Below are positions 1 through 64,000 of a stretch of DNA of 64,000 nucleotides, piece after piece (within the stretch, counting starts at the first letter, position 1; every line of letters begins with the position of its first letter). The stretch lies in contig JAWACY010000002.1 of NCBI GenBank assembly GCA_038896535.1, forward strand, positions 128,001-192,000, given 5' to 3'. The DNA comes from Candidatus Anstonellales archaeon. Lineage in GTDB: Archaea > Micrarchaeota > Micrarchaeia > Anstonellales > J096. The position numbers and the translations under genes were made by a program. The notes beneath the pieces are model-generated. The model did no database searches, was not told where the DNA came from, and saw only the letters and a list, made by a program, of their open reading frames with translations.

Positions 1-1689
1 AAAAAATTGAACGGATATGTAGAAGAGCTTAAAAAAGAAGTGCTGACAAACAAGATTTTTTTGAGCACTGATTATTATATGGCAATAGCCCATACAAGAT
101 GGGCTACACACGGAAAGCCAACAATGAAAAATGCACACCCTCATTTAAGTTGCAATAATGAAATTGCTATAGTACATAATGGGATAATAGAAAATTATGA
201 AGAAATAAAGGAGATGCTTATACATAAAGGCCATGTCTTTAATTCAGAAACTGATTCAGAAGTTATAGCACATTTAATAGAAGAGCATATGAAAAGCAAA
301 ACATTCATAGAAGCAACAAAAAAGGCATTAGAAATGCTTAAAGGAACTTATGGACTTGCAATTTTATCAAGTAAGCATGATTGCATAATATGCGCAAGAT
401 TAGCCAGTCCATTAAAAATAGGCGTTGCAAATCATGGCTTTTATATAAGTTCTGACGTTAATGCCTTAATAGGCAGGGCACAAAAATACCTTTCCTTGAA
501 TGATGGGCAGATTGCAATAATAAAAAGGGATTCTTACAAAATAGAAGGAAATGCTGAATTAAAGGCAATTTCATTTACAAAAGATGAAGTCTCAAAAGGA
601 GCTTTCCCAACTTATATGCTTAAAGAGATATTTGAACAAGAAAAAGCTGTCAGGATGGCATTGTCTGGAAAAAGCAACTTTGGCAGGCTTAAATTGCTTA
701 AAGAACAGATAAATAAGGGAAATGCTGAATATGGCCTTGGAGATATTGGCAGCATTAATGTTTCATACATGAAAAAAGTAAAGAGAATTGCATTGATAGG
801 AGCAGGCACATCTTACCATGCTTGTTTATTGGGCTCATATTTATTTAATTCCATAAATGATTTTGAAGCACATGCATTTCTATCATCAGAAGCGATAAAA
901 ACAATAAAGCCGCATTATGACCTATACATATTTATAAGCCAATCAGGAGAAACAGCAGATACGATTGAAGTATTAAGGCAAGTAAACAAAATGGGTAAGC
1001 CAACATTTGGCATATGCAATGTGCCTGGAAGCACAATAGCAGAAGAAACAATGGGGGGCAAATTTACCTATGCTGGCCCAGAGTTAAGCGTTGCTTCAAC
1101 AAAATCTTTTACAACACAGCTTGCAGTTCTATATCTCATGTATTTATACTTTAAAGCTGTTAATAATATTGATGTAGAGCAGGAATTAAAAGAACTTGAA
1201 AGACTGCCGGAAAAAATAGGAAAATGCATAATGGAAAATGATAAGAAAGCAAAAGATCTTGCATATGAAATAGGAAATTCAAATTATCTTATTTACATAG
1301 GAAGAAATTTATACTACCCAATAGCACTTGAAGGAGCATTGAAAATGAAGGAGATAGCTTATATTCCATGCATCGCATATGCAGGAGGGGAATTAAAACA
1401 CGGCCCATTAGCACTTGTTAATGAAAATACTAATGTCATAGCAATAAATCCTGAGAATGAAGCAAAGCATGAGATGGAAAGCAACATAAAAGAAGTTGAA
1501 GCAAGGAGGGGAAATATTATACTCATATCTGATCATAATGCTAATTTCAATTTGCCCAAAACAATGCCAGTATTTTATCCAATTCTCTCTATATTACCAT
1601 TACAACTCTTAGCACATCATACAGCTACAATAAAAGGGAATAACATTGATAAGCCAAGGAATTTAGCAAAAAGTGTTACTGTAAAATAA
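1..1689 (+). CDS. glmS: Glutamine-fructose-6-phosphate aminotransferase (5' end truncated by window)
   Basis: AHTRWATHG, VHNGIIEN, SETDSE, SQSGETADT, KHGP and C-terminal DKPRNLAKSVTV motifs; frame is open to base 1 and the N-terminal Cys lies upstream of the window. Confidence 0.97.
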   Translation, partial: KKLNGYVEELKKEVLTNKIFLSTDYYMAIAHTRWATHGKPTMKNAHPHLSCNNEIAIVHNGIIENYEEIKEMLIHKGHVFNSETDSEVIAHLIEEHMKSKTFIEATKKALEMLKGTYGLAILSSKHDCIICARLASPLKIGVANHGFYISSDVNALIGRAQKYLSLNDGQIAIIKRDSYKIEGNAELKAISFTKDEVSKGAFPTYMLKEIFEQEKAVRMALSGKSNFGRLKLLKEQINKGNAEYGLGDIGSINVSYMKKVKRIALIGAGTSYHACLLGSYLFNSINDFEAHAFLSSEAIKTIKPHYDLYIFISQSGETADTIEVLRQVNKMGKPTFGICNVPGSTIAEETMGGKFTYAGPELSVASTKSFTTQLAVLYLMYLYFKAVNNIDVEQELKELERLPEKIGKCIMENDKKAKDLAYEIGNSNYLIYIGRNLYYPIALEGALKMKEIAYIPCIAYAGGELKHGPLALVNENTNVIAINPENEAKHEMESNIKEVEARRGNIILISDHNANFNLPKTMPVFYPILSILPLQLLAHHTATIKGNNIDKPRNLAKSVTVK

Positions 1690-1748
1690 GAAAGTGAATA
1701 AGAAGGTAAATAAGAAAGATTTTTTAACCCTACTATTGAATGTTGGTT

Positions 1749-2522
1749 ATGGACAAAAAAAAGGTTGCTGAATACATAAAAGAAAGGCTTGAAAAACAAG
1801 GAGCTATGATATTCTCACTTATTGACCCTCTGGATTATAAAAATGAGGAAGAAATTTTTAGAACAGCAAAAAATTTGAATGAAGGAAATGTTGATTGCAT
1901 CCTTATTGGCGGCTCAATAGGTGTGCAGGGCCATTATTTAGATGAAATAATAAAAGGCATAAAAAGCATATCATCTATCCCTATTATCCTATTTCCAGGC
2001 AATATAGGGACATTAAGCCCATTTGCTGATGCTGTTTATTTTATGAGCTTATTAAATTCTAGAAATAATTACTGGATAACAAGGGCACAAATGCTTGCTG
2101 CTCCTGTTGTAAAAAAGATTGGCATAGAAGCATTATCTGTTGCTTATCTTGTTGTTGAGCCTGGTGGCTCTGTTGGCTTTGTAGGAGAAGTTGACCTATT
2201 ACCAAGAAGCAATTTAAAAGTTGCCAGCGCATATGCAATGGCTGCTGAAATAATGGGCTTTAAATATATCCTAACTGATGCTGGCAGCAATCCAGACAGG
2301 CATATTCCTTTGCCATTTATTAAAGCAGTAAGAAATTCCACTTCACTGCCATATATTGTTGCTGGCGGGATAAAAAAGCCGGAGCAAGCAAAATCTATTA
2401 TAGAAGCTGGTGCAGACATTGTGCAGATAGGAACAGCATTCGAGCAAGATAACGGCTTAGAAAAAATAAAAGCTTTTGTCAATGCAGTAAGAGAAGCAGG
2501 AAAAAAGAGAAAGCAGTATTAG
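1749..2522 (+). CDS. Geranylgeranylglyceryl phosphate synthase (PcrB family)
   Basis: LIDP, IGGS, ILFPG, FMSLLNS, DAGS, VAGGI motifs; ATG 1749 chosen over upstream TTG. Confidence 0.9.
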   Translation: MDKKKVAEYIKERLEKQGAMIFSLIDPLDYKNEEEIFRTAKNLNEGNVDCILIGGSIGVQGHYLDEIIKGIKSISSIPIILFPGNIGTLSPFADAVYFMSLLNSRNNYWITRAQMLAAPVVKKIGIEALSVAYLVVEPGGSVGFVGEVDLLPRSNLKVASAYAMAAEIMGFKYILTDAGSNPDRHIPLPFIKAVRNSTSLPYIVAGGIKKPEQAKSIIEAGADIVQIGTAFEQDNGLEKIKAFVNAVREAGKKRKQY

Positions 2523-2657
2523 GCTCGTATTAGGCTTATATTGTCAAGACTTTTAAATATCAAATGCGCTCATCTCTTCCGTGTTTATGCCTATTAAAAA
2601 TTAATGGTAAAAAATCAATCTAAAATCCTAACTGCAACAATTAATGCCTAATTGATT

Positions 2658-3323
2658 TTAGTTTAATCTTTCTGTTAGGGTTATATATGGGAATTCCTCT
2701 TGCAACATTTCATCTTCATCTCTTATGTAATCTAATGTTTCCAAGTCAGATTTTGCTTTGCCTGATAAGTCAAATAAATTCATTCTTGAAACGCCAGCGA
2801 GGACAAAACCAAAAACTTCTGTATTATCTTTCAATGCTTTTGCCTGCTCAATAATAGTTGTTTCGCTTTCCCCATGAGCTTCTTTTAATGCTTCTGTATT
2901 TTCTACTTTAATAACAAGCATTGCATTGAAGAACATATCTCTAAGCTTGCTAAAAGGAAATGAAAATATATTATTGGCTAAAGCATTTTTATCATCATTT
3001 TTACCGCCATTTTTATCATTTAATTTATTGTTATCATATACATAAAATTGGTAATATGGCAAATTTATGAGAACGCCTTTTTTCCTGTATGAATCCCTGC
3101 CTATTGGATAAAAAATTAGCAAATATTGCTCAAAAATTTCTTTGCCATTCAATGCATCTCCAAACTCATTAGGTGTTTTAATAGTTGCTTTCACTGCAAC
3201 AAAATCGCATTTTCTGAGTTTTTTTACCAACCCTTCATTGCCAGTTATTTGAATCTCAAAATAAGGTTTTTCTGCATTGCTTTTTTCTGCATTGTTTTTT
3301 TTATCCTTTAACATATCAACCAC
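2658..3323 (-). CDS. Hypothetical protein
   Basis: 221-aa ORF filling the gap; no recognisable motif; start uncertain. Confidence 0.6.
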   Translation of the reverse strand: MVDMLKDKKNNAEKSNAEKPYFEIQITGNEGLVKKLRKCDFVAVKATIKTPNEFGDALNGKEIFEQYLLIFYPIGRDSYRKKGVLINLPYYQFYVYDNNKLNDKNGGKNDDKNALANNIFSFPFSKLRDMFFNAMLVIKVENTEALKEAHGESETTIIEQAKALKDNTEVFGFVLAGVSRMNLFDLSGKAKSDLETLDYIRDEDEMLQEEFPYITLTERLN

Positions 3324-3375
3324 AATATAATTGTTATATTACGTATTTAAAAATGTTTCTACTATAAAAATTATT

Positions 3376-4119
3376 ATGACACTATGCATGGGATTTGGGC
3401 AAAATAAAGAAATAAAAAGGAGTGCTGAAAATGATAAGAATAATGAAGGGTATAAGATAAAAAGCAAAATAGCATCCTTTTATGGATTAAAGGATAAAAT
3501 AAATGGGGATAAAATAAATGGGGGAATGAATAGAATCAAAAGAATGCCAAGAGCATTTGCCATTGCTTATGCTATTTTATCTTCTCTTTCCTACATTAAT
3601 GGATTAAATTATTTGGCTAAATCAAATATGGACATTGCTTTTTATAATAGCATTGCAGGAATTAATTTAAATACAAGAACAACAAATTATGAAGAAATGG
3701 CAAGAAAAATAAAAGAAATAAGGGCTGATTTTTTAACTAACTCAATAGAGATGAAATTATTGAACAACATGAACAGACAGTTTAAAGAAGGAGAAAAAAT
3801 AAATTTAGATATTGACATCACAGCAGATAAAGATCTTTATATAATGGCTGCTCTTATAGTAATAGGTGGAGGAAGAATGGCATTAATTGTTAATAAAGAG
3901 GAAGAAAATAATTTAACTATAAGGATTTCATTCACAATAAGTAAAGGGTTAATAAAAGAAATTAATGGGCTTAAAGTTTTATACTTAAAACTTATTGTTA
4001 GCGGGGTCGATAAAGAATTATTAGCAAAAAAAAGTACTAATGAAAAAATAGATAATGAAAATATAGATAAAGAAGACGTTTTAATAAAGGTGTTTAATCT
4101 TGCCATACCATTAGCTTAA
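3376..4119 (+). CDS. Hypothetical protein with one hydrophobic segment
   Basis: Long ORF; hydrophobic stretch AFAIAYAILSSLSYI; start uncertain. Confidence 0.6.
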   Translation: MTLCMGFGQNKEIKRSAENDKNNEGYKIKSKIASFYGLKDKINGDKINGGMNRIKRMPRAFAIAYAILSSLSYINGLNYLAKSNMDIAFYNSIAGINLNTRTTNYEEMARKIKEIRADFLTNSIEMKLLNNMNRQFKEGEKINLDIDITADKDLYIMAALIVIGGGRMALIVNKEEENNLTIRISFTISKGLIKEINGLKVLYLKLIVSGVDKELLAKKSTNEKIDNENIDKEDVLIKVFNLAIPLA

Positions 4120-4180
4120 ATACAATTAGCTTATAGCACTAGTAGAGTTAAGTTTAAAAAACAAATTGAGAAAATGCTTT

Positions 4181-4759
4181 ATGCGAGATGTTGTTGTTGC
4201 AATATCAATATTATTAATAGTTGCTTTCATTATTAGCATATTGCTAATTTTTGCTACTGCAAAACAAACAGGCCAAATTTTAAGTGTGGAGAAACAATCA
4301 ATAGAGAACGCCATAATAGAAGACGCAAGCCAGAGATTCAGAGGGGCTGATATAATAGATATTGTAAAACTTACAAAAAAAGATAACAATGAGGTTGCAG
4401 TATTAAGAGTAACATATAATTATTCTTCAATATGCCCAAAAAGGGAGCATGTTTACTATTCTTATCCAGAAGGCAGGTTTTTGCCTCAATACCCAATAGA
4501 AGTAATAACATCTTGCGACTTATGCAGGAATAGCAATAATTGCTTAATCGCATATGAAGAGGAAGCAATCATTGCAAGCACAAATATTAAAGGCACTGAA
4601 AAACTTAGAGATTTCGTAATAAATGAAGGGGCCAGCCCGATACCAAAAAAGATAGGAGAAAATGTTTGGAAGGTTACATGGATCTCTGAAGATGGGAAGA
4701 TAGGCACGGCCAGCTTTACAAATAAAGGAGAGCTTATACAAGTTTCTGTTAGCTCTTAA
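4181..4759 (+). CDS. Membrane-anchored/secreted hypothetical protein
   Basis: N-terminal TM helix, four Cys, EEEAIIAS motif. Confidence 0.7.
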   Translation: MRDVVVAISILLIVAFIISILLIFATAKQTGQILSVEKQSIENAIIEDASQRFRGADIIDIVKLTKKDNNEVAVLRVTYNYSSICPKREHVYYSYPEGRFLPQYPIEVITSCDLCRNSNNCLIAYEEEAIIASTNIKGTEKLRDFVINEGASPIPKKIGENVWKVTWISEDGKIGTASFTNKGELIQVSVSS

Positions 4760-4778
4760 TTGCATTAAAGGTGGTAAA

Positions 4779-5885
4779 ATGATTGAATTAAAAGAACTGC
4801 CATTGGTAAAAGCAGATGAGCCATTATCTAAAGGCATTGCACTTTTATTAAAACCATCTCCGATTGTTGGTGTTTTAGAAGGCAATAACTTAATTGGGGT
4901 ATTAGATGACAGACATTTGAGCATAAGGGCAAAAGATGCTTCGCAGATAAAATGTTCCAGTGTTTCCATAAAGTGCCATAAAATAAAGAAAATCGGCAGC
5001 ATAGAGCATTTAATAAAAATTTTTGCTAACGAGCATTTCAAAGCACTTCCTGTTGTTGGAAAAGATAACAGGCCAGTTGGTTATTATTCAAGGAGCGAGA
5101 TATTAAAGGCAATTGTTGATAAAGGCCTTTTGCCAGATGTTAGCATAACAGATATTATGTCTGCTCCTATTTATACAATAGATTCAAATGCAACATTAGG
5201 AGAAGCAAAAGCAAGAATGAAAGAGCTGGGCGTAAAAAGATTGACAGTATTGGAGAATGGCAGATTAATTGGTGTCATATCAAGCTTTGATCTTATAGCA
5301 TTGAAAATAAAACCAAAACAAAGACAAAGCATGCAACTTGTAAAAGAAGTGAAAAATATTGAAAATACAAAAGTAAAAGAGCTTTTAAGAGAGCCATTGC
5401 TTATAGTAGCAAAAACAGATAGGCTTTATGATGTTGTAACAAAAATGTATGAAAAAAATGTTTCTTATGCATTAGTAGTTGAAAGCTTGGAAAAAAGAAA
5501 GCCAATTGGCATATTAACAGCAAGGGCGATATTCAAAAAAGTTTTAGAGAACATAGAAAAGCCAAAAACAAAAATAGAGATATCTGGATTAAAAGATAAA
5601 AATATGTGGGCCTTTGATGAGATAAAAGATGCATTTATGAAGTTGGCAGAAAAAATAAATAAAATAAAAAGCCTTGATAAAATATCAATAACAATCAAAG
5701 AAGGAAAAAGCACTTATCGTTATAATGTAGGGGTTTATTCAGAAGGCAAAATAGAGCATTTCCATTCAGAAGATGAAGAGCTTTTAATGGCTGCTTATAA
5801 AGTCATTGACATAATAAAAGCGCGGGCGTTAAAAGAAAAGGGAAGAAAACACTTAAGAAAACCGGCTGAAGAGGAATTTGAATGA
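4779..5885 (+). CDS. CBS-domain protein (two CBS pairs) with C-terminal HPF/RaiA-like domain
   Basis: CBS signatures (LPVV..VGYYSRSEIL, MSAPIYTI..LIGVISSFDL, PIGILTARAI); SD GGTGG; C-terminal ~95 aa has a beta-alpha-beta-beta-beta-alpha pattern. Confidence 0.85.
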   Translation: MIELKELPLVKADEPLSKGIALLLKPSPIVGVLEGNNLIGVLDDRHLSIRAKDASQIKCSSVSIKCHKIKKIGSIEHLIKIFANEHFKALPVVGKDNRPVGYYSRSEILKAIVDKGLLPDVSITDIMSAPIYTIDSNATLGEAKARMKELGVKRLTVLENGRLIGVISSFDLIALKIKPKQRQSMQLVKEVKNIENTKVKELLREPLLIVAKTDRLYDVVTKMYEKNVSYALVVESLEKRKPIGILTARAIFKKVLENIEKPKTKIEISGLKDKNMWAFDEIKDAFMKLAEKINKIKSLDKISITIKEGKSTYRYNVGVYSEGKIEHFHSEDEELLMAAYKVIDIIKARALKEKGRKHLRKPAEEEFE

Positions 5886-6307
5886 AAAAACATAGGGCAC
5901 AAGTTTCATTTGAATTGCTTGCTATTATCTTCTTTATTTTTGCATTATTTATCCCTATATTATATTTTTTTTACATAAGGTCTTCAGATATAACAAGGCA
6001 GGCATCAAATGATTATGCAAGTGCTTATTTAGATGCAATTTATTCAAATGCTTTATCTGTCTATCATGCTGGTAATGGCAGTTATGTCATAGCAGTCATA
6101 AATGTCCCGAATGGAATAAAGAATATTGCTATAAAAAATATAAACAGCATGCCAATATTACTTGTAATTGAAACTGAAGGCAGTAATATGACAAAGATCA
6201 TGCCAGCAAATACAACTATAGATGGAAAAGATAGATTGATATTGCCAGGAATAAGAGAGATAAACATAAGTTATGACGGAAATGCTATATTAATAAAGCC
6301 AAAATAA
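5882..6307 (+). CDS. Class III signal peptide (archaeal pilin-like) protein
   Basis: MKKHRA/QVSFE followed by a hydrophobic helix, Glu at +5. Confidence 0.8.
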   Translation: MKKHRAQVSFELLAIIFFIFALFIPILYFFYIRSSDITRQASNDYASAYLDAIYSNALSVYHAGNGSYVIAVINVPNGIKNIAIKNINSMPILLVIETEGSNMTKIMPANTTIDGKDRLILPGIREINISYDGNAILIKPK

Positions 6308-6344
6308 ACAGCAATAAATAAAAAAAGGCAGAATAAAATATTTT

Positions 6345-7610
6345 ATGGCAAGCGTTATAGCACTAATAGAAAAAAATAAAAAATTACTGATTGAATTACA
6401 TGAAAAGGATAAATCAATGTATTCAAATGCATTAACACTCCCAGGCGGGCATATAGAAAAGGGCGAAAACGAGGAGCAAGCATTAATAAGAGAAATGAAA
6501 GAAGAGCTTGACATTTTACCATTGAAATATAAAAAACTCGGCACATTCAAAGTAATAAAAGATTTTAACAATTATTCTTATGAGCATGTTTTTCACATAA
6601 CCTCATTTGAAGGCAAGATAAAAAAATTGTCAGCAAGCAATCTATTCTGGATAAATAAAAACATTGCTGAAAGTATGCTAGAATTAGAGCCAGATAAAAA
6701 TGCTGTTAGATTTCTATTCAAAAAGGGAAAACAAAGAGCATTAAAATGCTTTGGCATAGAATTCAAAACAAAAAATGTTTTTTTAGATTTTCATAAAAAA
6801 TATGGGCCAGTAACAGTAATAAAAGGGAAGAGAAACATTATGATAAAAAGCGGTGAAAAGCCGAAAAGTTCTGGTCTTTTTCTTGCATTTGAAACAGCAA
6901 AGAAAATGAAAAGTAATAAAGTTTATAAAGTTCTTGACATAGGCACTGGCAATGGAGCAGTTTTATTTGGCATATATGCATTTGCTGATATAGATTGCTA
7001 TTGCATAGAAAAGCATGCAGGTCCTTTAAAAGAATTAAAAACTAATGCTGAGATAAATAAATTGAGAAACATAAAAATAATAAGAAAAGATATAAATAAG
7101 GATATAAATTTAATAGAAAATAAGAATAAAACCTTCGATTTTATAACAAGCAATATAGCACAACTCCCATACAATGCTGGGATTATTAAAAAACTCAGAT
7201 TAAATAAAGAGAGCATAGATTATAATTTTGCTAAATCCAATGGCTGGCAAAATATAAAAAGCGTTTTGTCATTGTCAAAAAAAATATTGAATAAGGACGG
7301 AAAGTTAATGCTATTAATGTTTTCATTTTTAGGCACTTCTAAAAGAACTGGCAAAGAAAAATGTCTCATTGAATTAGCAAAAGACAATTTCTCATTTAGG
7401 CTATGTAATTCATATATAAGAAAGATAAGGGGCAATGGCATAACAGCATCTGCATTGCCAGCAATTGCAAAACACTACCCAAAAGCAGAATTTTTCTATT
7501 TGACAAAAAATGGAATTAAAAAATGCTATGCAAGAAAAGCATATAAAATGTTTTCTCATAATTTTCCATTATACACAAAAATGGAGGTCTGGGAGTTATG
7601 CAGAAGATAA
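6345..7610 (+). CDS. NUDIX hydrolase fused to class I SAM-dependent methyltransferase
   Basis: Nudix box GGHIEKGENEEQALIREMKEEL; MTase motif I VLDIGTGNG; motif IV-like FDFITSNIAQLP. Confidence 0.85.
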   Translation: MASVIALIEKNKKLLIELHEKDKSMYSNALTLPGGHIEKGENEEQALIREMKEELDILPLKYKKLGTFKVIKDFNNYSYEHVFHITSFEGKIKKLSASNLFWINKNIAESMLELEPDKNAVRFLFKKGKQRALKCFGIEFKTKNVFLDFHKKYGPVTVIKGKRNIMIKSGEKPKSSGLFLAFETAKKMKSNKVYKVLDIGTGNGAVLFGIYAFADIDCYCIEKHAGPLKELKTNAEINKLRNIKIIRKDINKDINLIENKNKTFDFITSNIAQLPYNAGIIKKLRLNKESIDYNFAKSNGWQNIKSVLSLSKKILNKDGKLMLLMFSFLGTSKRTGKEKCLIELAKDNFSFRLCNSYIRKIRGNGITASALPAIAKHYPKAEFFYLTKNGIKKCYARKAYKMFSHNFPLYTKMEVWELCRR

Positions 7611-8167
7611 TTTTTATTGGCGGAGCTTCAGGAGTAGGAAAGACAACATTTGCTAGAGAACTCGCAATTAAAAACAAAGCAGAATATTTGCACTTCTTCA
7701 AGTATTTTCATTCATTTTTTGGGAAGCCTGATAAAAAGCATTATTATGAATTATTGAATTATTTTACTCAAATACTAATAAAGCAATTAAAAGCATCTGA
7801 CAATGATGTTTTCATTGACATGCATTATGCTCTCCAGTTAGATAGCATAAATTGTTGGAGTAAAAGGGCAGTTGATCCAAATGCAAAGTTTTATCCAAGC
7901 CTAAAAAAGGAAAGCATAAAATTGTTAAAAAGTTATTTTGATGTCTATGCTATAATGTTATTAACTGGATATGGAAACATTGATAAAAGATTTGGCATTA
8001 GAAAAGAGCAATTCGAAAAAGAACAAGAAGGAGAGCTAGAGCAATATTTAAATCTACCATTGGAGAATGAAAGGAAATTAATGCTATTAAGGACTGATCT
8101 AAAATTTATGGCTCAACTTCTTCAATCGTATATTCTGGGAAAAAGGCTGGAAAATCAAATGATTTAA
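7598..8167 (+). CDS. P-loop nucleotide kinase (adenylate-kinase-like)
   Basis: IIFIGGASGVGKTT Walker A; VFIDMHYA resembles the archaeal AK DxH motif. Confidence 0.7.
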   Translation: MQKIIFIGGASGVGKTTFARELAIKNKAEYLHFFKYFHSFFGKPDKKHYYELLNYFTQILIKQLKASDNDVFIDMHYALQLDSINCWSKRAVDPNAKFYPSLKKESIKLLKSYFDVYAIMLLTGYGNIDKRFGIRKEQFEKEQEGELEQYLNLPLENERKLMLLRTDLKFMAQLLQSYILGKRLENQMI

Positions 8168-8714
8168 ACCTTTCATAATTTATTTCTTCTTTTTTCTTAT
8201 CATCTATTTTTGCTATTGTAACAACCTTCTTTTCTCTGTCCACATTTATTACTTCTAAACCAGCGAATTTAAAGAATGCTTTTATTTTTTCAATTTCATC
8301 TTTTATGACCTTTCTTAACTTAACTTTCACAATAACGCTCTTGCCAGCAAGTGGATGGTTAAAATCTATTGTCACTCTGCCAGCTTCTATTTTCTTAACA
8401 GTTCCTTGTATTGGTCCGTATGGCCCTTTAAATTCCAATGTCTGCCCTTCTCTTATATCAGCATTTGCAAAAGCAGATAGGGGATATGTCTTTACAAGGC
8501 TTAAATCTCTTTCCCCAAATGCTTCATGCTTGTTCAGCTCTTTTTCCATCTCTTGCCCTTCTTTAAGCCTGCCTATATCAATATCAATGGCATTGAATAT
8601 TGAATTATAACCATATATTATAAGCGCCCCTTGTTCTTTTGTTTCAATGCTTAAATCGCCATCTTTTTCTTTTATCTTGTAATCAACAACAAGAAAATCT
8701 CCAAATATTGCCAT
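8106..8714 (-). CDS. slyD: FKBP-type peptidyl-prolyl isomerase (SlyD-like)
   Basis: EAFGERD, GRVTIDFNHPLAGK motifs. Confidence 0.92.
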   Translation of the reverse strand: MAIFGDFLVVDYKIKEKDGDLSIETKEQGALIIYGYNSIFNAIDIDIGRLKEGQEMEKELNKHEAFGERDLSLVKTYPLSAFANADIREGQTLEFKGPYGPIQGTVKKIEAGRVTIDFNHPLAGKSVIVKVKLRKVIKDEIEKIKAFFKFAGLEVINVDREKKVVTIAKIDDKKKEEINYERFKSFDFPAFFPEYTIEEVEP

Positions 8715-8773
8715 TTTACCACCAATACATAATTAAAACATACGATTTTTAAATTCTCCTTAAAAATTCATTT

Positions 8774-9742
8774 ATGGATGCAAAAAAAGCTCTTGCTATC
8801 TTTATTGCATTAATATTACTTGGGGAAGCTTTATATTTAATATTTATAAATAATCAAAGAGTAAATATAGGCAACAATAATGAAGAACAAAGAGAGCTTT
8901 TTACTGCTATTATAAAAGCAAAAATAGTGAAGCTTGACAGGATAACAACAAAAAATAGCGATTTAGCAAATGCATTAAGTTTTTGCAACCAAAATAAAAT
9001 AATGGATGATTACATAATAAGCTGCCAAGAGCAGGGCAATTTGAGCAGTATTTTAAAAAATTTCGATGGTTTTAACAGCACTACATTCAGATATAAGATT
9101 AATACAGAGAAAGTCATTACAAAGGTAAGCCAAGGCAATTTCACGCAAGACATGGATATTACACTACCATATTACATAGAATTAAATGGAACAATAGAGC
9201 TTGAGGGCACAGCAACAATAATAAATGATTCAATATCAAGCATAAGTATAAACAGCATATACACAAAGAGAGACTTAATAAATGAGAGCGCTAAAGTGTT
9301 AGAATCAAAAATTATTAATTATTTATATTCAATACCATTTGATTATAGAAATATCATTCCAAAAAATAATGAATCAAATATTAATATTAGAAATGTTGTT
9401 TATACAAACATGACAAATATAGAAAAACCAGATTTTGTATCATTTGTTGGAGAAGGGTATATAATAGTAAATGACGCTGTTAATGCAGAAGAAGTAAAAA
9501 AGTATTACAAAGATGCTGTGATGCCAAATATCATTTATGAAACAAAAGAAAAGATTAATAATAATTATAATTTCAGTTATTCAATTTTATATAATCTAAC
9601 TTTAAACACAAGTATTGGGCTAATAAACACATCTTATAATAGCAATAAAACAATAAATGAGGGAGAATATTTAAACATATCAATTGATTTAATAAAGTCA
9701 GGCGATTTAATAATAAGTAAAAAATTAACAATTATTGGTTGA
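8774..9742 (+). CDS. Membrane-anchored surface glycoprotein-like protein
   Basis: N-terminal TM helix; 14 N-x-S/T sequons counted. Confidence 0.65.
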   Translation: MDAKKALAIFIALILLGEALYLIFINNQRVNIGNNNEEQRELFTAIIKAKIVKLDRITTKNSDLANALSFCNQNKIMDDYIISCQEQGNLSSILKNFDGFNSTTFRYKINTEKVITKVSQGNFTQDMDITLPYYIELNGTIELEGTATIINDSISSISINSIYTKRDLINESAKVLESKIINYLYSIPFDYRNIIPKNNESNINIRNVVYTNMTNIEKPDFVSFVGEGYIIVNDAVNAEEVKKYYKDAVMPNIIYETKEKINNNYNFSYSILYNLTLNTSIGLINTSYNSNKTINEGEYLNISIDLIKSGDLIISKKLTIIG

Positions 9743-9820
9743 TTTTATTAAGATTTTATTGTTTATTAAGATTTTATTGATGGCCACATTAATAATCAAT
9801 TTATTTAATAATTAAGTTAT

Positions 9821-11815
9821 TTAATAACCAATTTCATTATTTTTTAGTCTCATGATCTCTAGCTCATCTATATACTTTTTGAAGATTTTTAATAATATGG
9901 GCTTAACAATTTTCATAGACAAAATCCTTATAAATGAAGCTGGCGCTGAAAAAAGCGTTTTTATGCTTAGCCTTTCTTTTTTATCTTTTGAAACTTGTAT
10001 GTTCAATATGAAATTTCTTAAATTATCATTAGCATAAAATGCAATTAATTTTTCTGTTCTTATTATATGTAGCAGTTCAACATAGCTCTTAATCGATCTC
10101 TGCCCATATTTAATAAGAGATGAGATTATTGGCTCTTTAATATCATTTCTTGCGTATAACCCCTCAGCTTCAAACAACTTATTTAATTCATTTAGATAAT
10201 TTAAAAATGACCTATTATCATATAAGCTTTTTTTCTCTTCTATCAATCTATCCAAAAATGAAGCAGCGATATTTGACATAATGTTAAGCTTTGTAAAAAA
10301 TCCTATTTTGCTCTCTTTAAAAATATCTCTTATCTCATAAAAGTCTATATAGCTATCAGCATTTTTAACATAAAATGGCAAAAGATAAATTAATTTATTT
10401 CTTACAATAAATGAATAATCACCATCAATAAATTTGTAGAATTCAAACTCTTTGTACTTTTCATTTAATACTTTCAATACTTCATTATCAAAAGCTATGT
10501 TGCTGAACTGTTTTGTTTTTGCCATGCTATAAACAAAATCATTTATAATTTCATTAACAGCTCTGACTAAATATATATCGTTAATATTATCAGAATTGAG
10601 CGTTTTTATTAAATTACATACAAACATTGAATAATATAACAAAAATGCTTTTCGTTCTTTTTCTGATTCTGATATTGGGTCACTCTTATTTCTTTGCTTT
10701 CTGTAATCACTAACTTCATTCTTCACTTTTTCTTTTATTCTCCTAACTACAAAAATTGGGATGCCGGCATTATTAAAATAAGAATCAACGCTTTCTAATG
10801 CTGGGTTGGTCTGTTTAAATAATAGTTCATCATAAGCCTTATCCATAACTTCTATAAATAGTCTCTTCCTACGTTCATGCATTATATAGTTTTCAAGATT
10901 AATTGGTATTCTGTAATCAAGCATTGATAAGCTGCCCGTATCAATATTTAGCGCTAAAGATGGGGTGTATATTATTTCATTCATAACACAAATGCCCAAT
11001 GGCCTTAAAACTAATTTTCCTTTTTCAAAATTTACCACATCACACATCAATCTTAGTATTTTTTCATGTTCTGAGAATAAAGCATTTAGCCATTCATGCC
11101 TTACAGGCTTATAAAAAAGCCTTATTTTATCAAATCCATATTTAAAAGCCATATTCAGGGCAATTATTAACTGCATCGGGTTTCTAAATGCCTTATCTTC
11201 CTTAACATTATCCTGATCAAAATAATAATCTGGGTATTTTTTATCATTATTATTAAATTCCACATCATAGCAATTGTTTTTATCAGCACGGGTAAATTTA
11301 AAGCTATATGAGATTTGTAAATGTGTTCTATAATCATTTCCAACAATCATATACCTAGGCCCAGATAATGATAATAGGTCTTTTTTTATGTAATCTTGCC
11401 CATCTTCTTCATTTTTTGATTTTATATCAAATGCATTTTTTAATATAAAATGATGAATCCTTAAATAGCGCAACTCATTAACAATATCGCTTCCAAATAT
11501 GTAAATAAGTAACCTATCAAATTTCTCTGATACTGGGGGAAAATGTTCATTTAAAAATACTTTACTCGGGTGATAGCCATCTATGCCAATTATTTCTTGC
11601 CTAAACTCTGATAAATTTTTGTCTACTTCAAATATTTTATCTATTAATGTTCCAGCCACTTTTATTTGCTCTGCTAATTTAGCATTTAATTTGTCATAAA
11701 AACTGCTATCAGTTCTTAAAAAAATCTTCCTGCATTTTATGAGCTGTTTTTTCAAAGCTTGCAAATAATCATGTCTTTCAATTATTAATCTTTTTCTTGT
11801 ATCAAAGCCCCCCAT
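9821..11815 (-). CDS. Large hypothetical protein
   Basis: 664-aa ORF, no recognisable motif. Confidence 0.7.
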   Translation of the reverse strand: MGGFDTRKRLIIERHDYLQALKKQLIKCRKIFLRTDSSFYDKLNAKLAEQIKVAGTLIDKIFEVDKNLSEFRQEIIGIDGYHPSKVFLNEHFPPVSEKFDRLLIYIFGSDIVNELRYLRIHHFILKNAFDIKSKNEEDGQDYIKKDLLSLSGPRYMIVGNDYRTHLQISYSFKFTRADKNNCYDVEFNNNDKKYPDYYFDQDNVKEDKAFRNPMQLIIALNMAFKYGFDKIRLFYKPVRHEWLNALFSEHEKILRLMCDVVNFEKGKLVLRPLGICVMNEIIYTPSLALNIDTGSLSMLDYRIPINLENYIMHERRKRLFIEVMDKAYDELLFKQTNPALESVDSYFNNAGIPIFVVRRIKEKVKNEVSDYRKQRNKSDPISESEKERKAFLLYYSMFVCNLIKTLNSDNINDIYLVRAVNEIINDFVYSMAKTKQFSNIAFDNEVLKVLNEKYKEFEFYKFIDGDYSFIVRNKLIYLLPFYVKNADSYIDFYEIRDIFKESKIGFFTKLNIMSNIAASFLDRLIEEKKSLYDNRSFLNYLNELNKLFEAEGLYARNDIKEPIISSLIKYGQRSIKSYVELLHIIRTEKLIAFYANDNLRNFILNIQVSKDKKERLSIKTLFSAPASFIRILSMKIVKPILLKIFKKYIDELEIMRLKNNEIGY

Positions 11816-11948
11816 AAAATAAAATAGAATTCGTTTTTTAAAATTTTACTTCCAATAAGCAATTCACAATAATTCAAGATAAACTTTTACTCCTACTAAT
11901 CTCCAATTTATTCTTTCCCTTATTTTTCCAATGCTTTATCATTTTTTC

Positions 11949-13331
11949 TTATCTTTTGCCTGCTCTTATTATTTTTTGCCCAGCCGCCTTTCTTAATAGC
12001 TCAGCTATTTCTTTATAGACATTTTCAGCAGCCAATGTTAAAGCTGTTCTGCCTTTATTATCTTTAACATTGATATCTGCTCCTTTTTCTATTAATAATT
12101 TAACTCCCTCTAATTTAACTTTTTCTTTTTTGTTATTGTAACCATCAATAAGAGTCATTAAAGCAGTTTCTCCTCTATTATTTATGATATTTGGATTAAC
12201 GCCTGCTTTTAATAGTAATTCAGTTATTTCATTGGTTTCATGAATCCCATAAGTAGAATATATTAAAGCAGTATTGCCTTCTTTATCTTTAACATTGATA
12301 TCTGCTCCTTTTTCTATTAATAATTTAATTGCTTCTACATTACCGTAAGGAGTGTCAACAGCATAAATTAAAGCTGTTTTTTCTTCATCATCTCTTGCAT
12401 TTACATCTACTCCTTTTTCTATTAATAATTTAATTATCTCTATATAGCCTCTGTAAGCAGCTAACATTAAAGCTGTTCTGCCTTTATTATCTTTAGCATT
12501 TACATCTACTCCTAATTCTATTAATGATTTAACTGCTTTTTTATTGCCAATGTTAGCAGCATACATTAAAGCAATGGCCCCATATCTACTTTTAATGCTT
12601 TCTTTTGCTCCTGATTTTATTAATAATTCAAGTATTTCTACATCACCATTTGCTGCAAAATATACCAAAGCAGTATTGCCATATTTATCTTTAGCGTTTA
12701 CATCTATGCCTGATTTTATTAATAATTCAACTGCTTCTTTATTTTCATATTCAGAAAAAGCAGCATGCATTAAAGCTGTTCTGCCATCTATATCTTGAGC
12801 ATTTACATATGCCCCTAATTTTATTAATAATTTAATTGCCTCTGCATTGCCTCTTGAAGCGCTATAAATTAAAGCTGTCCTGCCTTTATTATCTTGAGCA
12901 TTTACATATGCCCCTTTTAACAAAGCTTTGACAATCATGGCAATTTTTCTCTTTCGACAATTAACCATTAGTTTTCCGTTTTCTTTCTGGATCTGCACAA
13001 ATCTATAATATTTTTTTAATTTTGCATTTATTTCTTCATTTATCTCCTTAAAAGCAATTGCTAATATTCCACTTTCATCATTTATTACTCTTTCTGCTAT
13101 TTCCTTATACCTCTTCTGTCTGGCTAAGCTAAGGATTTCCTTCTTTTTTTCTTCTATTGTATTTTTTATCGTATTTTTTTCCTCATCTACTAATGGCTGC
13201 TTATTATGAAATGCATTACCATATTTATTAGAATTAGATACATTATTTCCTTCTTGCTTTACATTGTTCCCTTCTTGCTTTACTACTTTAATCACATTTT
13301 TAATTTCTCCACTTCCCATCATCTTACCCAA
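11949..13331 (-). CDS. Ankyrin repeat protein (about 9 repeats)
   Basis: Repeated GxTAL..AA..G..E..KLLI..GADVNA.D units; start may be the ATG at 13322 or 13319. Confidence 0.95.
   Translation of the reverse strand: MGKMMGSGEIKNVIKVVKQEGNNVKQEGNNVSNSNKYGNAFHNKQPLVDEEKNTIKNTIEEKKKEILSLARQKRYKEIAERVINDESGILAIAFKEINEEINAKLKKYYRFVQIQKENGKLMVNCRKRKIAMIVKALLKGAYVNAQDNKGRTALIYSASRGNAEAIKLLIKLGAYVNAQDIDGRTALMHAAFSEYENKEAVELLIKSGIDVNAKDKYGNTALVYFAANGDVEILELLIKSGAKESIKSRYGAIALMYAANIGNKKAVKSLIELGVDVNAKDNKGRTALMLAAYRGYIEIIKLLIEKGVDVNARDDEEKTALIYAVDTPYGNVEAIKLLIEKGADINVKDKEGNTALIYSTYGIHETNEITELLLKAGVNPNIINNRGETALMTLIDGYNNKKEKVKLEGVKLLIEKGADINVKDNKGRTALTLAAENVYKEIAELLRKAAGQKIIRAGKR
13123..13221. repeat. 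99-bp dispersed repeat, copy 1 (N-terminal block of ankyrin gene)
   Basis: 97/99 identical to 29356-29454 by manual alignment. Confidence 0.95.
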
Positions 13332-13476
13332 ATAAATAGGTTTATATTTATTTTATAGCAGTTTTTAAAAATGTATTTTTTATTTATTTTTTATTTTCAT
13401 TTATTTTGCTGTTATTAAGCAATTGTCGAAATGTATGGTTAAAGATTTTAAAAATGGAAGAAATATTAAACAATGC

Positions 13477-13842
13477 ATGAAAACAAACACAACAAATACA
13501 ATAACAAAAGGAGTAAATAGATTGGAAAATTGGCAGAGACAGGAAAATGAGCAGGAGAAAAAAGAGAAAAATGGGCAAATAGGAAAAGATAAATCAAATA
13601 AAAAAGACAAATTTATAGAAGCAATAAAAAGAGGAGATATTACATCTGTTGAGAGGTATTTAAAAAATGGGGTTAATCCAAACACAAAAGAAAAGAGAAC
13701 AGGGTTTTATGCTGTTGAAGTTGCTATATGGTTCGGGAAAGAAAACATAGTAGAATTATTAAAAGAATATGGAGCAAACATGAAAATAGCAGAAGATTTC
13801 AGAAAAAAAATAGAACTTGGGCCTCTTTTTCCGTACTTTTAA
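13477..13842 (+). CDS. Short ankyrin repeat protein
   Basis: AIKRGDITSVERYLKNGVNPN...AIWFGKENIVELLKEYGAN. Confidence 0.8.
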   Translation: MKTNTTNTITKGVNRLENWQRQENEQEKKEKNGQIGKDKSNKKDKFIEAIKRGDITSVERYLKNGVNPNTKEKRTGFYAVEVAIWFGKENIVELLKEYGANMKIAEDFRKKIELGPLFPYF

Positions 13843-13879
13843 ATTTTTTTAAATATTTTTTAAACTATTTAATTAAAGA

Positions 13880-14401
13880 TTAATGCCCATCTTTGATGCC
13901 CATCTTTGATAATATATAATTAGATATGTGCTTTGCATTTTCGCCTAAAAGAAAAACAGGGCCCTTGTCTTTTATCCCATACGTTATAACATGCTCTTTT
14001 GTAGCATAAGCCATAAATGCAAGCCCTGCAATATCTTCTTCTCCTTTTATCAATAAAGCTCCGCCATTTAGCATTAAATGTTTGGCAATGCCCAAAAGCT
14101 CTTTATTAAATGTCCCAGCATTATTTTTTGCCTGCATTATATGCCTGAATGTTTGCTTTAACCTTGCTTTATCTTCTTCTCTTATTTCTTTTCTCAAATT
14201 CCTAAAATCGAATACAGCGACAAAGGGCTTAAACCCATAATCTAAACATGATAGCGTTACAACATCTCCTACGCATACTAAATTTCTATTATTGGCTTGA
14301 GCAAAATCAATAATATTGTTAATATCGCAAATACTTCCAAATGGACTTGCTAAAACTTTCCTGAGCTCTTCATTTATTTTTATTTCCATTTTATCATGCA
14401 C
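13880..14401 (-). CDS. DUF359 family GTP-dependent dephospho-CoA kinase
   Basis: VCVGDVVT, NNAGT, IKGEEDIA, YG motifs. Confidence 0.88.
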   Translation of the reverse strand: MHDKMEIKINEELRKVLASPFGSICDINNIIDFAQANNRNLVCVGDVVTLSCLDYGFKPFVAVFDFRNLRKEIREEDKARLKQTFRHIMQAKNNAGTFNKELLGIAKHLMLNGGALLIKGEEDIAGLAFMAYATKEHVITYGIKDKGPVFLLGENAKHISNYILSKMGIKDGH

Positions 14402-14432
14402 TAAAAGCTAATAAAAGGAAGCTAATAAAAAG

Positions 14433-14792
14433 CTAATCCCTTGTAATATCGAAAATTGTTTTTATGCCAACAATCAATATTACTGGGGCTAGAAAGAGTA
14501 TTAATGCTTTTAAAAATAGTAGTAATGGCTCGGTTATAAATGCTGGCATTATATCGCTTGTTAAATTGCTCTTTAAAAATTCACTTGCAATTATAACTGC
14601 TGTGACTGAAACAAGCAGTTTTACAACCTCTTCTGGTGTTATATTCAATAAGCCCACTATAAAACCAAACAATAATATTGAGATTAATATGATATTGTTT
14701 TGTAGGAATACATAAACAACACAAGCTATTATTCCAACAATAAAAGATGTCGTCCCTATAATATCAAAAATATTTGTTTTCTGCTCAGGCAT
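14433..14792 (-). CDS. Small integral membrane protein
   Basis: Four hydrophobic segments; GFIVGLLNIT motif. Confidence 0.75.
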   Translation of the reverse strand: MPEQKTNIFDIIGTTSFIVGIIACVVYVFLQNNIILISILLFGFIVGLLNITPEEVVKLLVSVTAVIIASEFLKSNLTSDIMPAFITEPLLLFLKALILFLAPVILIVGIKTIFDITRD

Positions 14793-14806
14793 TCAACCAC
14801 CAAAAA

Positions 14807-15025
14807 TCAAAGGGAATAAATATAGACTATTGAATCTCCTCTTAAAAACATCTTTTCAGCATTTATTTCCTGGCCGTTTTCAAGCTTCATATTAACTTTT
14901 AGCAATGATAGGTTTAAATGTATGTCATATGCAACAAGCTTTGCTTTTATTTCTCTATTCCCTTTTATGCCTATAACAACATCTTTGCCAACCATCTCAT
15001 TTATATAATCAAAGGGTTTTGCCAT
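14807..15025 (-). CDS. Archaeal Sm-like (Lsm) protein
   Basis: Sm1 LVAYDIHLNL and Sm2 FLRGDSIVYI. Confidence 0.93.
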   Translation of the reverse strand: MAKPFDYINEMVGKDVVIGIKGNREIKAKLVAYDIHLNLSLLKVNMKLENGQEINAEKMFLRGDSIVYIYSL

Positions 15026-15042
15026 TTTATCAACCTTCTTAT

Positions 15043-15357
15043 TTAACTGCTTGATTGTTGATTACTTTGTTTAGCATCATTTAAAAAACCTTCCCTTTTT
15101 TGTATGTAAACTGGCTCGACTCTTTTTAATACTTCCTTGTCAGCATAAACATAAAATGTTACCCTTATTGCCCTCAAACCAGCCCTTTGTTCTATTTTCT
15201 TAATTATAGTTAACTCTGGGTCTTTTCCAATAGCTGATATTATAGCACTTTTTATCTCTGCTCTTGTTGGGGTTGCTTTATCAAAATGCAAATCAGCAAT
15301 ATATTCTTCCCTTCCTATTGCATTATTATCATTTTTTGTTATTATATTTATTTTCAT
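15043..15357 (-). CDS. rps24e: 30S ribosomal protein eS24
   Basis: NNAIGREE..TPTRAEI..VEP pattern. Confidence 0.9.
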   Translation of the reverse strand: MKINIITKNDNNAIGREEYIADLHFDKATPTRAEIKSAIISAIGKDPELTIIKKIEQRAGLRAIRVTFYVYADKEVLKRVEPVYIQKREGFLNDAKQSNQQSSS

Positions 15358-15361
15358 CTTA

Positions 15362-15763
15362 TCACTCTTTAAATACTCTTAAAACTGCTTTTCTGCCTAA
15401 TGCTTCCATAACTTCTATCTCTTTGCCTTCTGCGACCTCATTTTTTAGCTCATCTGGAATTATCACATCAAATGTTTCATAATTATCTTTATCCATTACA
15501 TTAGCGATATTGCCATTTATTGCTAAAACCTGTGCTGTTCTCTTTTTAACAACAGGCACTTCAACACTTGCATCAGTAGGCACTAAGAGTGTCTTTTTTT
15601 GATTATCAAATATGCCTATTGCAGTAACTCTCATTTTTGCTGAGCCATGCTTGCCTGGTTTTGACACTTCTATGCTTACAACTTTGCAAGGAATGTCATC
15701 AATAACTACAAACCTCCCGACTTTCAATTCTTTTGCTTCAACCTTTATTACTTCATCTGTCAT
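15362..15763 (-). CDS. eif5a: Translation factor aIF5A
   Basis: Hypusine loop SKPGKHGSAK. Confidence 0.97.
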   Translation of the reverse strand: MTDEVIKVEAKELKVGRFVVIDDIPCKVVSIEVSKPGKHGSAKMRVTAIGIFDNQKKTLLVPTDASVEVPVVKKRTAQVLAINGNIANVMDKDNYETFDVIIPDELKNEVAEGKEIEVMEALGRKAVLRVFKE

Positions 15764-16248
15764 AACAATCCCCTTGATTTTCTGCCTGCTTTTGTTAAGC
15801 CTCTGAATGCCCTGCCTGTTCTTTTTACTACATTTGAAGCATGCTTATCTTTAACATCTCTGGTAGCAAGCAAAACCTCATAAAATACATGCTGTCCATC
15901 TTCCCCAACATAATAACTTCCTAAAACTTCTGCATTTCTGTGCTTTCTAGCAACCCTTTGTTCAGCAATTGCCTGCTTATTCAATGAGGTTTGAATATAT
16001 CTATAATTATGCCTAGCTTTTCTTCCTGCCTTTGGAGATGGTCTTTTTCTAAGCCCTTTTTTAACCATGCATCTAACAACAAAAAATCCTTTTTTCGCCT
16101 TATATCCAAGCGCTCTAGCCCTTTCAGGATTTAAAGGCTTATCTACTCTTACAATTGCGCCTTGCTTTCTCCATTCAGCAAGCCTGTTTTTGTAGTAATC
16201 AGGCCTTGTCTTAAATGTTTGTTGAAAATTCTTCATTATATGTCCCAT
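15760..16248 (-). CDS. rpl15e: 50S ribosomal protein eL15
   Basis: RARALGYKAKKG, AEQRVARK..EVLGSYYVGEDG, GRAFRGLT. Confidence 0.96.
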   Translation of the reverse strand: MGHIMKNFQQTFKTRPDYYKNRLAEWRKQGAIVRVDKPLNPERARALGYKAKKGFFVVRCMVKKGLRKRPSPKAGRKARHNYRYIQTSLNKQAIAEQRVARKHRNAEVLGSYYVGEDGQHVFYEVLLATRDVKDKHASNVVKRTGRAFRGLTKAGRKSRGLL

Positions 16249-16257
16249 ATTACCGCC

Positions 16258-16635
16258 TCATGCTTCTTTATTTATGATCATAATTGCCTTTGCGATATCG
16301 CCTTTTGCTTTTTTTAATGCCTGTTCAGCTATTTCTTTGCTTACATTTGCCTGCTTTGACACAAAATCTACATCAGCAGCATTTATTTTATAAACTTCTT
16401 GCATTTCTTGCCTTTCTTCTCCAGCTTCATGTTTTTCCTTTTCTTCCTTTATTACCTTGCCTTCTACTATAAATGTTTTTTTGCCTGCCTGTTCCATTTC
16501 AATTACTGAAGGCGTTTCTATCTTTATTTCATGTTTTGTTGTTTTAATAATAACTTCAACTGCATCAATACTATCAACCTTTATACCGGCCTGCTTGAGC
16601 ATTGCCATCATTTTTTCTCTACTCATACCAAACAT
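16258..16635 (-). CDS. nac: Nascent polypeptide-associated complex protein
   Basis: MLKQAGI..IDAVEVII and UBA-like DVDFV..A..AL...GDIAKAI. Confidence 0.92.
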   Translation of the reverse strand: MFGMSREKMMAMLKQAGIKVDSIDAVEVIIKTTKHEIKIETPSVIEMEQAGKKTFIVEGKVIKEEKEKHEAGEERQEMQEVYKINAADVDFVSKQANVSKEIAEQALKKAKGDIAKAIMIINKEA

Positions 16636-16651
16636 GTTCTCATCTCTATAA

Positions 16652-17245
16652 TCATGCTGCTATAATTTTTTGCTCGCTTTTCCTTACAATAACATGTGAA
16701 ACTGGATTTATCTTATTAAGCTCTCTTCCTAAATCCTTTGCAAATGTATCTAATAATATACTCTTTATTAACTCTTCTCTTGTTTTACTGCTTGCTGCTT
16801 TTAAAACAAATGCCTTTGCTGCTTTTCTAAGATTTTTCTTTACTACTTCTGAAACTTTTCTCAATGTTATTATGACAATCTTAAGCCTTATTTTCTGCCC
16901 ATCATTTGTATTGACATCAATGACTTCATGTATAACACTCCTATGTTTTCTTGCAAGGCTCCTTAAATATGATTGTGCAACTTCATGGCCTATGAATTCT
17001 GTTTTTACTGTTCCTTGGCCGAGTTCAATTACTCTTAACAAAACTGTTGTATAAAGGCTTAAAGGAGATGCCTTTATATCTTCAAGCTCGTTCAAAGCCA
17101 CTTTTATTATTCTATTTATTACTGTATCCTTCCTTCCTATAAGCTCACCAACTTGTTTATTATTAAATAATGCTGGAGCAATGATAGCATATTCAGTTTT
17201 TTGTTTTCCTTTTTCTGCTTTTGCTGCTCTTGTTCTTCTTGCCAT
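16652..17245 (-). CDS. rps3ae: 30S ribosomal protein eS1 (S3Ae)
   Basis: YAIIAPALF, TEFIGHE..YLRSLARK, KINPV..VIVRKSE. Confidence 0.92.
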   Translation of the reverse strand: MARRTRAAKAEKGKQKTEYAIIAPALFNNKQVGELIGRKDTVINRIIKVALNELEDIKASPLSLYTTVLLRVIELGQGTVKTEFIGHEVAQSYLRSLARKHRSVIHEVIDVNTNDGQKIRLKIVIITLRKVSEVVKKNLRKAAKAFVLKAASSKTREELIKSILLDTFAKDLGRELNKINPVSHVIVRKSEQKIIAA

Positions 17246-17258
17246 TTTATCACTCTTA

Positions 17259-17720
17259 TTATGCTCTTATAAGTGCTGCTGCCTCTTCTGGGTCATATTT
17301 CCATGTAGCACTTATCTCGCCTTTTTTCTTATAATATGAAGCAAGCCTGTTTATTTTGCTCAAAATATGGTTATATTTAACCCTATTTGCAATGTCCTTC
17401 TTATTCTTTTTCAAATGCTCCCATAACCTGACAGCTTTTCTAATTAAGTTAAGCATGTCCTCAGGCATTTTTGTATATATTTTTTCCTGCTTGAGAAATT
17501 GTTTCATGCTAACTCCTGTAAGCCCTTTGAATGAAGGCACACCATACTGGTCTCTTAAAATTACTCCTATATTTGCAGTACTATTGCCCTGCCTAAAAAG
17601 TTTTTTTACAATGTCCTTTGCCTCTTCTGCATTTAACTGCGCAAATGCTGGACTGCTTTTCTTCCTGCCAGCAAATTTACTTGAACTTTTTCCTTTTTTC
17701 TTTGAATGCAATCTTGCCAT
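17259..17720 (-). CDS. rps15: 30S ribosomal protein uS15
   Basis: MARLHSKKKGKSSS, IGVILRDQYGVP, PEDMLNLIRKA, SKINRLASYY. Confidence 0.96.
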   Translation of the reverse strand: MARLHSKKKGKSSSKFAGRKKSSPAFAQLNAEEAKDIVKKLFRQGNSTANIGVILRDQYGVPSFKGLTGVSMKQFLKQEKIYTKMPEDMLNLIRKAVRLWEHLKKNKKDIANRVKYNHILSKINRLASYYKKKGEISATWKYDPEEAAALIRA

Positions 17721-18035
17721 TTAATCACCCAATTCAATCATATTTTCTTTATACCCCATCTTTATGAGCAATTCTTTTGCCTTTTTTTTATGCTCACCTT
17801 GCAACATTATCTTATCATCTTTTAAAGACCCACCGCAAGCAAGTTTTGATTTCAACTGCTTGAAAATTTCTTTTATCTGGCTCTTTTCTATGCCTTCAAC
17901 AATTGTTATAAATTTCTTGAACTTTGCTTTTGCAGTATATATTTTTATTCTTTTAACCGCTCCTTCTCTTGTCAATGTATCACAAACGCAAAGTTCAAGT
18001 GGTAAATTACATGTAGGACATTTTTCTCCTATTAT
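17721..18035 (-). CDS. sui1: Translation initiation factor aIF1/SUI1, probable non-AUG (ATA) start
   Basis: LKSKLACGGS..IMLQGEH core; frame extends upstream of the called TTG to the Zn-knuckle CPTCNLPLELCVC; no in-frame ATG before the stop at 18051-18053. Confidence 0.92.
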   Translation of the reverse strand: MIGEKCPTCNLPLELCVCDTLTREGAVKRIKIYTAKAKFKKFITIVEGIEKSQIKEIFKQLKSKLACGGSLKDDKIMLQGEHKKKAKELLIKMGYKENMIELGD

Positions 18036-18038
18036 AAT

Positions 18039-18050
18039 ATCAACCTCCTC
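18039..18050 (-). promoter_or_regulatory. Shine-Dalgarno sequence GAGGAGGTTGAT of aIF1
   Basis: AGGTTGAT-att-ATA matches AGGTTGAT-aaa-ATG of the Lsm gene in sequence and spacing. Confidence 0.7.
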
Positions 18051-18068
18051 TTACTGCCATTATATATT

Positions 18069-18257
18069 TTAACTTGCATAACCTCCTTTTTCAAACTCTT
18101 TACCATGTATGAATGTTATTATTCTTGCTCGCATCCTTTTTAATTTCTTTATTTTCACTTCATCCTGGGCTGATAAAGCAAGCATCTCCTTCTCAATATT
18201 TTCAAGCTGCTTTTTCAGCTCATCAACAGGCATTGATTTCAATTCTTTTTTCTTCAT
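18069..18257 (-). CDS. rpl29: 50S ribosomal protein uL29
   Basis: ELKSM..DEL..L..KIKKLKRMRARIIT; position after uS3. Confidence 0.9.
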   Translation of the reverse strand: MKKKELKSMPVDELKKQLENIEKEMLALSAQDEVKIKKLKRMRARIITFIHGKEFEKGGYAS

Positions 18258-18265
18258 TCTACCAC

Positions 18266-18919
18266 CTAATTATTTTGCTCCTGCTGCTCTTGGCTTTGTT
18301 TTTCATTTTCTTGATCTGCATATATCTCTGGCTTAACAAGCCTTGCAATCTCCTTTCTGGCTATTCTTACTGTTATGCCAATAATACCAGATTTCGTCAA
18401 TGCTCCATACTTATAAACACCAACATATCTTGATACATCCCCCGCTTTTGGTACAAATCCAGCACTCACTTTTATACTTTTTGCCTTGCTTCCCTTTGCA
18501 CCAAGCTTTCCACCAGCAATTATTTCAACCCCCAAAGCTCCAGCGTTCATTACAGAACGCATAAGCTTATTAAGAACTGCCTTTACTTTTTCTCCTCTTT
18601 CTATTGCATTTGCTGCTCTTTTTGCAACAATCCTTGGCTCAAGCCATGGCTCTTTGACATCTATTACTGTTATATTAGGATTGTCTATGCCAAAATCATT
18701 TTTTATTTTTTCAACAATGCTCTGTATTTTCCTGCTTTTTTTATTCATCAATCTCTTTGGATCAAGCATCTCTATATATATTCTTGTCTCTACCGGGCTC
18801 TTTTGTATTATAACATTAGCAACAAGCACATTATCAAGCTCTTTTTCAAGAAATTCTGCAATCATGGATTTTTTTATTGCATCTGATATAAATTTATTTT
18901 TTATACTTGTCATAACCAT
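18266..18919 (-). CDS. rps3: 30S ribosomal protein uS3
   Basis: KH domain; VMNAGALGVEIIAGGKL; KSGIIGITVRI. Confidence 0.95.
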   Translation of the reverse strand: MVMTSIKNKFISDAIKKSMIAEFLEKELDNVLVANVIIQKSPVETRIYIEMLDPKRLMNKKSRKIQSIVEKIKNDFGIDNPNITVIDVKEPWLEPRIVAKRAANAIERGEKVKAVLNKLMRSVMNAGALGVEIIAGGKLGAKGSKAKSIKVSAGFVPKAGDVSRYVGVYKYGALTKSGIIGITVRIARKEIARLVKPEIYADQENEKQSQEQQEQNN

Positions 18920-18933
18920 ATTATCACCACATA

Positions 18934-19635
18934 CTATTTATCAATATCTTCATGCCCTTCGCCTTTTTCTTTTTCTCTGCTCTTTTTTTCTCTTGCTTTT
19001 CCTTTTTTGTCTTTGCTTTCTTTTTGTTTGCTTTCTTTTTGTTTTTCTTTTTCTTTGCTTTCTGCTTTTATACTTTCCTGACTTTGACTTGTTTCTCTTC
19101 CTTCTGTCTGCTTTGGCTCTTGCTTCTCCTTTAATTCCTGCTTCTTCTCCTTTAATTCCTGCTTCGGTTTTACTGGCTTTGCTCCTTTTTGCATTACAAC
19201 AATTTCAAGCCTTGCTAATTCATAAGACCTTGGCATCCTCCTTCCCTTTGGTTGCATTCTTCTATATGCCGCTTTTTTATTAGCGCATGCATGAGCAATA
19301 AAAAGCATTTCTTCATTTGCTCCTTTTCTAACTGCATTTGCAATAGCATCTTTTAATAAAGACAAAACATATTTTACTGCTTTTACTGGATATCTGCCTT
19401 TTCTGCCGTTCAATTCTTTTCTATGAGCAAGCTTTTTATTATGGGTTTTATAAAAAATAGGGGTTTTTCCTTCTTTCCCAAGAGAAGCTTTTTCAAGAAA
19501 AACAATGGCTTTTTGAACATTCATATTTCTTATATTATTACAAACTTGACAAAGATCCTTGAATGAAGCATTAATTGCCTCATTCCTTGCTTTTCCTACA
19601 ATATTATTTTCTTCATCAAATTTCATTGTATACAT
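18934..19635 (-). CDS. rpl22: 50S ribosomal protein uL22 with K/E/Q-rich C-terminal extension
   Basis: SFKDLCQVCNNIR, GRYPVKA, PKGR motifs. Confidence 0.93.
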   Translation of the reverse strand: MYTMKFDEENNIVGKARNEAINASFKDLCQVCNNIRNMNVQKAIVFLEKASLGKEGKTPIFYKTHNKKLAHRKELNGRKGRYPVKAVKYVLSLLKDAIANAVRKGANEEMLFIAHACANKKAAYRRMQPKGRRMPRSYELARLEIVVMQKGAKPVKPKQELKEKKQELKEKQEPKQTEGRETSQSQESIKAESKEKEKQKESKQKESKDKKGKAREKKSREKEKGEGHEDIDK

Positions 19636-19639
19636 GTTA

Positions 19640-20059
19640 TCACTTTGCTGCTACAAACTTGCTTCCTCTTGTTGCCCCTATTCCAGGGCTTGAATGGCTC
19701 TCGAATTTCACAGTATATGAATATTCTCCCAATCTATGGCCAAGCTTATCTATTGTTATATCAACTGGCTTCCATTCTTTGCCATTATAAACAAGGAATC
19801 TCAGCCCAAGCCATTCTGGAATAATAACAGCTTCTCTGCAATGCGTCTTTATAGGTTTTTTTTGCAAATCTTCTTTTTTTGCAAGTTTTTTCCTAACTTT
19901 TTTAACTAAGTTTGCATACTCAATATTTCTTCCATCAAGCATTGACATTATTGCCCTTCTGCTTCTTGCTTTTACAAGTTTTGCAAATTCTTCAATAGGC
20001 ATTGCCTTTAATTCTTGCTCATTTTTTCCTCTATAAACATCCTTTGCTATTTCTACCAT
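19640..20059 (-). CDS. rps19: 30S ribosomal protein uS19
   Basis: KTHCR, VYNGK, GHRLGEYS, PGIGATRGSKF. Confidence 0.96.
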   Translation of the reverse strand: MVEIAKDVYRGKNEQELKAMPIEEFAKLVKARSRRAIMSMLDGRNIEYANLVKKVRKKLAKKEDLQKKPIKTHCREAVIIPEWLGLRFLVYNGKEWKPVDITIDKLGHRLGEYSYTVKFESHSSPGIGATRGSKFVAAK

Positions 20060-20071
20060 TTTGCCACCTCG

Positions 20072-20839
20072 TCATTGATTTTGCTGCTTTGATGCGGCTG
20101 TCTTTCTAGATTTTCTGCCGGTCATTTTTGCTCTAAGATGGCCAACTTTTTGTCCAGGAACTGCATGCTTTCCAACAGTTGTAGGCTTACCGCCATGATG
20201 CTCTTTTCCTCCAAATGGATGGTCATAAGCAGACATTTTAACGCCCCTTACCCTTGGCCATATTGCATTTGCTGCTTTTCTATATTTATAAAATGCATTT
20301 CCTGCTTTTAATAATGGCTTCTCTTTTATTCCCCCGCCAGCAGCAACGCCAACCTGGGCAAGGCATTCTGGATTAAGATTAATGATTTTGTTGCTCGGCA
20401 GTTTTATTTGCACATAATCCGCGCTTTTCATCAATATCTGTGCAAAACTGCCTGCTGCTTTTGCTATTTTCCCACCATCGCCTGGTTGCTTCTCTATATT
20501 ATAAATGTAAAATCCTTCTGGTATTGATTTCAAAGGCAAGACATTCCCAAGCTTTATGCTTGCTTGCTCTCCTATCTCTATATTGCTTCCTGATACAATG
20601 CCCTCTGATGCAATTAAATAACCTTCATTCCCATCATTAAACTTTACTTTTGCTAATATTGTATTTCTTTCTGGTGCATCTACAAAATCTTTTATAGTAC
20701 ATGTTAATAATGGCTTTTCTTTTCTGACTGCTTTTGGATAAAAATCATTATAGCTGACTTTAGCTTTAAACCTATGGCTCTTCGCCCTATATCTTGGCGT
20801 GCCTTTTCCTCTTACTTGCTGTTTTAATCTTTTTCCCAT
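20072..20839 (-). CDS. rpl2: 50S ribosomal protein uL2
   Basis: MGKRL..Q.RGKG, PGDGGK, WPRVRGV.M..YDHPFGG. Confidence 0.97.
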   Translation of the reverse strand: MGKRLKQQVRGKGTPRYRAKSHRFKAKVSYNDFYPKAVRKEKPLLTCTIKDFVDAPERNTILAKVKFNDGNEGYLIASEGIVSGSNIEIGEQASIKLGNVLPLKSIPEGFYIYNIEKQPGDGGKIAKAAGSFAQILMKSADYVQIKLPSNKIINLNPECLAQVGVAAGGGIKEKPLLKAGNAFYKYRKAANAIWPRVRGVKMSAYDHPFGGKEHHGGKPTTVGKHAVPGQKVGHLRAKMTGRKSRKTAASKQQNQ

Positions 20840-20843
20840 ACTA

Positions 20844-21095
20844 TCACGCTATATTTAATTGTGTGGCAAGCTCCTCAATATTAACTTCTGGAGCAAATTT
20901 AACATAAGCAATTTTTTTACCTTTCCTGACATGAGTATTAATTTTTTCTACTTTAACTTTAAAAATCCTTTCTATTTCTTTCTTTATTTCCTGTGCATTT
21001 GCATTTATATTCACAAAAAATGCGAGCTTCCTTTCTTTTAAAGAAAGTTTTATAATTTTTTCTGTTCTTACTGGGGCTATTATTATTCCTGCCAT
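20844..21095 (-). CDS. rpl23: 50S ribosomal protein uL23
   Basis: PVRTEK, IKKEIERIFKVKVEKINT..GKKIAYVK. Confidence 0.93.
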   Translation of the reverse strand: MAGIIIAPVRTEKIIKLSLKERKLAFFVNINANAQEIKKEIERIFKVKVEKINTHVRKGKKIAYVKFAPEVNIEELATQLNIA

Positions 21096-21853
21096 TTTCT
21101 CATCTCCTCTATTGCTTTTTCTGTATATATTGCAACCCTTCCTGCATGAGTGCCTGGAGCAAGATGCTTGACTTTAAGCTCATCAATATTTACAGCATCA
21201 ACGCCTTTAATATTTTCTATAGCTTTTGCAAACTTCAATTCATCTTTTGCACAAACCAGTAATGCTGATTTAGGATATTTTTTATTTCTCCCTCTTTTTT
21301 TAGCTGCTCTCTCAAGTTCTTTTGGCATTATTTTACTTAAAAATTCCACAAATGTTTTTGTCTTTATCGTTGCTTTGTCCAAATTATTAAATGATATAAT
21401 AATGGGCAAATCAACATCAACCTTATGGCCCCTTGTAATAACAATTTCCCTATTAGCTGTTGCTGCAATAGCACTTCTCAATGCAAGCATATATTCTTTT
21501 TTATTCATTTTTTCTTCTATTTTTTTCTCAGGTTTTGGCGGATGTGCTCTTCTTCCCTTAACAGAGCTAGGAATGATCCTTACCCTGCCTGGAATGCCAC
21601 CCCCATAAAATTCTCTTGGCCTCATTGCTTGCCCTCTATTCTTCAATGATTTATAAGCTTCTTTTCTTCCAACATAAGTTGCTGAAGTTTCCAGGCCAGC
21701 CCATCTATAAGCTCCTTTTGGCTGTCTTTCTTTGCTTTCCTCTGATATGACTGCTCTTGCAATAACCTCCTTTCTGTATGGAGTTGCAAAAATGCTTGGC
21801 AGATCAATTTCCTTGACAGCATTGCCTTCAATATCATAAACTTTTGCTTTCAT
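21083..21853 (-). CDS. rpl4: 50S ribosomal protein uL4
   Basis: KGRRAHPPK, ALRSAIAAT, LAPGTHAGR. Confidence 0.96.
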   Translation of the reverse strand: MKAKVYDIEGNAVKEIDLPSIFATPYRKEVIARAVISEESKERQPKGAYRWAGLETSATYVGRKEAYKSLKNRGQAMRPREFYGGGIPGRVRIIPSSVKGRRAHPPKPEKKIEEKMNKKEYMLALRSAIAATANREIVITRGHKVDVDLPIIISFNNLDKATIKTKTFVEFLSKIMPKELERAAKKRGRNKKYPKSALLVCAKDELKFAKAIENIKGVDAVNIDELKVKHLAPGTHAGRVAIYTEKAIEEMRKWQE

Positions 21854-21873
21854 ATTATCATCTCATTATCATT

Positions 21874-22821
21874 TCATATTGTAAAGCTTGCATCTTTTAT
21901 TTCCTTTAATGTTTGTTTTCTTATTGATAATCTAAATCTCAAAAGCCTCTTAACAGGGCCAGGCAAGCTACCTTTAATTATTATAGCATCATTTTTTAAA
22001 ACTCCATAATTTTGGAACCCGCCTTTTGGATTTATCTCTATTGCTTTTTCTTTTGGCAAAACTGCCATTACTAACTTATTTAACTCGACCCTTTTATGAT
22101 AACCAGTCTGCCCTGCATGAGGGACAGTATAAAATGTATAAGGCGGTTTAAACTGCCCCAATGTACCGACATGCCTTATTTTACCTGTTGCTTTTCTCCT
22201 CTGCTTGGCTATGCCAAATCTTCTAACTGGTCCTTGCCAACCTTTGCCTTTTGTTACTGCTGATACATCAACAAACATACCAGCTTTTAAAACATCTCCT
22301 GCTCTTATTTGCTTTCCTAAAAGGCTCAAGCCATAATCAACAGCTTCATTTAAATCATTTCCACCTATCCCTAGCTCAAGTTTCTCTATGTGCTTTTTCC
22401 CTATGCCAGTTAATGAAGGCATAGAAAAGCATAAAAGCCTTGCATTCTCATACTTGTCCTTTATTTCATTAATTTTGCTCGCTGTTGCTTTAACATTCTT
22501 TATATTCATTAATTTTAATACATCTTTATTATCTGTTAATATGTCCTTGCAGTATGAATCTTTTATTAATCTTACTCCATATGCATATAATGGAGGTGCT
22601 TCAACAACAGTTGCTCCTCCAGCATATTCTATAAGCCCTTTCTTACCTTCTGCCTGCTCTAGCCATGTTGCTGTAAGCATACCAGCTTTATATCCAGCAA
22701 AACCCAGAATAGCTTTTTCTTTAACTACTGGCCATGCATTAAATCCAGCATTCTCATTATCAGCTCTCTTTCTAGGCCTAAAAGCCATTGATCCTCTTCT
22801 TGGTTTTCTTATATCTGTCAT
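21874..22821 (-). CDS. rpl3: 50S ribosomal protein uL3
   Basis: PRRGSMAFRPRKRA, GFAGYKAGM, TKGKGWQGPVRRFG, GQTGYHKR. Confidence 0.97.
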   Translation of the reverse strand: MTDIRKPRRGSMAFRPRKRADNENAGFNAWPVVKEKAILGFAGYKAGMLTATWLEQAEGKKGLIEYAGGATVVEAPPLYAYGVRLIKDSYCKDILTDNKDVLKLMNIKNVKATASKINEIKDKYENARLLCFSMPSLTGIGKKHIEKLELGIGGNDLNEAVDYGLSLLGKQIRAGDVLKAGMFVDVSAVTKGKGWQGPVRRFGIAKQRRKATGKIRHVGTLGQFKPPYTFYTVPHAGQTGYHKRVELNKLVMAVLPKEKAIEINPKGGFQNYGVLKNDAIIIKGSLPGPVKRLLRFRLSIRKQTLKEIKDASFTI

Positions 22822-22825
22822 AAAA

Positions 22826-22857
22826 CCACCGGTTGCCCTCTTTTGTTGAGGGTCCGC
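22826..22857 (-). promoter_or_regulatory. GC-rich hairpin in 5' leader of uL3 operon abutting the SD
   Basis: GCGGA-CCCTC-AACAAAA-GAGGG-CAA-CCGGTGG-TTTT-ATG; CCCTC/GAGGG stem plus CGG/CCG outer stem. Confidence 0.55.
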
Positions 22858-22924
22858 TATTATATTAAAATCTAAATATAGTTTAAGATAATAAATTTGC
22901 CTATCATTTTTTAAATATATGCTC

Positions 22925-23240
22925 TTTTTTCTTGCTTTTTTCTTTTTTCATTCTTTTTATTCTTTTTTTATCCATTTTTTATATTTTTTTATCCATTTTT
23001 TATTGCTCTGATTATATCATCTTTATTATATTATCATGCTTATTATATCATGCTTATTGTTCTCGTTATTCATTCAGCTTTATTATTTCATTCAGCCTTA
23101 TTATTCATATCCTTATGCTCTCATCATCTTTCTATAATCCTGCTTCTAACATTCTCTCTACAACATTCTGCTCTCTAACATTATGCTCATATCATTCTCC
23201 TATTTTATCCTTTTTCTTTTTATATTATCTGTTTTTTGCC
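22925..23240. repeat. Low-complexity tract made of degenerate short tandem duplications
   Basis: e.g. TTTTTTATCCATTTTTTAT x2, TATCATGCTTATT x2, TTCATTCAGCYTTATTATT x2; strongly pyrimidine-biased + strand. Confidence 0.6.
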
Positions 23241-23244
23241 TTGT

Positions 23245-24093
23245 TCATTCTTCCTTTTCTTCCTTTTTGCTAATTTTCGGCATAAAATAAAATAAGTTTT
23301 CTGGCTTTCTGGAACGGAAGAATAAAGTGCTTCTCAGCATCCAGCCTATGAATCCTGACGGGTGCCTTTTGTCCTCAATATTAAAATGCTTAAACATATT
23401 TTTAAACATGTTGAGGTTTTTTTGATTGCTCTCATTTACCATATTCACAATGTTTTCTGTTACTATTATATTCCCTTTTTCTGCAAGCCTTTGTATCTTC
23501 ATGCTAACATTTATAGGCTTGCCTATTATATCATAATGTATTTTACTATAAGGTGAACCTATTTTAACAGCTATTGCATAACCAGAATCACAAGCTATGC
23601 CATAATCAACTTTTTGCATGCCTAAATCATGCATTACATCGCTTATTTCATGCATTGCTCTTGATATTGCATAAGAGCATAGAAGTGTTCTCTTTATACT
23701 ATCCTCTATTTTTTGGCAAGGAAAAAATGATATTACGCCATCTCCAAGAAATTTTAATACATGCCCCCCAGCTATCTCTGTTAAACTGCCGGTTATATTA
23801 GAAAAAATTGATATTATGGCCGCAATGTCTTTAGCATTTTTCTCGTAACTTAGCTGTGTGAATCCTCTCAAATCTGTGGCAAGGAATGCGCAATAAAAAG
23901 GCCTTGATTTATGCGCATTCCAATAATCATGTAAAAAATTTTGTGCAGGGTCATTTGGCGGGCTGTTTATTTCTTTTTTTATCTTTGCTATCTTTGCTAT
24001 CTGAATACCAACTTTTTCAGCTTTTTCTAATGTATCTACCTCTGTTTCTCTCTCTTTAAAAAACGGCTGGGCTTTTATATCCTCATTGGCCAT
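23245..24093 (-). CDS. Class III nucleotidyl (adenylate) cyclase
   Basis: ATDLRGFT, LKFLGDGV, YDIIGKPINVSMKIQ. Confidence 0.9.
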   Translation of the reverse strand: MANEDIKAQPFFKERETEVDTLEKAEKVGIQIAKIAKIKKEINSPPNDPAQNFLHDYWNAHKSRPFYCAFLATDLRGFTQLSYEKNAKDIAAIISIFSNITGSLTEIAGGHVLKFLGDGVISFFPCQKIEDSIKRTLLCSYAISRAMHEISDVMHDLGMQKVDYGIACDSGYAIAVKIGSPYSKIHYDIIGKPINVSMKIQRLAEKGNIIVTENIVNMVNESNQKNLNMFKNMFKHFNIEDKRHPSGFIGWMLRSTLFFRSRKPENLFYFMPKISKKEEKEE

Positions 24094-24573
24094 GCCAATA
24101 TTTATAGTTTAAGATTTAAAAATGTGATATTTTAACAGCAATAAATTTAATGACATAAAATTTAATGACATAATATTGGCAATATGACAATAATCTATAA
24201 TATTTTACTATAATGTTTGCAATAACATAATAACATTTTGCAATGATATTGTTGTTAACTTATTTGAATGATCCACAACTTCACAACAAATCAGAAGTTA
24301 AGGATGGGACTGACGAAGAATTAAAAGAAAACTTAAAGATTTAAGTATGTTCTTCTTTATACCTATGCTAAAAGATTTATGAATAAAAGGAAATGAGAAC
24401 GCTGCTTCTTAATTATTTCTTTAGTAACAGCGTGGCTGATATAGTTGATAAACAGAATATTTACATAAAAATCGTAAGAAAACACTCACTGATCATTCAC
24501 TGATTTTTCATAATAGTGGATATGTTTACATCAGGCAATGAAGGGTAAATGAAGAAAGAGTGATGCTATGATG

Positions 24574-25764
24574 CTAATTGAAACGTTTTAGAGCAAGCTC
24601 AAATGCTTCTGGGTTTTTGTATCTTTCTGTTATTTCTTCCCTCGCTTCCTTTTCTGTTTTTATTCCTAACTTAACAGCAACAATAAGCCAGTTTGCTGGT
24701 GTGTTTGGACTTGTTATCTCAATAATTCTATGTACTAATTCTCTAAGTTTATCCACCATAAAAAGGTTTACAAATAAGTGCGCTCTTGAGCCTAGAGACA
24801 TAAAATCGCAAGGGTCTGGTTCAACTGAATTAACAAAGGCCAGCAGGTCCAGAAGTTTTTTTCGGTCTTCAAAAAGAGAACAATAGAAGTGGATGAACTG
24901 GTTTATGGAGACAACTGTAATGCCTCTTTCTAAGTCATATGCATTATAATTGCCTAGGTTTTCAACTTCTAATGGGTAATCATAGGTCTCGCCATTCTTT
25001 TTATTATGCACGTGTACATGTTTAAAGTAATCAAGAGAAAGAGCGCTTTCTAGCAATCGTTCTTCTATTTCCCAAGATCTAAAAATTCCATGGAATGTAT
25101 CTACATCAATATAAACAAGTTCAGGATTATTTTTTAAGAACGCGGAGGTATAAGTTTTTTCTAAACCACTTGAAAGAACTGCTTTACTTGGTTCTAATAA
25201 ACATGGACTTGTTTCATCTATTATTATTTTCTCTCCTTTTCTTAATTGTTCAAGAGCCCAAATGACTTTATTGAATCTTCTGGTTGAACTTATTAACCTT
25301 ATTTCAAGATCAGAAAACGGGTCTTTTTCGTAGCTGTAAACCACAGGGATGGTTAAACTTCTACCGATACAATTTAAATCGCCTTTAATATTCTCTATTC
25401 CACTCAGACCAGAGAAAAAGTATGGGAAAGCTGGGAGACCTTCTGTAAACGGAGCAAAAACAAAATCTATTGAGGAAGTTATAGAGTTTATTGCAGCTAC
25501 AAAGTCTTCAGAATAATCCTCAACGAATAGAGCTTGCCTTACTGAAGTGCCAGAGAACTTGCCTAACTTTTGATAAAGGTCATTGAAAAAATCCATTCTC
25601 TTCGCATTCTCAACATAATTTTTTGGGCTATATTCTTCACAAATCATGAGTTTTGAGAAAGCCTTCTCAGGATTTTCTGGTAAAGAATTCTTCACCTTTT
25701 CTCTTAGAGTCTGAAGATACTTTAAACGCCTTTCTATTATAATGTCCGCAAACATATATATCAT
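24574..25764 (-). CDS. Hypothetical protein, possible xylose-isomerase/AP-endonuclease-2-like TIM barrel
   Basis: YIDVDTFH...KHVHVHN..YDYPLE resembles DxxH / HxHD metal motifs; weak. Confidence 0.5.
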   Translation of the reverse strand: MIYMFADIIIERRLKYLQTLREKVKNSLPENPEKAFSKLMICEEYSPKNYVENAKRMDFFNDLYQKLGKFSGTSVRQALFVEDYSEDFVAAINSITSSIDFVFAPFTEGLPAFPYFFSGLSGIENIKGDLNCIGRSLTIPVVYSYEKDPFSDLEIRLISSTRRFNKVIWALEQLRKGEKIIIDETSPCLLEPSKAVLSSGLEKTYTSAFLKNNPELVYIDVDTFHGIFRSWEIEERLLESALSLDYFKHVHVHNKKNGETYDYPLEVENLGNYNAYDLERGITVVSINQFIHFYCSLFEDRKKLLDLLAFVNSVEPDPCDFMSLGSRAHLFVNLFMVDKLRELVHRIIEITSPNTPANWLIVAVKLGIKTEKEAREEITERYKNPEAFELALKRFN

Positions 25765-26111
25765 TGTTTTAACTTTTCTCTTACTCTCTCAACAATATCT
25801 GATTTAACTTCGCCGCCAGACCTAGCCATAATAGCCGGAATAGCAGCTCTTGTCGCTGCCTCTCTGAATCTTAAGTCGCTTGCCTCCCTAAATATGTCAA
25901 TTATTTCCAAAGGACTTAAATTAAGACCTTTTTCCTTAAAGAAAGGTTCTAACAAATCGACGAGTTCTCTTGATTTCATAGTTAAAAGACTATCTGGCTC
26001 AATGTTTTTTGAAGATAAAAATTTTGTTAAGCCATTTACCAATTCATCTGCTTTTTCGCCAAACCTTCCTTTAAAAACTTCTTCAATACATTTTATTGCC
26101 ATATTTACCAC
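25761..26111 (-). CDS. Hypothetical protein, coupled (4-nt overlap) to downstream gene
   Basis: 116-aa ORF; ATGA overlap at 25761-25764. Confidence 0.6.
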   Translation of the reverse strand: MVNMAIKCIEEVFKGRFGEKADELVNGLTKFLSSKNIEPDSLLTMKSRELVDLLEPFFKEKGLNLSPLEIIDIFREASDLRFREAATRAAIPAIMARSGGEVKSDIVERVREKLKQ

Positions 26112-26171
26112 AATATAATTATATGGGGGTAAAGTTTTTAAATATTATCGTTTTTGGCTGTTTTCAGATAT

Positions 26172-26323
26172 TGCCGCGGGTGGGATTCGAACCCACGACC
26201 TCCAGATAGCCCAAAGCCAAATTATAAATTTATAAATTAAATTCAAACATCATTGCATAAGCTCAGCACTCATAGATATATGCTTCCATGAGTCTGGCGT
26301 TCTACCAACTAAACTACCGCGGC
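26172..26323 (-). tRNA. tRNA-Met(CAT), elongator type, 79-nt intron at 37/38 (26208-26286)
   Basis: Acceptor GCCGCGG/CCGCGGC-A, anticodon stem CCAGA/TCTGG, T-loop GTTCGAATC; BHB formed by CTCA/TGGG helix, two 3-nt bulges and AAGC/GCTT intron stem. Confidence 0.93.
26208..26286 (-). ncRNA. Candidate intron-encoded box C'/D' methylation guide
   Basis: Guide TCTATGAGT (26276-26268), G, CTGA (26266-26263), GC-TTAT-GC hairpin, ATGATGT (26253-26247). Confidence 0.6.
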
Positions 26324-26374
26324 ATTATTTTTTATTAATGCAAATGATTTAAATAATTTTACACAAATCTAATC

Positions 26375-26962
26375 ATGGTAGAAAAAACACACGAAGCAAT
26401 AAATATGCCTTGGGAAGATGAAAGGGCAAGAGTTTTTGTTAGCGACATAGGCATAATTTCTAGCAATGGTAAATATGGATATAACCTCATGTCTTGCGAA
26501 TGGACACATCAAATATCTTATAACCCAGCCAGAATTAGCATATCTGTAAATAAAGAAAGTGCGACACTTGAAAATATCATGGAGAGAAAATATTTTGGAG
26601 TAAATATACTAGAAGAAAAACAAGCATTGGTATCAAGCATATGTGGAAACATATCAGGAAAAGATGTTGATAAAATCTCTGTAATAAAAGCACTTGGCTA
26701 TGAATTTGAAAAGGCAAAATATATAGATGTATTATTATTAAGAGATGCTTTATTTAATGCTGAATGCAAAGTCATAAATATCTTAGATATTGGTGACCAT
26801 GTGCTTTTTATAGGAGATATTATTGAAGCAAAAAGAAGGAATGGGGCTCCATTAATATATCATGCTGCATCTTATTGGAAAATTGGCGAAAAATTGAGCA
26901 GGCCATCAAAGGAGGAGGTTGATAAAATTAATGCAATCATAGAGAAGTTCAAGAAAAATTAA
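26375..26962 (+). CDS. Flavin reductase-like FMN-binding protein
   Basis: NLMSCEW..ISYNP, FGVNIL, ECKV..GDHVLFIG. Confidence 0.9.
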   Translation: MVEKTHEAINMPWEDERARVFVSDIGIISSNGKYGYNLMSCEWTHQISYNPARISISVNKESATLENIMERKYFGVNILEEKQALVSSICGNISGKDVDKISVIKALGYEFEKAKYIDVLLLRDALFNAECKVINILDIGDHVLFIGDIIEAKRRNGAPLIYHAASYWKIGEKLSRPSKEEVDKINAIIEKFKKN

Positions 26963-26975
26963 AAATGGCGATAAA

Positions 26976-28757
26976 ATGGAAAATGAGAATAAAATAATTG
27001 GAAATAAAGTGAAGATAGGTATTGAAATACACCAAAGGCTTGATGTAGGGAAGCTTTTTTGCCAATGCAAATCAAAACAAGAAAGCAATCTGGATTTGAA
27101 TTTTATAGTTAGAGAATTAAGGCCAATAACATCAGAAACAGGGGAAATTGACATAGCAGCATTGATGCAAGCTGATAAAGGAAATGTATTTAGCTACTTT
27201 GGTAATAATGCTGCCTGTCTTGTTGAATATGATGAAGAGCCACCACATTTAGTAAATGAAATGGCATTGCTCTGTGCAATAAATGTTGCAATGCAGATGA
27301 ACATGAAACTGCCTGATGCAATAATTTTTATGAGAAAAATTATAATAGATGGCAGCAACACAACAGGTTTTCAAAGAACTGCTCTTATAGGCATTGATGG
27401 AGAAATAAATATGCAAACATACAGTATTGGAATACAAACTCTAAGCTTGGAAGAAGAGAGTGCCGGCATTATTAGCAATAATGTATACAGACTTGACAGG
27501 CTTGGAATTCCGCTACTTGAAATAAGCACAAGGCCAGATATAAAAGATGGAAAGCAGGCAAGAGAAGTTGCAGAAACAATAGGCTTAATGTTAAGAACAA
27601 TTCCTTATACAGCGAGAGGCATAGGCACAATAAGGCAGGATTTAAATGTGAGCATTGAGAATGGCGCAAGAGTCGAGCTAAAAGGGGCTCAAGAGCTATA
27701 TATGATAGATAAATGGATAAATCACGAGATAAAAAGACAAAGTGATTTATTAAAAGTCATTGAAGAACTAAAAAGAAGGGGCATTGATAATGAGAAAGTT
27801 AAAAAACAGGCATTGGTCGATATAACTGACTTATTTTTATCTCATGAGAAAGAACTTGCTGGTTTCATAAGAAATGCATTGGCAAACAATGAAAAAGTTT
27901 TTGCAATAAAATTAATGAAGCATAAAGGCATATTGGCAATGCAAGCAGGGAATAGAAGGTATGGCTCTGAGCTGGCTGATTATGCAAAAGCAGCTGGCAT
28001 TGGAGGCATAATACACAATGATGAAATGCTTGATAAATATGGCATAAATGAAGCATTGAAAAGAGAAATAAAAAAAGCTCTTAATATGAGTGAAGATGAT
28101 ATTTTTGTAATTATGGTTGGTAAAGAAGAAAAAATTAATAGAGCAAGTATATTTCTTAAAAATAGGGCTAGCATGCTCTTTATTCCTGAAGAAACAAGAA
28201 AAGTACAGGAAGATGGAAGCTCTATATTCATGAGACCTCTGCCTGGAAAAGCAAGAATGTATCCAGAAACTGATGTGCCATATATATTTTTAAATGATGA
28301 GCTGAAGTCAAAGGCCAAAAGTATTGCACAACCATTCCATGAAAAAATCAAAAAACTTGAAAAAATGCTTAATAAAGAGATGGCATATAAAATATTAAAA
28401 GGTAGACATCTGTATTTATTTGAGGATTTAAGTAAATCAATAGACCCTTTAATTGTTGCTATAACATTGGAAGATACAATAACAAAAATTAGAAGAGAAC
28501 ATGGTATAGAACCAAAGGAACATTCAATAAGAAGGGCTTTGGAACTTTATAAGAATGGGAAAATAACGAAAAAAGCAATAGAAACGGCAATAATAATGCT
28601 TGAAAAAGGAAAAGATGAAGATGAAATAATGAAAAGCATAGGAAAGATAAGTGGTAAAGATTTAAAGGCATTATTTGATAAGATAAAGGACAAAAAACAA
28701 ATAATAAAATCATACGGCATAAGGGTCGATTATGAAGAATTAGAAAGTATTTATTAG
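26976..28757 (+). CDS. gatE: Glutamyl-tRNA(Gln) amidotransferase subunit E
   Basis: GIEIHQRL..KLFC, DEEPPH, MRKIIIDGSNTTGFQRT, LDRLGIPLLEIST, GIGTIRQDLNVSI, RMYPETD. Confidence 0.97.
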   Translation: MENENKIIGNKVKIGIEIHQRLDVGKLFCQCKSKQESNLDLNFIVRELRPITSETGEIDIAALMQADKGNVFSYFGNNAACLVEYDEEPPHLVNEMALLCAINVAMQMNMKLPDAIIFMRKIIIDGSNTTGFQRTALIGIDGEINMQTYSIGIQTLSLEEESAGIISNNVYRLDRLGIPLLEISTRPDIKDGKQAREVAETIGLMLRTIPYTARGIGTIRQDLNVSIENGARVELKGAQELYMIDKWINHEIKRQSDLLKVIEELKRRGIDNEKVKKQALVDITDLFLSHEKELAGFIRNALANNEKVFAIKLMKHKGILAMQAGNRRYGSELADYAKAAGIGGIIHNDEMLDKYGINEALKREIKKALNMSEDDIFVIMVGKEEKINRASIFLKNRASMLFIPEETRKVQEDGSSIFMRPLPGKARMYPETDVPYIFLNDELKSKAKSIAQPFHEKIKKLEKMLNKEMAYKILKGRHLYLFEDLSKSIDPLIVAITLEDTITKIRREHGIEPKEHSIRRALELYKNGKITKKAIETAIIMLEKGKDEDEIMKSIGKISGKDLKALFDKIKDKKQIIKSYGIRVDYEELESIY

Positions 28758-28853
28758 AGTAAGATGCTTTACTCATCCTTTACTCCTAAGTCCATTTAAC
28801 TTATATATATTTAACTCACACCTATTTCATTTAACTTACACCTATTCTTACAC

Positions 28854-29525
28854 CTATTTAATTAATAACCAAAATATTTCTTTATTGCTGCTGTAATAAG
28901 CTGCATACATCGTAGCAGTCCAGCCATAATTATCCTCTTGATTTACAGCTGCTCCTCCTTTTCTTAATAGTTTAACTATTTCTGTATTGCCATGTTTAGC
29001 AGCATACATTAAAGCAGTTCTGCCATCTTTATCTTGAACATTTACATCAACCTCTGCTTTTATTAATAATTCAACTATATCAGTATTGTTATTTTCAGTA
29101 GCCCATATTAAAGCAGTATTGCCATCTTTATCTTTAGCATTTACATCTGCCCCATTTAAAAACGCTTTAACAACTCCAATAATATCACCATTTTTTGAAC
29201 TGTTTATTAGCTTTGCATTTTCTCTCATTTGCTCATATTCATTTTCCATTAATTCTTCCGCTTTTTCTTTATTTATTCCCTTCAAAGCAATGCCAACCTT
29301 CCTGCTTTTATCACTTATTATCATTTCCGCTATTTTTTCATATTCACCCTTATCAGCTAAGCTAAGGATTTCCTTCTTTTTTTCTTCTATTGTATTTTTT
29401 ATCGTATTTTTTTCCTTTTCTACTAATGGCTGCTTATTATGAAATGCATTACCAGATTCAGTAAATCCACTGTCCGTCTTTTGATTTACTATTCTACCTA
29501 CATTTTTTTTAATCTCCCGCTCCAT
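28854..29525 (-). CDS. Ankyrin repeat protein (3-4 repeats)
   Basis: GADVNAKDKDGNTALIWA, DGRTALMYAA. Confidence 0.93.
   Translation of the reverse strand: MEREIKKNVGRIVNQKTDSGFTESGNAFHNKQPLVEKEKNTIKNTIEEKKKEILSLADKGEYEKIAEMIISDKSRKVGIALKGINKEKAEELMENEYEQMRENAKLINSSKNGDIIGVVKAFLNGADVNAKDKDGNTALIWATENNNTDIVELLIKAEVDVNVQDKDGRTALMYAAKHGNTEIVKLLRKGGAAVNQEDNYGWTATMYAAYYSSNKEIFWLLIK
29356..29454. repeat. 99-bp dispersed repeat, copy 2
   Basis: 97/99 identical to 13123-13221. Confidence 0.95.
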
Positions 29526-29745
29526 AATCTCATCCCCATATTCATTTTTAAAGACATGTTAGAAATTATTTAAAGGGCTTTAAAAATATATATGTTAGAA
29601 AAATGTTAAAAAAAGTGTCTCATTTTATTATTTTAACATCTTTTACATTTCTTAATTCTTAATTCTTAATTCAGGCCATTTCCTGCTATTTTTATGCTTT
29701 CTTATAATGCCTTATGTGCCTTACTTTTTTAATATGCTTTTATTT

Positions 29746-32700
29746 TTAATATGCTTTTACATCATTAAGAGATAGCATAACAGCTTTTGAAAAACCTTGA
29801 ACTTTTGATACGCCAATAATAGAATCTGCTTTGCTTATGACTGGGTCTCTATGGCTTATTATTATAAACTGTGTTCTTTTGCTCAATGTCTTTAAAAATT
29901 CAATCATTCTCTCGCAATTAACTTTATCAAGGGCAGCATCAGCTTCATCAAATATATAGAAACCAGATTGCTTTATACTATTTATTGAGTATAAAAAGAA
30001 CAGAGATACTAATGTTTTCTCGCCTCCAGCTAAAGAATCAATATAAATTGGCTTTCCATCTTGATATATAATTATGTGTAATTCTGCATTATCAGGATCA
30101 TCACCTTTTAATATAAGCTCACCAGATTCAAAACCTTTAATATACTTTATCATTTCTTTGAATTTCTCATTTAATACATTAAACGCCTGCATAAATGCTT
30201 GCTTCTTCTTTTTATCTATCTCACTTATCATGTTAATTACTGCATTTTTTTCTTCTTTTAGTTTATCTACCCTTTCTTTTATTTCATTCACACCTTTTTC
30301 CATCTGCTCATAAAGCGATTTTGCTGAAAAGTTTATATCCCCTAGCTTTGATATGCTATTTTCTATTTCATTTAGCCTTTGCTCCAAATATGAAATTGAC
30401 TTATCAGAAATGAAAGTGAAAGCCCCCATTTTTGCCAATTCTTGATTTATGATATTAAGCCTTTCTTTTGTTGATGCTCTAGCTATTTCTATACTATTTA
30501 TAGATTTTTCTATACTGTTAAGCTTTTTTTCCAGCTCAGATTTTTGTTTTGCGTATTCCTGCTGTTTTGCATCAAGCTCTTTTAACTGTTCTATGAATGA
30601 TTCAAACTCTTTGTATTTTCTCGAAACTTCATCTTCCAATGATGTTATTGATGCCTCTGCCAAAAGTTTTGCATCATTTACCCTTCTCAATTCTTTTTCT
30701 ATGTCATTAAGGCTATTGATCAAGGCCTGCTTTTTTTCATTAAGCCTGGCAAGGTTTATTTCTAAATTGGCCTTTTCTTCTATCTGCATTTTTATCTTCA
30801 TCTTAAGCTCTGCCTTTCTTTCTATTTCTTGTTTAAACATCTCTTCAGCTTTTTTCTTCTCCTCTTTTAACTTTTCCAACATGCTATGTGCATTGTTAAT
30901 GAATTCCTTGCTCTTTTCTATTTCTTCATTTTTGTTTTTCAACCATTCTTCTATCGCCTTTATTTCAGCAATTATCTCATTTTGCCTTTTTATCTGTTCC
31001 TCTCTTAATTTTATTTCTTCTTCCTTTGCTTGTGCCTTTGCTTTTTGAAACCTCAACTCATTTATTGTTTCTCTAATGCTGTTGAGCGTATTAAGCAAAG
31101 ATGCTTTCTCTTCTTTTAATGCCTCAATTTTTTTACTTATCTCCTCCACATATTTAGAAGAAGCTAAGCTTGACTTGCTTGCCCCTCCTGTTATAGCGCC
31201 AGATTTTTCAAAAAGCTCTCCAGATAATGTAACAACTCTGTCATATTTTTTTGCAAGTTCCTTTGCTTCATTAAAGCTCTCTGCTAATATTGTAGTGCCA
31301 AATGTATATATTATTGCTTGCTCATATGCTGGGCTGTATTCAATAAAGTTTATTATTGCTTTTGGATTTTCTTTATCTTTTTTTATATTCATCTCTTTTA
31401 TTGGCAAAAATGTTACTCTGCCAAGCTGATTTTTCTTGAGCATTTCTATTATTTCTTTTGCAACGCTTGAATCTGAAACAACAATATAAGAAAGCCTATT
31501 TCCTCCTGCCGCATCAACAGCACTTGTTAAATGCTCTGGGAAATCGATTAAGTCTATGACTCTTCCAAAAATACCATTTATTTTATTGGTCTTTCTTAAT
31601 TCTTCTATAAAAAGATAAGCATTGCTTTGTGATAAAGATGCGCTTGCTTTTACTAATGCATATTTTTCTCTCAATGATATTAATTCATTGTCTATTGCTA
31701 TAAGCCTTGCATTTATTTCTTTTTCTTTGTTTATTGCCTCATTTAGTTTCTTGCTTATGCCTTCTATATTTATTTCTTGCCCTTCTATTTTATCTATCTT
31801 TATTGTTTTCAATGTTTCTAATCTTTCTTTCTTTATTGATACGTCATTTAAAAAAGCCCTTTTTTCTTCAATTGCTTGATTCAGCTCATCTATTTTTTGA
31901 TCTATGCTCGCAATAATAGATATTTCCTCCTGCTCTTTTTCTGAAATTTTTATATTGCTTAATTCAACAAGCTTGTCTGCATTTACGCTTATTTCTTGCT
32001 CAATGCTTGTCAAGGCATTATTTAGCTCTTCCTTTTTTTCCTCTAAATGTGATATATTAGCTTCAATTATCTTTATTTCTGCTTTCTTTTTTTCTAATTC
32101 TTTGAACAGCTCATCTCTCTCTCTTAATCTTATAAGTTCCTTATCAATGCTTTCTCTTTGCTTGTCTATTTCATTTATTTTTTCCAGCACATAATTTAAG
32201 TTCTTTTCTATTTCTGCCTTTTCTTTTTCTTTCTCATCTATTTCTTTTTCCTGCATTTTTAATGTCGCGCTTATTGAATCATGCTGCATCTTTATAATTG
32301 TGCCTTTTATATCATTCCTCTCTTTTAATAAGCTTTCATATTCACTCATCTTTTTAATATCTTGCTCTAATTGATTAAGCATATTTAACTTCTCGCCCAA
32401 TATTAGATTTATTTCCCTTATCTTACCATTAACGATTTCAAGCTCTTTCATTGCTTCTGCCCTTTTTATTGTGTAAACAGCAGTTTCTGCAAGCTCTTCT
32501 AAATATTGCTTTCTCTCTTTTGGCTTCATTTTTACTATTTTCTGTATTTCTCCTTGAGGGATTATTGCATTTCTTATATTCCCTATGCCATTCAAAACAA
32601 GGAAGTGCTTTAGCTCCTTTATTTTTATTTTTTTACCATTTAGCATTATTCTTGTTTTTCCATCCCTCCTTATCTGCCTTGTTATTACATATTCTTCTTT

Positions 32701-32946
32701 TCCATTTGTTGGACATAGCATTAATGAAACAGATGCAACTTTTGAATTCTTATTTACAAGGTTTTCAAGCTTCTCTGCTCTAAGCTTTGATAATGATGTT
32801 TCTCCCAAAGCAAACATCACTGCATCTATTATATTGCTTTTTCCAGAGCCATTTGGCCCCATTATTGCAGTTATGCCTTCAGATAATTGTATATTTGCTT
32901 TTTTGAATGATTTAAAATTTGATATAGATATTTCTTTTATTCTCAT
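29746..32946 (-). CDS. smc: Chromosome segregation protein SMC
   Basis: FKSF, GPNGSGKSN, Q-loop PQG, hinge GRVTFLP/ITGG, signature LAGGEK, Walker B/D-loop FDEADAALD; true start MRIKEI at 32946. Confidence 0.96.
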   Translation of the reverse strand: MRIKEISISNFKSFKKANIQLSEGITAIMGPNGSGKSNIIDAVMFALGETSLSKLRAEKLENLVNKNSKVASVSLMLCPTNGKEEYVITRQIRRDGKTRIMLNGKKIKIKELKHFLVLNGIGNIRNAIIPQGEIQKIVKMKPKERKQYLEELAETAVYTIKRAEAMKELEIVNGKIREINLILGEKLNMLNQLEQDIKKMSEYESLLKERNDIKGTIIKMQHDSISATLKMQEKEIDEKEKEKAEIEKNLNYVLEKINEIDKQRESIDKELIRLRERDELFKELEKKKAEIKIIEANISHLEEKKEELNNALTSIEQEISVNADKLVELSNIKISEKEQEEISIIASIDQKIDELNQAIEEKRAFLNDVSIKKERLETLKTIKIDKIEGQEINIEGISKKLNEAINKEKEINARLIAIDNELISLREKYALVKASASLSQSNAYLFIEELRKTNKINGIFGRVIDLIDFPEHLTSAVDAAGGNRLSYIVVSDSSVAKEIIEMLKKNQLGRVTFLPIKEMNIKKDKENPKAIINFIEYSPAYEQAIIYTFGTTILAESFNEAKELAKKYDRVVTLSGELFEKSGAITGGASKSSLASSKYVEEISKKIEALKEEKASLLNTLNSIRETINELRFQKAKAQAKEEEIKLREEQIKRQNEIIAEIKAIEEWLKNKNEEIEKSKEFINNAHSMLEKLKEEKKKAEEMFKQEIERKAELKMKIKMQIEEKANLEINLARLNEKKQALINSLNDIEKELRRVNDAKLLAEASITSLEDEVSRKYKEFESFIEQLKELDAKQQEYAKQKSELEKKLNSIEKSINSIEIARASTKERLNIINQELAKMGAFTFISDKSISYLEQRLNEIENSISKLGDINFSAKSLYEQMEKGVNEIKERVDKLKEEKNAVINMISEIDKKKKQAFMQAFNVLNEKFKEMIKYIKGFESGELILKGDDPDNAELHIIIYQDGKPIYIDSLAGGEKTLVSLFFLYSINSIKQSGFYIFDEADAALDKVNCERMIEFLKTLSKRTQFIIISHRDPVISKADSIIGVSKVQGFSKAVMLSLNDVKAY

Positions 32947-32947
32947 T

Positions 32948-34654
32948 TTAAGAACTCCATATAAATAATGGCTCCTGCCCTTTTTTATCAAGCCTGCAAA
33001 AACAAACTCTTTCAAATTGTATAATGCTGCCTTCATCAAGTTCATTTATATTCTTTTCTGCTATGCCTTTATGCATTATTAAACTATTATCATTGAACTC
33101 CCCATTATCATGCAAGGGTTGCTTTGGTTCGATGATTGTTGCATTTACAAAGAAATCCTTTGCTATCCATTGTATTTTTGGCAATCCTTTTGGCTCGCCT
33201 TTTTCTAGCAATAGTTTTTTATTTTTCTTATCAACAACTGCATTTGAAAATTCCTTTAATCTTATTATTTCTCCATCAACAAATGAATCCCAATCAGCCC
33301 TTTGAACATATATAATGTTGTTAACCATAACAATCCTATGCTCCTGCTTGTTTGGATTTTTTCTTATTAAAATACTTTCCGGGATATCAAAATCTGATTC
33401 AATGCTAACCTCAATTGGTTGTTCAACAAAGAAATATCTATTAGCTATTTTATCCAATATCGCTCTGTTTTTCTGCATTAATATTGATATATCAGCTGGA
33501 TTTTCTTGCTTTCCTAAACCAAATGATAAGGAGAACTCTTTTATTGCTTCTGGCATTACCCCTCTTCTTTTCAATGCCTTTAATGTTAAAAGCCTTGGGT
33601 CATCCCATGATGCTATCTTGCCCTGTTCTATTAATGCCCTTATCTCCCTTTTGCTTATAGGATAGCCAGGAACAAACAAGCGTGAAATGTGTATAAGCTC
33701 AATGTCTTTTTCTGGAAACATATCTTTTAATAGTGCATAATAAAGCTCGCCAAAAAGCTCGTATTCTTTGCTTCTTATTGCATGTGTTATGCCTTGCATT
33801 GCATCCATATAAACAGAAGCAAAATGATAAGTTGGCCATAGCTTATATTTATTGCCGTGCCTAAAATGATATGCATCCATTATTCTTGCTATTGCTGGAT
33901 CCCTTAATGCTGTATTATTACTTTTTATATCTCCTTTATATAATAATACTGCCTTTCCTTTCTTTACTTTGCCTTTTATCATATCGTTAAAAATTTCTAA
34001 ATTCTCATTCACTTCCCTGTTTCTATGTGGGCATTCCATCTTTTTTGCTCTGTAATTTGCTATTTCCTCATCTTCGCATTCACAGATAAATGCCTTGGCA
34101 TTTATTATTAGCTCTTCAATCTTTTTATACATACCTTGAATAAAATCTGAACTAAATGATATGCTCTCTGGTTTTATGCCAAGCCAATTTAGATCATCCA
34201 TTATTGCATTAACATATTCCTCCTTCGATTTTTCTGGGTTTGTATCATCAAACCTTAAAATCATCCTCCCCTTGTTTTCTTCTGCAATTGCATAGCTCAA
34301 AAATGCTGCCTTTGCATGCCCTATGTGTAAAAATCCTGATGGCTCTGGGGAGAATCTCGTTATAATATCTCTCCCAACATCTCTTATGATATATTTTTTC
34401 TTCTCTTGCTTTTGTATTTTTGAATGCTCTTTTATTTTCTCAGCATTCAATGCTATTTCCTCAATTGGCATTTTATTTACTTCTTCAACAATGGCCTTTA
34501 TCTCATTCACAATTGCTTTTATTTCATCTTTCATATCAGGAAATTTGCCAAACAATTTTGGTAGCACAAAATCTATGCTTGTTTTGCCATATTTTGCAGC
34601 ATTTATCATTGCAATATTTCTTGCTTCTTCTATTAGCTTTTCTTTTGCATGCAT
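32948..34654 (-). CDS. gltX: Glutamyl-tRNA synthetase (archaeal type)
   Basis: RFSPEPSGFLHIGH, RFDDTNP, THAIRSKE, ISKR, WDDPRL, QFER. Confidence 0.96.
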   Translation of the reverse strand: MHAKEKLIEEARNIAMINAAKYGKTSIDFVLPKLFGKFPDMKDEIKAIVNEIKAIVEEVNKMPIEEIALNAEKIKEHSKIQKQEKKKYIIRDVGRDIITRFSPEPSGFLHIGHAKAAFLSYAIAEENKGRMILRFDDTNPEKSKEEYVNAIMDDLNWLGIKPESISFSSDFIQGMYKKIEELIINAKAFICECEDEEIANYRAKKMECPHRNREVNENLEIFNDMIKGKVKKGKAVLLYKGDIKSNNTALRDPAIARIMDAYHFRHGNKYKLWPTYHFASVYMDAMQGITHAIRSKEYELFGELYYALLKDMFPEKDIELIHISRLFVPGYPISKREIRALIEQGKIASWDDPRLLTLKALKRRGVMPEAIKEFSLSFGLGKQENPADISILMQKNRAILDKIANRYFFVEQPIEVSIESDFDIPESILIRKNPNKQEHRIVMVNNIIYVQRADWDSFVDGEIIRLKEFSNAVVDKKNKKLLLEKGEPKGLPKIQWIAKDFFVNATIIEPKQPLHDNGEFNDNSLIMHKGIAEKNINELDEGSIIQFERVCFCRLDKKGQEPLFIWSS

Positions 34655-34670
34655 AAAAAATCACCAAGCT

Positions 34671-36317
34671 CTATTTTTCATTCTCATCTGATTGCCATAA
34701 TTGCATTAAAAATTGCTCGACCTTCTTTCTTTTTTCATCAAACTCTGATATCTGCGCTTTTGCCTCTTCAACCTTCTTTCCTCTTTCCTCTTTTCTTAAA
34801 TCAAGCAACTGCATTTGTTTCAATAGCAAATTTATATTCTTCTCAAGTTTTTCATATGCTTGTTTCAGCTCGGCCAGTTTGTTATAAAATTCATTAAGCT
34901 TGTCAAAAGAATATGATATCTCTTCTGCTTTTTTAACGATTGCTATAACATCATTTGATAACAACCTTTTCCTTGCTTCTTCCATTCTTTTCTCTTGCTG
35001 CTCACTTATGCTATTAAGCTTTGCTTTTAATTGTTCAGCATTTTGATTAATATCTGATATCTGCTTCAAATATAAATTTAAAGAAGAAACAAGTCTATCT
35101 TTTATTGTTGTATAAGTGCTGTATGTCTTTATTTCTTCATCAAGAGCAGAAAAAAGATCGCCAACTTCTTTTATTACTGCTTTTTTCTGCTCATTTATTT
35201 TTTCACTCATATTAGCTAATTCTTTAATTATTCTGTCAATATCTCTCATTTGTTTTATTGCCACTTCAAGCTGTTCTATGTCTTGCGCTTTTTTATGCAA
35301 CCCCTCTATTTCATGCTTTATGCTCTCGGCATCAAACTTAAATTCAGACATTGCAGATTTCATTGTTTCTATTGCAAAGCGTATTTCCTCTAAATCTTTC
35401 AGCAATTTTTCCTTCCTATTTATAACTTCTTTTATCTCATCACTTGTCTTAACATTATTTGCATCGACTTTGAGCTTTTCTATCTCTTTCTTTTTCTCTT
35501 CTAACTCTTGCTCTAATGTAGCTTTTAATTTTGCAAACTCTCCAATTTGCTGAAATGCTGGCGTTTTTAATTTTTCTAAAGCATTGTTTATTTCTTCTTT
35601 AAGTTGTTCAAACTCATTTAGCTTTGCTGATAAAAGTTCTGCATTTGACAACTGCTTTTCTGCTTGTTTTATCGCATCTAGCATGTTTGACATATTGCCA
35701 ATTAAGTTATCAAGTTCTCCTTTAGCTTTTTTAACTTGTTCTATTTTTTGGTCTATTTTTGATGCTTTTATGCTGTCTTGGAATGTATTTATTTCTCCAG
35801 CAACAACTTTTATATCATCGCTAATAAGGCTGAGCTTCAAACCAAGCTCTTCTACTGATTTCTTTATTTCAATATATTCTTTCTGCTCTTCTGCTGATTT
35901 CTTTATCTCATCTGCTGCTTGTTTTAATTTCATCACATCTTCTGCAAGCATCTTTATTTTTTCCCCTGTTTTAACATACAGCTCTTCAAGCTTGCCTTTT
36001 TCTTCTTCTAATTTATCAAATATCGGCTTCGTTTCTTCTATAACCGTTGTTTTAGTTCTCTCTACTTCTTTTGACAAAGCTTCTATTTCTTCAGGTTTTG
36101 CTTTTTTCCATTTAACAGTAATTTTATATACTCCATACTTTACTTCTATAATGCCCTCTTGCTCCAATATTGTTGCCCATTCTTCAAGCTGTTTTATTGG
36201 TATATTGAGCTTTTGTGAAGCATAATTAAGGTCAAGCTCTCCTTGTTCCATGACAAGCTTGATAAAAGCATCTATTGGGGTAGAAACAAGCAAATCCTTA
36301 AATTCTTCTCCTGCCAT
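34671..36317 (-). CDS. N-terminal winged-helix plus long coiled-coil protein
   Basis: TPIDAFIKLV..ASQKLNI..LEEWATILEQEGIIEV followed by ~470 aa of E/K/L-rich heptad-like sequence. Confidence 0.75.
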   Translation of the reverse strand: MAGEEFKDLLVSTPIDAFIKLVMEQGELDLNYASQKLNIPIKQLEEWATILEQEGIIEVKYGVYKITVKWKKAKPEEIEALSKEVERTKTTVIEETKPIFDKLEEEKGKLEELYVKTGEKIKMLAEDVMKLKQAADEIKKSAEEQKEYIEIKKSVEELGLKLSLISDDIKVVAGEINTFQDSIKASKIDQKIEQVKKAKGELDNLIGNMSNMLDAIKQAEKQLSNAELLSAKLNEFEQLKEEINNALEKLKTPAFQQIGEFAKLKATLEQELEEKKKEIEKLKVDANNVKTSDEIKEVINRKEKLLKDLEEIRFAIETMKSAMSEFKFDAESIKHEIEGLHKKAQDIEQLEVAIKQMRDIDRIIKELANMSEKINEQKKAVIKEVGDLFSALDEEIKTYSTYTTIKDRLVSSLNLYLKQISDINQNAEQLKAKLNSISEQQEKRMEEARKRLLSNDVIAIVKKAEEISYSFDKLNEFYNKLAELKQAYEKLEKNINLLLKQMQLLDLRKEERGKKVEEAKAQISEFDEKRKKVEQFLMQLWQSDENEK

Positions 36318-36390
36318 TGAACATATTTAAATAACAATATTAATAAATGTTTAGTTTTATAATATAAAAGCATTGAAAGGTGGTTTGTAA

Positions 36391-37725
36391 ATGCGCGTTA
36401 AAAAGATAGAAGAAAGTTATTTACAAAAATTTAAGAATCAAGTAAAGATAAGCAAAATGTTTGGTAAAGATGCTATAAAAGTTTATAATGCAGTATCAAA
36501 AGATGAATGGATAGATGAGAAAGCAGTAGCTAAATTAACTGGACTTGATGAAAGTAGTATATTAAAAATATTTGAATTCATGGAAAAAGAGGGCATGTTG
36601 GCAATATATAAAGAAGTAAGCGAGAAGGTTGGCGAAAAAGAAATAAAAGAAGAAATAAAAGAAAGGCCTGAAATAGAAGCAAGAGAAGAAAAAGTAGAAA
36701 TTGAAAGAGAAGAAGCTAAAAGGGAAGAAGCTGAAAGGGAAGAAGCTTTAGGAGAAGGATTAGAAGGTGGTGAAGAAGCTAAAGAGTTTGCTGAGGAAAT
36801 AGAAAAAGAAGTTGAAGAGGAAAAAGCAGAAATACATGAAGGAAAAGCACATGAAATAGAATTTGAAGAAGAAATAAAACCAGAATTTGAGACAGGTGGG
36901 ATAGTTGAGAAAAAGCCAGGCAAAGAAGAATTGCCAACTGAAGAAATAAGAGAAAGAGAGACAGCAAAATTAAGTGATGAAGAAAGGGATGTTTACAATG
37001 TATATGGCGAAACAGGAGTTGATGTGCTGAACAAATTAAAAGAGGGAAAAACAACAAAAGAAATATCATTAGCCCTTGGTATGGAAGAAAGAGATATAAA
37101 AGAAATAGAGAATTTTCTATTAAATAAAGGTTATATAAAGGCTAAAGAAGCAGTAGTTGAAACAACACAAAAGGCTGAGCCTGCTGAAGAGGATAAATAT
37201 GCCCCATTAACAGCAAAGGGCGAAGAACTTGTATCAGCTGTAAAAGATGAAGATGCAATAAAGTTAATAAAAATGAAAAAATTAAGTTTTTTCGATAAGT
37301 TGAAAAATAAATTCTTTATTGTATTGAGACACAAAAAATTTGGAAGGCTTATATTTGAGACAATTGATAAAGAAAAAGAAGTTGATACAATAACTTTAGT
37401 AGAGAAAAACTTAATAGATATAAAAAAGGTTGAAGCTGTTATAGAGGATATGAAAAAGGCCGGCATAATTGAAATAAGCCAGTTATCTAGAGATGAAATA
37501 AGGAAGAAATTTGGTTATGATTCATTAAGCATATATAGAAAATATGGAAAGGCTGGAGTCATAATGTATGATCTTGTTGGTAAAGACCTCCGCTTAAAAG
37601 AAATTGCAAACTTAGCTGGCTTGACTGATAAAGAAAAAATATATGAAATCTTCTCTTTTATCCATAGATTGCTTGGTATAGAAATCCCATTAGACAAAAC
37701 GCTCATTATGAAACAATTAGAGTAA
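36391..37725 (+). CDS. Multi winged-helix protein with acidic linker
   Basis: Four similar wHTH-like units; Glu-rich region at about aa 75-195. Confidence 0.7.
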   Translation: MRVKKIEESYLQKFKNQVKISKMFGKDAIKVYNAVSKDEWIDEKAVAKLTGLDESSILKIFEFMEKEGMLAIYKEVSEKVGEKEIKEEIKERPEIEAREEKVEIEREEAKREEAEREEALGEGLEGGEEAKEFAEEIEKEVEEEKAEIHEGKAHEIEFEEEIKPEFETGGIVEKKPGKEELPTEEIRERETAKLSDEERDVYNVYGETGVDVLNKLKEGKTTKEISLALGMEERDIKEIENFLLNKGYIKAKEAVVETTQKAEPAEEDKYAPLTAKGEELVSAVKDEDAIKLIKMKKLSFFDKLKNKFFIVLRHKKFGRLIFETIDKEKEVDTITLVEKNLIDIKKVEAVIEDMKKAGIIEISQLSRDEIRKKFGYDSLSIYRKYGKAGVIMYDLVGKDLRLKEIANLAGLTDKEKIYEIFSFIHRLLGIEIPLDKTLIMKQLE

Positions 37726-37984
37726 ATTATGAGATTAAAATATTAATGTAAAAAATTTCCTGAAAGATACAAGATAATGATTTAACTAATAAAATAAACA
37801 ATGGCAATAGGAGTAAATATAATAATATGACGAAAGAACGAATCAATAGCTAATGAATAATTAATAATTAATAGAGAAATTAATGAATAGAGAAAGATTA
37901 AAATTTATGATAATTTAATTTAACTTTTGATCTGCCATGTAATGTGCTATGTAATCTGGCATTAGCTTTGCATTGGCTTTATAT

Positions 37985-38443
37985 TCAAATTATTTTTATT
38001 TCAGTTATTGGTAGGGCTTTTAATAAAAGGCCAGAATTTCTAGCATGGCTTATTATCTCAGCTGGAATTTTCGCATCAGGACAGATAATATAAAAAATAT
38101 AACCAAAATGTGATGAATGTTCATATGCATTGCATGAATGATGCTTTATATAATGCTTTAATTGCTCAAATTTTTCTTTTCCTTCAATAGATGCTAAAGG
38201 ATTTTCTATATGCATGATAAGTAAATAAGCCCTGTCTTTATATTTATTTTTCTCTTCTTTCATTATTATTTTAAAACCTTTTATGACCCCATTTTTCTGC
38301 ATCTTTGCTATTCTTTTTTTGACTGCTGTTACGCTTATGCCAATGCTTTTGGCAATATAAGATAAAGGCGCTCTTGCATTTTCTCTTAATATTGATATAA
38401 TTTTTTTATCTTTTTCATCCATATTAGAAAGTTCCTGTTGCAT
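37985..38443 (-). CDS. Lrp/AsnC family transcriptional regulator
   Basis: MDEKDKKIISILRENARAPLSYIAKSIGIS..AVKKRIAKM..GVIKGF. Confidence 0.9.
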   Translation of the reverse strand: MQQELSNMDEKDKKIISILRENARAPLSYIAKSIGISVTAVKKRIAKMQKNGVIKGFKIIMKEEKNKYKDRAYLLIMHIENPLASIEGKEKFEQLKHYIKHHSCNAYEHSSHFGYIFYIICPDAKIPAEIISHARNSGLLLKALPITEIKII

Positions 38444-38471
38444 TTTTAAACTTTATTATATCATTCAAATT

Positions 38472-39065
38472 ATGGCAATAGAAACATCAATGGAAGAGCT
38501 TAATGAATTGCTCGGCCCAATAAAAGAAGGAGACATTATATTAATAACATTTAATGATAAAAATACTGCCAGGATATTCAGCCAATATCTAGTGCCAAAA
38601 AAAGGGAATGCAATAATAATAAGTACAGATTTTAAACCTGATACAATAAATGCAAATGCAATTTTTATAGATGCTTATTCATTAGAGAGAGGGGTTAAGC
38701 CAAGAGAAGGGGATAGAGCAGTTTATGTTAGTTCCATTAATGATATATCATTGGAAACATCACAACTCATTTCTGATAAGCAGATAAATGCTGTTATCAT
38801 TTTATCTATTTCAACATTGTTAAAAAAGAATCCAAAAGATGCTGTTATGAGATTTATAGATCTAATATCTGCAAGAATAAAGGAGACTGGTGGAGCTTTA
38901 ATATTATTATCTGATGAAAAGGGGGAAGATATTGATACACTTGAAGCATTAGCAAATATAAATATAAAATTAACGACAAAAGATAATAATGTATTATTAA
39001 CAAGCAATGCTTTTCCATTTCCACTTGAATTAATTATTTTTGCTGATAAAATGGTGGTAAAATGA
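38472..39065 (+). CDS. Degenerate RecA/KaiC (RAD55)-like protein
   Basis: TSMEELNELLG..EGDIILI, FIDAYS, VIILSISTLL layout; no intact Walker A. Confidence 0.6.
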   Translation: MAIETSMEELNELLGPIKEGDIILITFNDKNTARIFSQYLVPKKGNAIIISTDFKPDTINANAIFIDAYSLERGVKPREGDRAVYVSSINDISLETSQLISDKQINAVIILSISTLLKKNPKDAVMRFIDLISARIKETGGALILLSDEKGEDIDTLEALANINIKLTTKDNNVLLTSNAFPFPLELIIFADKMVVK

Positions 39066-39322
39066 AAACAATAAAAATAAAAGGAGGAAAAATAACAAAG
39101 AATGAACTATCTTTGAATGATATTGAATTAGAGGCAATGCAAAAGATTTTTTTACATGTAAAAAGCACTATAGCATCAACTGGTGATGTATTAAAGTTTA
39201 TAAAAATAAAAGCTAAAAAAGGCACATTCATAATAAGTGGGGCTGAAGATGAATTAAATATATCCATGCCAGATAGTGAAGGAGAAGAGGTAAGCTTGAT
39301 AAATGAAATTATGAAAAAATAA
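39062..39322 (+). CDS. Hypothetical protein
   Basis: 86-aa ORF with SD GGTGG, coupled to both neighbours. Confidence 0.6.
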   Translation: MKTIKIKGGKITKNELSLNDIELEAMQKIFLHVKSTIASTGDVLKFIKIKAKKGTFIISGAEDELNISMPDSEGEEVSLINEIMKK

Positions 39323-40587
39323 TGATGGATAACATATTCTTTTATGAGAACTTTTATAAAGGAAGCAGGCCTATTATTGAAATAAAAAAAGAACCAGATG
39401 CATTCATTGTTGAAGAAATAACAAAAGATGGAAGGCAACTTGAAATTAATAAATACAATGGTTTTACTGGAGGAGAAGGCGATTTTCTCTATTTTGTAAT
39501 GCAAAAAAAAGACTGGGCCACTGATATTGCTATAAAAAAAATTGCAAAATCTTTGTATCTATCTAAAAAACGTTTTAGTTTTGCTGGTAGTAAGGATAAA
39601 AGGGCTTTAACTGTTCAGCTAGCTTGTTTATTTGCGGGGAAAAATGCAAAAGAGCATCTGATAGAAGAAAAATTATTAAACATAAAAATAAAAGGCATAG
39701 ATATATTAGAATGTTATTACAGCAATAAAAAATTAAATATTGGAGATTTAAAAGGCAATAGATTCACAATTAAAATAAATGACTATAGCAGATATAGCAT
39801 AAAATTTTTGTCAGAACATGGAAATGTTTTTCCAAACTATTTTGGCCCGCAAAGATTTGGTGAAACTAGGATGATATCTCATATCATAGGCTACTTTATA
39901 GTAAAGGGCCTATTCAAAGAAGCAGTTATGACATATTTAACTTATACAAGCAACTCAGAACCACAAAAAATAAAAGAAGCCAGGCATATGCTGAAAAATG
40001 AGCAGAACTTCAAAGAGGCATTAAAATACTTCCCAAAGTCATTAAAACATGAGAGAACATTGCTGGCACATCTTTCAAAGTATGAAAATGATTATGTAAA
40101 TGCATTGAGGCATTTGCCAAGACAGACATTGCTTATGTTTGTGCATGCATTACAAAGTTATATATTTAATATGCAGCTATCTTATAAGTTATTAAATGGC
40201 ATAACAAAAGAAGAAAACGAATATTACTGTAAGAAAGATGCTCTTGGCTTTCCTCTTATTGAAGAAAAAACAGAGAATAATGGTTATTTATGCATGCCAA
40301 TAATAGGCTATGAAACAAAAACAACAAAGGAGCAAGATGAATTATTAGCAAACATTGGGATAAAAAAAGAGGACTTTAAAATAAGATCAATACCAGAACT
40401 TTCATTAAAAGGCAGTTATAGGGTTTGCTTTGCTCCTTTTATTGATTTTAAAGAACTTGACGGCAATGTAAGCTTTAAATTGCCTGCTGGCAGTTATGCC
40501 ACAATATTTCTTAACGAAATAGCACAAATAAAAGATTTCAAGCTTTATAACATTGTAAATATAAAAGAATTCATAAAAGAATTTTAA
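39322..40587 (+). CDS. truD: tRNA pseudouridine(13) synthase
   Basis: PDAFIVEE, AGSKDKRALTVQ, GDLKGNRFTI, PNYFGPQRFG, FKLPAGSYAT. Confidence 0.96.
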   Translation: MMDNIFFYENFYKGSRPIIEIKKEPDAFIVEEITKDGRQLEINKYNGFTGGEGDFLYFVMQKKDWATDIAIKKIAKSLYLSKKRFSFAGSKDKRALTVQLACLFAGKNAKEHLIEEKLLNIKIKGIDILECYYSNKKLNIGDLKGNRFTIKINDYSRYSIKFLSEHGNVFPNYFGPQRFGETRMISHIIGYFIVKGLFKEAVMTYLTYTSNSEPQKIKEARHMLKNEQNFKEALKYFPKSLKHERTLLAHLSKYENDYVNALRHLPRQTLLMFVHALQSYIFNMQLSYKLLNGITKEENEYYCKKDALGFPLIEEKTENNGYLCMPIIGYETKTTKEQDELLANIGIKKEDFKIRSIPELSLKGSYRVCFAPFIDFKELDGNVSFKLPAGSYATIFLNEIAQIKDFKLYNIVNIKEFIKEF

Positions 40588-40647
40588 TGGTAATTTAGAG
40601 AATTTTATAATAATAAATATTAAAATAAAAAATGAAAAATAAAACAA

Positions 40648-40947
40648 ATGAGTAAATTTAAATATTTTATGCAAAAACAAAAATACATGCAAAAAACACA
40701 AAAAAGGATATTTAGCATCAGCGTTTCTGGTGTTTCAAAAAAGATATCATTATCATTAATAGAAGATAAAACGCCTTTTGGCGTTTATAACATTCTGGAT
40801 GCCAGAAATACAGGATTGCCAAAAGCAGTGCTGGTAAAAATAGCTAATGAGAATAACATTCCAATATTATCTGATTTTGGAAAAATTTTCCCTGATGGTA
40901 AAACTGCCAGAGATTTTATAGTTGTAAAGAAAAAAGATGCTAAATAA
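40648..40947 (+). CDS. Hypothetical protein
   Basis: 99-aa ORF between truD and the DHH gene; start uncertain. Confidence 0.55.
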   Translation: MSKFKYFMQKQKYMQKTQKRIFSISVSGVSKKISLSLIEDKTPFGVYNILDARNTGLPKAVLVKIANENNIPILSDFGKIFPDGKTARDFIVVKKKDAK

Positions 40948-40966
40948 CTCAGGAGGAACAAATATT

Positions 40967-42226
40967 ATGGATGAATTAACTGCATATATTGTAGCATATA
41001 CTAAAGACAGAAGATATGCTTATTTTATTTCAAATGGGCATGAAATTAAAGCAAGGGCCTCAATAAATGTTAATGAAAAAACCCTGGTTAAAGGATATTT
41101 AAATGGAGAAGAATTCATGATTAATGAATATTGGCAACCAGATGATAAAGAAATGCAAAATTTTATAAAAGAAACAGAAAAAAATATTAAAATTGTAAAA
41201 GAACCTGCTGTAAAAAGTATAGAAAATGCGGCGAGAATAATAAAAACAGCACAGCTTTTAAGGAGGCAGAACATAATAAGGTTTCATAATGACGCTGATG
41301 GCATTGTTTCTGCTCTTCTTATTGGGCAAGTATTGCAGGGCAATAAAATAGCACAGCATGCTGCGGTCTATTCATTAAAAGATGCTTTTTCTGATATTGC
41401 ATTATTGAGATATGGAGATATGCCAATTGCTGTTTTTCTTGATTTTGGTGGCAGTAATGAATGTAAAGATGCTTATGAATTATTAAAATATGATAATATT
41501 GATGTCCTAGTAATTGATCATCATCCAGTAGATGAAGAAATAAAAAATCTTGTCAACATAGCAAATCCATTATTAGAAGGTAAAACTTCTGACTACACAA
41601 CTGGCTATTTATGTAATGAACTCTTATTATGCCTTGGCATCAACCCATCATTTGACTATACAGTTTCTCTTGCTGGTGATAAAAGCTCTCTTGCATATAG
41701 TGATAAGGCAAAAAAAACAGCGCTTGCTTTGGATTATGCTGCTTTTTATTCTGCACATAGCAATGCAATTGCTCTATATAAAGAAATAATGACAAACGAT
41801 GGATTTATGGATTCAATAGCACAAAAAGCGAACGAAAAGATTTTTGAATCACTTATAGAAATAAAAAAGAATCAAAAAAAGAGAACAATTGGCAATTTTT
41901 CTCTTTATTACATAGATGCCGAACAACAAGAGAAATCTTTCCCGCCATCTGGTAAAATTGCCAGCCTGCTTGCTGAAGATGTTGATGAGCCAGCTTTAAT
42001 AGTTAGCTGCTCTAAATATTTATGCTCTTTCAGATTAAGCAAAAAAGCAAAAGAACATTATAACATAGATTTAAACATGCTTGTTAATGAGATGAAAAAA
42101 AGGTCTGATATCGTTATTTCAGGAGGGGGCCATAAAAATGCAGCAAGCATAAAAATAAATGAAAATGCAAAAGATTTGGTCATTGATATAACAGAAGAAA
42201 TAATAAGGCATTTATTGGAAAAATAA
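40967..42226 (+). CDS. DHH/DHHA1 phosphoesterase (RecJ-like)
   Basis: HNDADG, LDFG, IDHH, GGGH motifs; SD AGGAGG at 40951. Confidence 0.9.
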   Translation: MDELTAYIVAYTKDRRYAYFISNGHEIKARASINVNEKTLVKGYLNGEEFMINEYWQPDDKEMQNFIKETEKNIKIVKEPAVKSIENAARIIKTAQLLRRQNIIRFHNDADGIVSALLIGQVLQGNKIAQHAAVYSLKDAFSDIALLRYGDMPIAVFLDFGGSNECKDAYELLKYDNIDVLVIDHHPVDEEIKNLVNIANPLLEGKTSDYTTGYLCNELLLCLGINPSFDYTVSLAGDKSSLAYSDKAKKTALALDYAAFYSAHSNAIALYKEIMTNDGFMDSIAQKANEKIFESLIEIKKNQKKRTIGNFSLYYIDAEQQEKSFPPSGKIASLLAEDVDEPALIVSCSKYLCSFRLSKKAKEHYNIDLNMLVNEMKKRSDIVISGGGHKNAASIKINENAKDLVIDITEEIIRHLLEK

Positions 42227-42233
42227 AATAAGG

Positions 42234-42350
42234 TAGCAGCAGCAACCGCTCTTCCCGGGCATAAGCCCAGTAAAAAGCTGGTCGTGAAGAGGCTTAGCTT
42301 CCGTGTTCGATATGGGAACGGGCGTTTCCCTCTTCCTGTGGCCGCTGCTA
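42234..42350 (-). rRNA. rrf: 5S ribosomal RNA (stand-alone)
   Basis: TAGCAGCGGCCAC..CCCGTTCCCATATCGAACACGGAAGCTAAGCC..; helix I TAGCAGC/GCTGCTA; 117 nt. Confidence 0.95.
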
Positions 42351-42403
42351 ATTATATAAGATAAGAAAAGTATTTTTAAACATTTGCCTAGCCTTATTAA
42401 ATT

Positions 42404-42943
42404 ATGGTGAATAATGCTATTAATGTTATAGATTTTGAGAGAGAAAGAAGAAAAAGAACAAAGCATATTTTCGGCAAAATGAGATTTGGCTTATCGAGAT
42501 ATTTAAGGGAAAGGGTTGATTTGAATTTGATAAATATAAAGAGCAGCCAGACACAGAGTTTAAATTATCTCTTGAGTATGCATTTTTACCTAAAAATAGC
42601 ACAATTGCTTGGCTTTGGATGGACATACAACAAGGCAGTTGAACTTTCTAAAGATGTAGATAATGATTTATCTTTTTTAGGGCTTAAAATATTGTCTGCA
42701 TATTATAAAGATAAACAAAAAAGAGAAAAAATAAGGAAAATCATGGTAGATGCATTAAAAAGGCATTATATTTATATTTATGAACTTGCTTGTATGCTTG
42801 CAGTAAAATATAGGGATAAAGAGTTATTAGAGGATATAATAGCAAATCATAAGTTAATAGAAAATCAAAACTTTAAAAGAATAACTGCTAAGTATATAAA
42901 TAAAGCACAAAGGCAATTAAGAAATGAATGGAAGAATAAATAG
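42404..42943 (+). CDS. Hypothetical protein
   Basis: 179-aa basic helical ORF. Confidence 0.6.
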   Translation: MVNNAINVIDFERERRKRTKHIFGKMRFGLSRYLRERVDLNLINIKSSQTQSLNYLLSMHFYLKIAQLLGFGWTYNKAVELSKDVDNDLSFLGLKILSAYYKDKQKREKIRKIMVDALKRHYIYIYELACMLAVKYRDKELLEDIIANHKLIENQNFKRITAKYINKAQRQLRNEWKNK

Positions 42944-43052
42944 AAAAGAATATAAAGATAGTAAATATAGTCAAAAGACAAGTATAGTCAAAAGGTAAGC
43001 TATTCAGAGCCATAAAAATAACTTTATAAAACATCTTGCATTATATGGGAAT

Positions 43053-44477
43053 ATGGAAAAAATTGGTAATTGTATATATAAAATAGAAAAAAATGAAAAT
43101 ATGAACGTTGATGCTATCGTTATAGCTAATGAAAAACTCTTACAATCAATACAAAAAGATAGAACATTATGGCAGATAAAAAATGTTGCTTCATTGCCAG
43201 GGATTGTTGATAAAGCTGTTCTTATGCCTGACGCACATGAGGGATATGGGTTTCCTGTTGGAGGAGTTGCAGCATTTGATGCAAACAATGGCATAATATC
43301 GCCAGGCGGTATTGGGTATGATATAAATTGCGGAGTAAGGATTGTAAAAACTCCACTAACATATGACGATGTAAAAAATAAATTGAAGGACATTGCTGAA
43401 ATGCTATTTAAAAATATACCAACTGGTGTTGGAGCAAGCACTGGACAAAAAATTAGTTTTGATGAACTTGATGAAATAGCAACAAACGGCATAAAATGGG
43501 CAATAGAAAAAGGCTTTGGCATTGAAAAAGATATTGAGTTTATTGAAGAAAATGGCTGCATAAAAGGGGCTGATCCTAAATATGTATCACAAACAGCAAA
43601 ATCAAGGGGAAGGGAACAAATAGGCACGCTTGGGGCTGGTAATCATTTCCTTGAAGTTCAAAGGGTAAGCAAAATCTTTTATGATGAAGCAGCAAAACAT
43701 TTTGGCATTTATGAAAATCAAATAGTAATAATGATACATAGCGGGAGCAGGGGCTATGGGCATCAAATAGCAAGTGATTATATAAAAGATTTTATGCCAA
43801 TTGCAAAAAAGCTCGGCCTTTATTTACCGGATCAGGAACTTGTTTACCTTCCAATAACGCATGAAAAAACAACGCATTATTTGAATGCAATGAAATGTGC
43901 CATAAATTTTGCCTTTACAAATAGGCAGGTAATGTGCCATAAAGCAAGGGTCGTTTTTGAAAAGATATTCGGGCTTGATTACAATGATATGCCATTGTTA
44001 TATGATTTAGCACATAACATAGCAAAAATAGAAGAGCATGACACATCAGAAGGAAAGAAAAAGCTTATAGTGCATAGAAAAGGGGCAACAAGAGCATTTC
44101 CAAAGAATAGGGATGAAATACCAAATGCTTATAAAAGCATAGGACAACCAGTTCTCATACCAGGTAGTATGGGGACTGCAAGCTATATACTTATTGGCCA
44201 AGAAATGGGCATGAATATAAGCTTTGGCTCAAGCTGTCATGGGGCTGGCAGAGAACTCAGTAGGAGTGCAGCATTAAAGCAATTTAAAGGAGAAACAATA
44301 GTTAAGCAATTACTTGAGAAAAAAGGCATATATGTAAAGCCAAAAACATACAAAGTAGCTGCAGAGGAAGCTCCAGAGGCTTATAAAAATGTTGATGAGG
44401 TAGCAAAATCTGTAGAGCAAGCAGGCATAAGCAGGATAGTAGCAAAGCTTGAGCCATTAGCTGTTATAAAAGGCTGA
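43053..44477 (+). CDS. rtcB: RNA-splicing ligase RtcB
   Basis: MPDAHEGYGFPVG, GYDINCG, GTLGAGNHF, HSGSRG, HRKGAT, HGAGR, EEAPEAYK. Confidence 0.98.
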   Translation: MEKIGNCIYKIEKNENMNVDAIVIANEKLLQSIQKDRTLWQIKNVASLPGIVDKAVLMPDAHEGYGFPVGGVAAFDANNGIISPGGIGYDINCGVRIVKTPLTYDDVKNKLKDIAEMLFKNIPTGVGASTGQKISFDELDEIATNGIKWAIEKGFGIEKDIEFIEENGCIKGADPKYVSQTAKSRGREQIGTLGAGNHFLEVQRVSKIFYDEAAKHFGIYENQIVIMIHSGSRGYGHQIASDYIKDFMPIAKKLGLYLPDQELVYLPITHEKTTHYLNAMKCAINFAFTNRQVMCHKARVVFEKIFGLDYNDMPLLYDLAHNIAKIEEHDTSEGKKKLIVHRKGATRAFPKNRDEIPNAYKSIGQPVLIPGSMGTASYILIGQEMGMNISFGSSCHGAGRELSRSAALKQFKGETIVKQLLEKKGIYVKPKTYKVAAEEAPEAYKNVDEVAKSVEQAGISRIVAKLEPLAVIKG

Positions 44478-44539
44478 TAAATTATAAGCCAGATAATAAA
44501 TGAAAATTTATAAAATGTTATCAATAAATACCATAATCA

Positions 44540-44612
44540 GGGCCTGTAGTCGAGAGGTTAAGACGTCCGCCTTACACGCGGAAGAGCCCAGGTTCGAATC
44601 CTGGCAGGCCCA
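44540..44612 (+). tRNA. tRNA-Val(TAC)
   Basis: GGGCCTG/CAGGCCC-A acceptor; TCCGC-CT-TAC-AC-GCGGA anticodon arm; GTTCGAATC. Confidence 0.96.
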
Positions 44613-44623
44613 TTAAATATTTA

Positions 44624-45151
44624 TTAATTTAAAAAGTTTTCAAACAATATTTTAATCTCTGGCTTTAAATTTATAATATTTGTTTTTCTATCTTTATTCA
44701 CAATTATTATGCCGTTTTTCTCAAGCCTTTTTACTGCCCTATGTGCTTTAAGCCTTGAGTTAAGCAATTTTGATATATCAAACTGCGTTAATGTTCCATT
44801 CTTTTTAACTGCGTATTCTATTATTTCTATATCTTCTTTTGGGAATAATTTGAGCAAAGTCGAGAAATGCATTTTTTGCAATGCCTTTTTCTGCTGTTTT
44901 TCACCATTGTATTTATTGTAAACTCTATATATAATAAGTCCTGAAAAAATGCCTATCAAACCAGACAGGAACATAAGCTCGATATGGAAATCTAAGAATA
45001 TTTTGAGTAAAAAAGGCATTGATAATGGATCAATAGCTTTGTTTTCAATCATATAATAAGCAATTGACAGACCTGATAGTATGGATATAAGCAAAAATAT
45101 TAGTATAACAAATACTGAGAACTCCAAATAATTCCTATCTTTAATATTCAT
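44624..45151 (-). CDS. Membrane-anchored winged-helix regulator
   Basis: Two N-terminal TM helices; C-terminal GTLTQFDI..SRLKAHRAVKRLEKNGII. Confidence 0.8.
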   Translation of the reverse strand: MNIKDRNYLEFSVFVILIFLLISILSGLSIAYYMIENKAIDPLSMPFLLKIFLDFHIELMFLSGLIGIFSGLIIYRVYNKYNGEKQQKKALQKMHFSTLLKLFPKEDIEIIEYAVKKNGTLTQFDISKLLNSRLKAHRAVKRLEKNGIIIVNKDRKTNIINLKPEIKILFENFLN

Positions 45152-45226
45152 AAGAACACCTTAAAAACACCTTGTAATTATTGCTATTATATTACTATTT
45201 AGCTCGTTTCATGCATATTTAAATAT

Positions 45227-45246
45227 TGTTTCACTTAAATGAAACA
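45227..45246. promoter_or_regulatory. Palindromic operator candidate TGTTTCA-N6-TGAAACA
   Basis: Perfect 7-bp inverted repeat between the divergent regulator and copper operon; extra half-site GTTTCA at 45206. Confidence 0.55.
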
Positions 45247-45293
45247 TTATAAACAAAAGTTTAAAAATAGATCGCTTGTAGTTTGGTGATTTT

Positions 45294-45791
45294 ATGGGCA
45301 GTGATTTAACAAATGGTAAATTAGAAAGCAATAAAGATGATGATAGCATAAGTATAAGCAAAACAACCTTTATTTATTTATTATTATTTATAGCTGTTTT
45401 TGTTGGCCTATTTCTAGCTTATTTCATGCCAAAAAATGATTTGGGTAGTTTAATAAATAATAATGAAAAAATAAATAATAATGAAAATGCTGAAAATGGC
45501 AATGAAAAAAGCATTATAAATGGCGGTTTTCAAGAAATTTATATAAAGGCAACACCTTATGGCTATGATAAAAAAGTTGTAAGAGTAAAGAAAGGAATAC
45601 CTGTAAAATTATATTTTAGTGCTGATAAATATGCTGGCTGTGGAAAAATAATGCTTATTAGGGAGTTTGGCATAACACTTGAATCTTATGATGGAGAAAC
45701 AGTACAGGCAACATTCACACCAAATAAAGAAGGCAGTTATGAATATTCATGCGCAATGAGAATGTTTAGAGGAACGCTGATTGTAGAGTAG
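45294..45791 (+). CDS. Membrane-anchored cupredoxin-domain protein
   Basis: VKKGIPVKL..GC..FTPNKEGSYEYSCAMRMFRG. Confidence 0.88.
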   Translation: MGSDLTNGKLESNKDDDSISISKTTFIYLLLFIAVFVGLFLAYFMPKNDLGSLINNNEKINNNENAENGNEKSIINGGFQEIYIKATPYGYDKKVVRVKKGIPVKLYFSADKYAGCGKIMLIREFGITLESYDGETVQATFTPNKEGSYEYSCAMRMFRGTLIVE

Positions 45792-45800
45792 CGTGATAAA

Positions 45801-46556
45801 ATGGAAGAAAAAAATGACAGAACATTGGAGAGGGGAAATATAAAAAATGTTTATAGCTATATCAAACTTATCCTATCTGCTGACTTAAAGTTAGAGAATG
45901 CATTATTTAATTATTTGCTTATATGCCTTATATCAACAATCTTTATTGGATCTATAATAATAGTATTTCTTAATCTCAGTTTAAAAAATTACTTACCATT
46001 TTTGCTATTTTCTTCTTTTAGTTCTTGTTATATTGTATATTCATATATTCACATGAAATTATATAAGGGTTATATAAATTGTAATATTGGCATGATGTCT
46101 GGTATGATAACTGGCATGCTATCTGGATTTATGGCTGGACTTTTAATTGGAGCAACAAATGGCCTGTTTGTTGGCTCTGTATTTGGCATTATCATAGGCC
46201 TCTTATTTGGCCTCAAAGCAGGAAAAATGTGCGGTATAATGGGAGCATTAGAGGGCATTCTTGCTGCATTAATGTCTGGGCCTATGGGTGCTATGATCTC
46301 TGTAATGATGATATATGATAACCTTATAACATTCCTTTATATCGCCCTTCTTATATCAATTATTGGAATGCACGGCCTTTCCTATATGCTTTATAGAGAA
46401 TTAAAAAAGCCAATACATGAAATACACGATATTGAAAATGAATTTAAAAAACATAAAATGCTCATTAAAATGTTAATAACAAGCAATGCATTGAATTTTA
46501 TTAACATATTTTTGATCATATTTGGGCCAAAGAGCAACTTGATTTTTCCTATTTAA
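45801..46556 (+). CDS. Met/Gly-rich membrane protein in copper operon
   Basis: CNIGMMSGMITGM, CGIMGALEG, GPMGAM; multiple TM helices. Confidence 0.7.
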   Translation: MEEKNDRTLERGNIKNVYSYIKLILSADLKLENALFNYLLICLISTIFIGSIIIVFLNLSLKNYLPFLLFSSFSSCYIVYSYIHMKLYKGYINCNIGMMSGMITGMLSGFMAGLLIGATNGLFVGSVFGIIIGLLFGLKAGKMCGIMGALEGILAALMSGPMGAMISVMMIYDNLITFLYIALLISIIGMHGLSYMLYRELKKPIHEIHDIENEFKKHKMLIKMLITSNALNFINIFLIIFGPKSNLIFPI

Positions 46557-46565
46557 GGTGGAAAT

Positions 46566-49019
46566 ATGGGGAATAAACAAATGAAAAAAACTCAATTTCT
46601 TATAACTGGAATGCACTGCGCAACATGTGCACTTAATATAGAGAAAAAGCTAAAAAATATAAAAGGCATAGCAAATGCGAGCGTGAGCTTTGCAAGCAAT
46701 AAAGCTTTTGTTGAATATGACAATAGCATTTTGGGCCTTGGTAATATAAAGGAGGCAATTGAATCACTTGGTTATAAAGCAGAAATAGAAGATATGGGAG
46801 ATGTAAAAGGTTTGGACAAATTATATATTATTGTAAGCGGTATAAGTAATAAAGAAAGGGCGAATTTATTTCAGAGCATTATTAAATCATTGAATGGTAT
46901 TAAAGAGGTAAATGTTGATTATCAGTTAGAAAAAGCAATAATAACATATGATAGAGGAGTATTAAATTATAATAAAATAAAGGAAGCACTTAAAAGAAGA
47001 GGATTTGAAATAGAAATAGCATCTCCAGATTTAGAATTTGACAGAGAAAAAGCTGCCAGAGAAAAAGAAATTAATGAACTAAAAAATATTGCTACATATT
47101 CATTTTTATTCGCAATACCAACATTTATTTTATCTCTGCCTTTTATGCTACCCTCTTTATTTGATTATGGGCCTTTTGTTAATTACATATATTACATTCA
47201 ATTCCTATTAACATCTGCTGTTGTATATATAAATAGGAATATGTTCGTAAGCGGGATAAGAAACTTAATAAGCAACATGCCGGATATGAACAGCCTTGTT
47301 GCTCTTGGTGTTGGGGCTGCTTATTTATATAGTACTGTTGTAATGCTATCTGTTTTTAGTGGCCATGTTTATTTTGAAATCGCTGCTTTATTGCTGGCAT
47401 TTATTGTTTTAGGAAAATATTTTGAAACTGTTGCAAAAGGAAAAACATCAGAGGCAATAAAAAAACTTATAGGTTTACAACCAAAAACTGCCATAGTGTT
47501 GAGAAACAATAAAGAAATAGAATTGCCAATAAATGAGGTTAAAGTTGGCGATTTAGTAATGATAAAACCAGGGGCAAAAATTCCTGTTGATGGCGTTGTT
47601 ATTTCAGGATCAAGCAGCATAGATGAAAGCATGATAACAGGAGAAAGCATGCCAGTACATAAAAGAAAGGGCGATATTGTGATAGCTGGCACAATAAACA
47701 AAGTCGGGTCATTAAAAATAAAGGCAACAAAAATAGGTAAAGACACAATGCTGGCACAAATAATAAGAATGGTTGAAGAAGCACAGGCAAGCAAACCACC
47801 AATACAAAAGCTTGTTGACATTGTTGCTGGAAATTTTGTTAAAGTTGTTATAATCATTGCTTCTCTGTCATTTATATACTGGTATTTCATAGCAATGCAG
47901 CCATTTGCTTTTGCCATAACAATATTTGTTGCTACTCTTGTTGTTGCTTGCCCTTGTGCTATGGGACTTGCAACCCCTACTGCTGTTATGCTATCATTAG
48001 GAAAAGCAGCAGAAAATGGCTTTCTTGTAAAAGATGCATCTGCACTTGAAAAATTTGCTGATGCAAAAATAATAGTTTTCGATAAAACTGGAACAATAAC
48101 AAAAGGTGAGCCAGAGGTAACTGATATAATAACAAACATGGATGAAACAAATTTCCTTTACCTTGCTGCAAGTGCTGAAAAGAATTCAGAGCATCATTTA
48201 GCAAATGCTATATTGAATAAAGCAAAAAAAATGAAAATTAAAATATCAAATCCAAAAAAATTCAAAGCACTGCCTGGGATGGGCATAACCGCAGAAGTTG
48301 ATAAGAAAAATGTTATAATTGGAAACGAGGCGCTAATGAAGAAATATAAATTAAAGGGCATTGAATCATTTATTGATAAGGCATATAGCCTTGAAGAACA
48401 AGCAAAAACAGTGGTTTTTGTTGCTATTGATAATTATGTTAGGGGTATAATTGCAATATCAGATACTATAAAAGAAAGCTCAAAACAAGCAATAAAAACA
48501 TTAAAAGATATGGGCTACGATGTTTATATGATAACTGGCGACAATGAGAAAAGCGCTTATGCAATAGCAAAACAAGTTTATATAGATAAAAAGCATGTTT
48601 TAGCTCATGTTTTCCCTGATGATAAAGCAAATGAAGTAAAAAAATTACAAAAACATGGCATTGTTGCTTTTGTTGGAGATGGTATTAACGATGCAATAGC
48701 TCTAACACAAGCAGATGTTGGCATAGCAATAGGAAAAGGCACTGATATAGCAATAGAATCAGCAGGCATTGTTTTAGTAAGAGATGACTTAAACATCCTT
48801 ATAAAAGCAATAAAATTGAGCAAATACACTTTATGGAAAATAAAAACAAATCTGTTCTGGGCTTTTATTTATAATATTATTGCAATCCCAATTGCAGTCG
48901 GCTTATTTTATTATTCATATAATATTTTGTTAAACCCGTTAATAGCTGGTATTGCAATGGCATTAAGCTCATTAAGTGTTGTTACAAATACATTGCTTAT
49001 GAAAGGATTCAAGCCATAA
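46566..49019 (+). CDS. copA: Cu(+)-transporting P1B-type ATPase
   Basis: GMHCATC HMA, TGES, CPC, DKTGT, GDGIND, YN and MALSS motifs. Confidence 0.96.
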   Translation: MGNKQMKKTQFLITGMHCATCALNIEKKLKNIKGIANASVSFASNKAFVEYDNSILGLGNIKEAIESLGYKAEIEDMGDVKGLDKLYIIVSGISNKERANLFQSIIKSLNGIKEVNVDYQLEKAIITYDRGVLNYNKIKEALKRRGFEIEIASPDLEFDREKAAREKEINELKNIATYSFLFAIPTFILSLPFMLPSLFDYGPFVNYIYYIQFLLTSAVVYINRNMFVSGIRNLISNMPDMNSLVALGVGAAYLYSTVVMLSVFSGHVYFEIAALLLAFIVLGKYFETVAKGKTSEAIKKLIGLQPKTAIVLRNNKEIELPINEVKVGDLVMIKPGAKIPVDGVVISGSSSIDESMITGESMPVHKRKGDIVIAGTINKVGSLKIKATKIGKDTMLAQIIRMVEEAQASKPPIQKLVDIVAGNFVKVVIIIASLSFIYWYFIAMQPFAFAITIFVATLVVACPCAMGLATPTAVMLSLGKAAENGFLVKDASALEKFADAKIIVFDKTGTITKGEPEVTDIITNMDETNFLYLAASAEKNSEHHLANAILNKAKKMKIKISNPKKFKALPGMGITAEVDKKNVIIGNEALMKKYKLKGIESFIDKAYSLEEQAKTVVFVAIDNYVRGIIAISDTIKESSKQAIKTLKDMGYDVYMITGDNEKSAYAIAKQVYIDKKHVLAHVFPDDKANEVKKLQKHGIVAFVGDGINDAIALTQADVGIAIGKGTDIAIESAGIVLVRDDLNILIKAIKLSKYTLWKIKTNLFWAFIYNIIAIPIAVGLFYYSYNILLNPLIAGIAMALSSLSVVTNTLLMKGFKP

Positions 49020-49079
49020 AGAAAATGGAGCATTCAAATTTTAATTAAAAGCTTTAAATATGCTTGCCCAATTCTATTT

Positions 49080-49499
49080 ATGGGGCAATATGAATTCCTT
49101 GAGCATACTGCTGATATAAAAATAAGGGCAAAAGGGAAAAATTTTGCTGATGCAATGGAAGGAGCATTTAAGGCAATTATCAGTATAATAAATGAAAAAA
49201 AAGAAAAAAGGGAAAAAGAAGAAAAATTAATAATAGAAGTAAGAGAAAAATTCCTTGAAGATGTTGTTGTAAATGCTCTTGAAAAACTTATAACATATTC
49301 AGAAATAGAAAAAATAATGCCTTATGATGTAAAAGTAATATCATTTGATGAAATGAACAATTTTTATTCATTAAAAGCAATAGTTTTTGGCTATAAAGTC
49401 AATGAAATAGAAACGCCAATAAAGGCAGTAACATACCATCAGCTTGTTATTAAAGAAATTGAAAATGAAACAATAATAGAATTCATTATTGACATCTAG
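49080..49499 (+). CDS. Archease
   Basis: YEFLEHTADI, IKAVTYH, terminal IDI. Confidence 0.95.
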   Translation: MGQYEFLEHTADIKIRAKGKNFADAMEGAFKAIISIINEKKEKREKEEKLIIEVREKFLEDVVVNALEKLITYSEIEKIMPYDVKVISFDEMNNFYSLKAIVFGYKVNEIETPIKAVTYHQLVIKEIENETIIEFIIDI

Positions 49500-49500
49500 C

Positions 49501-49896
49501 TTATTTATGCCTGAATGAACTTTTTATATACTCCTTAAGAAGCTTTATTACATACGCATTTGGATTGCCTGTATGTGTTTTTCCATAATAGCCATCATAG
49601 CTATTTATTTCCTTTTCTTTTATTTCTCCACTGCTTTTCAATAAAAAGAGATATAAATTAAGGGATGCAATATTGCAAATTGCCTTTAAAATAAGCCTTG
49701 TACTTTCCATTGCCTTATTATCAAGTGCAGCAATAAGCAAAAAATCATTTACCGCCATAATATTTCTCCAGATATGGCTAAAATGCCCTGTTTCAATATT
49801 CTTATTTTCAAAATGCTCAAATTGCTCTGCCTTCATTACTGCTTTTTTATTTGCCCTGCTTATTGAATTAATTACCAATTGTTTTAAAATGCCCAT
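49501..49896 (-). CDS. Hypothetical protein
   Basis: ORF from ATG 49896; no motif. Confidence 0.5.
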   Translation of the reverse strand: MGILKQLVINSISRANKKAVMKAEQFEHFENKNIETGHFSHIWRNIMAVNDFLLIAALDNKAMESTRLILKAICNIASLNLYLFLLKSSGEIKEKEINSYDGYYGKTHTGNPNAYVIKLLKEYIKSSFRHK

Positions 49897-50004
49897 TAAT
49901 ATTAATATGAAAAAACGCTTTTTAAAACATTCATATTGAAGTATTTTAGCAAAAGCCAAAAAACTAAAGGCAGTGTTTAAAAAAATAAACATTTTATTAC
50001 ATTC

Positions 50005-50400
50005 ATGAAGGAAAGCATACCTCTAAATTGGAGGAGGATCCCTTATAGGTATAAGCTTGAAGGCACAAAATGCTTGAATTGCAATAGCCATTTTTTCCCG
50101 CCCAGAATTGTATGTCCAAAATGCAGAAGGCAGGGGAAGATAACAACGCATAAATTCTCTGGTTATGGTAAAATATTAACTTTTACAAAAGTTTTTGTGC
50201 CTCCTGCAGGATTTGAGGAAATAGCCCCATATTATGTAGGCATAATAAAATTAGATGAAGGCCCTTGCATAACTGCACAGATTGTTGATTCTGAGAATGT
50301 TGAGATAGGAAAAAGAGTCAAATTAGTATTTAGAAGGTTGCAGCAAGACGGAGAGCATGGACTTATACATTATGGATTTAAATTTACTGTATTTGAATAA
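50005..50400 (+). CDS. DUF35 Zn-ribbon/OB-fold protein
   Basis: KCLNC..FFPPRIVCPKC, PYYVGIIKLDEG, IHYGFKF. Confidence 0.92.
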   Translation: MKESIPLNWRRIPYRYKLEGTKCLNCNSHFFPPRIVCPKCRRQGKITTHKFSGYGKILTFTKVFVPPAGFEEIAPYYVGIIKLDEGPCITAQIVDSENVEIGKRVKLVFRRLQQDGEHGLIHYGFKFTVFE

Positions 50401-51127
50401 GCCTGCTCTTGCCTTCTTCTGTTTGGATCATTGCATTATATATTAACCATTGCCCCCTATTCCTTAATCCTTTGCTTTCTGGTAATGAATACATAAATTC
50501 TCTGTTATTTGATATGACTTTTAACAACAACACCTTTGGTTTGTAAACAAAGCTTGAGAATACTGAAGTAAAGCTTTTGGTAGTTAAAGGCAATGAATAC
50601 ATAAGCTCTGCTTCAATGCCATTTCTTTCTATTTTATTTAAAATACTGCTTATAAAAGAAAATGCTTCACTCATACTTTTTACATATTGCCTAAATTGCC
50701 TTCTATTTTTATCAAATATCTTATCAAGAAATGCAATCATATATAAAGAACCCAAAACGCTAGAGAATGCTTCTATTTGTGCTGCATGTGATAAGAAAAC
50801 AGAAGATTGCCATGAAGGTTCCATCAAAGCATTAAATGCTTGTCTTGCTTTTTCATCATCAGAAATAAGCCTGAACTTGCCGTTTTTATCAGTAGTTATA
50901 GCCCCATAATATGATAGTATGTAAGCAATATGTGCTAATATTTTGCTGTTAAAATAAACTGTATTCTGCCTTACTTGCTTTCTTATGGCAATTTCCTTTT
51001 TGCGAAAATAATTGTTAAAAACCCTTTCCAAGCTGTTTTTTCTCCTTACACTAGAAAACATGAAGTATGGCAATCTTATAACCTCAACATTCCTGCTATA
51101 TGCTTCATCACAATTTTTATTATTCAT
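50384..51127 (-). CDS. Hypothetical protein coupled to the RelA/SpoT-like gene
   Basis: 247-aa ORF; ATGA overlap at 51124-51127. Confidence 0.65.
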   Translation of the reverse strand: MNNKNCDEAYSRNVEVIRLPYFMFSSVRRKNSLERVFNNYFRKKEIAIRKQVRQNTVYFNSKILAHIAYILSYYGAITTDKNGKFRLISDDEKARQAFNALMEPSWQSSVFLSHAAQIEAFSSVLGSLYMIAFLDKIFDKNRRQFRQYVKSMSEAFSFISSILNKIERNGIEAELMYSLPLTTKSFTSVFSSFVYKPKVLLLKVISNNREFMYSLPESKGLRNRGQWLIYNAMIQTEEGKSRLIQIQ

Positions 51128-52350
51128 TCTACCACCACTACAAAAGCATTGTTTTGTTTAATAACTTTTATATCTGGTTTTTCTGTTTTAATAACAGCAT
51201 TTATACATTGCTCTATTATCATTTCTGATTTCGCATTGTCAAAATAATGTAATAAAAATTCTCTTAAACAATTTCTTACTACCCTTTCATCTCTAAAACA
51301 TCTTATTTCATGTCTTGCTCTTAAGCGCCTTCCCAAATCATTGATTTTTATTTCTATATTAATATTCACTGTTCCTTTTTTTATCACTTCTAGATGCTGC
51401 ATTAAATACTTTTGAATGCCATGTATTGTTTCTATGCTGTTTTCCAGTCTTCCATAATTTTCATGGGTATCAACTTGCAATTCAACTGGAATAAATAGGC
51501 TTTTTTCTTCGCTCAAAAATTTGCATATTATATGTAATCTATTATAACCATTATCTTTTGGTTTAAGATAGTATTCCTTAATGCTATTATCTGTTGTAGC
51601 TGGATCTGTATCTATGAATAAGGCCGGATTTTTTTGTATATATTTTATTAAAGCATCTTCTAAAATACACATTTGCTTTTCCCTTTCTTTTTCCATAAAA
51701 ACAAGCCTTATCCCAACAAGGTCATGTAATTCAAATATGTGGTTCTCATCAAGGCCATATTGGCTTAATTTTTCATAAACATCAAATGGAGCTTTAATCC
51801 TTAACTCATAAAAAGCTAAATCAAAATCTGCTTTTTGCTTTATGTATTTCGATATTTCCCCTATTGTTTCAATAAGCGGCTTTATTTTCTGTCTTAACAT
51901 GATGCCATAATTTATGCGTCCATAATTAAAGCCATAGCTTGTACGCAAAAATAAATTATTAATAAAGAATTTCGGTATTCTGTGCAGACCAAATGACTTT
52001 GCCATCCCTCTTATCGCTGTTGCTTCTTCTACAACATGATAGCAAGTATTAATATCATAACCAGCAACTTCGTAAAGAAATAATGCAAATGCATTTAATG
52101 CTTTTTCTTTATCCCTACTGAGCAAAACAAAAAATTTATCAATAAATGGATTGAGGCCATCCCAATAAGATTTAAATAATATATTTCTAAATTCTGCTGT
52201 TTTTTTATCAAGAGAAAGTGCTTTTACATCTTCATCATTTGCATATTCCAATTTTTCAATTACTTTATTTCTATACCTAAGTCTCCTATAAAATGATGAT
52301 TTAGGTTTTATTTCCGGGTATCTGTAAAAAAATGTTTTTATATTGCCCAT
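51124..52350 (-). CDS. RelA/SpoT-like synthetase-domain protein (diverged)
   Basis: RIKAPFDVYEKL, HDLVGIR, EYYLKPKDNGYNRLH, VELQVDT align with RSH synthetase motifs. Confidence 0.8.
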   Translation of the reverse strand: MGNIKTFFYRYPEIKPKSSFYRRLRYRNKVIEKLEYANDEDVKALSLDKKTAEFRNILFKSYWDGLNPFIDKFFVLLSRDKEKALNAFALFLYEVAGYDINTCYHVVEEATAIRGMAKSFGLHRIPKFFINNLFLRTSYGFNYGRINYGIMLRQKIKPLIETIGEISKYIKQKADFDLAFYELRIKAPFDVYEKLSQYGLDENHIFELHDLVGIRLVFMEKEREKQMCILEDALIKYIQKNPALFIDTDPATTDNSIKEYYLKPKDNGYNRLHIICKFLSEEKSLFIPVELQVDTHENYGRLENSIETIHGIQKYLMQHLEVIKKGTVNINIEIKINDLGRRLRARHEIRCFRDERVVRNCLREFLLHYFDNAKSEMIIEQCINAVIKTEKPDIKVIKQNNAFVVVVE

Positions 52351-52395
52351 ATTTTACATAATATGTATAAAAGTGTTTTTAAATATTATTGACTA

Positions 52396-52483
52396 TGGGG
52401 CCACGAGGATTTGAACCCCGACTTACAGGTTTCTCTTATTTTTATCTGGAGCCTGCCGTGCTGCCAGATTACACCATGGCCCC
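52396..52483 (-). tRNA. tRNA-Trp(CCA) with 15-nt intron at 37/38 (52431-52445)
   Basis: GGGGCCA/TGGCCCC-A acceptor; GCAGG-CT-CCA-G|intron|A-CCTGT; GTTCAAATC. Confidence 0.9.
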
Positions 52484-52535
52484 TTTATTTATATCCAGAA
52501 ATAAATATTAAAAACAATATGCAGAAAAATTATAA

Positions 52536-52796
52536 ATGCTAAAGGTAATTTTCAAAGGTAATGTTCAAGGCGTTGGATTTCGTTATACTGCAAAATATTA
52601 TGCAATGAAAATAAATGCAAATGGCTATGTAAAAAACTTGAATGATGGCTCAGTTGAACTAATAACTGACAAGGAAGAACTTATAAACATGTTAAAAAAT
52701 CATTATAAAGATAATATCACTGAAATAAAAATAGAAAAAATAGAGCGCATAAATGAAAAAACAAATATAAATGGCTTTTCCATTCTATTTGATTAA
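52536..52796 (+). CDS. acyP: Acylphosphatase
   Basis: [21 protein letters not shown]. Confidence 0.95.
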
Positions 52797-52817
52797 CCCC
52801 TACCATAATCTTTATTC

Positions 52818-53966
52818 TTATTTCTCCGCCTGTTCTATTCTTATTTCTAATACATCCGCCGGCCTTTCTTTTTTTTGCCCATCAATTCTTGCTTTCGGCT
52901 TGTCGTTTTGTGGGTCATATTCTATTATATTTGAGCTAATATCAAGGCCGTGCTGTTCAAACAAGCCCTCTAATATTTCTTTAACTCTATCTATCCTTCT
53001 ATTGCCAACTTTTTTTTCATCTCTTCCCCTATGCAAGAAATAAAGCACTAACTTCTCTGTCTTTTTAAATTCCTCTACTGCTTTCTTGTAAGCATCAATA
53101 TTTACCCCTGTCATTTTTAATTGAGTGATAGTCTGCTCGGATAATAAAACTTCATCGGCAAATTTTTTCCTGCCTTCTGTAGTTGTTAAATCATATTGAG
53201 TTGTTGTTGCTTGAGGTGTTGTTGGTGGTGCTGTTGCTTGAGAGGGTGATGCTGGAGGAGGGCTGCTAGATGGTTCTTCTTCTCTATACCCTTTTGTTAA
53301 TTGAGCCAATTTCCAAAGCCAATATAAAAAAGCCTTTTTATCTTGTTCATCATTAAATTTTAAGTCTAAAGCTGCCATGGGTCTTTCTAAAGAGGTCTTA
53401 TCATCTTTATGAGCGTTATAAAAATCTTCAAACCCTTTACTTCTAGCGTCATCCAATAAAGAATTAAATCTATCTAATCCAGTTGCTGATGCTGTTGCTG
53501 TCTCGCTTGCTACACTTGCCCCAGTTCCTTGTGCGGCTGAACCAGTTCCTGTAGCTTCACTTTTAAACTCTGTAACACCAAACTCTAAGATTGCCTTCTT
53601 GGCTTTTTCACCAAACTTTCCATTAGTTATCTCTTCAACAAAACCTCTAGAACCAATAACAGGATTGCTCTCATTTTGCATATATTCTTTTATCTTATCT
53701 TCTTTTACTCCTGCTTTAAGTAAAAAAGCCACCCATAACATTAATAGCTCTTGTGCCTGGTCTGTTTTTAAGGGATTTCCATCTGCACCTTTTAATTGCT
53801 GCATGCGTGTTATATGGCTAGTAAACCATTGTTGATTTTGATGAGCTGTTATAAAATTATTTGCTGCATTGCCACCAAATCTCTCATTAAATGCAGTTCT
53901 AGCCTCTTCTTCAATGTTTTGCGTTTCCTGTTGTTGCTGTATCTGAGCTTGTTGGCTATTTGTCAT
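52818..53966 (-). CDS. Modular hypothetical protein with Q-rich N-terminus and T/A- and P/S/T-rich linkers
   Basis: 382-aa ORF; low-complexity linkers separate three folded-looking segments. Confidence 0.7.
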   Translation of the reverse strand: MTNSQQAQIQQQQETQNIEEEARTAFNERFGGNAANNFITAHQNQQWFTSHITRMQQLKGADGNPLKTDQAQELLMLWVAFLLKAGVKEDKIKEYMQNESNPVIGSRGFVEEITNGKFGEKAKKAILEFGVTEFKSEATGTGSAAQGTGASVASETATASATGLDRFNSLLDDARSKGFEDFYNAHKDDKTSLERPMAALDLKFNDEQDKKAFLYWLWKLAQLTKGYREEEPSSSPPPASPSQATAPPTTPQATTTQYDLTTTEGRKKFADEVLLSEQTITQLKMTGVNIDAYKKAVEEFKKTEKLVLYFLHRGRDEKKVGNRRIDRVKEILEGLFEQHGLDISSNIIEYDPQNDKPKARIDGQKKERPADVLEIRIEQAEK

Positions 53967-54014
53967 AAAAACATAATAACAAAAATATTTAAAAAAGCTC
54001 TTTTTTATTTTTTT

Positions 54015-54794
54015 ATGCAGGTTTATAATGATTTTGATTTAAGCAAGGCAATAAATGTTTTAATGAATAGGATGCCAAATCCTTATAATCTAATAACATT
54101 ATCTTTAATCATAATACTGGCTATAAACATATTTTTTGGATTTGATATAAATAAACTATTAAGCCCTTTAATTGCAGTTATAACAGCAGTTATTTTTGAT
54201 TATTTAATTACAATGTTAAAAACAAAAAAAGGCCAGATAAAGCAAACTGCATTGATTACAGGGCTTATAGTTGGCTTCGTAGTAAATTATAACATGCCAT
54301 TATACGCTTTTCTTTCTTCTGCACTTGCAATAATAATAAAGCATATAATAAGACATAATAATTCAAACATATTTAATCCAGCAGCTTCTGGTATGATAAT
54401 AACTTTTTTAATCAATAGAAATGCTGAACTTTGGTGGGTATCTGCTCCAAACATATTAATACTTGCTCCTATGCTAATACTTGGCTTTCTTGTTTCATTA
54501 AGAATAATGAGATTATATGCTAGCTTATCTTACATAATAGGGGCAATCATTATAATAATTGCTTTTAGGGGCTTTGAAAATTTCAACATCTTTTATGTTC
54601 CAATGTTCGGACCATTTTTCATGATCACTGAACCAAAAACAAGCCCAATAAAAGCATGGCAACAAATAGTATTTGGCTTTGCAATAGCAATAGTTGATGC
54701 TATTTCAGGTTATTTAAACTTATTACAATCGACATTTCTGCTTGGACTTTTATTTGGAAATTTAATGAATGCATTCCTTTTTAGGCGACTTTGA
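54015..54794 (+). CDS. RnfD/NqrB-like membrane protein
   Basis: TALITGL, IFNPAASG, FFMITEPKTSP motifs; multiple TM helices. Confidence 0.8.
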   Translation: MQVYNDFDLSKAINVLMNRMPNPYNLITLSLIIILAINIFFGFDINKLLSPLIAVITAVIFDYLITMLKTKKGQIKQTALITGLIVGFVVNYNMPLYAFLSSALAIIIKHIIRHNNSNIFNPAASGMIITFLINRNAELWWVSAPNILILAPMLILGFLVSLRIMRLYASLSYIIGAIIIIIAFRGFENFNIFYVPMFGPFFMITEPKTSPIKAWQQIVFGFAIAIVDAISGYLNLLQSTFLLGLLFGNLMNAFLFRRL

Positions 54795-54796
54795 TG

Positions 54797-56026
54797 TTAT
54801 TTAATAAAAGCATTTTTTATGTATGTCAAACCTTTAACACATGAAGCTGCTTTGTTTAATGCTTCTTCCGCTTTTTGTATGCTTTCATCTCTTGTCACAA
54901 GTGCAATACTCCTTGAAGGGCTTGAATAATAAACGCCGTTTTTCTCATTGAGGCCTTGAAAAAAATATCTTACTCCTAAAGCCCATATGCATTTTTCATT
55001 TATCTCTATCTTTACTGGCTTTTTCGCTCTTTCAGGATAACCTTTTGCAAACATAAATTTGCATACATTTGGCACTGTATTGAATCTTATTTCTTTTAAC
55101 TCTTTATTTATTATATCAGCAAAAACGCTTGCTATCTCATCATACATTAGTTGCAATATATTCAATGCTGCAGGGTCATTGAATGTTGAACTAAAACCAG
55201 TTAAAAATATCCCCTTTTCTGTCTTTATGAATTCTCCGCCTATGCTACCATTAAAAAATATAAAATTCTCATCAAAATATTTAACTACTTTCATTATCTG
55301 GTTTTTGCAATATTCTATATCATCCTTAGTCAAAAAATCTAATGCCTGTCCTGTTGTATAGCTAGCATAACCCTGACTTGAATAGCCATTATAAAATCTC
55401 AATACATAAACTGGTGGAGCAATACTTACTCTCTTTCCATCAGTAAAAGATAGCAAAACAAAATTTTTCCCATTTATCCTTGGCTCAATTATAACATTAG
55501 CATCTTTATTCTTTAATAATTTCCTGCAATAAGAAACTGCCTTTTTATCATTAGCTTTGAAAAATCTTGTGCCCCTACCCATTGTGTAGTAATTTGGCTT
55601 TATTGCAACCTCCATATTACTAAAATCATTAAGTATATTCTTTGCTTCTTCTATACTATTAGCCTTTTTGTATGGCACTGTCTTTATATCAAGCTTTGAG
55701 CATATTTCCTTTGCATAAACTTTATCTGATTCAATTTTTGATGCCTCAATGCCAGAACCTATAACACTTACATATTTTTCTAATTCATCAACAACACCAG
55801 CATTTATAAAAGTTCTTGAAAGCACAACAGCATAGCTTATTCTATGTTTTTTAACAAAATCTGCTATCTGCTTTGGCTCTGGCTTTTTTTGTATCAAATA
55901 TGAAATACTAAGCCTTCTTATTCCTGGATTGTCCCTTCTCATTACAGCATAAAGCTCTGCACTTCTAGCTACTCTATCACTAACTGTATGCGAAACTGCA
56001 TTATCGCCAATGACTAAAACGCGCAT
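54797..56026 (-). CDS. PurD-like ATP-grasp protein (diverged)
   Basis: MRVLVIG, NPGI, GVVDEL, SKIESDK.YAK, DG, F.DP, GYP layout of PurD, with several catalytic motifs altered. Confidence 0.7.
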   Translation of the reverse strand: MRVLVIGDNAVSHTVSDRVARSAELYAVMRRDNPGIRRLSISYLIQKKPEPKQIADFVKKHRISYAVVLSRTFINAGVVDELEKYVSVIGSGIEASKIESDKVYAKEICSKLDIKTVPYKKANSIEEAKNILNDFSNMEVAIKPNYYTMGRGTRFFKANDKKAVSYCRKLLKNKDANVIIEPRINGKNFVLLSFTDGKRVSIAPPVYVLRFYNGYSSQGYASYTTGQALDFLTKDDIEYCKNQIMKVVKYFDENFIFFNGSIGGEFIKTEKGIFLTGFSSTFNDPAALNILQLMYDEIASVFADIINKELKEIRFNTVPNVCKFMFAKGYPERAKKPVKIEINEKCIWALGVRYFFQGLNEKNGVYYSSPSRSIALVTRDESIQKAEEALNKAASCVKGLTYIKNAFIK

Positions 56027-56098
56027 AAAACATTTATTTAATTGTAATTTAAAAATATGACGCTCCAATTTTTTATTGCCCAACTCTAAAACTCTAAG

Positions 56099-57139
56099 CT
56101 ATGGGGCCAAATTTTTTAGTGTTTCAAAATACTTCTCCAAAAGTTGATAAAGTTTGTAATTTGCTCTTGCATAACCGCCAGTCTTATAAGTAGTTTTATT
56201 ATCAAGAAATAATAAAAGTGCATCATTCATATTTTGAAGGCTTTTATTGCCATTCTTTTTATTCTCATAATAATAAATAAACTCTTTCAATAATCGCTTA
56301 AATTCTGGCAGCCCTAAATTATGTAAAGAAGACACTAATATAGATACAAATTTCTTTCTTTGCTCGACATTTGCGCTTTCCCAGAGTTTATTAAAAAATT
56401 TGTTTGAATTTAGATATTCTCCAATAGAGCCTAACTCATAATAGTTAAGTAATAAAGTTGCTTTTGCTTGGCAATGAAAACTTACACAGTCATAAAAATT
56501 TTTATTTAGATGCCCTTCGAATAAGTTTACTAAGCCATTATAAGTTGCTTCTCTCATTTGAAAAGCCCCAATGCTATTTGCTTTATCTAATGAAGGAAGA
56601 GCATTCCAGGGAAATGAAGAAAGAGCATAAAATATATTGAGCATAGCTTCCTCATCATTAATAATTTGTTTTCCTACTATTTCGCCCATTGTCAAGCTTA
56701 ATATAAACTTTATATCAAAGAACTTTTGTATTTCGCTTCTAATCTTAATAATATTTTTTATTTCCATTTCTTTTAGGCTTTCTATTACTTTTATATATTC
56801 AGGCAATCTTGGTGGGAAAACTAGCACATACTTACCATCCTTTATAAAAAAAGGGTGAAGATTCCTATAGAAATATTTTGCACTTTTATACATAGCCATT
56901 TTTTCATTCCATAATCTTTCATTATGCATTATCCAATAAGTAAATTTCTCGCCATTTTTATAATATAAGATAATTTTATCTTTATAAAGCTCCATATAGC
57001 TTACATTTGGCGTTATCCCCTTTATCCAAACTGGAAATTTTTTAACGATTTTGTATTTTTCTCCGCTTGAAGGTTGATTTGTTTTCGTTTCTTTTTTCGG
57101 TTCTTTTAATGCATGCATAATATTTAAAATAGTTATCAT
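56099..57139 (-). CDS. Lysozyme-fold / lytic transglycosylase-like protein
   Basis: LTMGEI, SIGAFQMREATY, SLHNLG resemble SLT motifs I-III. Confidence 0.55.
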   Translation of the reverse strand: MITILNIMHALKEPKKETKTNQPSSGEKYKIVKKFPVWIKGITPNVSYMELYKDKIILYYKNGEKFTYWIMHNERLWNEKMAMYKSAKYFYRNLHPFFIKDGKYVLVFPPRLPEYIKVIESLKEMEIKNIIKIRSEIQKFFDIKFILSLTMGEIVGKQIINDEEAMLNIFYALSSFPWNALPSLDKANSIGAFQMREATYNGLVNLFEGHLNKNFYDCVSFHCQAKATLLLNYYELGSIGEYLNSNKFFNKLWESANVEQRKKFVSILVSSLHNLGLPEFKRLLKEFIYYYENKKNGNKSLQNMNDALLLFLDNKTTYKTGGYARANYKLYQLLEKYFETLKNLAP

Positions 57140-57150
57140 ATTAAAATTTT

Positions 57151-57732
57151 ATGCCTTTAAGCAAGACAGATAAGAAGTTTTTTGAAATCATAGCAATAAA
57201 TGGCCTTATTGCTATTTTAAGCATTTTATTAATAATATTTACGCAAAAAGGAGAGGAAGGGCATTATCATATTCACATAGATTTCAAAGTTTTTTTAGAT
57301 GGGCAAGAAGTAAATTTTTCAAAACCAGAGTATATGAGTGAAGAAGGAAAGGAATTAAGCAAAATTATACATTTACATGATATGAACGGAAATGTTTTGC
57401 ACATACACTCTGAAAATGCTAAATTAGAAGATTTTTTTAAGAGCATAAATATGACATTAACAGATAATTGCTTAATAACAAAAAACAAAAAATATTGCGG
57501 TTTAAAGCTCTATGTTAATAGAGGGGTTTTATTTTGGATTGAACAGAATATAAGCACATATAAACCAAAAGATTTGGATAGGATATTAATAACTGACGGA
57601 AAAGGGAATATAGAAGAACAAAAAAATGCTGTTACAGATGAAGCGTGTATACCTTCAAACAGATGTTTTTGGAGGGGCGTAGCAAAAGAGGAAAGCAGTT
57701 GCTCATCAAATTCTGTCAGCTGTCCTGTATAG
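57151..57732 (+). CDS. Membrane-anchored His/Cys-rich hypothetical protein
   Basis: TM helix; HIHIDF, IHLHD, LHIH; C-terminal Cys cluster. Confidence 0.7.
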   Translation: MPLSKTDKKFFEIIAINGLIAILSILLIIFTQKGEEGHYHIHIDFKVFLDGQEVNFSKPEYMSEEGKELSKIIHLHDMNGNVLHIHSENAKLEDFFKSINMTLTDNCLITKNKKYCGLKLYVNRGVLFWIEQNISTYKPKDLDRILITDGKGNIEEQKNAVTDEACIPSNRCFWRGVAKEESSCSSNSVSCPV

Positions 57733-57820
57733 CTTTCGCTCTATTCAATCTTAATATTCAGATTTTTTAATAACGTGCTATTCTTTAACTCTTTATCCTT
57801 TCAGCTTGCTTTTTTATATA

Positions 57821-59356
57821 TTAAATAGACTTTAATTTATTCATCACATAAACTATCTGCGGAACTTCTGAAGCAAGTTTCTCTATTTGTGCAATTATTA
57901 TAAATACTTTTCCCATGCTGCCTTTGTATTCTTTCTCAAATCTCAATATAACATGCTTATAGTAATTATCTGCAAGCTTATAAAGATTGTCTCTTATTTG
58001 CTTTGCTTCTTCTTTGCTTGGCTTTTTCTTAATATTCCTTATCCATGACATCAAAGTTTCCATTGATTCAATAATTATATACCTTTCAGTAGTATCCATA
58101 TGGTAAAAATTCATTGAATCATTTATGTTTTTTAATCTTTTTGCCAGATCTTTCAGCAAAACTGAAAATTTCGATAAATAAGCAAGCATTTCTGCATGTT
58201 TTTTGTCTGTTTCCTTAATTGAAGTTTTCGCTATATAATATGATATCTCATCATAAATAAATTCAGAGTAAGCATGGTATTTATTAACAATTACCTCATT
58301 ATTTTTTTGCTTTTCTGCCCCATCTCTTATCTCTTTTGCCATTTCCTCAATTGCATTCATATAATCAAGAAGTTGTGTCCTTATATTTTTTATTCTCCTA
58401 TTTACATCCTTTTCTGCTTTTAAGTATTTTACTTCAAATATTGTTTGCTGTGGCAGTTCATTAATTTCTCTTAACTTCCTTTCAATATGTGAAGAGAAAA
58501 ATGTCATTACAAAGGCAGCAAGGATATTCAATAACGTATGGGCATTGGCAACAAACCTGCCAGGATCATTTGATATATTTGATACTATATCATAAAGCTG
58601 ATTTATGAATAATATGCCTATTAAAACAACTATGACATTGAATAAAACATGGAATTGAGCTACTGTCTTCCCAAATTTATCTGAATGCCTTGAAGCAATT
58701 AAGGCAGTCGATACTGTACCAAGATTTCCTCCAAATATTACGAAAAATGAGTTATACAATGATATTAAGCCAGAAGAAGAAAGCAAAACAGCAATTGATG
58801 TTATTATCCCGCTTGATTGAACTATTATTGTAGCAACCAAACTAATGATAAATAGCAATAAAGTATCTTTTGTTTCAAAGAATTGAGTTAAATCTGCATT
58901 TCTCTTTATTATATCCTGTGCATATTCCAAAGAAAATATAACAAGCCCAAACATAAATATAGCCCTTCCTAAAATTGAAAACCTTCTAAAAAAAGATATT
59001 AAAAATCCAATTATTATTAAAGTTGGGGCTATAAAGAACAATTTAAATGAAACTATCTGGGCAGTCATTGTAGAACCGATATTAGCACCTATTATTAAGG
59101 CAAAGGCCTGTCTTAAAGTAATGGCTGAAGATGCTGTTAATGAAATTACAAGAACAGAAAAGGCACTGCTTGACTGTAAAATTGCAGTTATAATAAAGCC
59201 AGCTATTATATTTACCCAAAAATTCCTAAATTTTAATAATTTATTTTTTACTTCTTCTTTAACAAAGATTTCTGTTTCCTTTGTTAGTGCTTTAATTGAA
59301 TATATGAACAATGCTATTGCTGCCAAAAATGCAAGGCCTGCTTCTATTGTAATCAT
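57821..59356 (-). CDS. Na+/phosphate cotransporter family protein
   Basis: Two QSS repeats (ILQSSSA, IVQSSG), GANIGST / GGNLGT, ANAHTLLN. Confidence 0.92.
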   Translation of the reverse strand: MITIEAGLAFLAAIALFIYSIKALTKETEIFVKEEVKNKLLKFRNFWVNIIAGFIITAILQSSSAFSVLVISLTASSAITLRQAFALIIGANIGSTMTAQIVSFKLFFIAPTLIIIGFLISFFRRFSILGRAIFMFGLVIFSLEYAQDIIKRNADLTQFFETKDTLLLFIISLVATIIVQSSGIITSIAVLLSSSGLISLYNSFFVIFGGNLGTVSTALIASRHSDKFGKTVAQFHVLFNVIVVLIGILFINQLYDIVSNISNDPGRFVANAHTLLNILAAFVMTFFSSHIERKLREINELPQQTIFEVKYLKAEKDVNRRIKNIRTQLLDYMNAIEEMAKEIRDGAEKQKNNEVIVNKYHAYSEFIYDEISYYIAKTSIKETDKKHAEMLAYLSKFSVLLKDLAKRLKNINDSMNFYHMDTTERYIIIESMETLMSWIRNIKKKPSKEEAKQIRDNLYKLADNYYKHVILRFEKEYKGSMGKVFIIIAQIEKLASEVPQIVYVMNKLKSI

Positions 59357-59428
59357 AAAATGTTTTTTTTATTCCTGTTTTTAAAATTTTCTTTTAAAAT
59401 TTTCTTATTTATATCAATAAGTAATGAA

Positions 59429-61390
59429 TCAATAATTAATATCAAGAGAATTTGCCATTCTCTTTATATGATTATTTTTAGATGCTCTTGCTTTGTTTAT
59501 AATGAAACTTACCCTTGCCAAAATATCATAAAATCTTAATTTCTTCAAATTTTCTCTTGTTGTTTTATGAGTAAATTCAATAAAAATTTCAAACTTTTCT
59601 TTTGAAGCGTTTTCATCTCCGCAATCTTTTTCAATTTCATCCAAGCATTTCATAAGCACATGCTTAACAAGCATTCTTTTTTCCCTGTTATTTATATTTT
59701 CAGGGTCTATACAACTAAAAAATAACTTAAATGCTTTTATGAAATTGTCCCTAATAGCATCATTAGGGAATTTCATATGTGCATATTTCTCCAATGCATA
59801 AATAGAAACATTAAATTTTTCATCTAATAAGATTGGCATTATATATGGGTATGTCATTTCATATCTGGAATCAATAAATGATGACATAATATTAAGAAGG
59901 TTCTTCACAGCTGGCTCATAAGTCTGCTTTTCTAAGTGAAAATCTTCATGCCCAACATTTTTAAACTTCCTTACAATATATCCTAACTGGTGTTTAAAAA
60001 TAAATTTTAACAATTTTTCTCTCTCTTTCAAGCTATGCCAATATGCAAAAAATAAAGTATGCCCAATAAGGTATCTGTATTCATTATATTCTGATGCAAC
60101 AACAAAATGTTTAAGTGCTATTTCCCCTCTTATATTTTTTAACTCCTTTTTTAATATTTTATAAATAACTCTAAACAATGGACGTGCTTCTTGCCAATCT
60201 TGTTTTTCCTCAAAATTTAAACTTTGGCTTGGAATGTTTGATGCATTATTAATGTTATTAATATTATTAACGTTATTAATGTTAAATATATCATAAATAT
60301 GCGGGATAACAAAAACTAGCTTTTCACTTTGATTATTATTCTGATTTGGTTGCACAGCTATTGGCAAGCCATATGGCCCATATTGTTCATCCCAAGCTTG
60401 GCTGCTATTTGGCTTGGATAAGAATTTATTTGCCATGCTTCTTATTTCCTCATCATCAATAATGTCTATATAGAACTGCTTTAAAAATGCCATAAATTCA
60501 TAATTATATAAAATTTTCTTTATTCCAAAATAAGACATCACGGCATGAACATCAAAATATGTTTTTATCTTCTCCTTATGTTTATATATAAATGGTTTGT
60601 AATATGGAAAATTTCCAATGGCTTTAATTTGCACATTCTCATCAATATTTTTTGCTGTTGCAAATGGACTAGCATAAAATGCATTTCTTGCATGATCAAA
60701 AAATGCGAGGGGCATGATTAAGGCATATTTTTCATTATTAAATTCTACATATGTTTTTAATAATGCCATATTTCTCAATTCACATAAAGCTCTGTTGAGC
60801 AGCATTTTTATTATGTGATTTCCTGGAATGTTATTAAGAATTTTTGCTTTTACAAGCAGCGCATCATAACCATTTATATAAGTCAGGTTTAATAAATCAA
60901 GCAAAAATGCTGGATTATATACAATGTCTTTTGCAACAAGGCATGTTAAATTTTGTATATTGACAGCATTATCATTAAATAACATTGCTACATCAATGCC
61001 AGTTTTAGGCTCAATGATAAAATGGCTTGGTTTTAAGTTCTGTTCAAAATTATGGCTCTGGCCAAGGAATGACTTTATCAAAGCAATCTCTGCTTGCCTG
61101 TATTCAAATGCCCTTAAATGCTGCGCACTTCCATCAAATATTGATGAAAGAATGATAGAAAAATACTTAGCCTGCCTTTCCTGGCTTCTATGGAATGATA
61201 AATATGGGTTGTAACATTTGCAATAATCAATAAAATCATTTATTGATAATGATTCAATGCTCAGAAATTTTTCTAGCAAAGGCCTTATTCTCTCATATTT
61301 TTTGTTTTTTATTGCTTCCTTTATTGCACTTGCACAAGCATTCTTATAATCTTTTTTCTCAAGCAATACCTTCCATTCCATTCCCGGCAT
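59429..61390 (-). CDS. Large hypothetical protein
   Basis: 653-aa ORF; Asn-rich insertion; no motif. Confidence 0.7.
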   Translation of the reverse strand: MPGMEWKVLLEKKDYKNACASAIKEAIKNKKYERIRPLLEKFLSIESLSINDFIDYCKCYNPYLSFHRSQERQAKYFSIILSSIFDGSAQHLRAFEYRQAEIALIKSFLGQSHNFEQNLKPSHFIIEPKTGIDVAMLFNDNAVNIQNLTCLVAKDIVYNPAFLLDLLNLTYINGYDALLVKAKILNNIPGNHIIKMLLNRALCELRNMALLKTYVEFNNEKYALIMPLAFFDHARNAFYASPFATAKNIDENVQIKAIGNFPYYKPFIYKHKEKIKTYFDVHAVMSYFGIKKILYNYEFMAFLKQFYIDIIDDEEIRSMANKFLSKPNSSQAWDEQYGPYGLPIAVQPNQNNNQSEKLVFVIPHIYDIFNINNVNNINNINNASNIPSQSLNFEEKQDWQEARPLFRVIYKILKKELKNIRGEIALKHFVVASEYNEYRYLIGHTLFFAYWHSLKEREKLLKFIFKHQLGYIVRKFKNVGHEDFHLEKQTYEPAVKNLLNIMSSFIDSRYEMTYPYIMPILLDEKFNVSIYALEKYAHMKFPNDAIRDNFIKAFKLFFSCIDPENINNREKRMLVKHVLMKCLDEIEKDCGDENASKEKFEIFIEFTHKTTRENLKKLRFYDILARVSFIINKARASKNNHIKRMANSLDINY

Positions 61391-61435
61391 TAATAGAATA
61401 ATAGCAAAAACTTAAAAATTGTTATCTCTTGCTAT

Positions 61436-62326
61436 TTATTTAGAAAATGATTTCTTATAAACTTGAACAAGAGTCTCTACAATTTTTATTGCATTATCAT
61501 CTCCTATTGCATTTCTTGTTTCTTCTGGAATCACGCTTAATGCTTTTTCATACAGCGAGCTAGTGTCTGCTTTCATGCTAAATTGTGAATTTTCGAGCTC
61601 AACATTTTTTATAACTCCGGATTCAGTGCTTGATGATATTTCAACATGTGAACCTGCTTTTTTTGCCTTTAGAACTTCATAAGATCCTTCTTTTTCTACA
61701 ATTTTTATATTATATGCTTCCAAATCAAGAAATACTTCCTCAACATGTTTTAACACCTTTCCAAGGTCTGCATTTTCAATTGTAACATTATAACCAAGTT
61801 CTGCTGATACAATTGCACTTATTACCTCTTTTAATGCTTCCCAGTTAAAATCTTTCTTGAATTCATCTCTTATCTTAAACATTTGCTGTCCCTTATCATC
61901 TTGCCCTTCATACTCAACAGCTATATTTAAAGCAAGCTTGTCTATTGCTTCTTCAATAAGATGGACAAATGCCAGTATTTGGGCGTTTTCATTATTTTTA
62001 TTATCGCCCAGCAATTTCTTTATTTCATCTTTTAGTAAATGCATTTCTTCCTTTATTGATTCATAGTCCATATTTGCTAGCTCACCAGCATATTTTATTG
62101 TTTCCAATATTCTTCTGCTTATTTGTATTGTTGTTTTAGCCCCAGTCTCATCTGTTATTTCAAGCTCAACTTTTTCTTCATCACTCTCAACCAATCTTTC
62201 ATTCAGCTCCTTTAACCTTTCTTCTTGCGCTTCTAATAAACTTTCTATTCTTTTCAGTGTTTTTCTTATATCTGGCTTTCTTATGTTTTGTTCTTGCTGT
62301 TTTTTTTCACCAAACTTCTTTACCAT
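61436..62326 (-). CDS. Acidic hypothetical protein with N-terminal coiled coil
   Basis: 296-aa ORF with SD-like GAGGGGGAG. Confidence 0.7.
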   Translation of the reverse strand: MVKKFGEKKQQEQNIRKPDIRKTLKRIESLLEAQEERLKELNERLVESDEEKVELEITDETGAKTTIQISRRILETIKYAGELANMDYESIKEEMHLLKDEIKKLLGDNKNNENAQILAFVHLIEEAIDKLALNIAVEYEGQDDKGQQMFKIRDEFKKDFNWEALKEVISAIVSAELGYNVTIENADLGKVLKHVEEVFLDLEAYNIKIVEKEGSYEVLKAKKAGSHVEISSSTESGVIKNVELENSQFSMKADTSSLYEKALSVIPEETRNAIGDDNAIKIVETLVQVYKKSFSK

Positions 62327-62364
62327 ACTCCCCCTCTTAATAATTAAGACTAATTTAATTAAAA

Positions 62365-63999
62365 TTAATTCGTTAATATTTCCCCGCTTCCTTTCTTACT
62401 GCTTTCATTCCCTTGTTTTGTTCCGCCTTTTATTCTTCTTATAAATTCTCTTGCTTTTTCTTCTATATCATGCTTAAAATTACTGTTCTCAAGAGAAAAT
62501 TCAGTGAGCCCTAAAACAAGCTTTTTCACTTCTTTATGTGATTTTAAATATCTATCAAGCCCATAACCGCCCATCAATGCACTAGATGTTCTCACATATT
62601 CATGGCCAAATCTTGCAGGATCTGCTAAATTTTCCGTTTTAACAAGCTCTGTTAGCTTTCTCAATATGTTATTATATTCGCCATAAAATTCCTTATACAA
62701 TTCAATTTTTGTCAGCTTGCTGTTGTTCAATAACTCTATGAAATCCCGCTCTCCTTTTATATGATCAGTGCTTTCACTCACAAACAGCATTAAACCATAA
62801 TCTGTATTATCAATAATTATTTGTCCGCCATAAATTAAAATATGTCCTTTTGTCCTTGCCTCTCTTACCAGCTCATTAAATTTGGGCGTATGCTCCATAT
62901 TAAAGGTGCCAGTTCCAAATAATGTCTCTATGTTTTTAATATAAATAAGTAAATTCTCTGCTTCAATAAGCTTTTCTTTTACTTCTGATATGTTTTTTGG
63001 CGTTACAGAAACAATACCATGCAAAAGCTCTGCTCCATCTACTTTTACTCCTATATATGGGTCTTCCCTACTTTTATGTTCTATAACTTTCTTTAATGAT
63101 AAATACTGCATTGATTCTAAAACCTTTGACGATATTAGTTCATCTCCAAAACCCATTACCCTGCCTTTTTTTTCATCCATTGATTTTTGCAAGTAATCTA
63201 TTACATGGGATAATGCTGTGCTTGTTGGCAATGCCCTTGTCAAAACATTATATATCATAACAACTGTATCTTCAACCAACCTTTCTTCATCTATTTCCCC
63301 AGTGCCTTTCCTTAATCTTGCATTAAATAGAGATTCAATAATTGAGAGTGTTAAGCTATCAATGTTTTCTTTCAATGCATCAAAAAATGCCCTTCTCATT
63401 GTTATCAATGCTGGCTCTTCTTCAATTTTATCTTTATTATAGAGTGCTTCAAGCAAGTCAAGCCTTCCAGACACTTCCATGAATCTGCCTAATCTGATGC
63501 TATCTTCATTAGCATTTTTTAATAATTTGTATATTTCTTCATTATTTATATTTATAGGGCTGTCAAATTTATCTCCTACCCTTTTTTGTATAACCATTTC
63601 TTCAAGCATTCTTTTTATATCTGCTCCTGTCACAAATGGAATAGAAGCAAATGTTTGTATTGCTCCTTGCTTATCTTTAAATACTATAGCAGGGTCTTCA
63701 AAACGTTTTATTAGAGTTTCTGCAATCTTTATTCTTGCTTGCATTGAAGGATAAGGCATATGCACTACTCTTAACCTACCAGACCTTGTTAAAGCTTCAT
63801 CAATCATAACAGGCCTGTTAGTTATGCCAACAACTGCTATGCCATTATTGAATGATGCCAATGAACTTGAATCTATCTGCTGCAAAAGCTGGTTTAAAGG
63901 AGCATTGCTCATTAAATCTCTTGAACCGACTGCATCTATTTCATCTATAAATATTATTACAGGAACGCCAGGAACAATTTTATTAATCAGAGAGATAAG
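62365..63999 (-). CDS. AAA+ ATPase (CDC48/FtsH-like module), 5' end outside window
   Basis: Walker B IIFIDEIDAVG (upstream of called start), NQLL, GITNRP..DEALTRSGRL, TGADI; second degenerate AAA-like segment. Confidence 0.88.
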   Translation of the reverse strand, partial: LISLINKIVPGVPVIIFIDEIDAVGSRDLMSNAPLNQLLQQIDSSSLASFNNGIAVVGITNRPVMIDEALTRSGRLRVVHMPYPSMQARIKIAETLIKRFEDPAIVFKDKQGAIQTFASIPFVTGADIKRMLEEMVIQKRVGDKFDSPININNEEIYKLLKNANEDSIRLGRFMEVSGRLDLLEALYNKDKIEEEPALITMRRAFFDALKENIDSLTLSIIESLFNARLRKGTGEIDEERLVEDTVVMIYNVLTRALPTSTALSHVIDYLQKSMDEKKGRVMGFGDELISSKVLESMQYLSLKKVIEHKSREDPYIGVKVDGAELLHGIVSVTPKNISEVKEKLIEAENLLIYIKNIETLFGTGTFNMEHTPKFNELVREARTKGHILIYGGQIIIDNTDYGLMLFVSESTDHIKGERDFIELLNNSKLTKIELYKEFYGEYNNILRKLTELVKTENLADPARFGHEYVRTSSALMGGYGLDRYLKSHKEVKKLVLGLTEFSLENSNFKHDIEEKAREFIRRIKGGTKQGNESSKKGSGEILTN

Positions 64000-64000
64000 G

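Follow-up and report, generated by a model that had tools for sequence, protein, structure and literature searches.

A putative near-cognate start codon in an archaeal aIF1 gene and its candidate role in autoregulation of start-codon stringency

Autoregulation of a factor that proofreads start-codon selection, through the poor start site of its own gene, is textbook knowledge in bacteria and eukaryotes. The bacterial infC gene, encoding IF3, reportedly starts at AUU and is under translational autocontrol, an observation said to go back to Butler et al. in 1987. In eukaryotes, eIF1 is translated from an AUG in poor context, which results in negative feedback (Ivanov et al. 2010, summarised in an extract of PMC6237735). 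The archaeal factor aIF1 has a fold unrelated to that of IF3, and with the S. solfataricus factor the 30S complex binds AUG and rejects AUU mRNA (both from extracts of PMC4705826). aIF1 was also described as blocking the full accommodation of the initiator tRNA and proofreading initiation complexes, and an overlong distance between the Shine-Dalgarno (SD) sequence and AUG reduced initiation in the P. abyssi system (extracts of PMC6237735). In addition, termination-reinitiation is described as a form of translational coupling in archaea (extract of PMC6728339). A full-text literature search covering sources outside subscription journals returned no statement on the start codon or autoregulation of archaeal aIF1, and the extracts of PMC6237735, PMC4705826, PMC7531240, PMC3828320 and PMC6412873 were silent on both subjects for the archaeal gene.

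The aIF1 locus and its start region

The window analysed here is the whole stretch of 64,000 nucleotides, which belongs to a 752-kb Micrarchaeota metagenome-assembled genome (5 contigs, 32% GC). The translation of 17724-18050 matched Pfam SUI1 PF01253 over residues 33-101 (E 2.6e-16; score 60.2 bits, with the cut-off at 25.5) and was the single match in the genome. The gene was embedded in a ribosomal-protein cluster on the minus strand, in the order uL22 (18934-19635), uS3 (18266-18919), uL29, aIF1 and uS15, and thus lay between uL29 and uS15 (Table 1). The uL29 assignment was also backed by its position and by a C-terminal ..GG.. motif as in relatives. At the uS15 junction, in contrast to aIF1 in the same operon, a normal SD-ATG arrangement was found, with the ATG 1 nt past the aIF1 stop and GGTGAT at -9. 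Read-through from uL29 into aIF1 was ruled out by the three in-frame TAA codons between the two genes. The predicted knuckle-bearing aIF1 peptide was CPTCNLPLELCVCDTLTR. A Zn knuckle of the CxxC...CxC type is common, though not universal, among archaeal aIF1 proteins.

Table 1. Features of the aIF1 locus, with positions in the window
Feature	Position	Strand	Detail or basis
aIF1/SUI1 coding sequence	17721..18035	-	AUA 18035 to TAA 17723-17721, 104 codons; putative start +/-1 codon
Tandem in-frame near-cognate codons (three), candidate starts	18030..18038	-	ATT 18038-18036, ATA 18035-18033, ATA 18032-18030
Shine-Dalgarno region GAGGAGGTTGAT	18039..18050	-	Core GGAGGT 18048-18043; sequence
In-frame stop TAA at the upstream end of the open frame	18051..18053	-	Translation *NI*WQ*EEVD (asterisk, stop)
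Two further in-frame TAA	18062-18060 and 18071-18069	-	Translation
Zn-knuckle codons CPTC-x6-CVC	17982..18020	-	Four Cys intact, in frame
uL29, upstream neighbour, frame shared with aIF1	18069..18257	-	Pfam Ribosomal_L29, E 4.9e-4, under curated cut-off
uS15 (S13/S15), downstream neighbour	17259..17720	-	Pfam matches
First canonical in-frame start, TTG	17973..17975	-	Downstream of knuckle; TGTGAT at modal SD position
Out-of-frame mini-ORF ATG TCC TAC ATG TAA (MSYM*)	18007..18021	-	Arises from AAA TGT
Six-codon mini-ORF ATG GCA GTA AGA GGA GGT TGA (MAVRGG*)	18040..18060	-	Overlaps SD; TGA 18042-18040
AT-rich insert GTTAAAATATATAAT, confined to this genome	18059..18073	-	TATA-like; resembles genome TATA box

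The reading frame at the 5' end of the gene was TAA GAG GAG GTT GAT ATT ATA ATA GGA GAA AAA TGT CCT ACA TGT, and the second half of the knuckle was encoded by TGC GTT TGT. The first-pass annotation had stated that no in-frame ATG, GTG or TTG precedes the intact Zn knuckle, and this was borne out, the first such codon being the TTG at 17975. A standard ORF list therefore yielded only an 84-aa piece of aIF1 starting from this TTG and lacking the knuckle. The absence of ATG, GTG and TTG over ten AT-rich codons is not improbable by itself, and the weight of the non-AUG call comes from the conserved coding N-terminus together with the comparative pattern. The knuckle cysteines C1, C4, C11 and C13 were invariant in 30 relatives. 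An out-of-frame ATG just inside the coding sequence, also annotated in the first pass, was present at 18021. Its product MSYM was dropped as a functional element because it was not conserved, and ATT, ATC or GTA followed by TGY were as frequent as ATA TGY in the relatives.

The sequence itself was compared with Logan contigs over 17600-18400 in four runs; these are contigs, in which rare variants would be lost, and not raw reads. No differences and no indels were found over 18030-18060 in the contigs of runs X1, X5 and X6, whose cover was 17600-18215 for X5 and 17680-18107 for X6, while X1 (depth 17.5) is possibly the source run and the contig of X2 ended at 18036. The runs containing the stretch were hot-spring metagenomes from two studies, X1, X5 and X6 being three samples, and no RNA run was among those listed for it. 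An assembly error or single-base indel was rejected, since the sequence was identical in the contigs of two further samples. The single-A insertion proposed earlier, which would restore ATG GCA GTA GAG GAG, was accordingly left unsupported by contigs that agree at 18030-18060.

Three tandem AUN codons are available to start the knuckle-bearing frame. SD distance (d) was counted from the first G of GGAGGTGA to the start, with a genome-wide mode of 12-13 nt, and was 10 for ATT 18038, 13 for ATA 18035 and 16 for ATA 18032. SD sequences were found as exact matches to the consensus GGAGGTGATC and not to the anti-SD of this genome, as the 16S 3' end was sought in the genome assembly and not found; the words enriched upstream of starts in this genome (AGGTGG, GGTGAT and GAGGTG) agreed with this consensus. 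The window contained 7 copies of the word AGGTTGAT, where 1.7 would be expected. The Sm/Lsm-like gene carries AGGTTGAT plus 3 nt plus ATG at 15029-15036, and the claimed parity of spacing held, with AGGTTGAT plus 3 nt plus ATA at 18035. Four genes have GGTTGA at -10 relative to their ATG, which also pointed to ATA 18035. On the other hand, ATA GGA GAA AAA TGT aligned with ATG GGA GAR ATH TGY (MGEIC) of other Micrarchaeota and pointed to 18032. The evidence on the exact start is thus split between 18035 (SD spacing), 18032 (homology) and 18038 (TATA-like element). Most likely, aIF1 starts at a near-cognate AUN codon, with AUA 18035 favoured and AUU 18038 and AUA 18032 as possible co-starts, and the tandem AUN codons may all contribute to initiation. 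The non-AUG start of the first-pass annotation is well supported. That annotation was silent on starts at AUU 18038 and AUA 18032, on initiation at TTG 17975 and on a TATA-like promoter in the insert.

The initiator tRNA of this genome had a CAU anticodon, A1..U72 and the GGG/CCC stem, and an intron-bearing tRNA-Ile(UAU), which decodes AUA as isoleucine in elongation, was present. Reassignment of AUA to methionine was rejected on account of this tRNA-Ile(UAU) and the normal CAU initiator tRNA. No RNA structure hiding the SD or the start was found, the fold of 17995-18100 having an energy of -13.2 kcal/mol (z = -0.06).

SD-led ORFs of the genome were collected as a tight set (SD-supported start at most 12 codons from the upstream stop), which replaced a broader scan swamped by intragenic SD-like words. 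Starts in this set were ATG in 86, TTG in 6 and GTG in 4. Eight tight ORFs had a near-cognate start only, and aIF1 was the only one of them to have both a 6-mer SD and a recognisable protein product, the other seven being low-complexity or wrong-frame by eye. The genes for aIF1A, aIF2-beta and aIF2-alpha all started with ATG. No other SD-led gene of the genome was convincingly devoid of a canonical start, which supports the non-AUG reading of aIF1.

About 30 extra bases separated uL29 and aIF1, and contained the three in-frame stops, the six-codon mini-ORF overlapping the SD that had been noticed in the first pass, and the TATA-like run. This insert was absent from all 39 relatives, as was the mini-ORF; in these relatives the upstream stop lay 3-6 nt before the aIF1 start. 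The end of the mini-ORF, AGA GGA GGT TGA, which stops 1 nt ahead of ATT 18038, mimicked the ...GG-x-stop end of uL29 that bears the aIF1 SD in the relatives. Possible explanations of the mini-ORF are a duplication of the junction and a relay function in termination-reinitiation.

Start codons and SD spacing of aIF1 in relatives and other phyla

aIF1 was found in 40 of 41 genomes of the order, and its start, read individually at every junction and in agreement with the automatic labels, was TTG in 29, ATG in 7, GTG in 2, CTG in 1 and ATA in 1 (this genome), kin among these relatives not being independent counts. In one genome counted as TTG (G021) an ATG was also located next to the first Cys, while the TTG sat at SD distance. 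A conserved non-AUG start at the uL29-aIF1 junction, for which alignment of related genomes had been proposed, was hence recovered in 33 of 40 aIF1 genes, and the contrary case, that close relatives all use ATG, was false, with TTG in all three same-genus genomes. At the same loci the aligned starts were ATG in 35 of 35 for uS3, 34 of 34 for uL22, 6 of 6 for uS15 and 6 of 6 for the next ORF. Other SD-supported ORFs of these loci had ATG in 338, TTG in 24 and GTG in 21 according to an automatic caller that serves as a rough background, as it recognised 16 of 39 aIF1 ORFs (no SD 6, TTG 5, ATG 3, GTG 2). The poor start was therefore conserved among relatives and specific to aIF1, since uS3 and uL22 of these loci and the other initiation factors of this genome had ATG. 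Part of the aIF1 SD lies in the last uL29 codons, so that its position is also constrained by uL29.

The best 80 matches to the aIF1 profile in the genome collection mostly had ATG, one ATG row among them, on which none of the claims rests, coming from a genome flagged as unpublished (L088). Junctions with only CTG or only ATA were also present among these best 80, in Hadarchaeota and Aenigmatarchaeota records. Three groups, including these two, were sampled after non-AUG starts had been sighted there. Of 66 Hadarchaeota genomes, 65 had aIF1, with CTG in 33-34, ATG in 24, GTG in 4-5, ATA in 2 and one cut by a contig end. The CTG form read GGAGGTG-N5-stop-N3-CTG CCA GAR GTN TGY, with 30 at d = 15, and its CTG corresponded by homology to the ATG with which MPE(I/V)C forms begin. 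In the two ATA cases the sisters carried a stop-overlapping ATG, ATGA becoming ATAA. Among the tight-ORF CTG calls at the Hadarchaeota loci, 22 of 25 were aIF1 and the other three looked non-genic. For the Aenigmatarchaeota order, 41 genomes were searched and 37 of them gave a match; the 30 loci that were read had ATG in 19, GTG in 3, ambiguous in 2 and ATA at SD distance in 6. An ATA at SD distance marked one subclade. Five of the six ATA cases had d = 13-14 and the other had ATA as the only option; in four a TTG or GTG was placed too near the SD, at d about 8, and in two no canonical codon was available. At least 22 changes between ATG and non-ATG were required on a FastTree of 191 proteins, which is a weak tree of about 100 residues.

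A total of 196 unique aIF1 junctions were pooled (ATG 103, CTG 35, TTG 29, GTG 12, ATA 9, unclear 8), and their SD spacing is given in Table 2 together with that of other genes, which are ORFs and not curated models. The CTG, TTG and ATA starts counted there under d = 11-16 lay at d = 13-16. Two phylum samples of 30 loci each were also drawn evenly and without regard to non-AUG cases. In the phylum of this genome the starts were ATG in 22, TTG in 7 and GTG in 1, with d of at least 17 in 18 of 18 ATG junctions with SD and d = 13-14 in 7 of 7 TTG junctions. In the phylum of the genome carrying locus L097, ATG was found in 29 and GTG in 1, with d of at least 17 in 18 of 19 ATG junctions with SD. 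The pooled counts and both phylum samples showed that a weak codon occurs at normal spacing, and that AUG is placed 4-5 nt too far from the SD. Judged from these junctions, the archaeal aIF1 start site appears to be handicapped nearly everywhere sampled, by either a near-cognate codon or a mis-spaced AUG.

Table 2. SD spacing of aIF1 junctions and of other genes (ORFs, not curated models)
Start or gene class	With SD	d = 11-16	d of at least 17
aIF1 CTG	32	32	0
aIF1 TTG	23	20	3
aIF1 ATA	8	7	1
aIF1 ATG	76	8	65 (modes 17 and 18)
Other genes, SD of at least 5-mer	746	612	60
Other genes, SD of at least 6-mer	330	291	12

Candidate feedback and alternative explanations

The arrangement suggests a mechanism in which the strong SD GGAGGU would position AUA 18035 at the usual distance and the standard CAU initiator tRNA would pair with AUA with a mismatch at the third position. 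As aIF1 would destabilise initiation complexes formed at codons other than AUG, higher levels of aIF1 are predicted to decrease initiation on the aIF1 mRNA and lower levels to increase it, and the resulting negative feedback would keep start-codon stringency constant. More generally, a start at AUA, CUG or UUG, or a mis-spaced AUG, would put the aIF1 mRNA among the messages most sensitive to aIF1, from which negative feedback would follow. UUG and GUG count as regular start codons in archaea, and the published result is for AUU and the S. solfataricus factor, as distinct from UUG, CUG or AUA and the present organism. For this genome, the near-cognate AUN start of its sole aIF1 gene probably, with somewhat better than even confidence, sets up a negative feedback through aIF1 proofreading. 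For Archaea as a whole, a selected handicap of the aIF1 site leading to self-repression and a stringency set point is proposed tentatively, at slightly below an even chance. The fidelity autoregulation of the first-pass annotation thus fits the wider pattern and the published biochemistry, and its feedback component we infer from them.

The alternative that survives best, although it is considered unlikely, is a fixed attenuation without feedback, in which the weak start merely lowers aIF1, a factor needed in smaller amounts, relative to the co-transcribed ribosomal proteins. aIF1 does sit within a highly expressed ribosomal-protein operon (uL29-aIF1-uS15), and the trade-off between codon strength and spacing resembles selection for one intermediate strength, for which feedback is not required; such down-tuning accounts for the same sequence data. 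Against this, the other genes of the operon are without such tuning, and the handicap is of the type of site reportedly policed by aIF1 (extracts of PMC4705826 and PMC6237735), so that some dependence on the aIF1 level would be hard to avoid. Because the handicap is of the type that aIF1 inspects and is specific to aIF1, feedback was ranked above down-tuning, as about three times as likely.

An own promoter in the insert, giving a leaderless or nearly leaderless mRNA from 18046-18037, is improbable. AUU 18038 or AUA 18035 would then be initiated leaderless and the SD would be used only by read-through transcripts. No SD was found in 634 of 768 ORFs of this genome, which show a genome-wide TATA signal, TTWWAAA at -28..-21 from ATG, and the AT-rich insert is missing from all 39 relatives. 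For starts at 18046-18037, which include ATT 18038, GTTAAAATATATAAT scored at the 92nd-98th percentile of random sites with the position weight matrix, but this matrix separates poorly at 32% GC, with a median of 1.58 for true genes against a random 95th percentile of 2.29. A bacterial-type scan found no terminator and 12 promoter-like sites, where 7.5 were expected, but bacterial models of this kind are not informative about an archaeon. If the mRNA were leaderless, it would be a strange coincidence to find a strong SD at the modal distance. Leaderless initiation relies even more on a cognate AUG, and only ATT and ATA are present here at the 5' end.

Initiation at TTG 17975 is very improbable; the product would be an 84-aa aIF1 without knuckle, and the upstream knuckle codons a recently orphaned remnant. 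Its attractions are that TGTGAT precedes this TTG exactly where GGTGAT precedes 11 ATG genes, and that knuckle-less aIF1 occurs naturally in 5 of the 40 genomes of the order. However, the conserved Cys-Asp codons dictate the TGTGAT, and the natural knuckle-less forms, which still start with TTG or GTG, retain about 20 residues ahead of the RIKIY strand, compared to 8 in the product from TTG 17975. In addition, the four Cys and the frame are intact despite 62-64% protein identity to the nearest relatives, and the strong SD and AUN codons are at the expected place.

Recoding or error, with the mini-ORF from ATG 18060 joined by an RF2-like +1 shift at GGT TGA or an indel hiding a MAVEEVD... frame, is scarcely credible, since, despite an SD-like GGAGG directly before the stop as in prfB and a mini-ORF ending 1 nt before the AUN codons, the contigs of three runs and three samples agree base for base, GGU re-pairs poorly on GUU for an RF2-type frameshift, the mini-ORF lacks its own SD and is missing in all relatives, and the non-AUG pattern of other lineages requires no frameshift.

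Implications and comparison with known systems

The favoured reading remains a near-cognate AUN start combined with feedback through aIF1 proofreading; use of an AUN codon is what we infer from the spacing and the comparative pattern, and feedback rather than fixed low output would be its consequence. If the handicap and self-repression proposed for Archaea as a whole are real, the same feedback logic would operate in all three domains, through IF3, eIF1 and aIF1, and CUG and AUA would be genuine, functionally chosen archaeal start codons. The comparative data would supply cases from nature in which archaeal genes start at CUG or AUA, and the pattern makes archaeal aIF1 feedback directly testable with existing archaeal systems. 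Gene callers restricted to ATG, GTG and TTG truncate or misplace the aIF1 N-terminus in many archaeal genomes. The SD spacing of 17-18 nt compared to 12-14 nt is usable as a measure of poor context.

Compared to ordinary archaeal aIF1 genes of the S10/spc cluster, the present gene shares the family, the Zn knuckle, the location next to uL29 on its downstream side and an SD that lies within the closing part of the preceding gene, but differs by about 30 extra bases and by having no ATG, GTG or TTG at all. It also resembles termination-reinitiation, as the upstream stop of relatives lies 0-6 nt ahead of the start or overlaps it (ATGA), and here the stop of the mini-ORF is followed after 1 nt by ATT 18038. 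Coupling alone, however, would leave the weak codons and long spacing confined to aIF1 unexplained, the other coupled genes of the operon being normal. With eIF1 the likeness is closer: aIF1 is its homologue, and the archaeal AUG forms, with an SD distance of 17-18 against 12-14, are analogous to a poor Kozak context. Here the context would be SD spacing and not Kozak nucleotides, and many archaeal lineages drop AUG entirely. The infC gene for IF3 is similar in that the gene of the proofreader itself carries an AUN near-cognate start behind a good SD, and more factor is predicted to give less self-translation. Unlike infC, the aIF1 start varies by lineage (UUG, CUG, AUA, GUG) and appears replaceable by a mis-spaced AUG.

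Probable leaderless mRNAs, a possible SD variant and tRNAs

Across the whole genome of the window (G000), an SD-supported start was absent from 634 of 768 long ORFs, and the genes without an SD showed a clear TATA signal (TTWWAAA) at -28 to -21 relative to the ATG. Together, these two results indicated that the majority of G000 mRNAs are probably leaderless. The 3' end of the 16S rRNA was looked for in the G000 assembly and was not found. In the window, AGGTTGAT occurred in seven copies compared to 1.7 expected, a count that was reached in none of 100 shuffles. At least two of the copies were located at ribosome-binding sites, which suggests that AGGTTGAT is an SD variant with one T more than GGTGAT.

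The default tRNA scan of the window produced tRNA-Val only, and the detection of tRNA-Met(CAU) and tRNA-Trp(CCA) required ARAGORN with introns permitted. Just two CAU tRNAs were found in G000, a genome that is 91% complete. An intron-containing tRNA-Ile with anticodon UAU was also identified outside the window, and AUA decoding in G000 would therefore not need an agmatidine-modified CAU tRNA.

Candidate CTG starts outside aIF1

In the Micrarchaeota relatives G030 and G020, the ORF beginning LNIIVGID(V/A)GTTTG... had a CTG with GGTGAT at an SD distance (first G of the SD to the start codon) of 12, and the nearest downstream ATG, GTG or TTG was 72 or 128 codons away. From its sequence, this ORF is a candidate for a further CTG start besides that of aIF1. 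The ORF with N-terminus LRLISEGAEARIYETEFLGIDAIVKER, which looks like a Bud32-type kinase when judged by eye, had its CTG behind a 7-mer SD at a distance of 12 and its nearest canonical start 60 codons 3' of the CTG. For a uL29-like ORF, GGAGGTGG preceded the candidate CTG start at a distance of 14.

Coordinates of the features and loci compared (L, loci extracted from other genomes; C2, a G000 contig)
Feature	Location	Strand	Remark
LNIIVGID(V/A)GTTTG... ORF	L126, 796 of reverse complement	minus	SD-led CTG
LNIIVGID(V/A)GTTTG... ORF	L130, 10303	plus	SD-led CTG
LRLISEGAEARIYETEFLGIDAIVKER ORF	L079, 7324	plus	7-mer SD before CTG
uL29-like ORF LKAKEIRAMSEEEMKEKLRELRAEL	L151, 1269 of reverse complement	minus	GGAGGTGG before CTG
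AGGTTGAT sites	window 15029, 16573, 18039, 21416, 26916, 29046, 57071		
tRNA-Met(CAU), intron	window 26171-26324	minus	ARAGORN, introns allowed
tRNA-Trp(CCA), intron	window 52396-52483	minus	ARAGORN, introns allowed
tRNA-Ile(UAU), intron	C2 208746-208846		ARAGORN
Knuckle-less aIF1	L142, L145, L146, L147, L148		genomes G009, G023, G017, G016, G014
Hadarchaeota overlap	L156, L163, L152, L162 vs L213, L177		

aIF1 in related archaea

The N-terminal Zn knuckle was gone from aIF1 of five same-order relatives, and an IPGFD motif was in its place in three of these proteins. In four of the Hadarchaeota loci compared, the aIF1 start overlapped the stop of the upstream gene at a GCATGA junction. A single base change in two Hadarchaeota genomes converted TGA to TAA and simultaneously ATG to ATA, which would weaken the aIF1 start while being silent for the upstream gene.

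Follow-up and report, generated by a model that had tools for sequence, protein, structure and literature searches.

The window analysed here, a 64,000-nt stretch of the Candidatus Anstonellales archaeon assembly GCA_038896535.1 (contig JAWACY010000002.1, positions 128,001 to 192,000), carries on its minus strand, at 26172..26323, an intron-containing elongator tRNA-Met(CAU) gene of 152 nt, which was matched by the Rfam tRNA model at 61.9 bits and called by ARAGORN solely when introns were allowed. Its 5′ exon, nucleotides 1–37 (26287..26323), reads GCCGCGG UA GUUU AGUUGGUA GAAC G CCAGA CU CAU G on the minus strand, with the anticodon C34 A35 U36 at 26290..26288 and with G37, not A37, at 26287, and the 3′ exon, nucleotides 38–73 (26172..26207, A38 being 26207), reads A UCUGG AGGUC GUGGG UUCGAAU CCCAC CCGCGGC A on the same strand. 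The 79-nt intron between them (26208..26286, minus strand) occupies the canonical 37/38 position. Only one elongator tRNA-Met(CAU) gene was found in the 0.75-Mb genome, and its sequence, G37 included, is identical in four DNA runs (contigs). That the tRNA is not the initiator follows from its G1–C72 pair and from the lack of GGG/CCC in the anticodon stem; the initiator tRNA lies elsewhere in the genome (G000 C1:412751-412825), and a CAU-type tRNA-Ile2 is unnecessary because the genome has a tRNA-Ile(UAU) gene. Upstream, a TTTAAA hexamer at 26348..26353 (minus strand), 25–30 nt from tRNA position 1, is a putative promoter-like box A; the same TTTAAA has been described for tRNA genes of Nanoarchaea, lying some 26 nt upstream of them (Randau 2012, PMC3491384). 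A canonical bulge–helix–bulge splicing motif (BHB), derived by hand, has C32UCA35 paired with UGGG (26213..26210), with U36 G37|G opposite C U|A38 as its bulges and AAGC/GCUU as its outer helix. The 3′ strand of this motif, GCUU-UGGG-CU, lies at 26208..26217 (minus strand) and competes for C32–A35 with a second element of the intron.

That element has the order UCUAUGAGU-G-CUGA, a GC/UUAU/GC hairpin and AAU-GA-UGU, in which a guide is followed by the strand of the D box, by a K-turn stem closed with a loop and by the strand of the C box, all on the minus strand. The guide (26268..26276) is complementary to A31-C32-U33-C34-A35-U36-G37 and the first two intron bases, G(i1) and A(i2), a target strand (26285..26293) that spans the exon/intron junction. 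The resulting helix has nine pairs, from A31 to intron base 2, one of them U.G37, and MFE and centroid predictions for the whole precursor both contain it (z = −3.56). A single unpaired G (26267) precedes CUGA (26263..26266), which forms the K-turn strand without the bulge. Counted upstream from CUGA, the fifth base is the G at 26271, and it lies opposite the wobble base C34, as in the +5 rule of box C/D guides. The hairpin GC-UUAU-GC (26255..26262) is the loop-closed canonical stem of the K-turn, an assignment for which the register and covariation in relatives also argue, and the C-box strand (26247..26254) reads as a 3-nt bulge AAU followed by GA and UGU (AUGAUGU). The own intron thus has a C box (RUGAUGA in canonical RNAs) and a D box (CUGA) arranged for the tandem G.A pairs of a K-turn or K-loop, with weaker boxes, NUGA and xAU-GA, outside its own genus; as in the self-guiding euryarchaeal tRNA-Trp intron, the guide lies within a BHB-flanked 37/38 intron and matches the anticodon arm of its host. 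A first-pass annotation made from the sequence alone had proposed a guide in this tRNA-Met intron aimed at C34 of its own precursor, and we could locate every part that it named, from the guide and G to CUGA (26266..26263), GC-UUAU-GC (26262..26255) and A-AUGAUGU (26254..26247), within a span, 26208–26293, that runs from A31 to the last intron base. Its description of a 9-nt guide with one G:U pair and with C34 facing the fifth base from CUGA was likewise accurate. When paired with the spliced tRNA, the guide helix ends after position 37, where a C would oppose A38.

The intron departs from a canonical two-motif box C/D RNA, with its additional C′/D′ pair and two guide spacers of about 12 nt, as no CUGA was found at guide distance after the C box and no RUGAUGA before the guide. 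A terminal C/D pair was sought by eye in this and in the relatives' introns and none was accepted, so that the single K-loop suggested by the first-pass annotation holds; introns of only 38–48 nt in other families are too short for a second motif. Several candidates for further structure were rejected. In some relatives, a CUGA(G) close to the intron's 3′ end, considered as part of a second K-turn, is the BHB strand (the CUCA complement preceded by C), and its counterpart in the window is UUGG, without a C-box partner. A GUGAUGA box-C look-alike formed in relatives by the guide end, G and AUGA is inconstant, its middle base being G in 47, U in 26 and A in 9. With the K-turn in reversed orientation, the strand after the second GA finds no partner upstream of the guide, and pairing of D-box position 1 with C-box position 6, judged by eye, was unsupported. 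The own tRNA-Leu(CAA) intron (25 nt) was also considered as a module carrier and contains the BHB strand only, with no NUGA box. Among Rfam models only tRNA was significant on the own intron (best snoRNA-type match snoR66, 13.9 bits, E = 4.2), and likewise at the loci of Nanoarchaeum equitans, L013, L073 and L130. The boxes alone are weak evidence, because the bare pattern ATGAGNNNTGAN{3,30}ATGAT has an expectation of 0.20 matches per window, where two were seen; what lies above chance is the position of the module in a tRNA-Met intron, its complementarity to the anticodon loop and its conservation with covariation in relatives.

With regard to this conservation, a search by exon similarity, made without reference to any motif, showed that guide, NUGA, hairpin or loop and xAU-GA recur in the same order and spacing in 12 of 14 intron-bearing tRNA-Met loci. 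A strict pattern matched in 42 of 176 genomes of the order, 34 of the 42 being verified as tRNA-Met context, and a relaxed pattern gave matches in 182 of the 401 class genomes sampled (90/188 among those at least 90% complete), against four genomes in the backward control. The conservation of guide and boxes that the first-pass annotation had named as a check is thereby borne out. An intronless arm of this stem type was seen in none of the 401 genomes. Most of these counts come from patterns in which the +5 spacing was fixed, and the spacing-free tests are small (12/14 and 7/7); in the second of these, with 0–6 nt allowed between guide and UGA within the family, all seven tRNA-Met matches had the +5 spacing. 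Of three matches with other spacings, two, with a spacing of 1 in g4, were rejected as modules, with no tRNA called there by ARAGORN and with the one stretch that was read, that of G010 (L172), looking protein-coding. Across 70 aligned relatives the AUGAGU of the guide is invariant (70/70). In the 82 introns that could be parsed, the D box was AUGA in 36, CUGA in 27, UUGA in 17 and GUGA in 2, and the C box is conserved only as xAU-GA, with bulges GAU (41), AAU (27) and UAU (11); the final U of the bulge and the GA after it, present in all 82, were imposed by the parsing rule. The module is missing from the 31–32-nt tRNA-Met introns of two genomes of genus g5 (L015, L016). A crude scan of five g5 genomes revealed no stand-alone replacement guide, and a guide acting in trans in this genus was rejected as a candidate, matches to the pattern ATGAGTNNTGA being no more frequent than in the control and no C box lying upstream of them at the 30 places fetched out of 45.

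Both helices of the module covary. We counted a K-turn stem as being in register if it started directly after NUGA and ended 3 nt before GA, with shuffled introns searched identically, and by this measure a stem of at least 2 bp was found in 79 of the 82 introns and in 8% of the shuffles, and one of at least 3 bp in 68 of the 82 and in 3% of the shuffles. Compensatory changes were seen at all three stem pairs, pair 2 being CG in 40, GC in 21, AU in 2 and UA in 2. In the 70 aligned introns, 90.5% of cells were paired (81.6% in shuffles) with a covariation score of 0.221 (0.073 in shuffles), values that none of 500 shuffles reached, and slid controls gave 31–44% paired. On the guide side, the last base follows nucleotide 31 of the tRNA, with G31 accompanied by ...GAGC in N. 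equitans and one relative and A31 by ...GAGU in 81 others. The invariant duplex is just 6 bp (A31–U36); beyond it, 45 of 69 introns have position 37 paired, and some two thirds have i1 and i2 paired. Of 75 introns, 46 can pair both guide base 9 and guide base 10 with their own bases 1 and 2, the i1:9 pair being AU in 24, GC in 9, GU in 7 and UA in 6, whereas just 13 of the 75 would pair both with A38/U39 after splicing, a share close to that expected by chance. This covariation of the guide extension with the start of the intron indicates that the guide pairs with the unspliced precursor, in agreement with the first-pass observation of a junction-crossing pairing that is longer with the precursor than with the mature tRNA.

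The intron guide is not new in kind. The first-pass annotation had left its novelty within DPANN to a literature check, and a precedent exists in the 66-nt intron that interrupts elongator tRNA-Met in N. equitans, which was reported as a stable and abundant C/D-like RNA (Randau 2012, Genome Biol 13:R63, PMC3491384) and for which the supplement row gives 'no prediction', no target being named there. We found the same module in the N. equitans genome (L088), as a spacer, UAUGAG(C), one base, CUGA, a 3-bp hairpin, GAU-GA-U and the BHB strand UGAG. Loci L006 and L088, parsed side by side, both fit one alignment, and the two introns share host tRNA, intron position, order of parts and C34 at +5, as members of one family; they differ in that N. 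equitans combines G31 with a guide C and adds, behind its C box, a further GC hairpin of 6 bp, whereas the intron in the window has an AU-rich 3′ part. The single-motif design and its spread are not discussed in the accessible part of that paper (Randau 2012, PMC3491384).

A guide in a 37/38 intron directed to the wobble base of its own tRNA is otherwise known from the euryarchaeal pre-tRNA-Trp of Pyrococcus (sR50) and Haloferax volcanii (Clouet d'Orval 2001 and Singh 2004, as cited in PMC7994747, PMC3326292, PMC2584109 and PMC4033218), where L7Ae, Nop5 and fibrillarin are reported to make the modification. That intron has C/D and C′/D′ motifs and two guides, for Cm34 and Um39 (PMC2584109), in contrast to the one motif and one guide, for position 34 of tRNA-Met, seen here; the tRNA-Trp intron of the genome under study is 15 nt long and too short for a guide. 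Cm34 of archaeal elongator tRNA-Met is itself reported as a product of C/D RNPs (PMC4033218, PMC6601510), with trans-acting guides described in haloarchaea (sR-tMet; Joardar 2011, PMC4033218), in Pyrococcus (PMC7994747) and in humans (SNORD97/SCARNA97, PMC6601510). These address the same nucleotide of the same tRNA, and sR-tMet, to judge from the title of the paper, also acts on the precursor, but they are encoded by separate genes, whereas the present guide lies inside the intron of its own substrate. The closest match in architecture, with one motif and one guide, is the engineered single-site ('hemi') C/D RNP, which was reported to be active without being site-specific, both motifs being needed for specificity, and earlier single-site constructs were reported as not viable (Hardin and Batey 2006, PMC1635284). 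That RNP was a synthetic construct, whereas the present module is natural and a short spacer links it to its target, a tether that may serve as the ruler missing from the hemi RNP.

Profile matches for fibrillarin, Nop and L7Ae, at 249.6, 127.4 and 97.5 bits respectively, confirmed that the genome encodes all three proteins whose genes the first-pass annotation had wanted to see. The Nop5 protein (232 aa) aligns solely with residues 112–365 of Pyrococcus furiosus Nop5, and it therefore lacks the N-terminal, fibrillarin-binding domain. Throughout the order the reading frames for Nop are short, and the Pfam NOP5NT model is uninformative, failing on archaeal control genomes. We also considered a split Nop5, with an upstream open reading frame supplying the N-terminal domain, and rejected it, as that frame had no Pfam match and was not beside Nop5 in the loci of 13 relatives. 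A strict pattern detected six canonical two-guide C/D sRNAs in the genome and none in the reversed and shuffled genome; all six carry both box pairs, with spacers of 12–13 nt.

We consider it probable (about 0.7) that the intron is a single-K-turn guide for Cm34 formation on its own precursor, alternating with the splicing fold. Counting against this reading are the lone K-turn, the Nop5 without a fibrillarin-binding domain, the short invariant duplex, the degenerate boxes, the g5 introns that lack the module and the G37 of the own tRNA. In the precursor, the guide (N)AUGAGU would fold back onto A31–U36 of the anticodon loop and usually also onto A37 and the first two intron bases. The parts 3′ of it, namely one unpaired base, the NUGA D-box strand, a short hairpin and the xAU-GA-N C-box strand, are predicted to form a K-turn, or a K-loop if the stem is absent, as the expected L7Ae site. 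Nop5 and fibrillarin would then bring the methyltransferase to the pair lying five positions away from the D box, and the methyl group would go to the 2′-OH of C34, giving Cm34. The guide fold and the BHB draw on the same anticodon bases, so the two are alternative folds and methylation would precede splicing; in compact introns the 3′ part of the C box in fact overlaps the BHB strand. Calculated energies of guide fold and BHB fold in five introns were −23.1/−17.4 (own arm), −42.0/−38.1, −18.2/−19.0, −12.6/−13.0 and −12.9/−9.9 kcal/mol. The analysis itself shows the sequence elements and their conservation, both covarying helices, the predicted folds and the protein genes; from these we infer that the proteins bind, that the methyl group is transferred and in what order the steps occur, and likewise whether the guide works within one molecule or between two precursors. 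A stricter version, to which we give clearly less credence, would make this a natural single-K-turn C/D enzyme acting strictly in cis, with a fold-back guide, two mutually exclusive RNA states, hard-wired C34 methylation followed by splicing, a tether that replaces the second box pair as ruler, and, in this order, a Nop5 that works without its N-terminal domain. If true, this version would imply a non-canonical recruitment of fibrillarin to the RNA, since Nop5 lacks the domain that binds it, and, with the module in about half of the class genomes sampled, a minimal kind of RNA-guided methylation spread across the lineage.

The same elements could conceivably serve without any methylation, the L7Ae-bound K-turn and the anticodon-masking hairpin acting as a structural or checkpoint element that holds the precursor non-spliceable or chaperones its folding, and that thereby times splicing or bars unfinished tRNA from translation. 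Mutually exclusive guide and BHB folds of similar energy in five introns, the overlap of C box and BHB strand in compact introns, a Nop5 lacking its N-terminal domain and the presence of one K-turn only, single-site RNPs being reported as non-specific (PMC1635284), would all suit such a role. A mask, however, needs no exact one-base gap between helix and NUGA, and yet C34 is at +5 in every tRNA-Met module, including the seven of seven found without fixed spacing; moreover, C34 is the very residue reported to be methylated by C/D RNPs in other archaea and in humans (PMC4033218, PMC6601510). We thus regard a checkpoint in place of methylation as unlikely, and a checkpoint role is compatible with methylation, being more an addition than a rival. 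Somewhat less likely still is that the excised and probably circular intron works in trans as a guide for mature tRNA-Met or for some different RNA, for instance rRNA. The N. equitans intron is reported to accumulate as a stable and abundant RNA (Randau 2012, PMC3491384), and excised archaeal tRNA introns are reported to be circularised, the tRNA-Trp intron guide having later been shown to act in trans (PMC7994747). The guide extension nevertheless fits intron bases 1 and 2 and matches A38/U39 of the spliced tRNA only at about chance level, the guide tracks nucleotide 31 of its own tRNA, and some introns, with spacers of only 2–6 nt, can hardly avoid pairing within the molecule, while the supplement of Randau 2012 (PMC3491384) lists no rRNA target for the N. 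equitans intron by Plexy and snoscan. The excised circle acting on mature tRNA, as envisaged in the first-pass annotation, is consequently not favoured, the covariation with the first intron bases pointing to the unspliced precursor.

Two further explanations carry much less weight. Two yeast C/D snoRNAs guide acetylation of rRNA. By analogy, the guide might recruit another enzyme for a different C34 chemistry, such as N4-acetylation: base acetylation guided by C/D snoRNPs is on record (PMC7994747), ac4C34 is reported in many tRNAs of H. volcanii and in the elongator tRNA-Met of E. coli (PMC2584109), and Nop5 here lacks its fibrillarin-binding domain. As no sequence feature points that way and the +5 register is the rule of fibrillarin, we find this highly improbable. 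Chance resemblance in an AT-rich intron, for which one could cite that the box pattern by itself, at an expectation of 0.2 per window, turns up twice, is already refuted by conservation in several families and in N. equitans, by the covariation of both helices and by the shuffle and backward controls.

Methylation guided by the intron would give a concrete target, C34 of its own precursor, to an RNA that was published in N. equitans without one, and the element is a widespread, covarying feature of the tRNA-Met gene in these ultra-small archaea, not a peculiarity confined to a single species. With a single K-turn, a tethered guide and a fold rivalling the splicing motif, it offers a natural test case for questions on C/D RNPs, namely whether a single motif suffices to methylate a specific site and whether the guide acts intramolecularly. 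As N. equitans grows in co-culture, it would be open to study of Cm34 and of what the intron does. For annotation, the module accounts for the length and conservation of these tRNA-Met introns, the one in the window being by far the longest tRNA intron of its genome, at 79 nt compared with 15–25 nt elsewhere.

The tRNA gene carrying the intron lies on the minus strand at 26172..26323, where Rfam reports a tRNA whose anticodon loop is interrupted by a gap of 82 nt and where ARAGORN, which misses the gene in its default mode, calls a tRNA-Met(CAU) in its intron-allowing mode. It has an acceptor stem of GCCGCGG/CCGCGGC, an anticodon stem of CCAGA/UCUGG and a loop reading CU-CAU-G...A. A canonical hBHBh' (bulge–helix–bulge, BHB) motif was derived by hand, with C32UCA35 paired with UGGG (26213..26210), 3-nt bulges of U36 G37/G and C U/A38 (slash, splice site) and an outer helix of AAGC/GCUU. 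This assignment gives a 79-nt intron at 37/38 (26286..26208, minus strand), far longer than the other five tRNA introns of the same genome (15–25 nt). Among the 43 tRNA genes found by ARAGORN with introns in this genome (751,790 bases in 5 contigs, 91% complete), two have the anticodon CAU. Since the other one has A1-U72 and GGG/CCC in its anticodon stem, and is thus the initiator, and since a tRNA-Ile(UAU) gene makes a CAU-type tRNA-Ile2 unneeded, the gene in the window is the sole elongator tRNA-Met found in the 91%-complete genome. AUA decoding apparently does not involve a tRNA-Ile2 of the CAU type. The tRNA-Ile(UAU) gene, outside the window on contig C2 of this genome, G000 (208746–208846), has a 25-nt intron, with an 18-nt intron seen in genus g5 of the same family (L023–L025).

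Read on the minus strand, the intron holds all of the elements described in the first-pass annotation, each at its claimed place: UCUAUGAGU, G, CUGA, GC-UUAU-GC, A and AUGAUGU. The proposed 9-nt guide indeed pairs across the junction, from A31 to the second intron base, with 9 pairs including one U·G37. As had been claimed, C34 is opposite the fifth base upstream of CUGA (+5), pairing is longer with the precursor, as the helix would stop at position 37 on the spliced tRNA, and the intron has no second box pair. RNAfold, applied to the 152-nt precursor, also gives the 9-bp guide/anticodon helix, in the MFE and the centroid structure alike. Because NUGA runs straight into the stem, we read it as the non-bulged D strand of a K-turn, and because the returning strand leads into three unpaired bases, the last of them U, and from there into GA, we read that strand as the bulged C strand, with the loop closing what is usually the terminal stem. 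The bare box pattern, with 2 matches in the window against 0.2 expected, is too common to carry much weight alone. Its second match (ATGAGTTGTGATGTTTCCAATGAT, 38747–38770, minus strand) is most likely due to chance.

Conservation of the element in relatives, which the first-pass annotation had set as a check, was borne out by a BLAST search of the whole precursor against 60 relatives, with the resulting loci then put through ARAGORN and a simple scan. This exon-similarity route gave 14 intron-bearing tRNA-Met(CAU) loci including the window's own, 12 of which have (N)AUGAGU, one base, NUGA, a hairpin or short loop and xAU-GA with the order kept, the module being degenerate in locus L011. It was absent from the 31–32-nt introns of L015 and L016, both from g5, the genus with the smallest genomes of the family. 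None of the 6 g5 genomes matched the strict or relaxed patterns described below, Nop was found in all 6, and a crude scan of g5 found no stand-alone replacement guide. The strict pattern, CTCATN{2,32}ATGAGTNYTGA, which does not allow for GUGA or AUGA as D box, had matches in 42 of 176 genomes from the order, 34 of them in a tRNA-Met context and 8 with context-less matches only, as judged by a check that took in all 36 further places. The relaxed pattern, CTCATRN{1,32}ATGAGNNNTGAN{3,33}ATGA, matched 182 of 401 genomes sampled class-wide (90 of the 188 that were at least 90% complete), an upper figure because some matches were plainly not tRNA genes; read backward as a control, it matched in 4 genomes. 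Counts by family were 55/76, 49/94, 41/83, 7/9, 12/30 and 6/16, with zero in, for example, 0/21 and 0/8. The pattern tallies take in two genomes flagged as unpublished (G382 and G244). An intronless anticodon arm of the same stem type was found in none of the 401 sampled genomes.

Automatic parsing succeeded for 82 of 89 loci, failing for L063, L075, L113, L120, L122, L124 and L133. The parsed introns were 38–115 nt long, with a spacer between splice site and guide of mostly 10 nt and in some 2–6 nt, a D box of AUGA (36), CUGA (27), UUGA (17) or GUGA (2), preceded by an unpaired G (47), U (26) or A (9), and a C-strand bulge of GAU (41), AAU (27) or UAU (11). A stem from the end of NUGA to three bases before GA reached 2 bp or more in 79 and 3 bp or more in 68 of the 82 introns; after shuffling of the sequence downstream of the D box and an identical search, the corresponding fractions were 8% and 3%. 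In an alignment of 70 of these introns, chosen by a spacer of 4–17 nt and a box distance of 6–19 nt and with two named helices counted, 90.5% of cells were paired versus 81.6% in column shuffles (0/500 as high) and 31–44% in slid controls, and the covariation score was 0.221 versus 0.073 in shuffles (0/500 as high); these figures are inflated by kinship of the sequences, which the slid controls retain and yet drop. Compensatory changes were found at all three K-turn stem pairs, with pair 2 being CG (40), GC (21), AU (2) or UA (2). The observation of the first-pass annotation is confirmed.

Because the search patterns fixed the +5 spacing, we checked the register in three ways outside them. It was seen in all 12 module-bearing loci found by exon similarity, in the Nanoarchaeum equitans locus (located by exact string) and in all 7 tRNA-Met matches of a family search with 0–6 bases allowed between guide and UGA. 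That search gave 3 other matches, two of them in stretches without a tRNA by ARAGORN, one of which (L172) looks protein-coding. These checks are small but favourable.

Past U36, the guide extends its pairing to A37 in 45 of 69 introns. Out of 75 introns, 46 had guide bases 9 and 10 both paired with the first two intron bases (i1 and i2), and 13 had both able to pair with A38 and U39 of the spliced tRNA; two such pairs would arise by chance in about 14%. The i1:9 pair varied in the 70-intron alignment (AU 24, GC 9, GU 7, UA 6, unpaired 21). This far more frequent pairing with i1 and i2, together with the variety at i1:9, argues that the guide's partner is the unspliced precursor. Where the spacer is 2–6 nt, guide and target would in effect form an intramolecular hairpin; action in trans between two precursors is a conceivable alternative. 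Guide and BHB 3' strand both require C32–A35, and in compact introns the BHB strand is made up of the bases that follow the C-box GA (e.g. ...AAU GA CGAG AA/A). Constrained folding of five anticodon arms gave guide and BHB folds of −23.1 and −17.4 kcal/mol for the window (L006), −42.0 and −38.1 kcal/mol for N. equitans (L088), −18.2 and −19.0 kcal/mol for L013, −12.6 and −13.0 kcal/mol for L073, and −12.9 and −9.9 kcal/mol for L130. With this shared need for C32–A35, the overlap of C box and BHB and these energies, the element resembles a switch with two states, one for guiding and one for splicing, in which methylation would go ahead of splicing.

A check for the proteins in the genome found fibrillarin (249.6 bits), Nop (127.4 bits) and L7Ae (97.5 bits). 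A strict expression also gave six canonical two-guide C/D sRNA candidates whose boxes fit the consensus and whose spacers measure 12–13 nt, all outside the window in G000, at C1:18892(+), C1:about 143824(−), C2:105548(+), C2:about 6343(−), C3:36841(+) and C4:about 14769(−), with no match once the genome was reversed or shuffled, which indicates that RNA-guided methylation is in use. The N-terminal domain of Nop5 holds fibrillarin in solved complexes. The Nop5 encoded here (232 aa, G000 C2:234180–234875, L003:1297–1995, outside the window) begins at the coiled coil, aligns with residues 112–365 only of P. furiosus Nop5 and has a Pfam match to Nop only, and thus lacks that domain. Short Nop reading frames (open frames 233–436 aa) were seen in 39 of 41 Nop-bearing relatives, and the missing domain was not found elsewhere using Pfam, upstream ORFs and 13 relatives' Nop5 loci. 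The fibrillarin gene (C2:4758–5387) does not adjoin Nop5. The short Nop5 calls for caution with every reading that relies on fibrillarin, and equally so for the six canonical sRNAs. In L009, about 1 kb separates the tRNA-Met gene (G005 C11:22928–23050) from the Nop5 gene downstream of it (C11:24086–24757), a closeness that is probably coincidental because the two are 80 kb apart in the window's own genome.

With regard to novelty within DPANN, raised in the first-pass annotation, the kind of element has a precedent in N. equitans, whereas the naming of C34 as target was not found in the literature searched. Randau 2012 (PMC3491384) describes the 66-nt elongator tRNA-Met intron of that species as giving rise to an abundant and stable RNA that has a GC hairpin, a D box fitting the consensus and a C box deviating from it at one place, 'potentially guiding RNA methylation', with 'no prediction' as target in its supplementary table row. 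That locus (L088) reads CCCGG CUCAUA / GCAUGGGC UAUGAGC U CUGA ccc GAAA ggg GAU GA U ... UGAG AA / A CCGGG. Its architecture matches that of the window intron, with C34 at +5 in both, but G31 faces a guide C whereas A31 faces a guide U in all 81 other parsed introns; the G31/C combination was also found in a second genome of the N. equitans order (2 convincing of 5 raw matches, 21 genomes). The window element belongs to the family of the N. equitans intron RNA, its closest relative. In the literature searched, tRNA-Met intron guides were found in Randau 2012 and citations of it only, with neither C34 as their target nor their spread, although subscription papers and supplements may differ.

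The mode of action may be likened to that of the euryarchaeal tRNA-Trp intron guide, which however combines two motifs with a pair of guides, directed at Cm34 and Um39 (PMC7994747, PMC3326292, PMC4033218 and PMC2584109). The target nucleotide is that of the trans guides for elongator tRNA-Met described for Pyrococcus (PMC7994747), haloarchaea (sR-tMet, PMC4033218) and humans (PMC6601510). Canonical archaeal C/D sRNAs have a second box pair, a defining feature that the window element is without, and a single-site RNP was reported by Hardin and Batey 2006 (PMC1635284) to be active but without site specificity. With a single motif, either the substrate tether would give specificity, or two precursors would pair via Nop5, or there would be no methylation. 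The self-guide interpretation is supported by the comparative evidence, and we give a probability of about 0.7 to the element being a Cm34 guide. The kind being already known, the points of value are the proposed target, the cis design with a single motif and the spread.

The window tRNA-Met has G37 (26287, minus strand), alone among the parsed homologues, 81 of 82 having A37, and four DNA runs, taken from two studies and compared as contigs, gave no alternative letter. As t6A37 is expected in tRNAs reading ANN codons, G37 would be incompatible with this modification. Besides the guide-bearing intron, several relatives' tRNA-Met genes have a second intron in the T arm (L047, L048, L054, L059 and L060) or an interrupted 5' half (L055, L062 and L063). 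Introns of 66–143 nt were also seen in relatives' tRNA-Arg UCU genes with the anticodon loop CUUCUA (L026, L030, L031 and L032), two of which ARAGORN mislabelled as Pyl; one of these introns begins UGCAAUGAUUG, which looks C-box-like.
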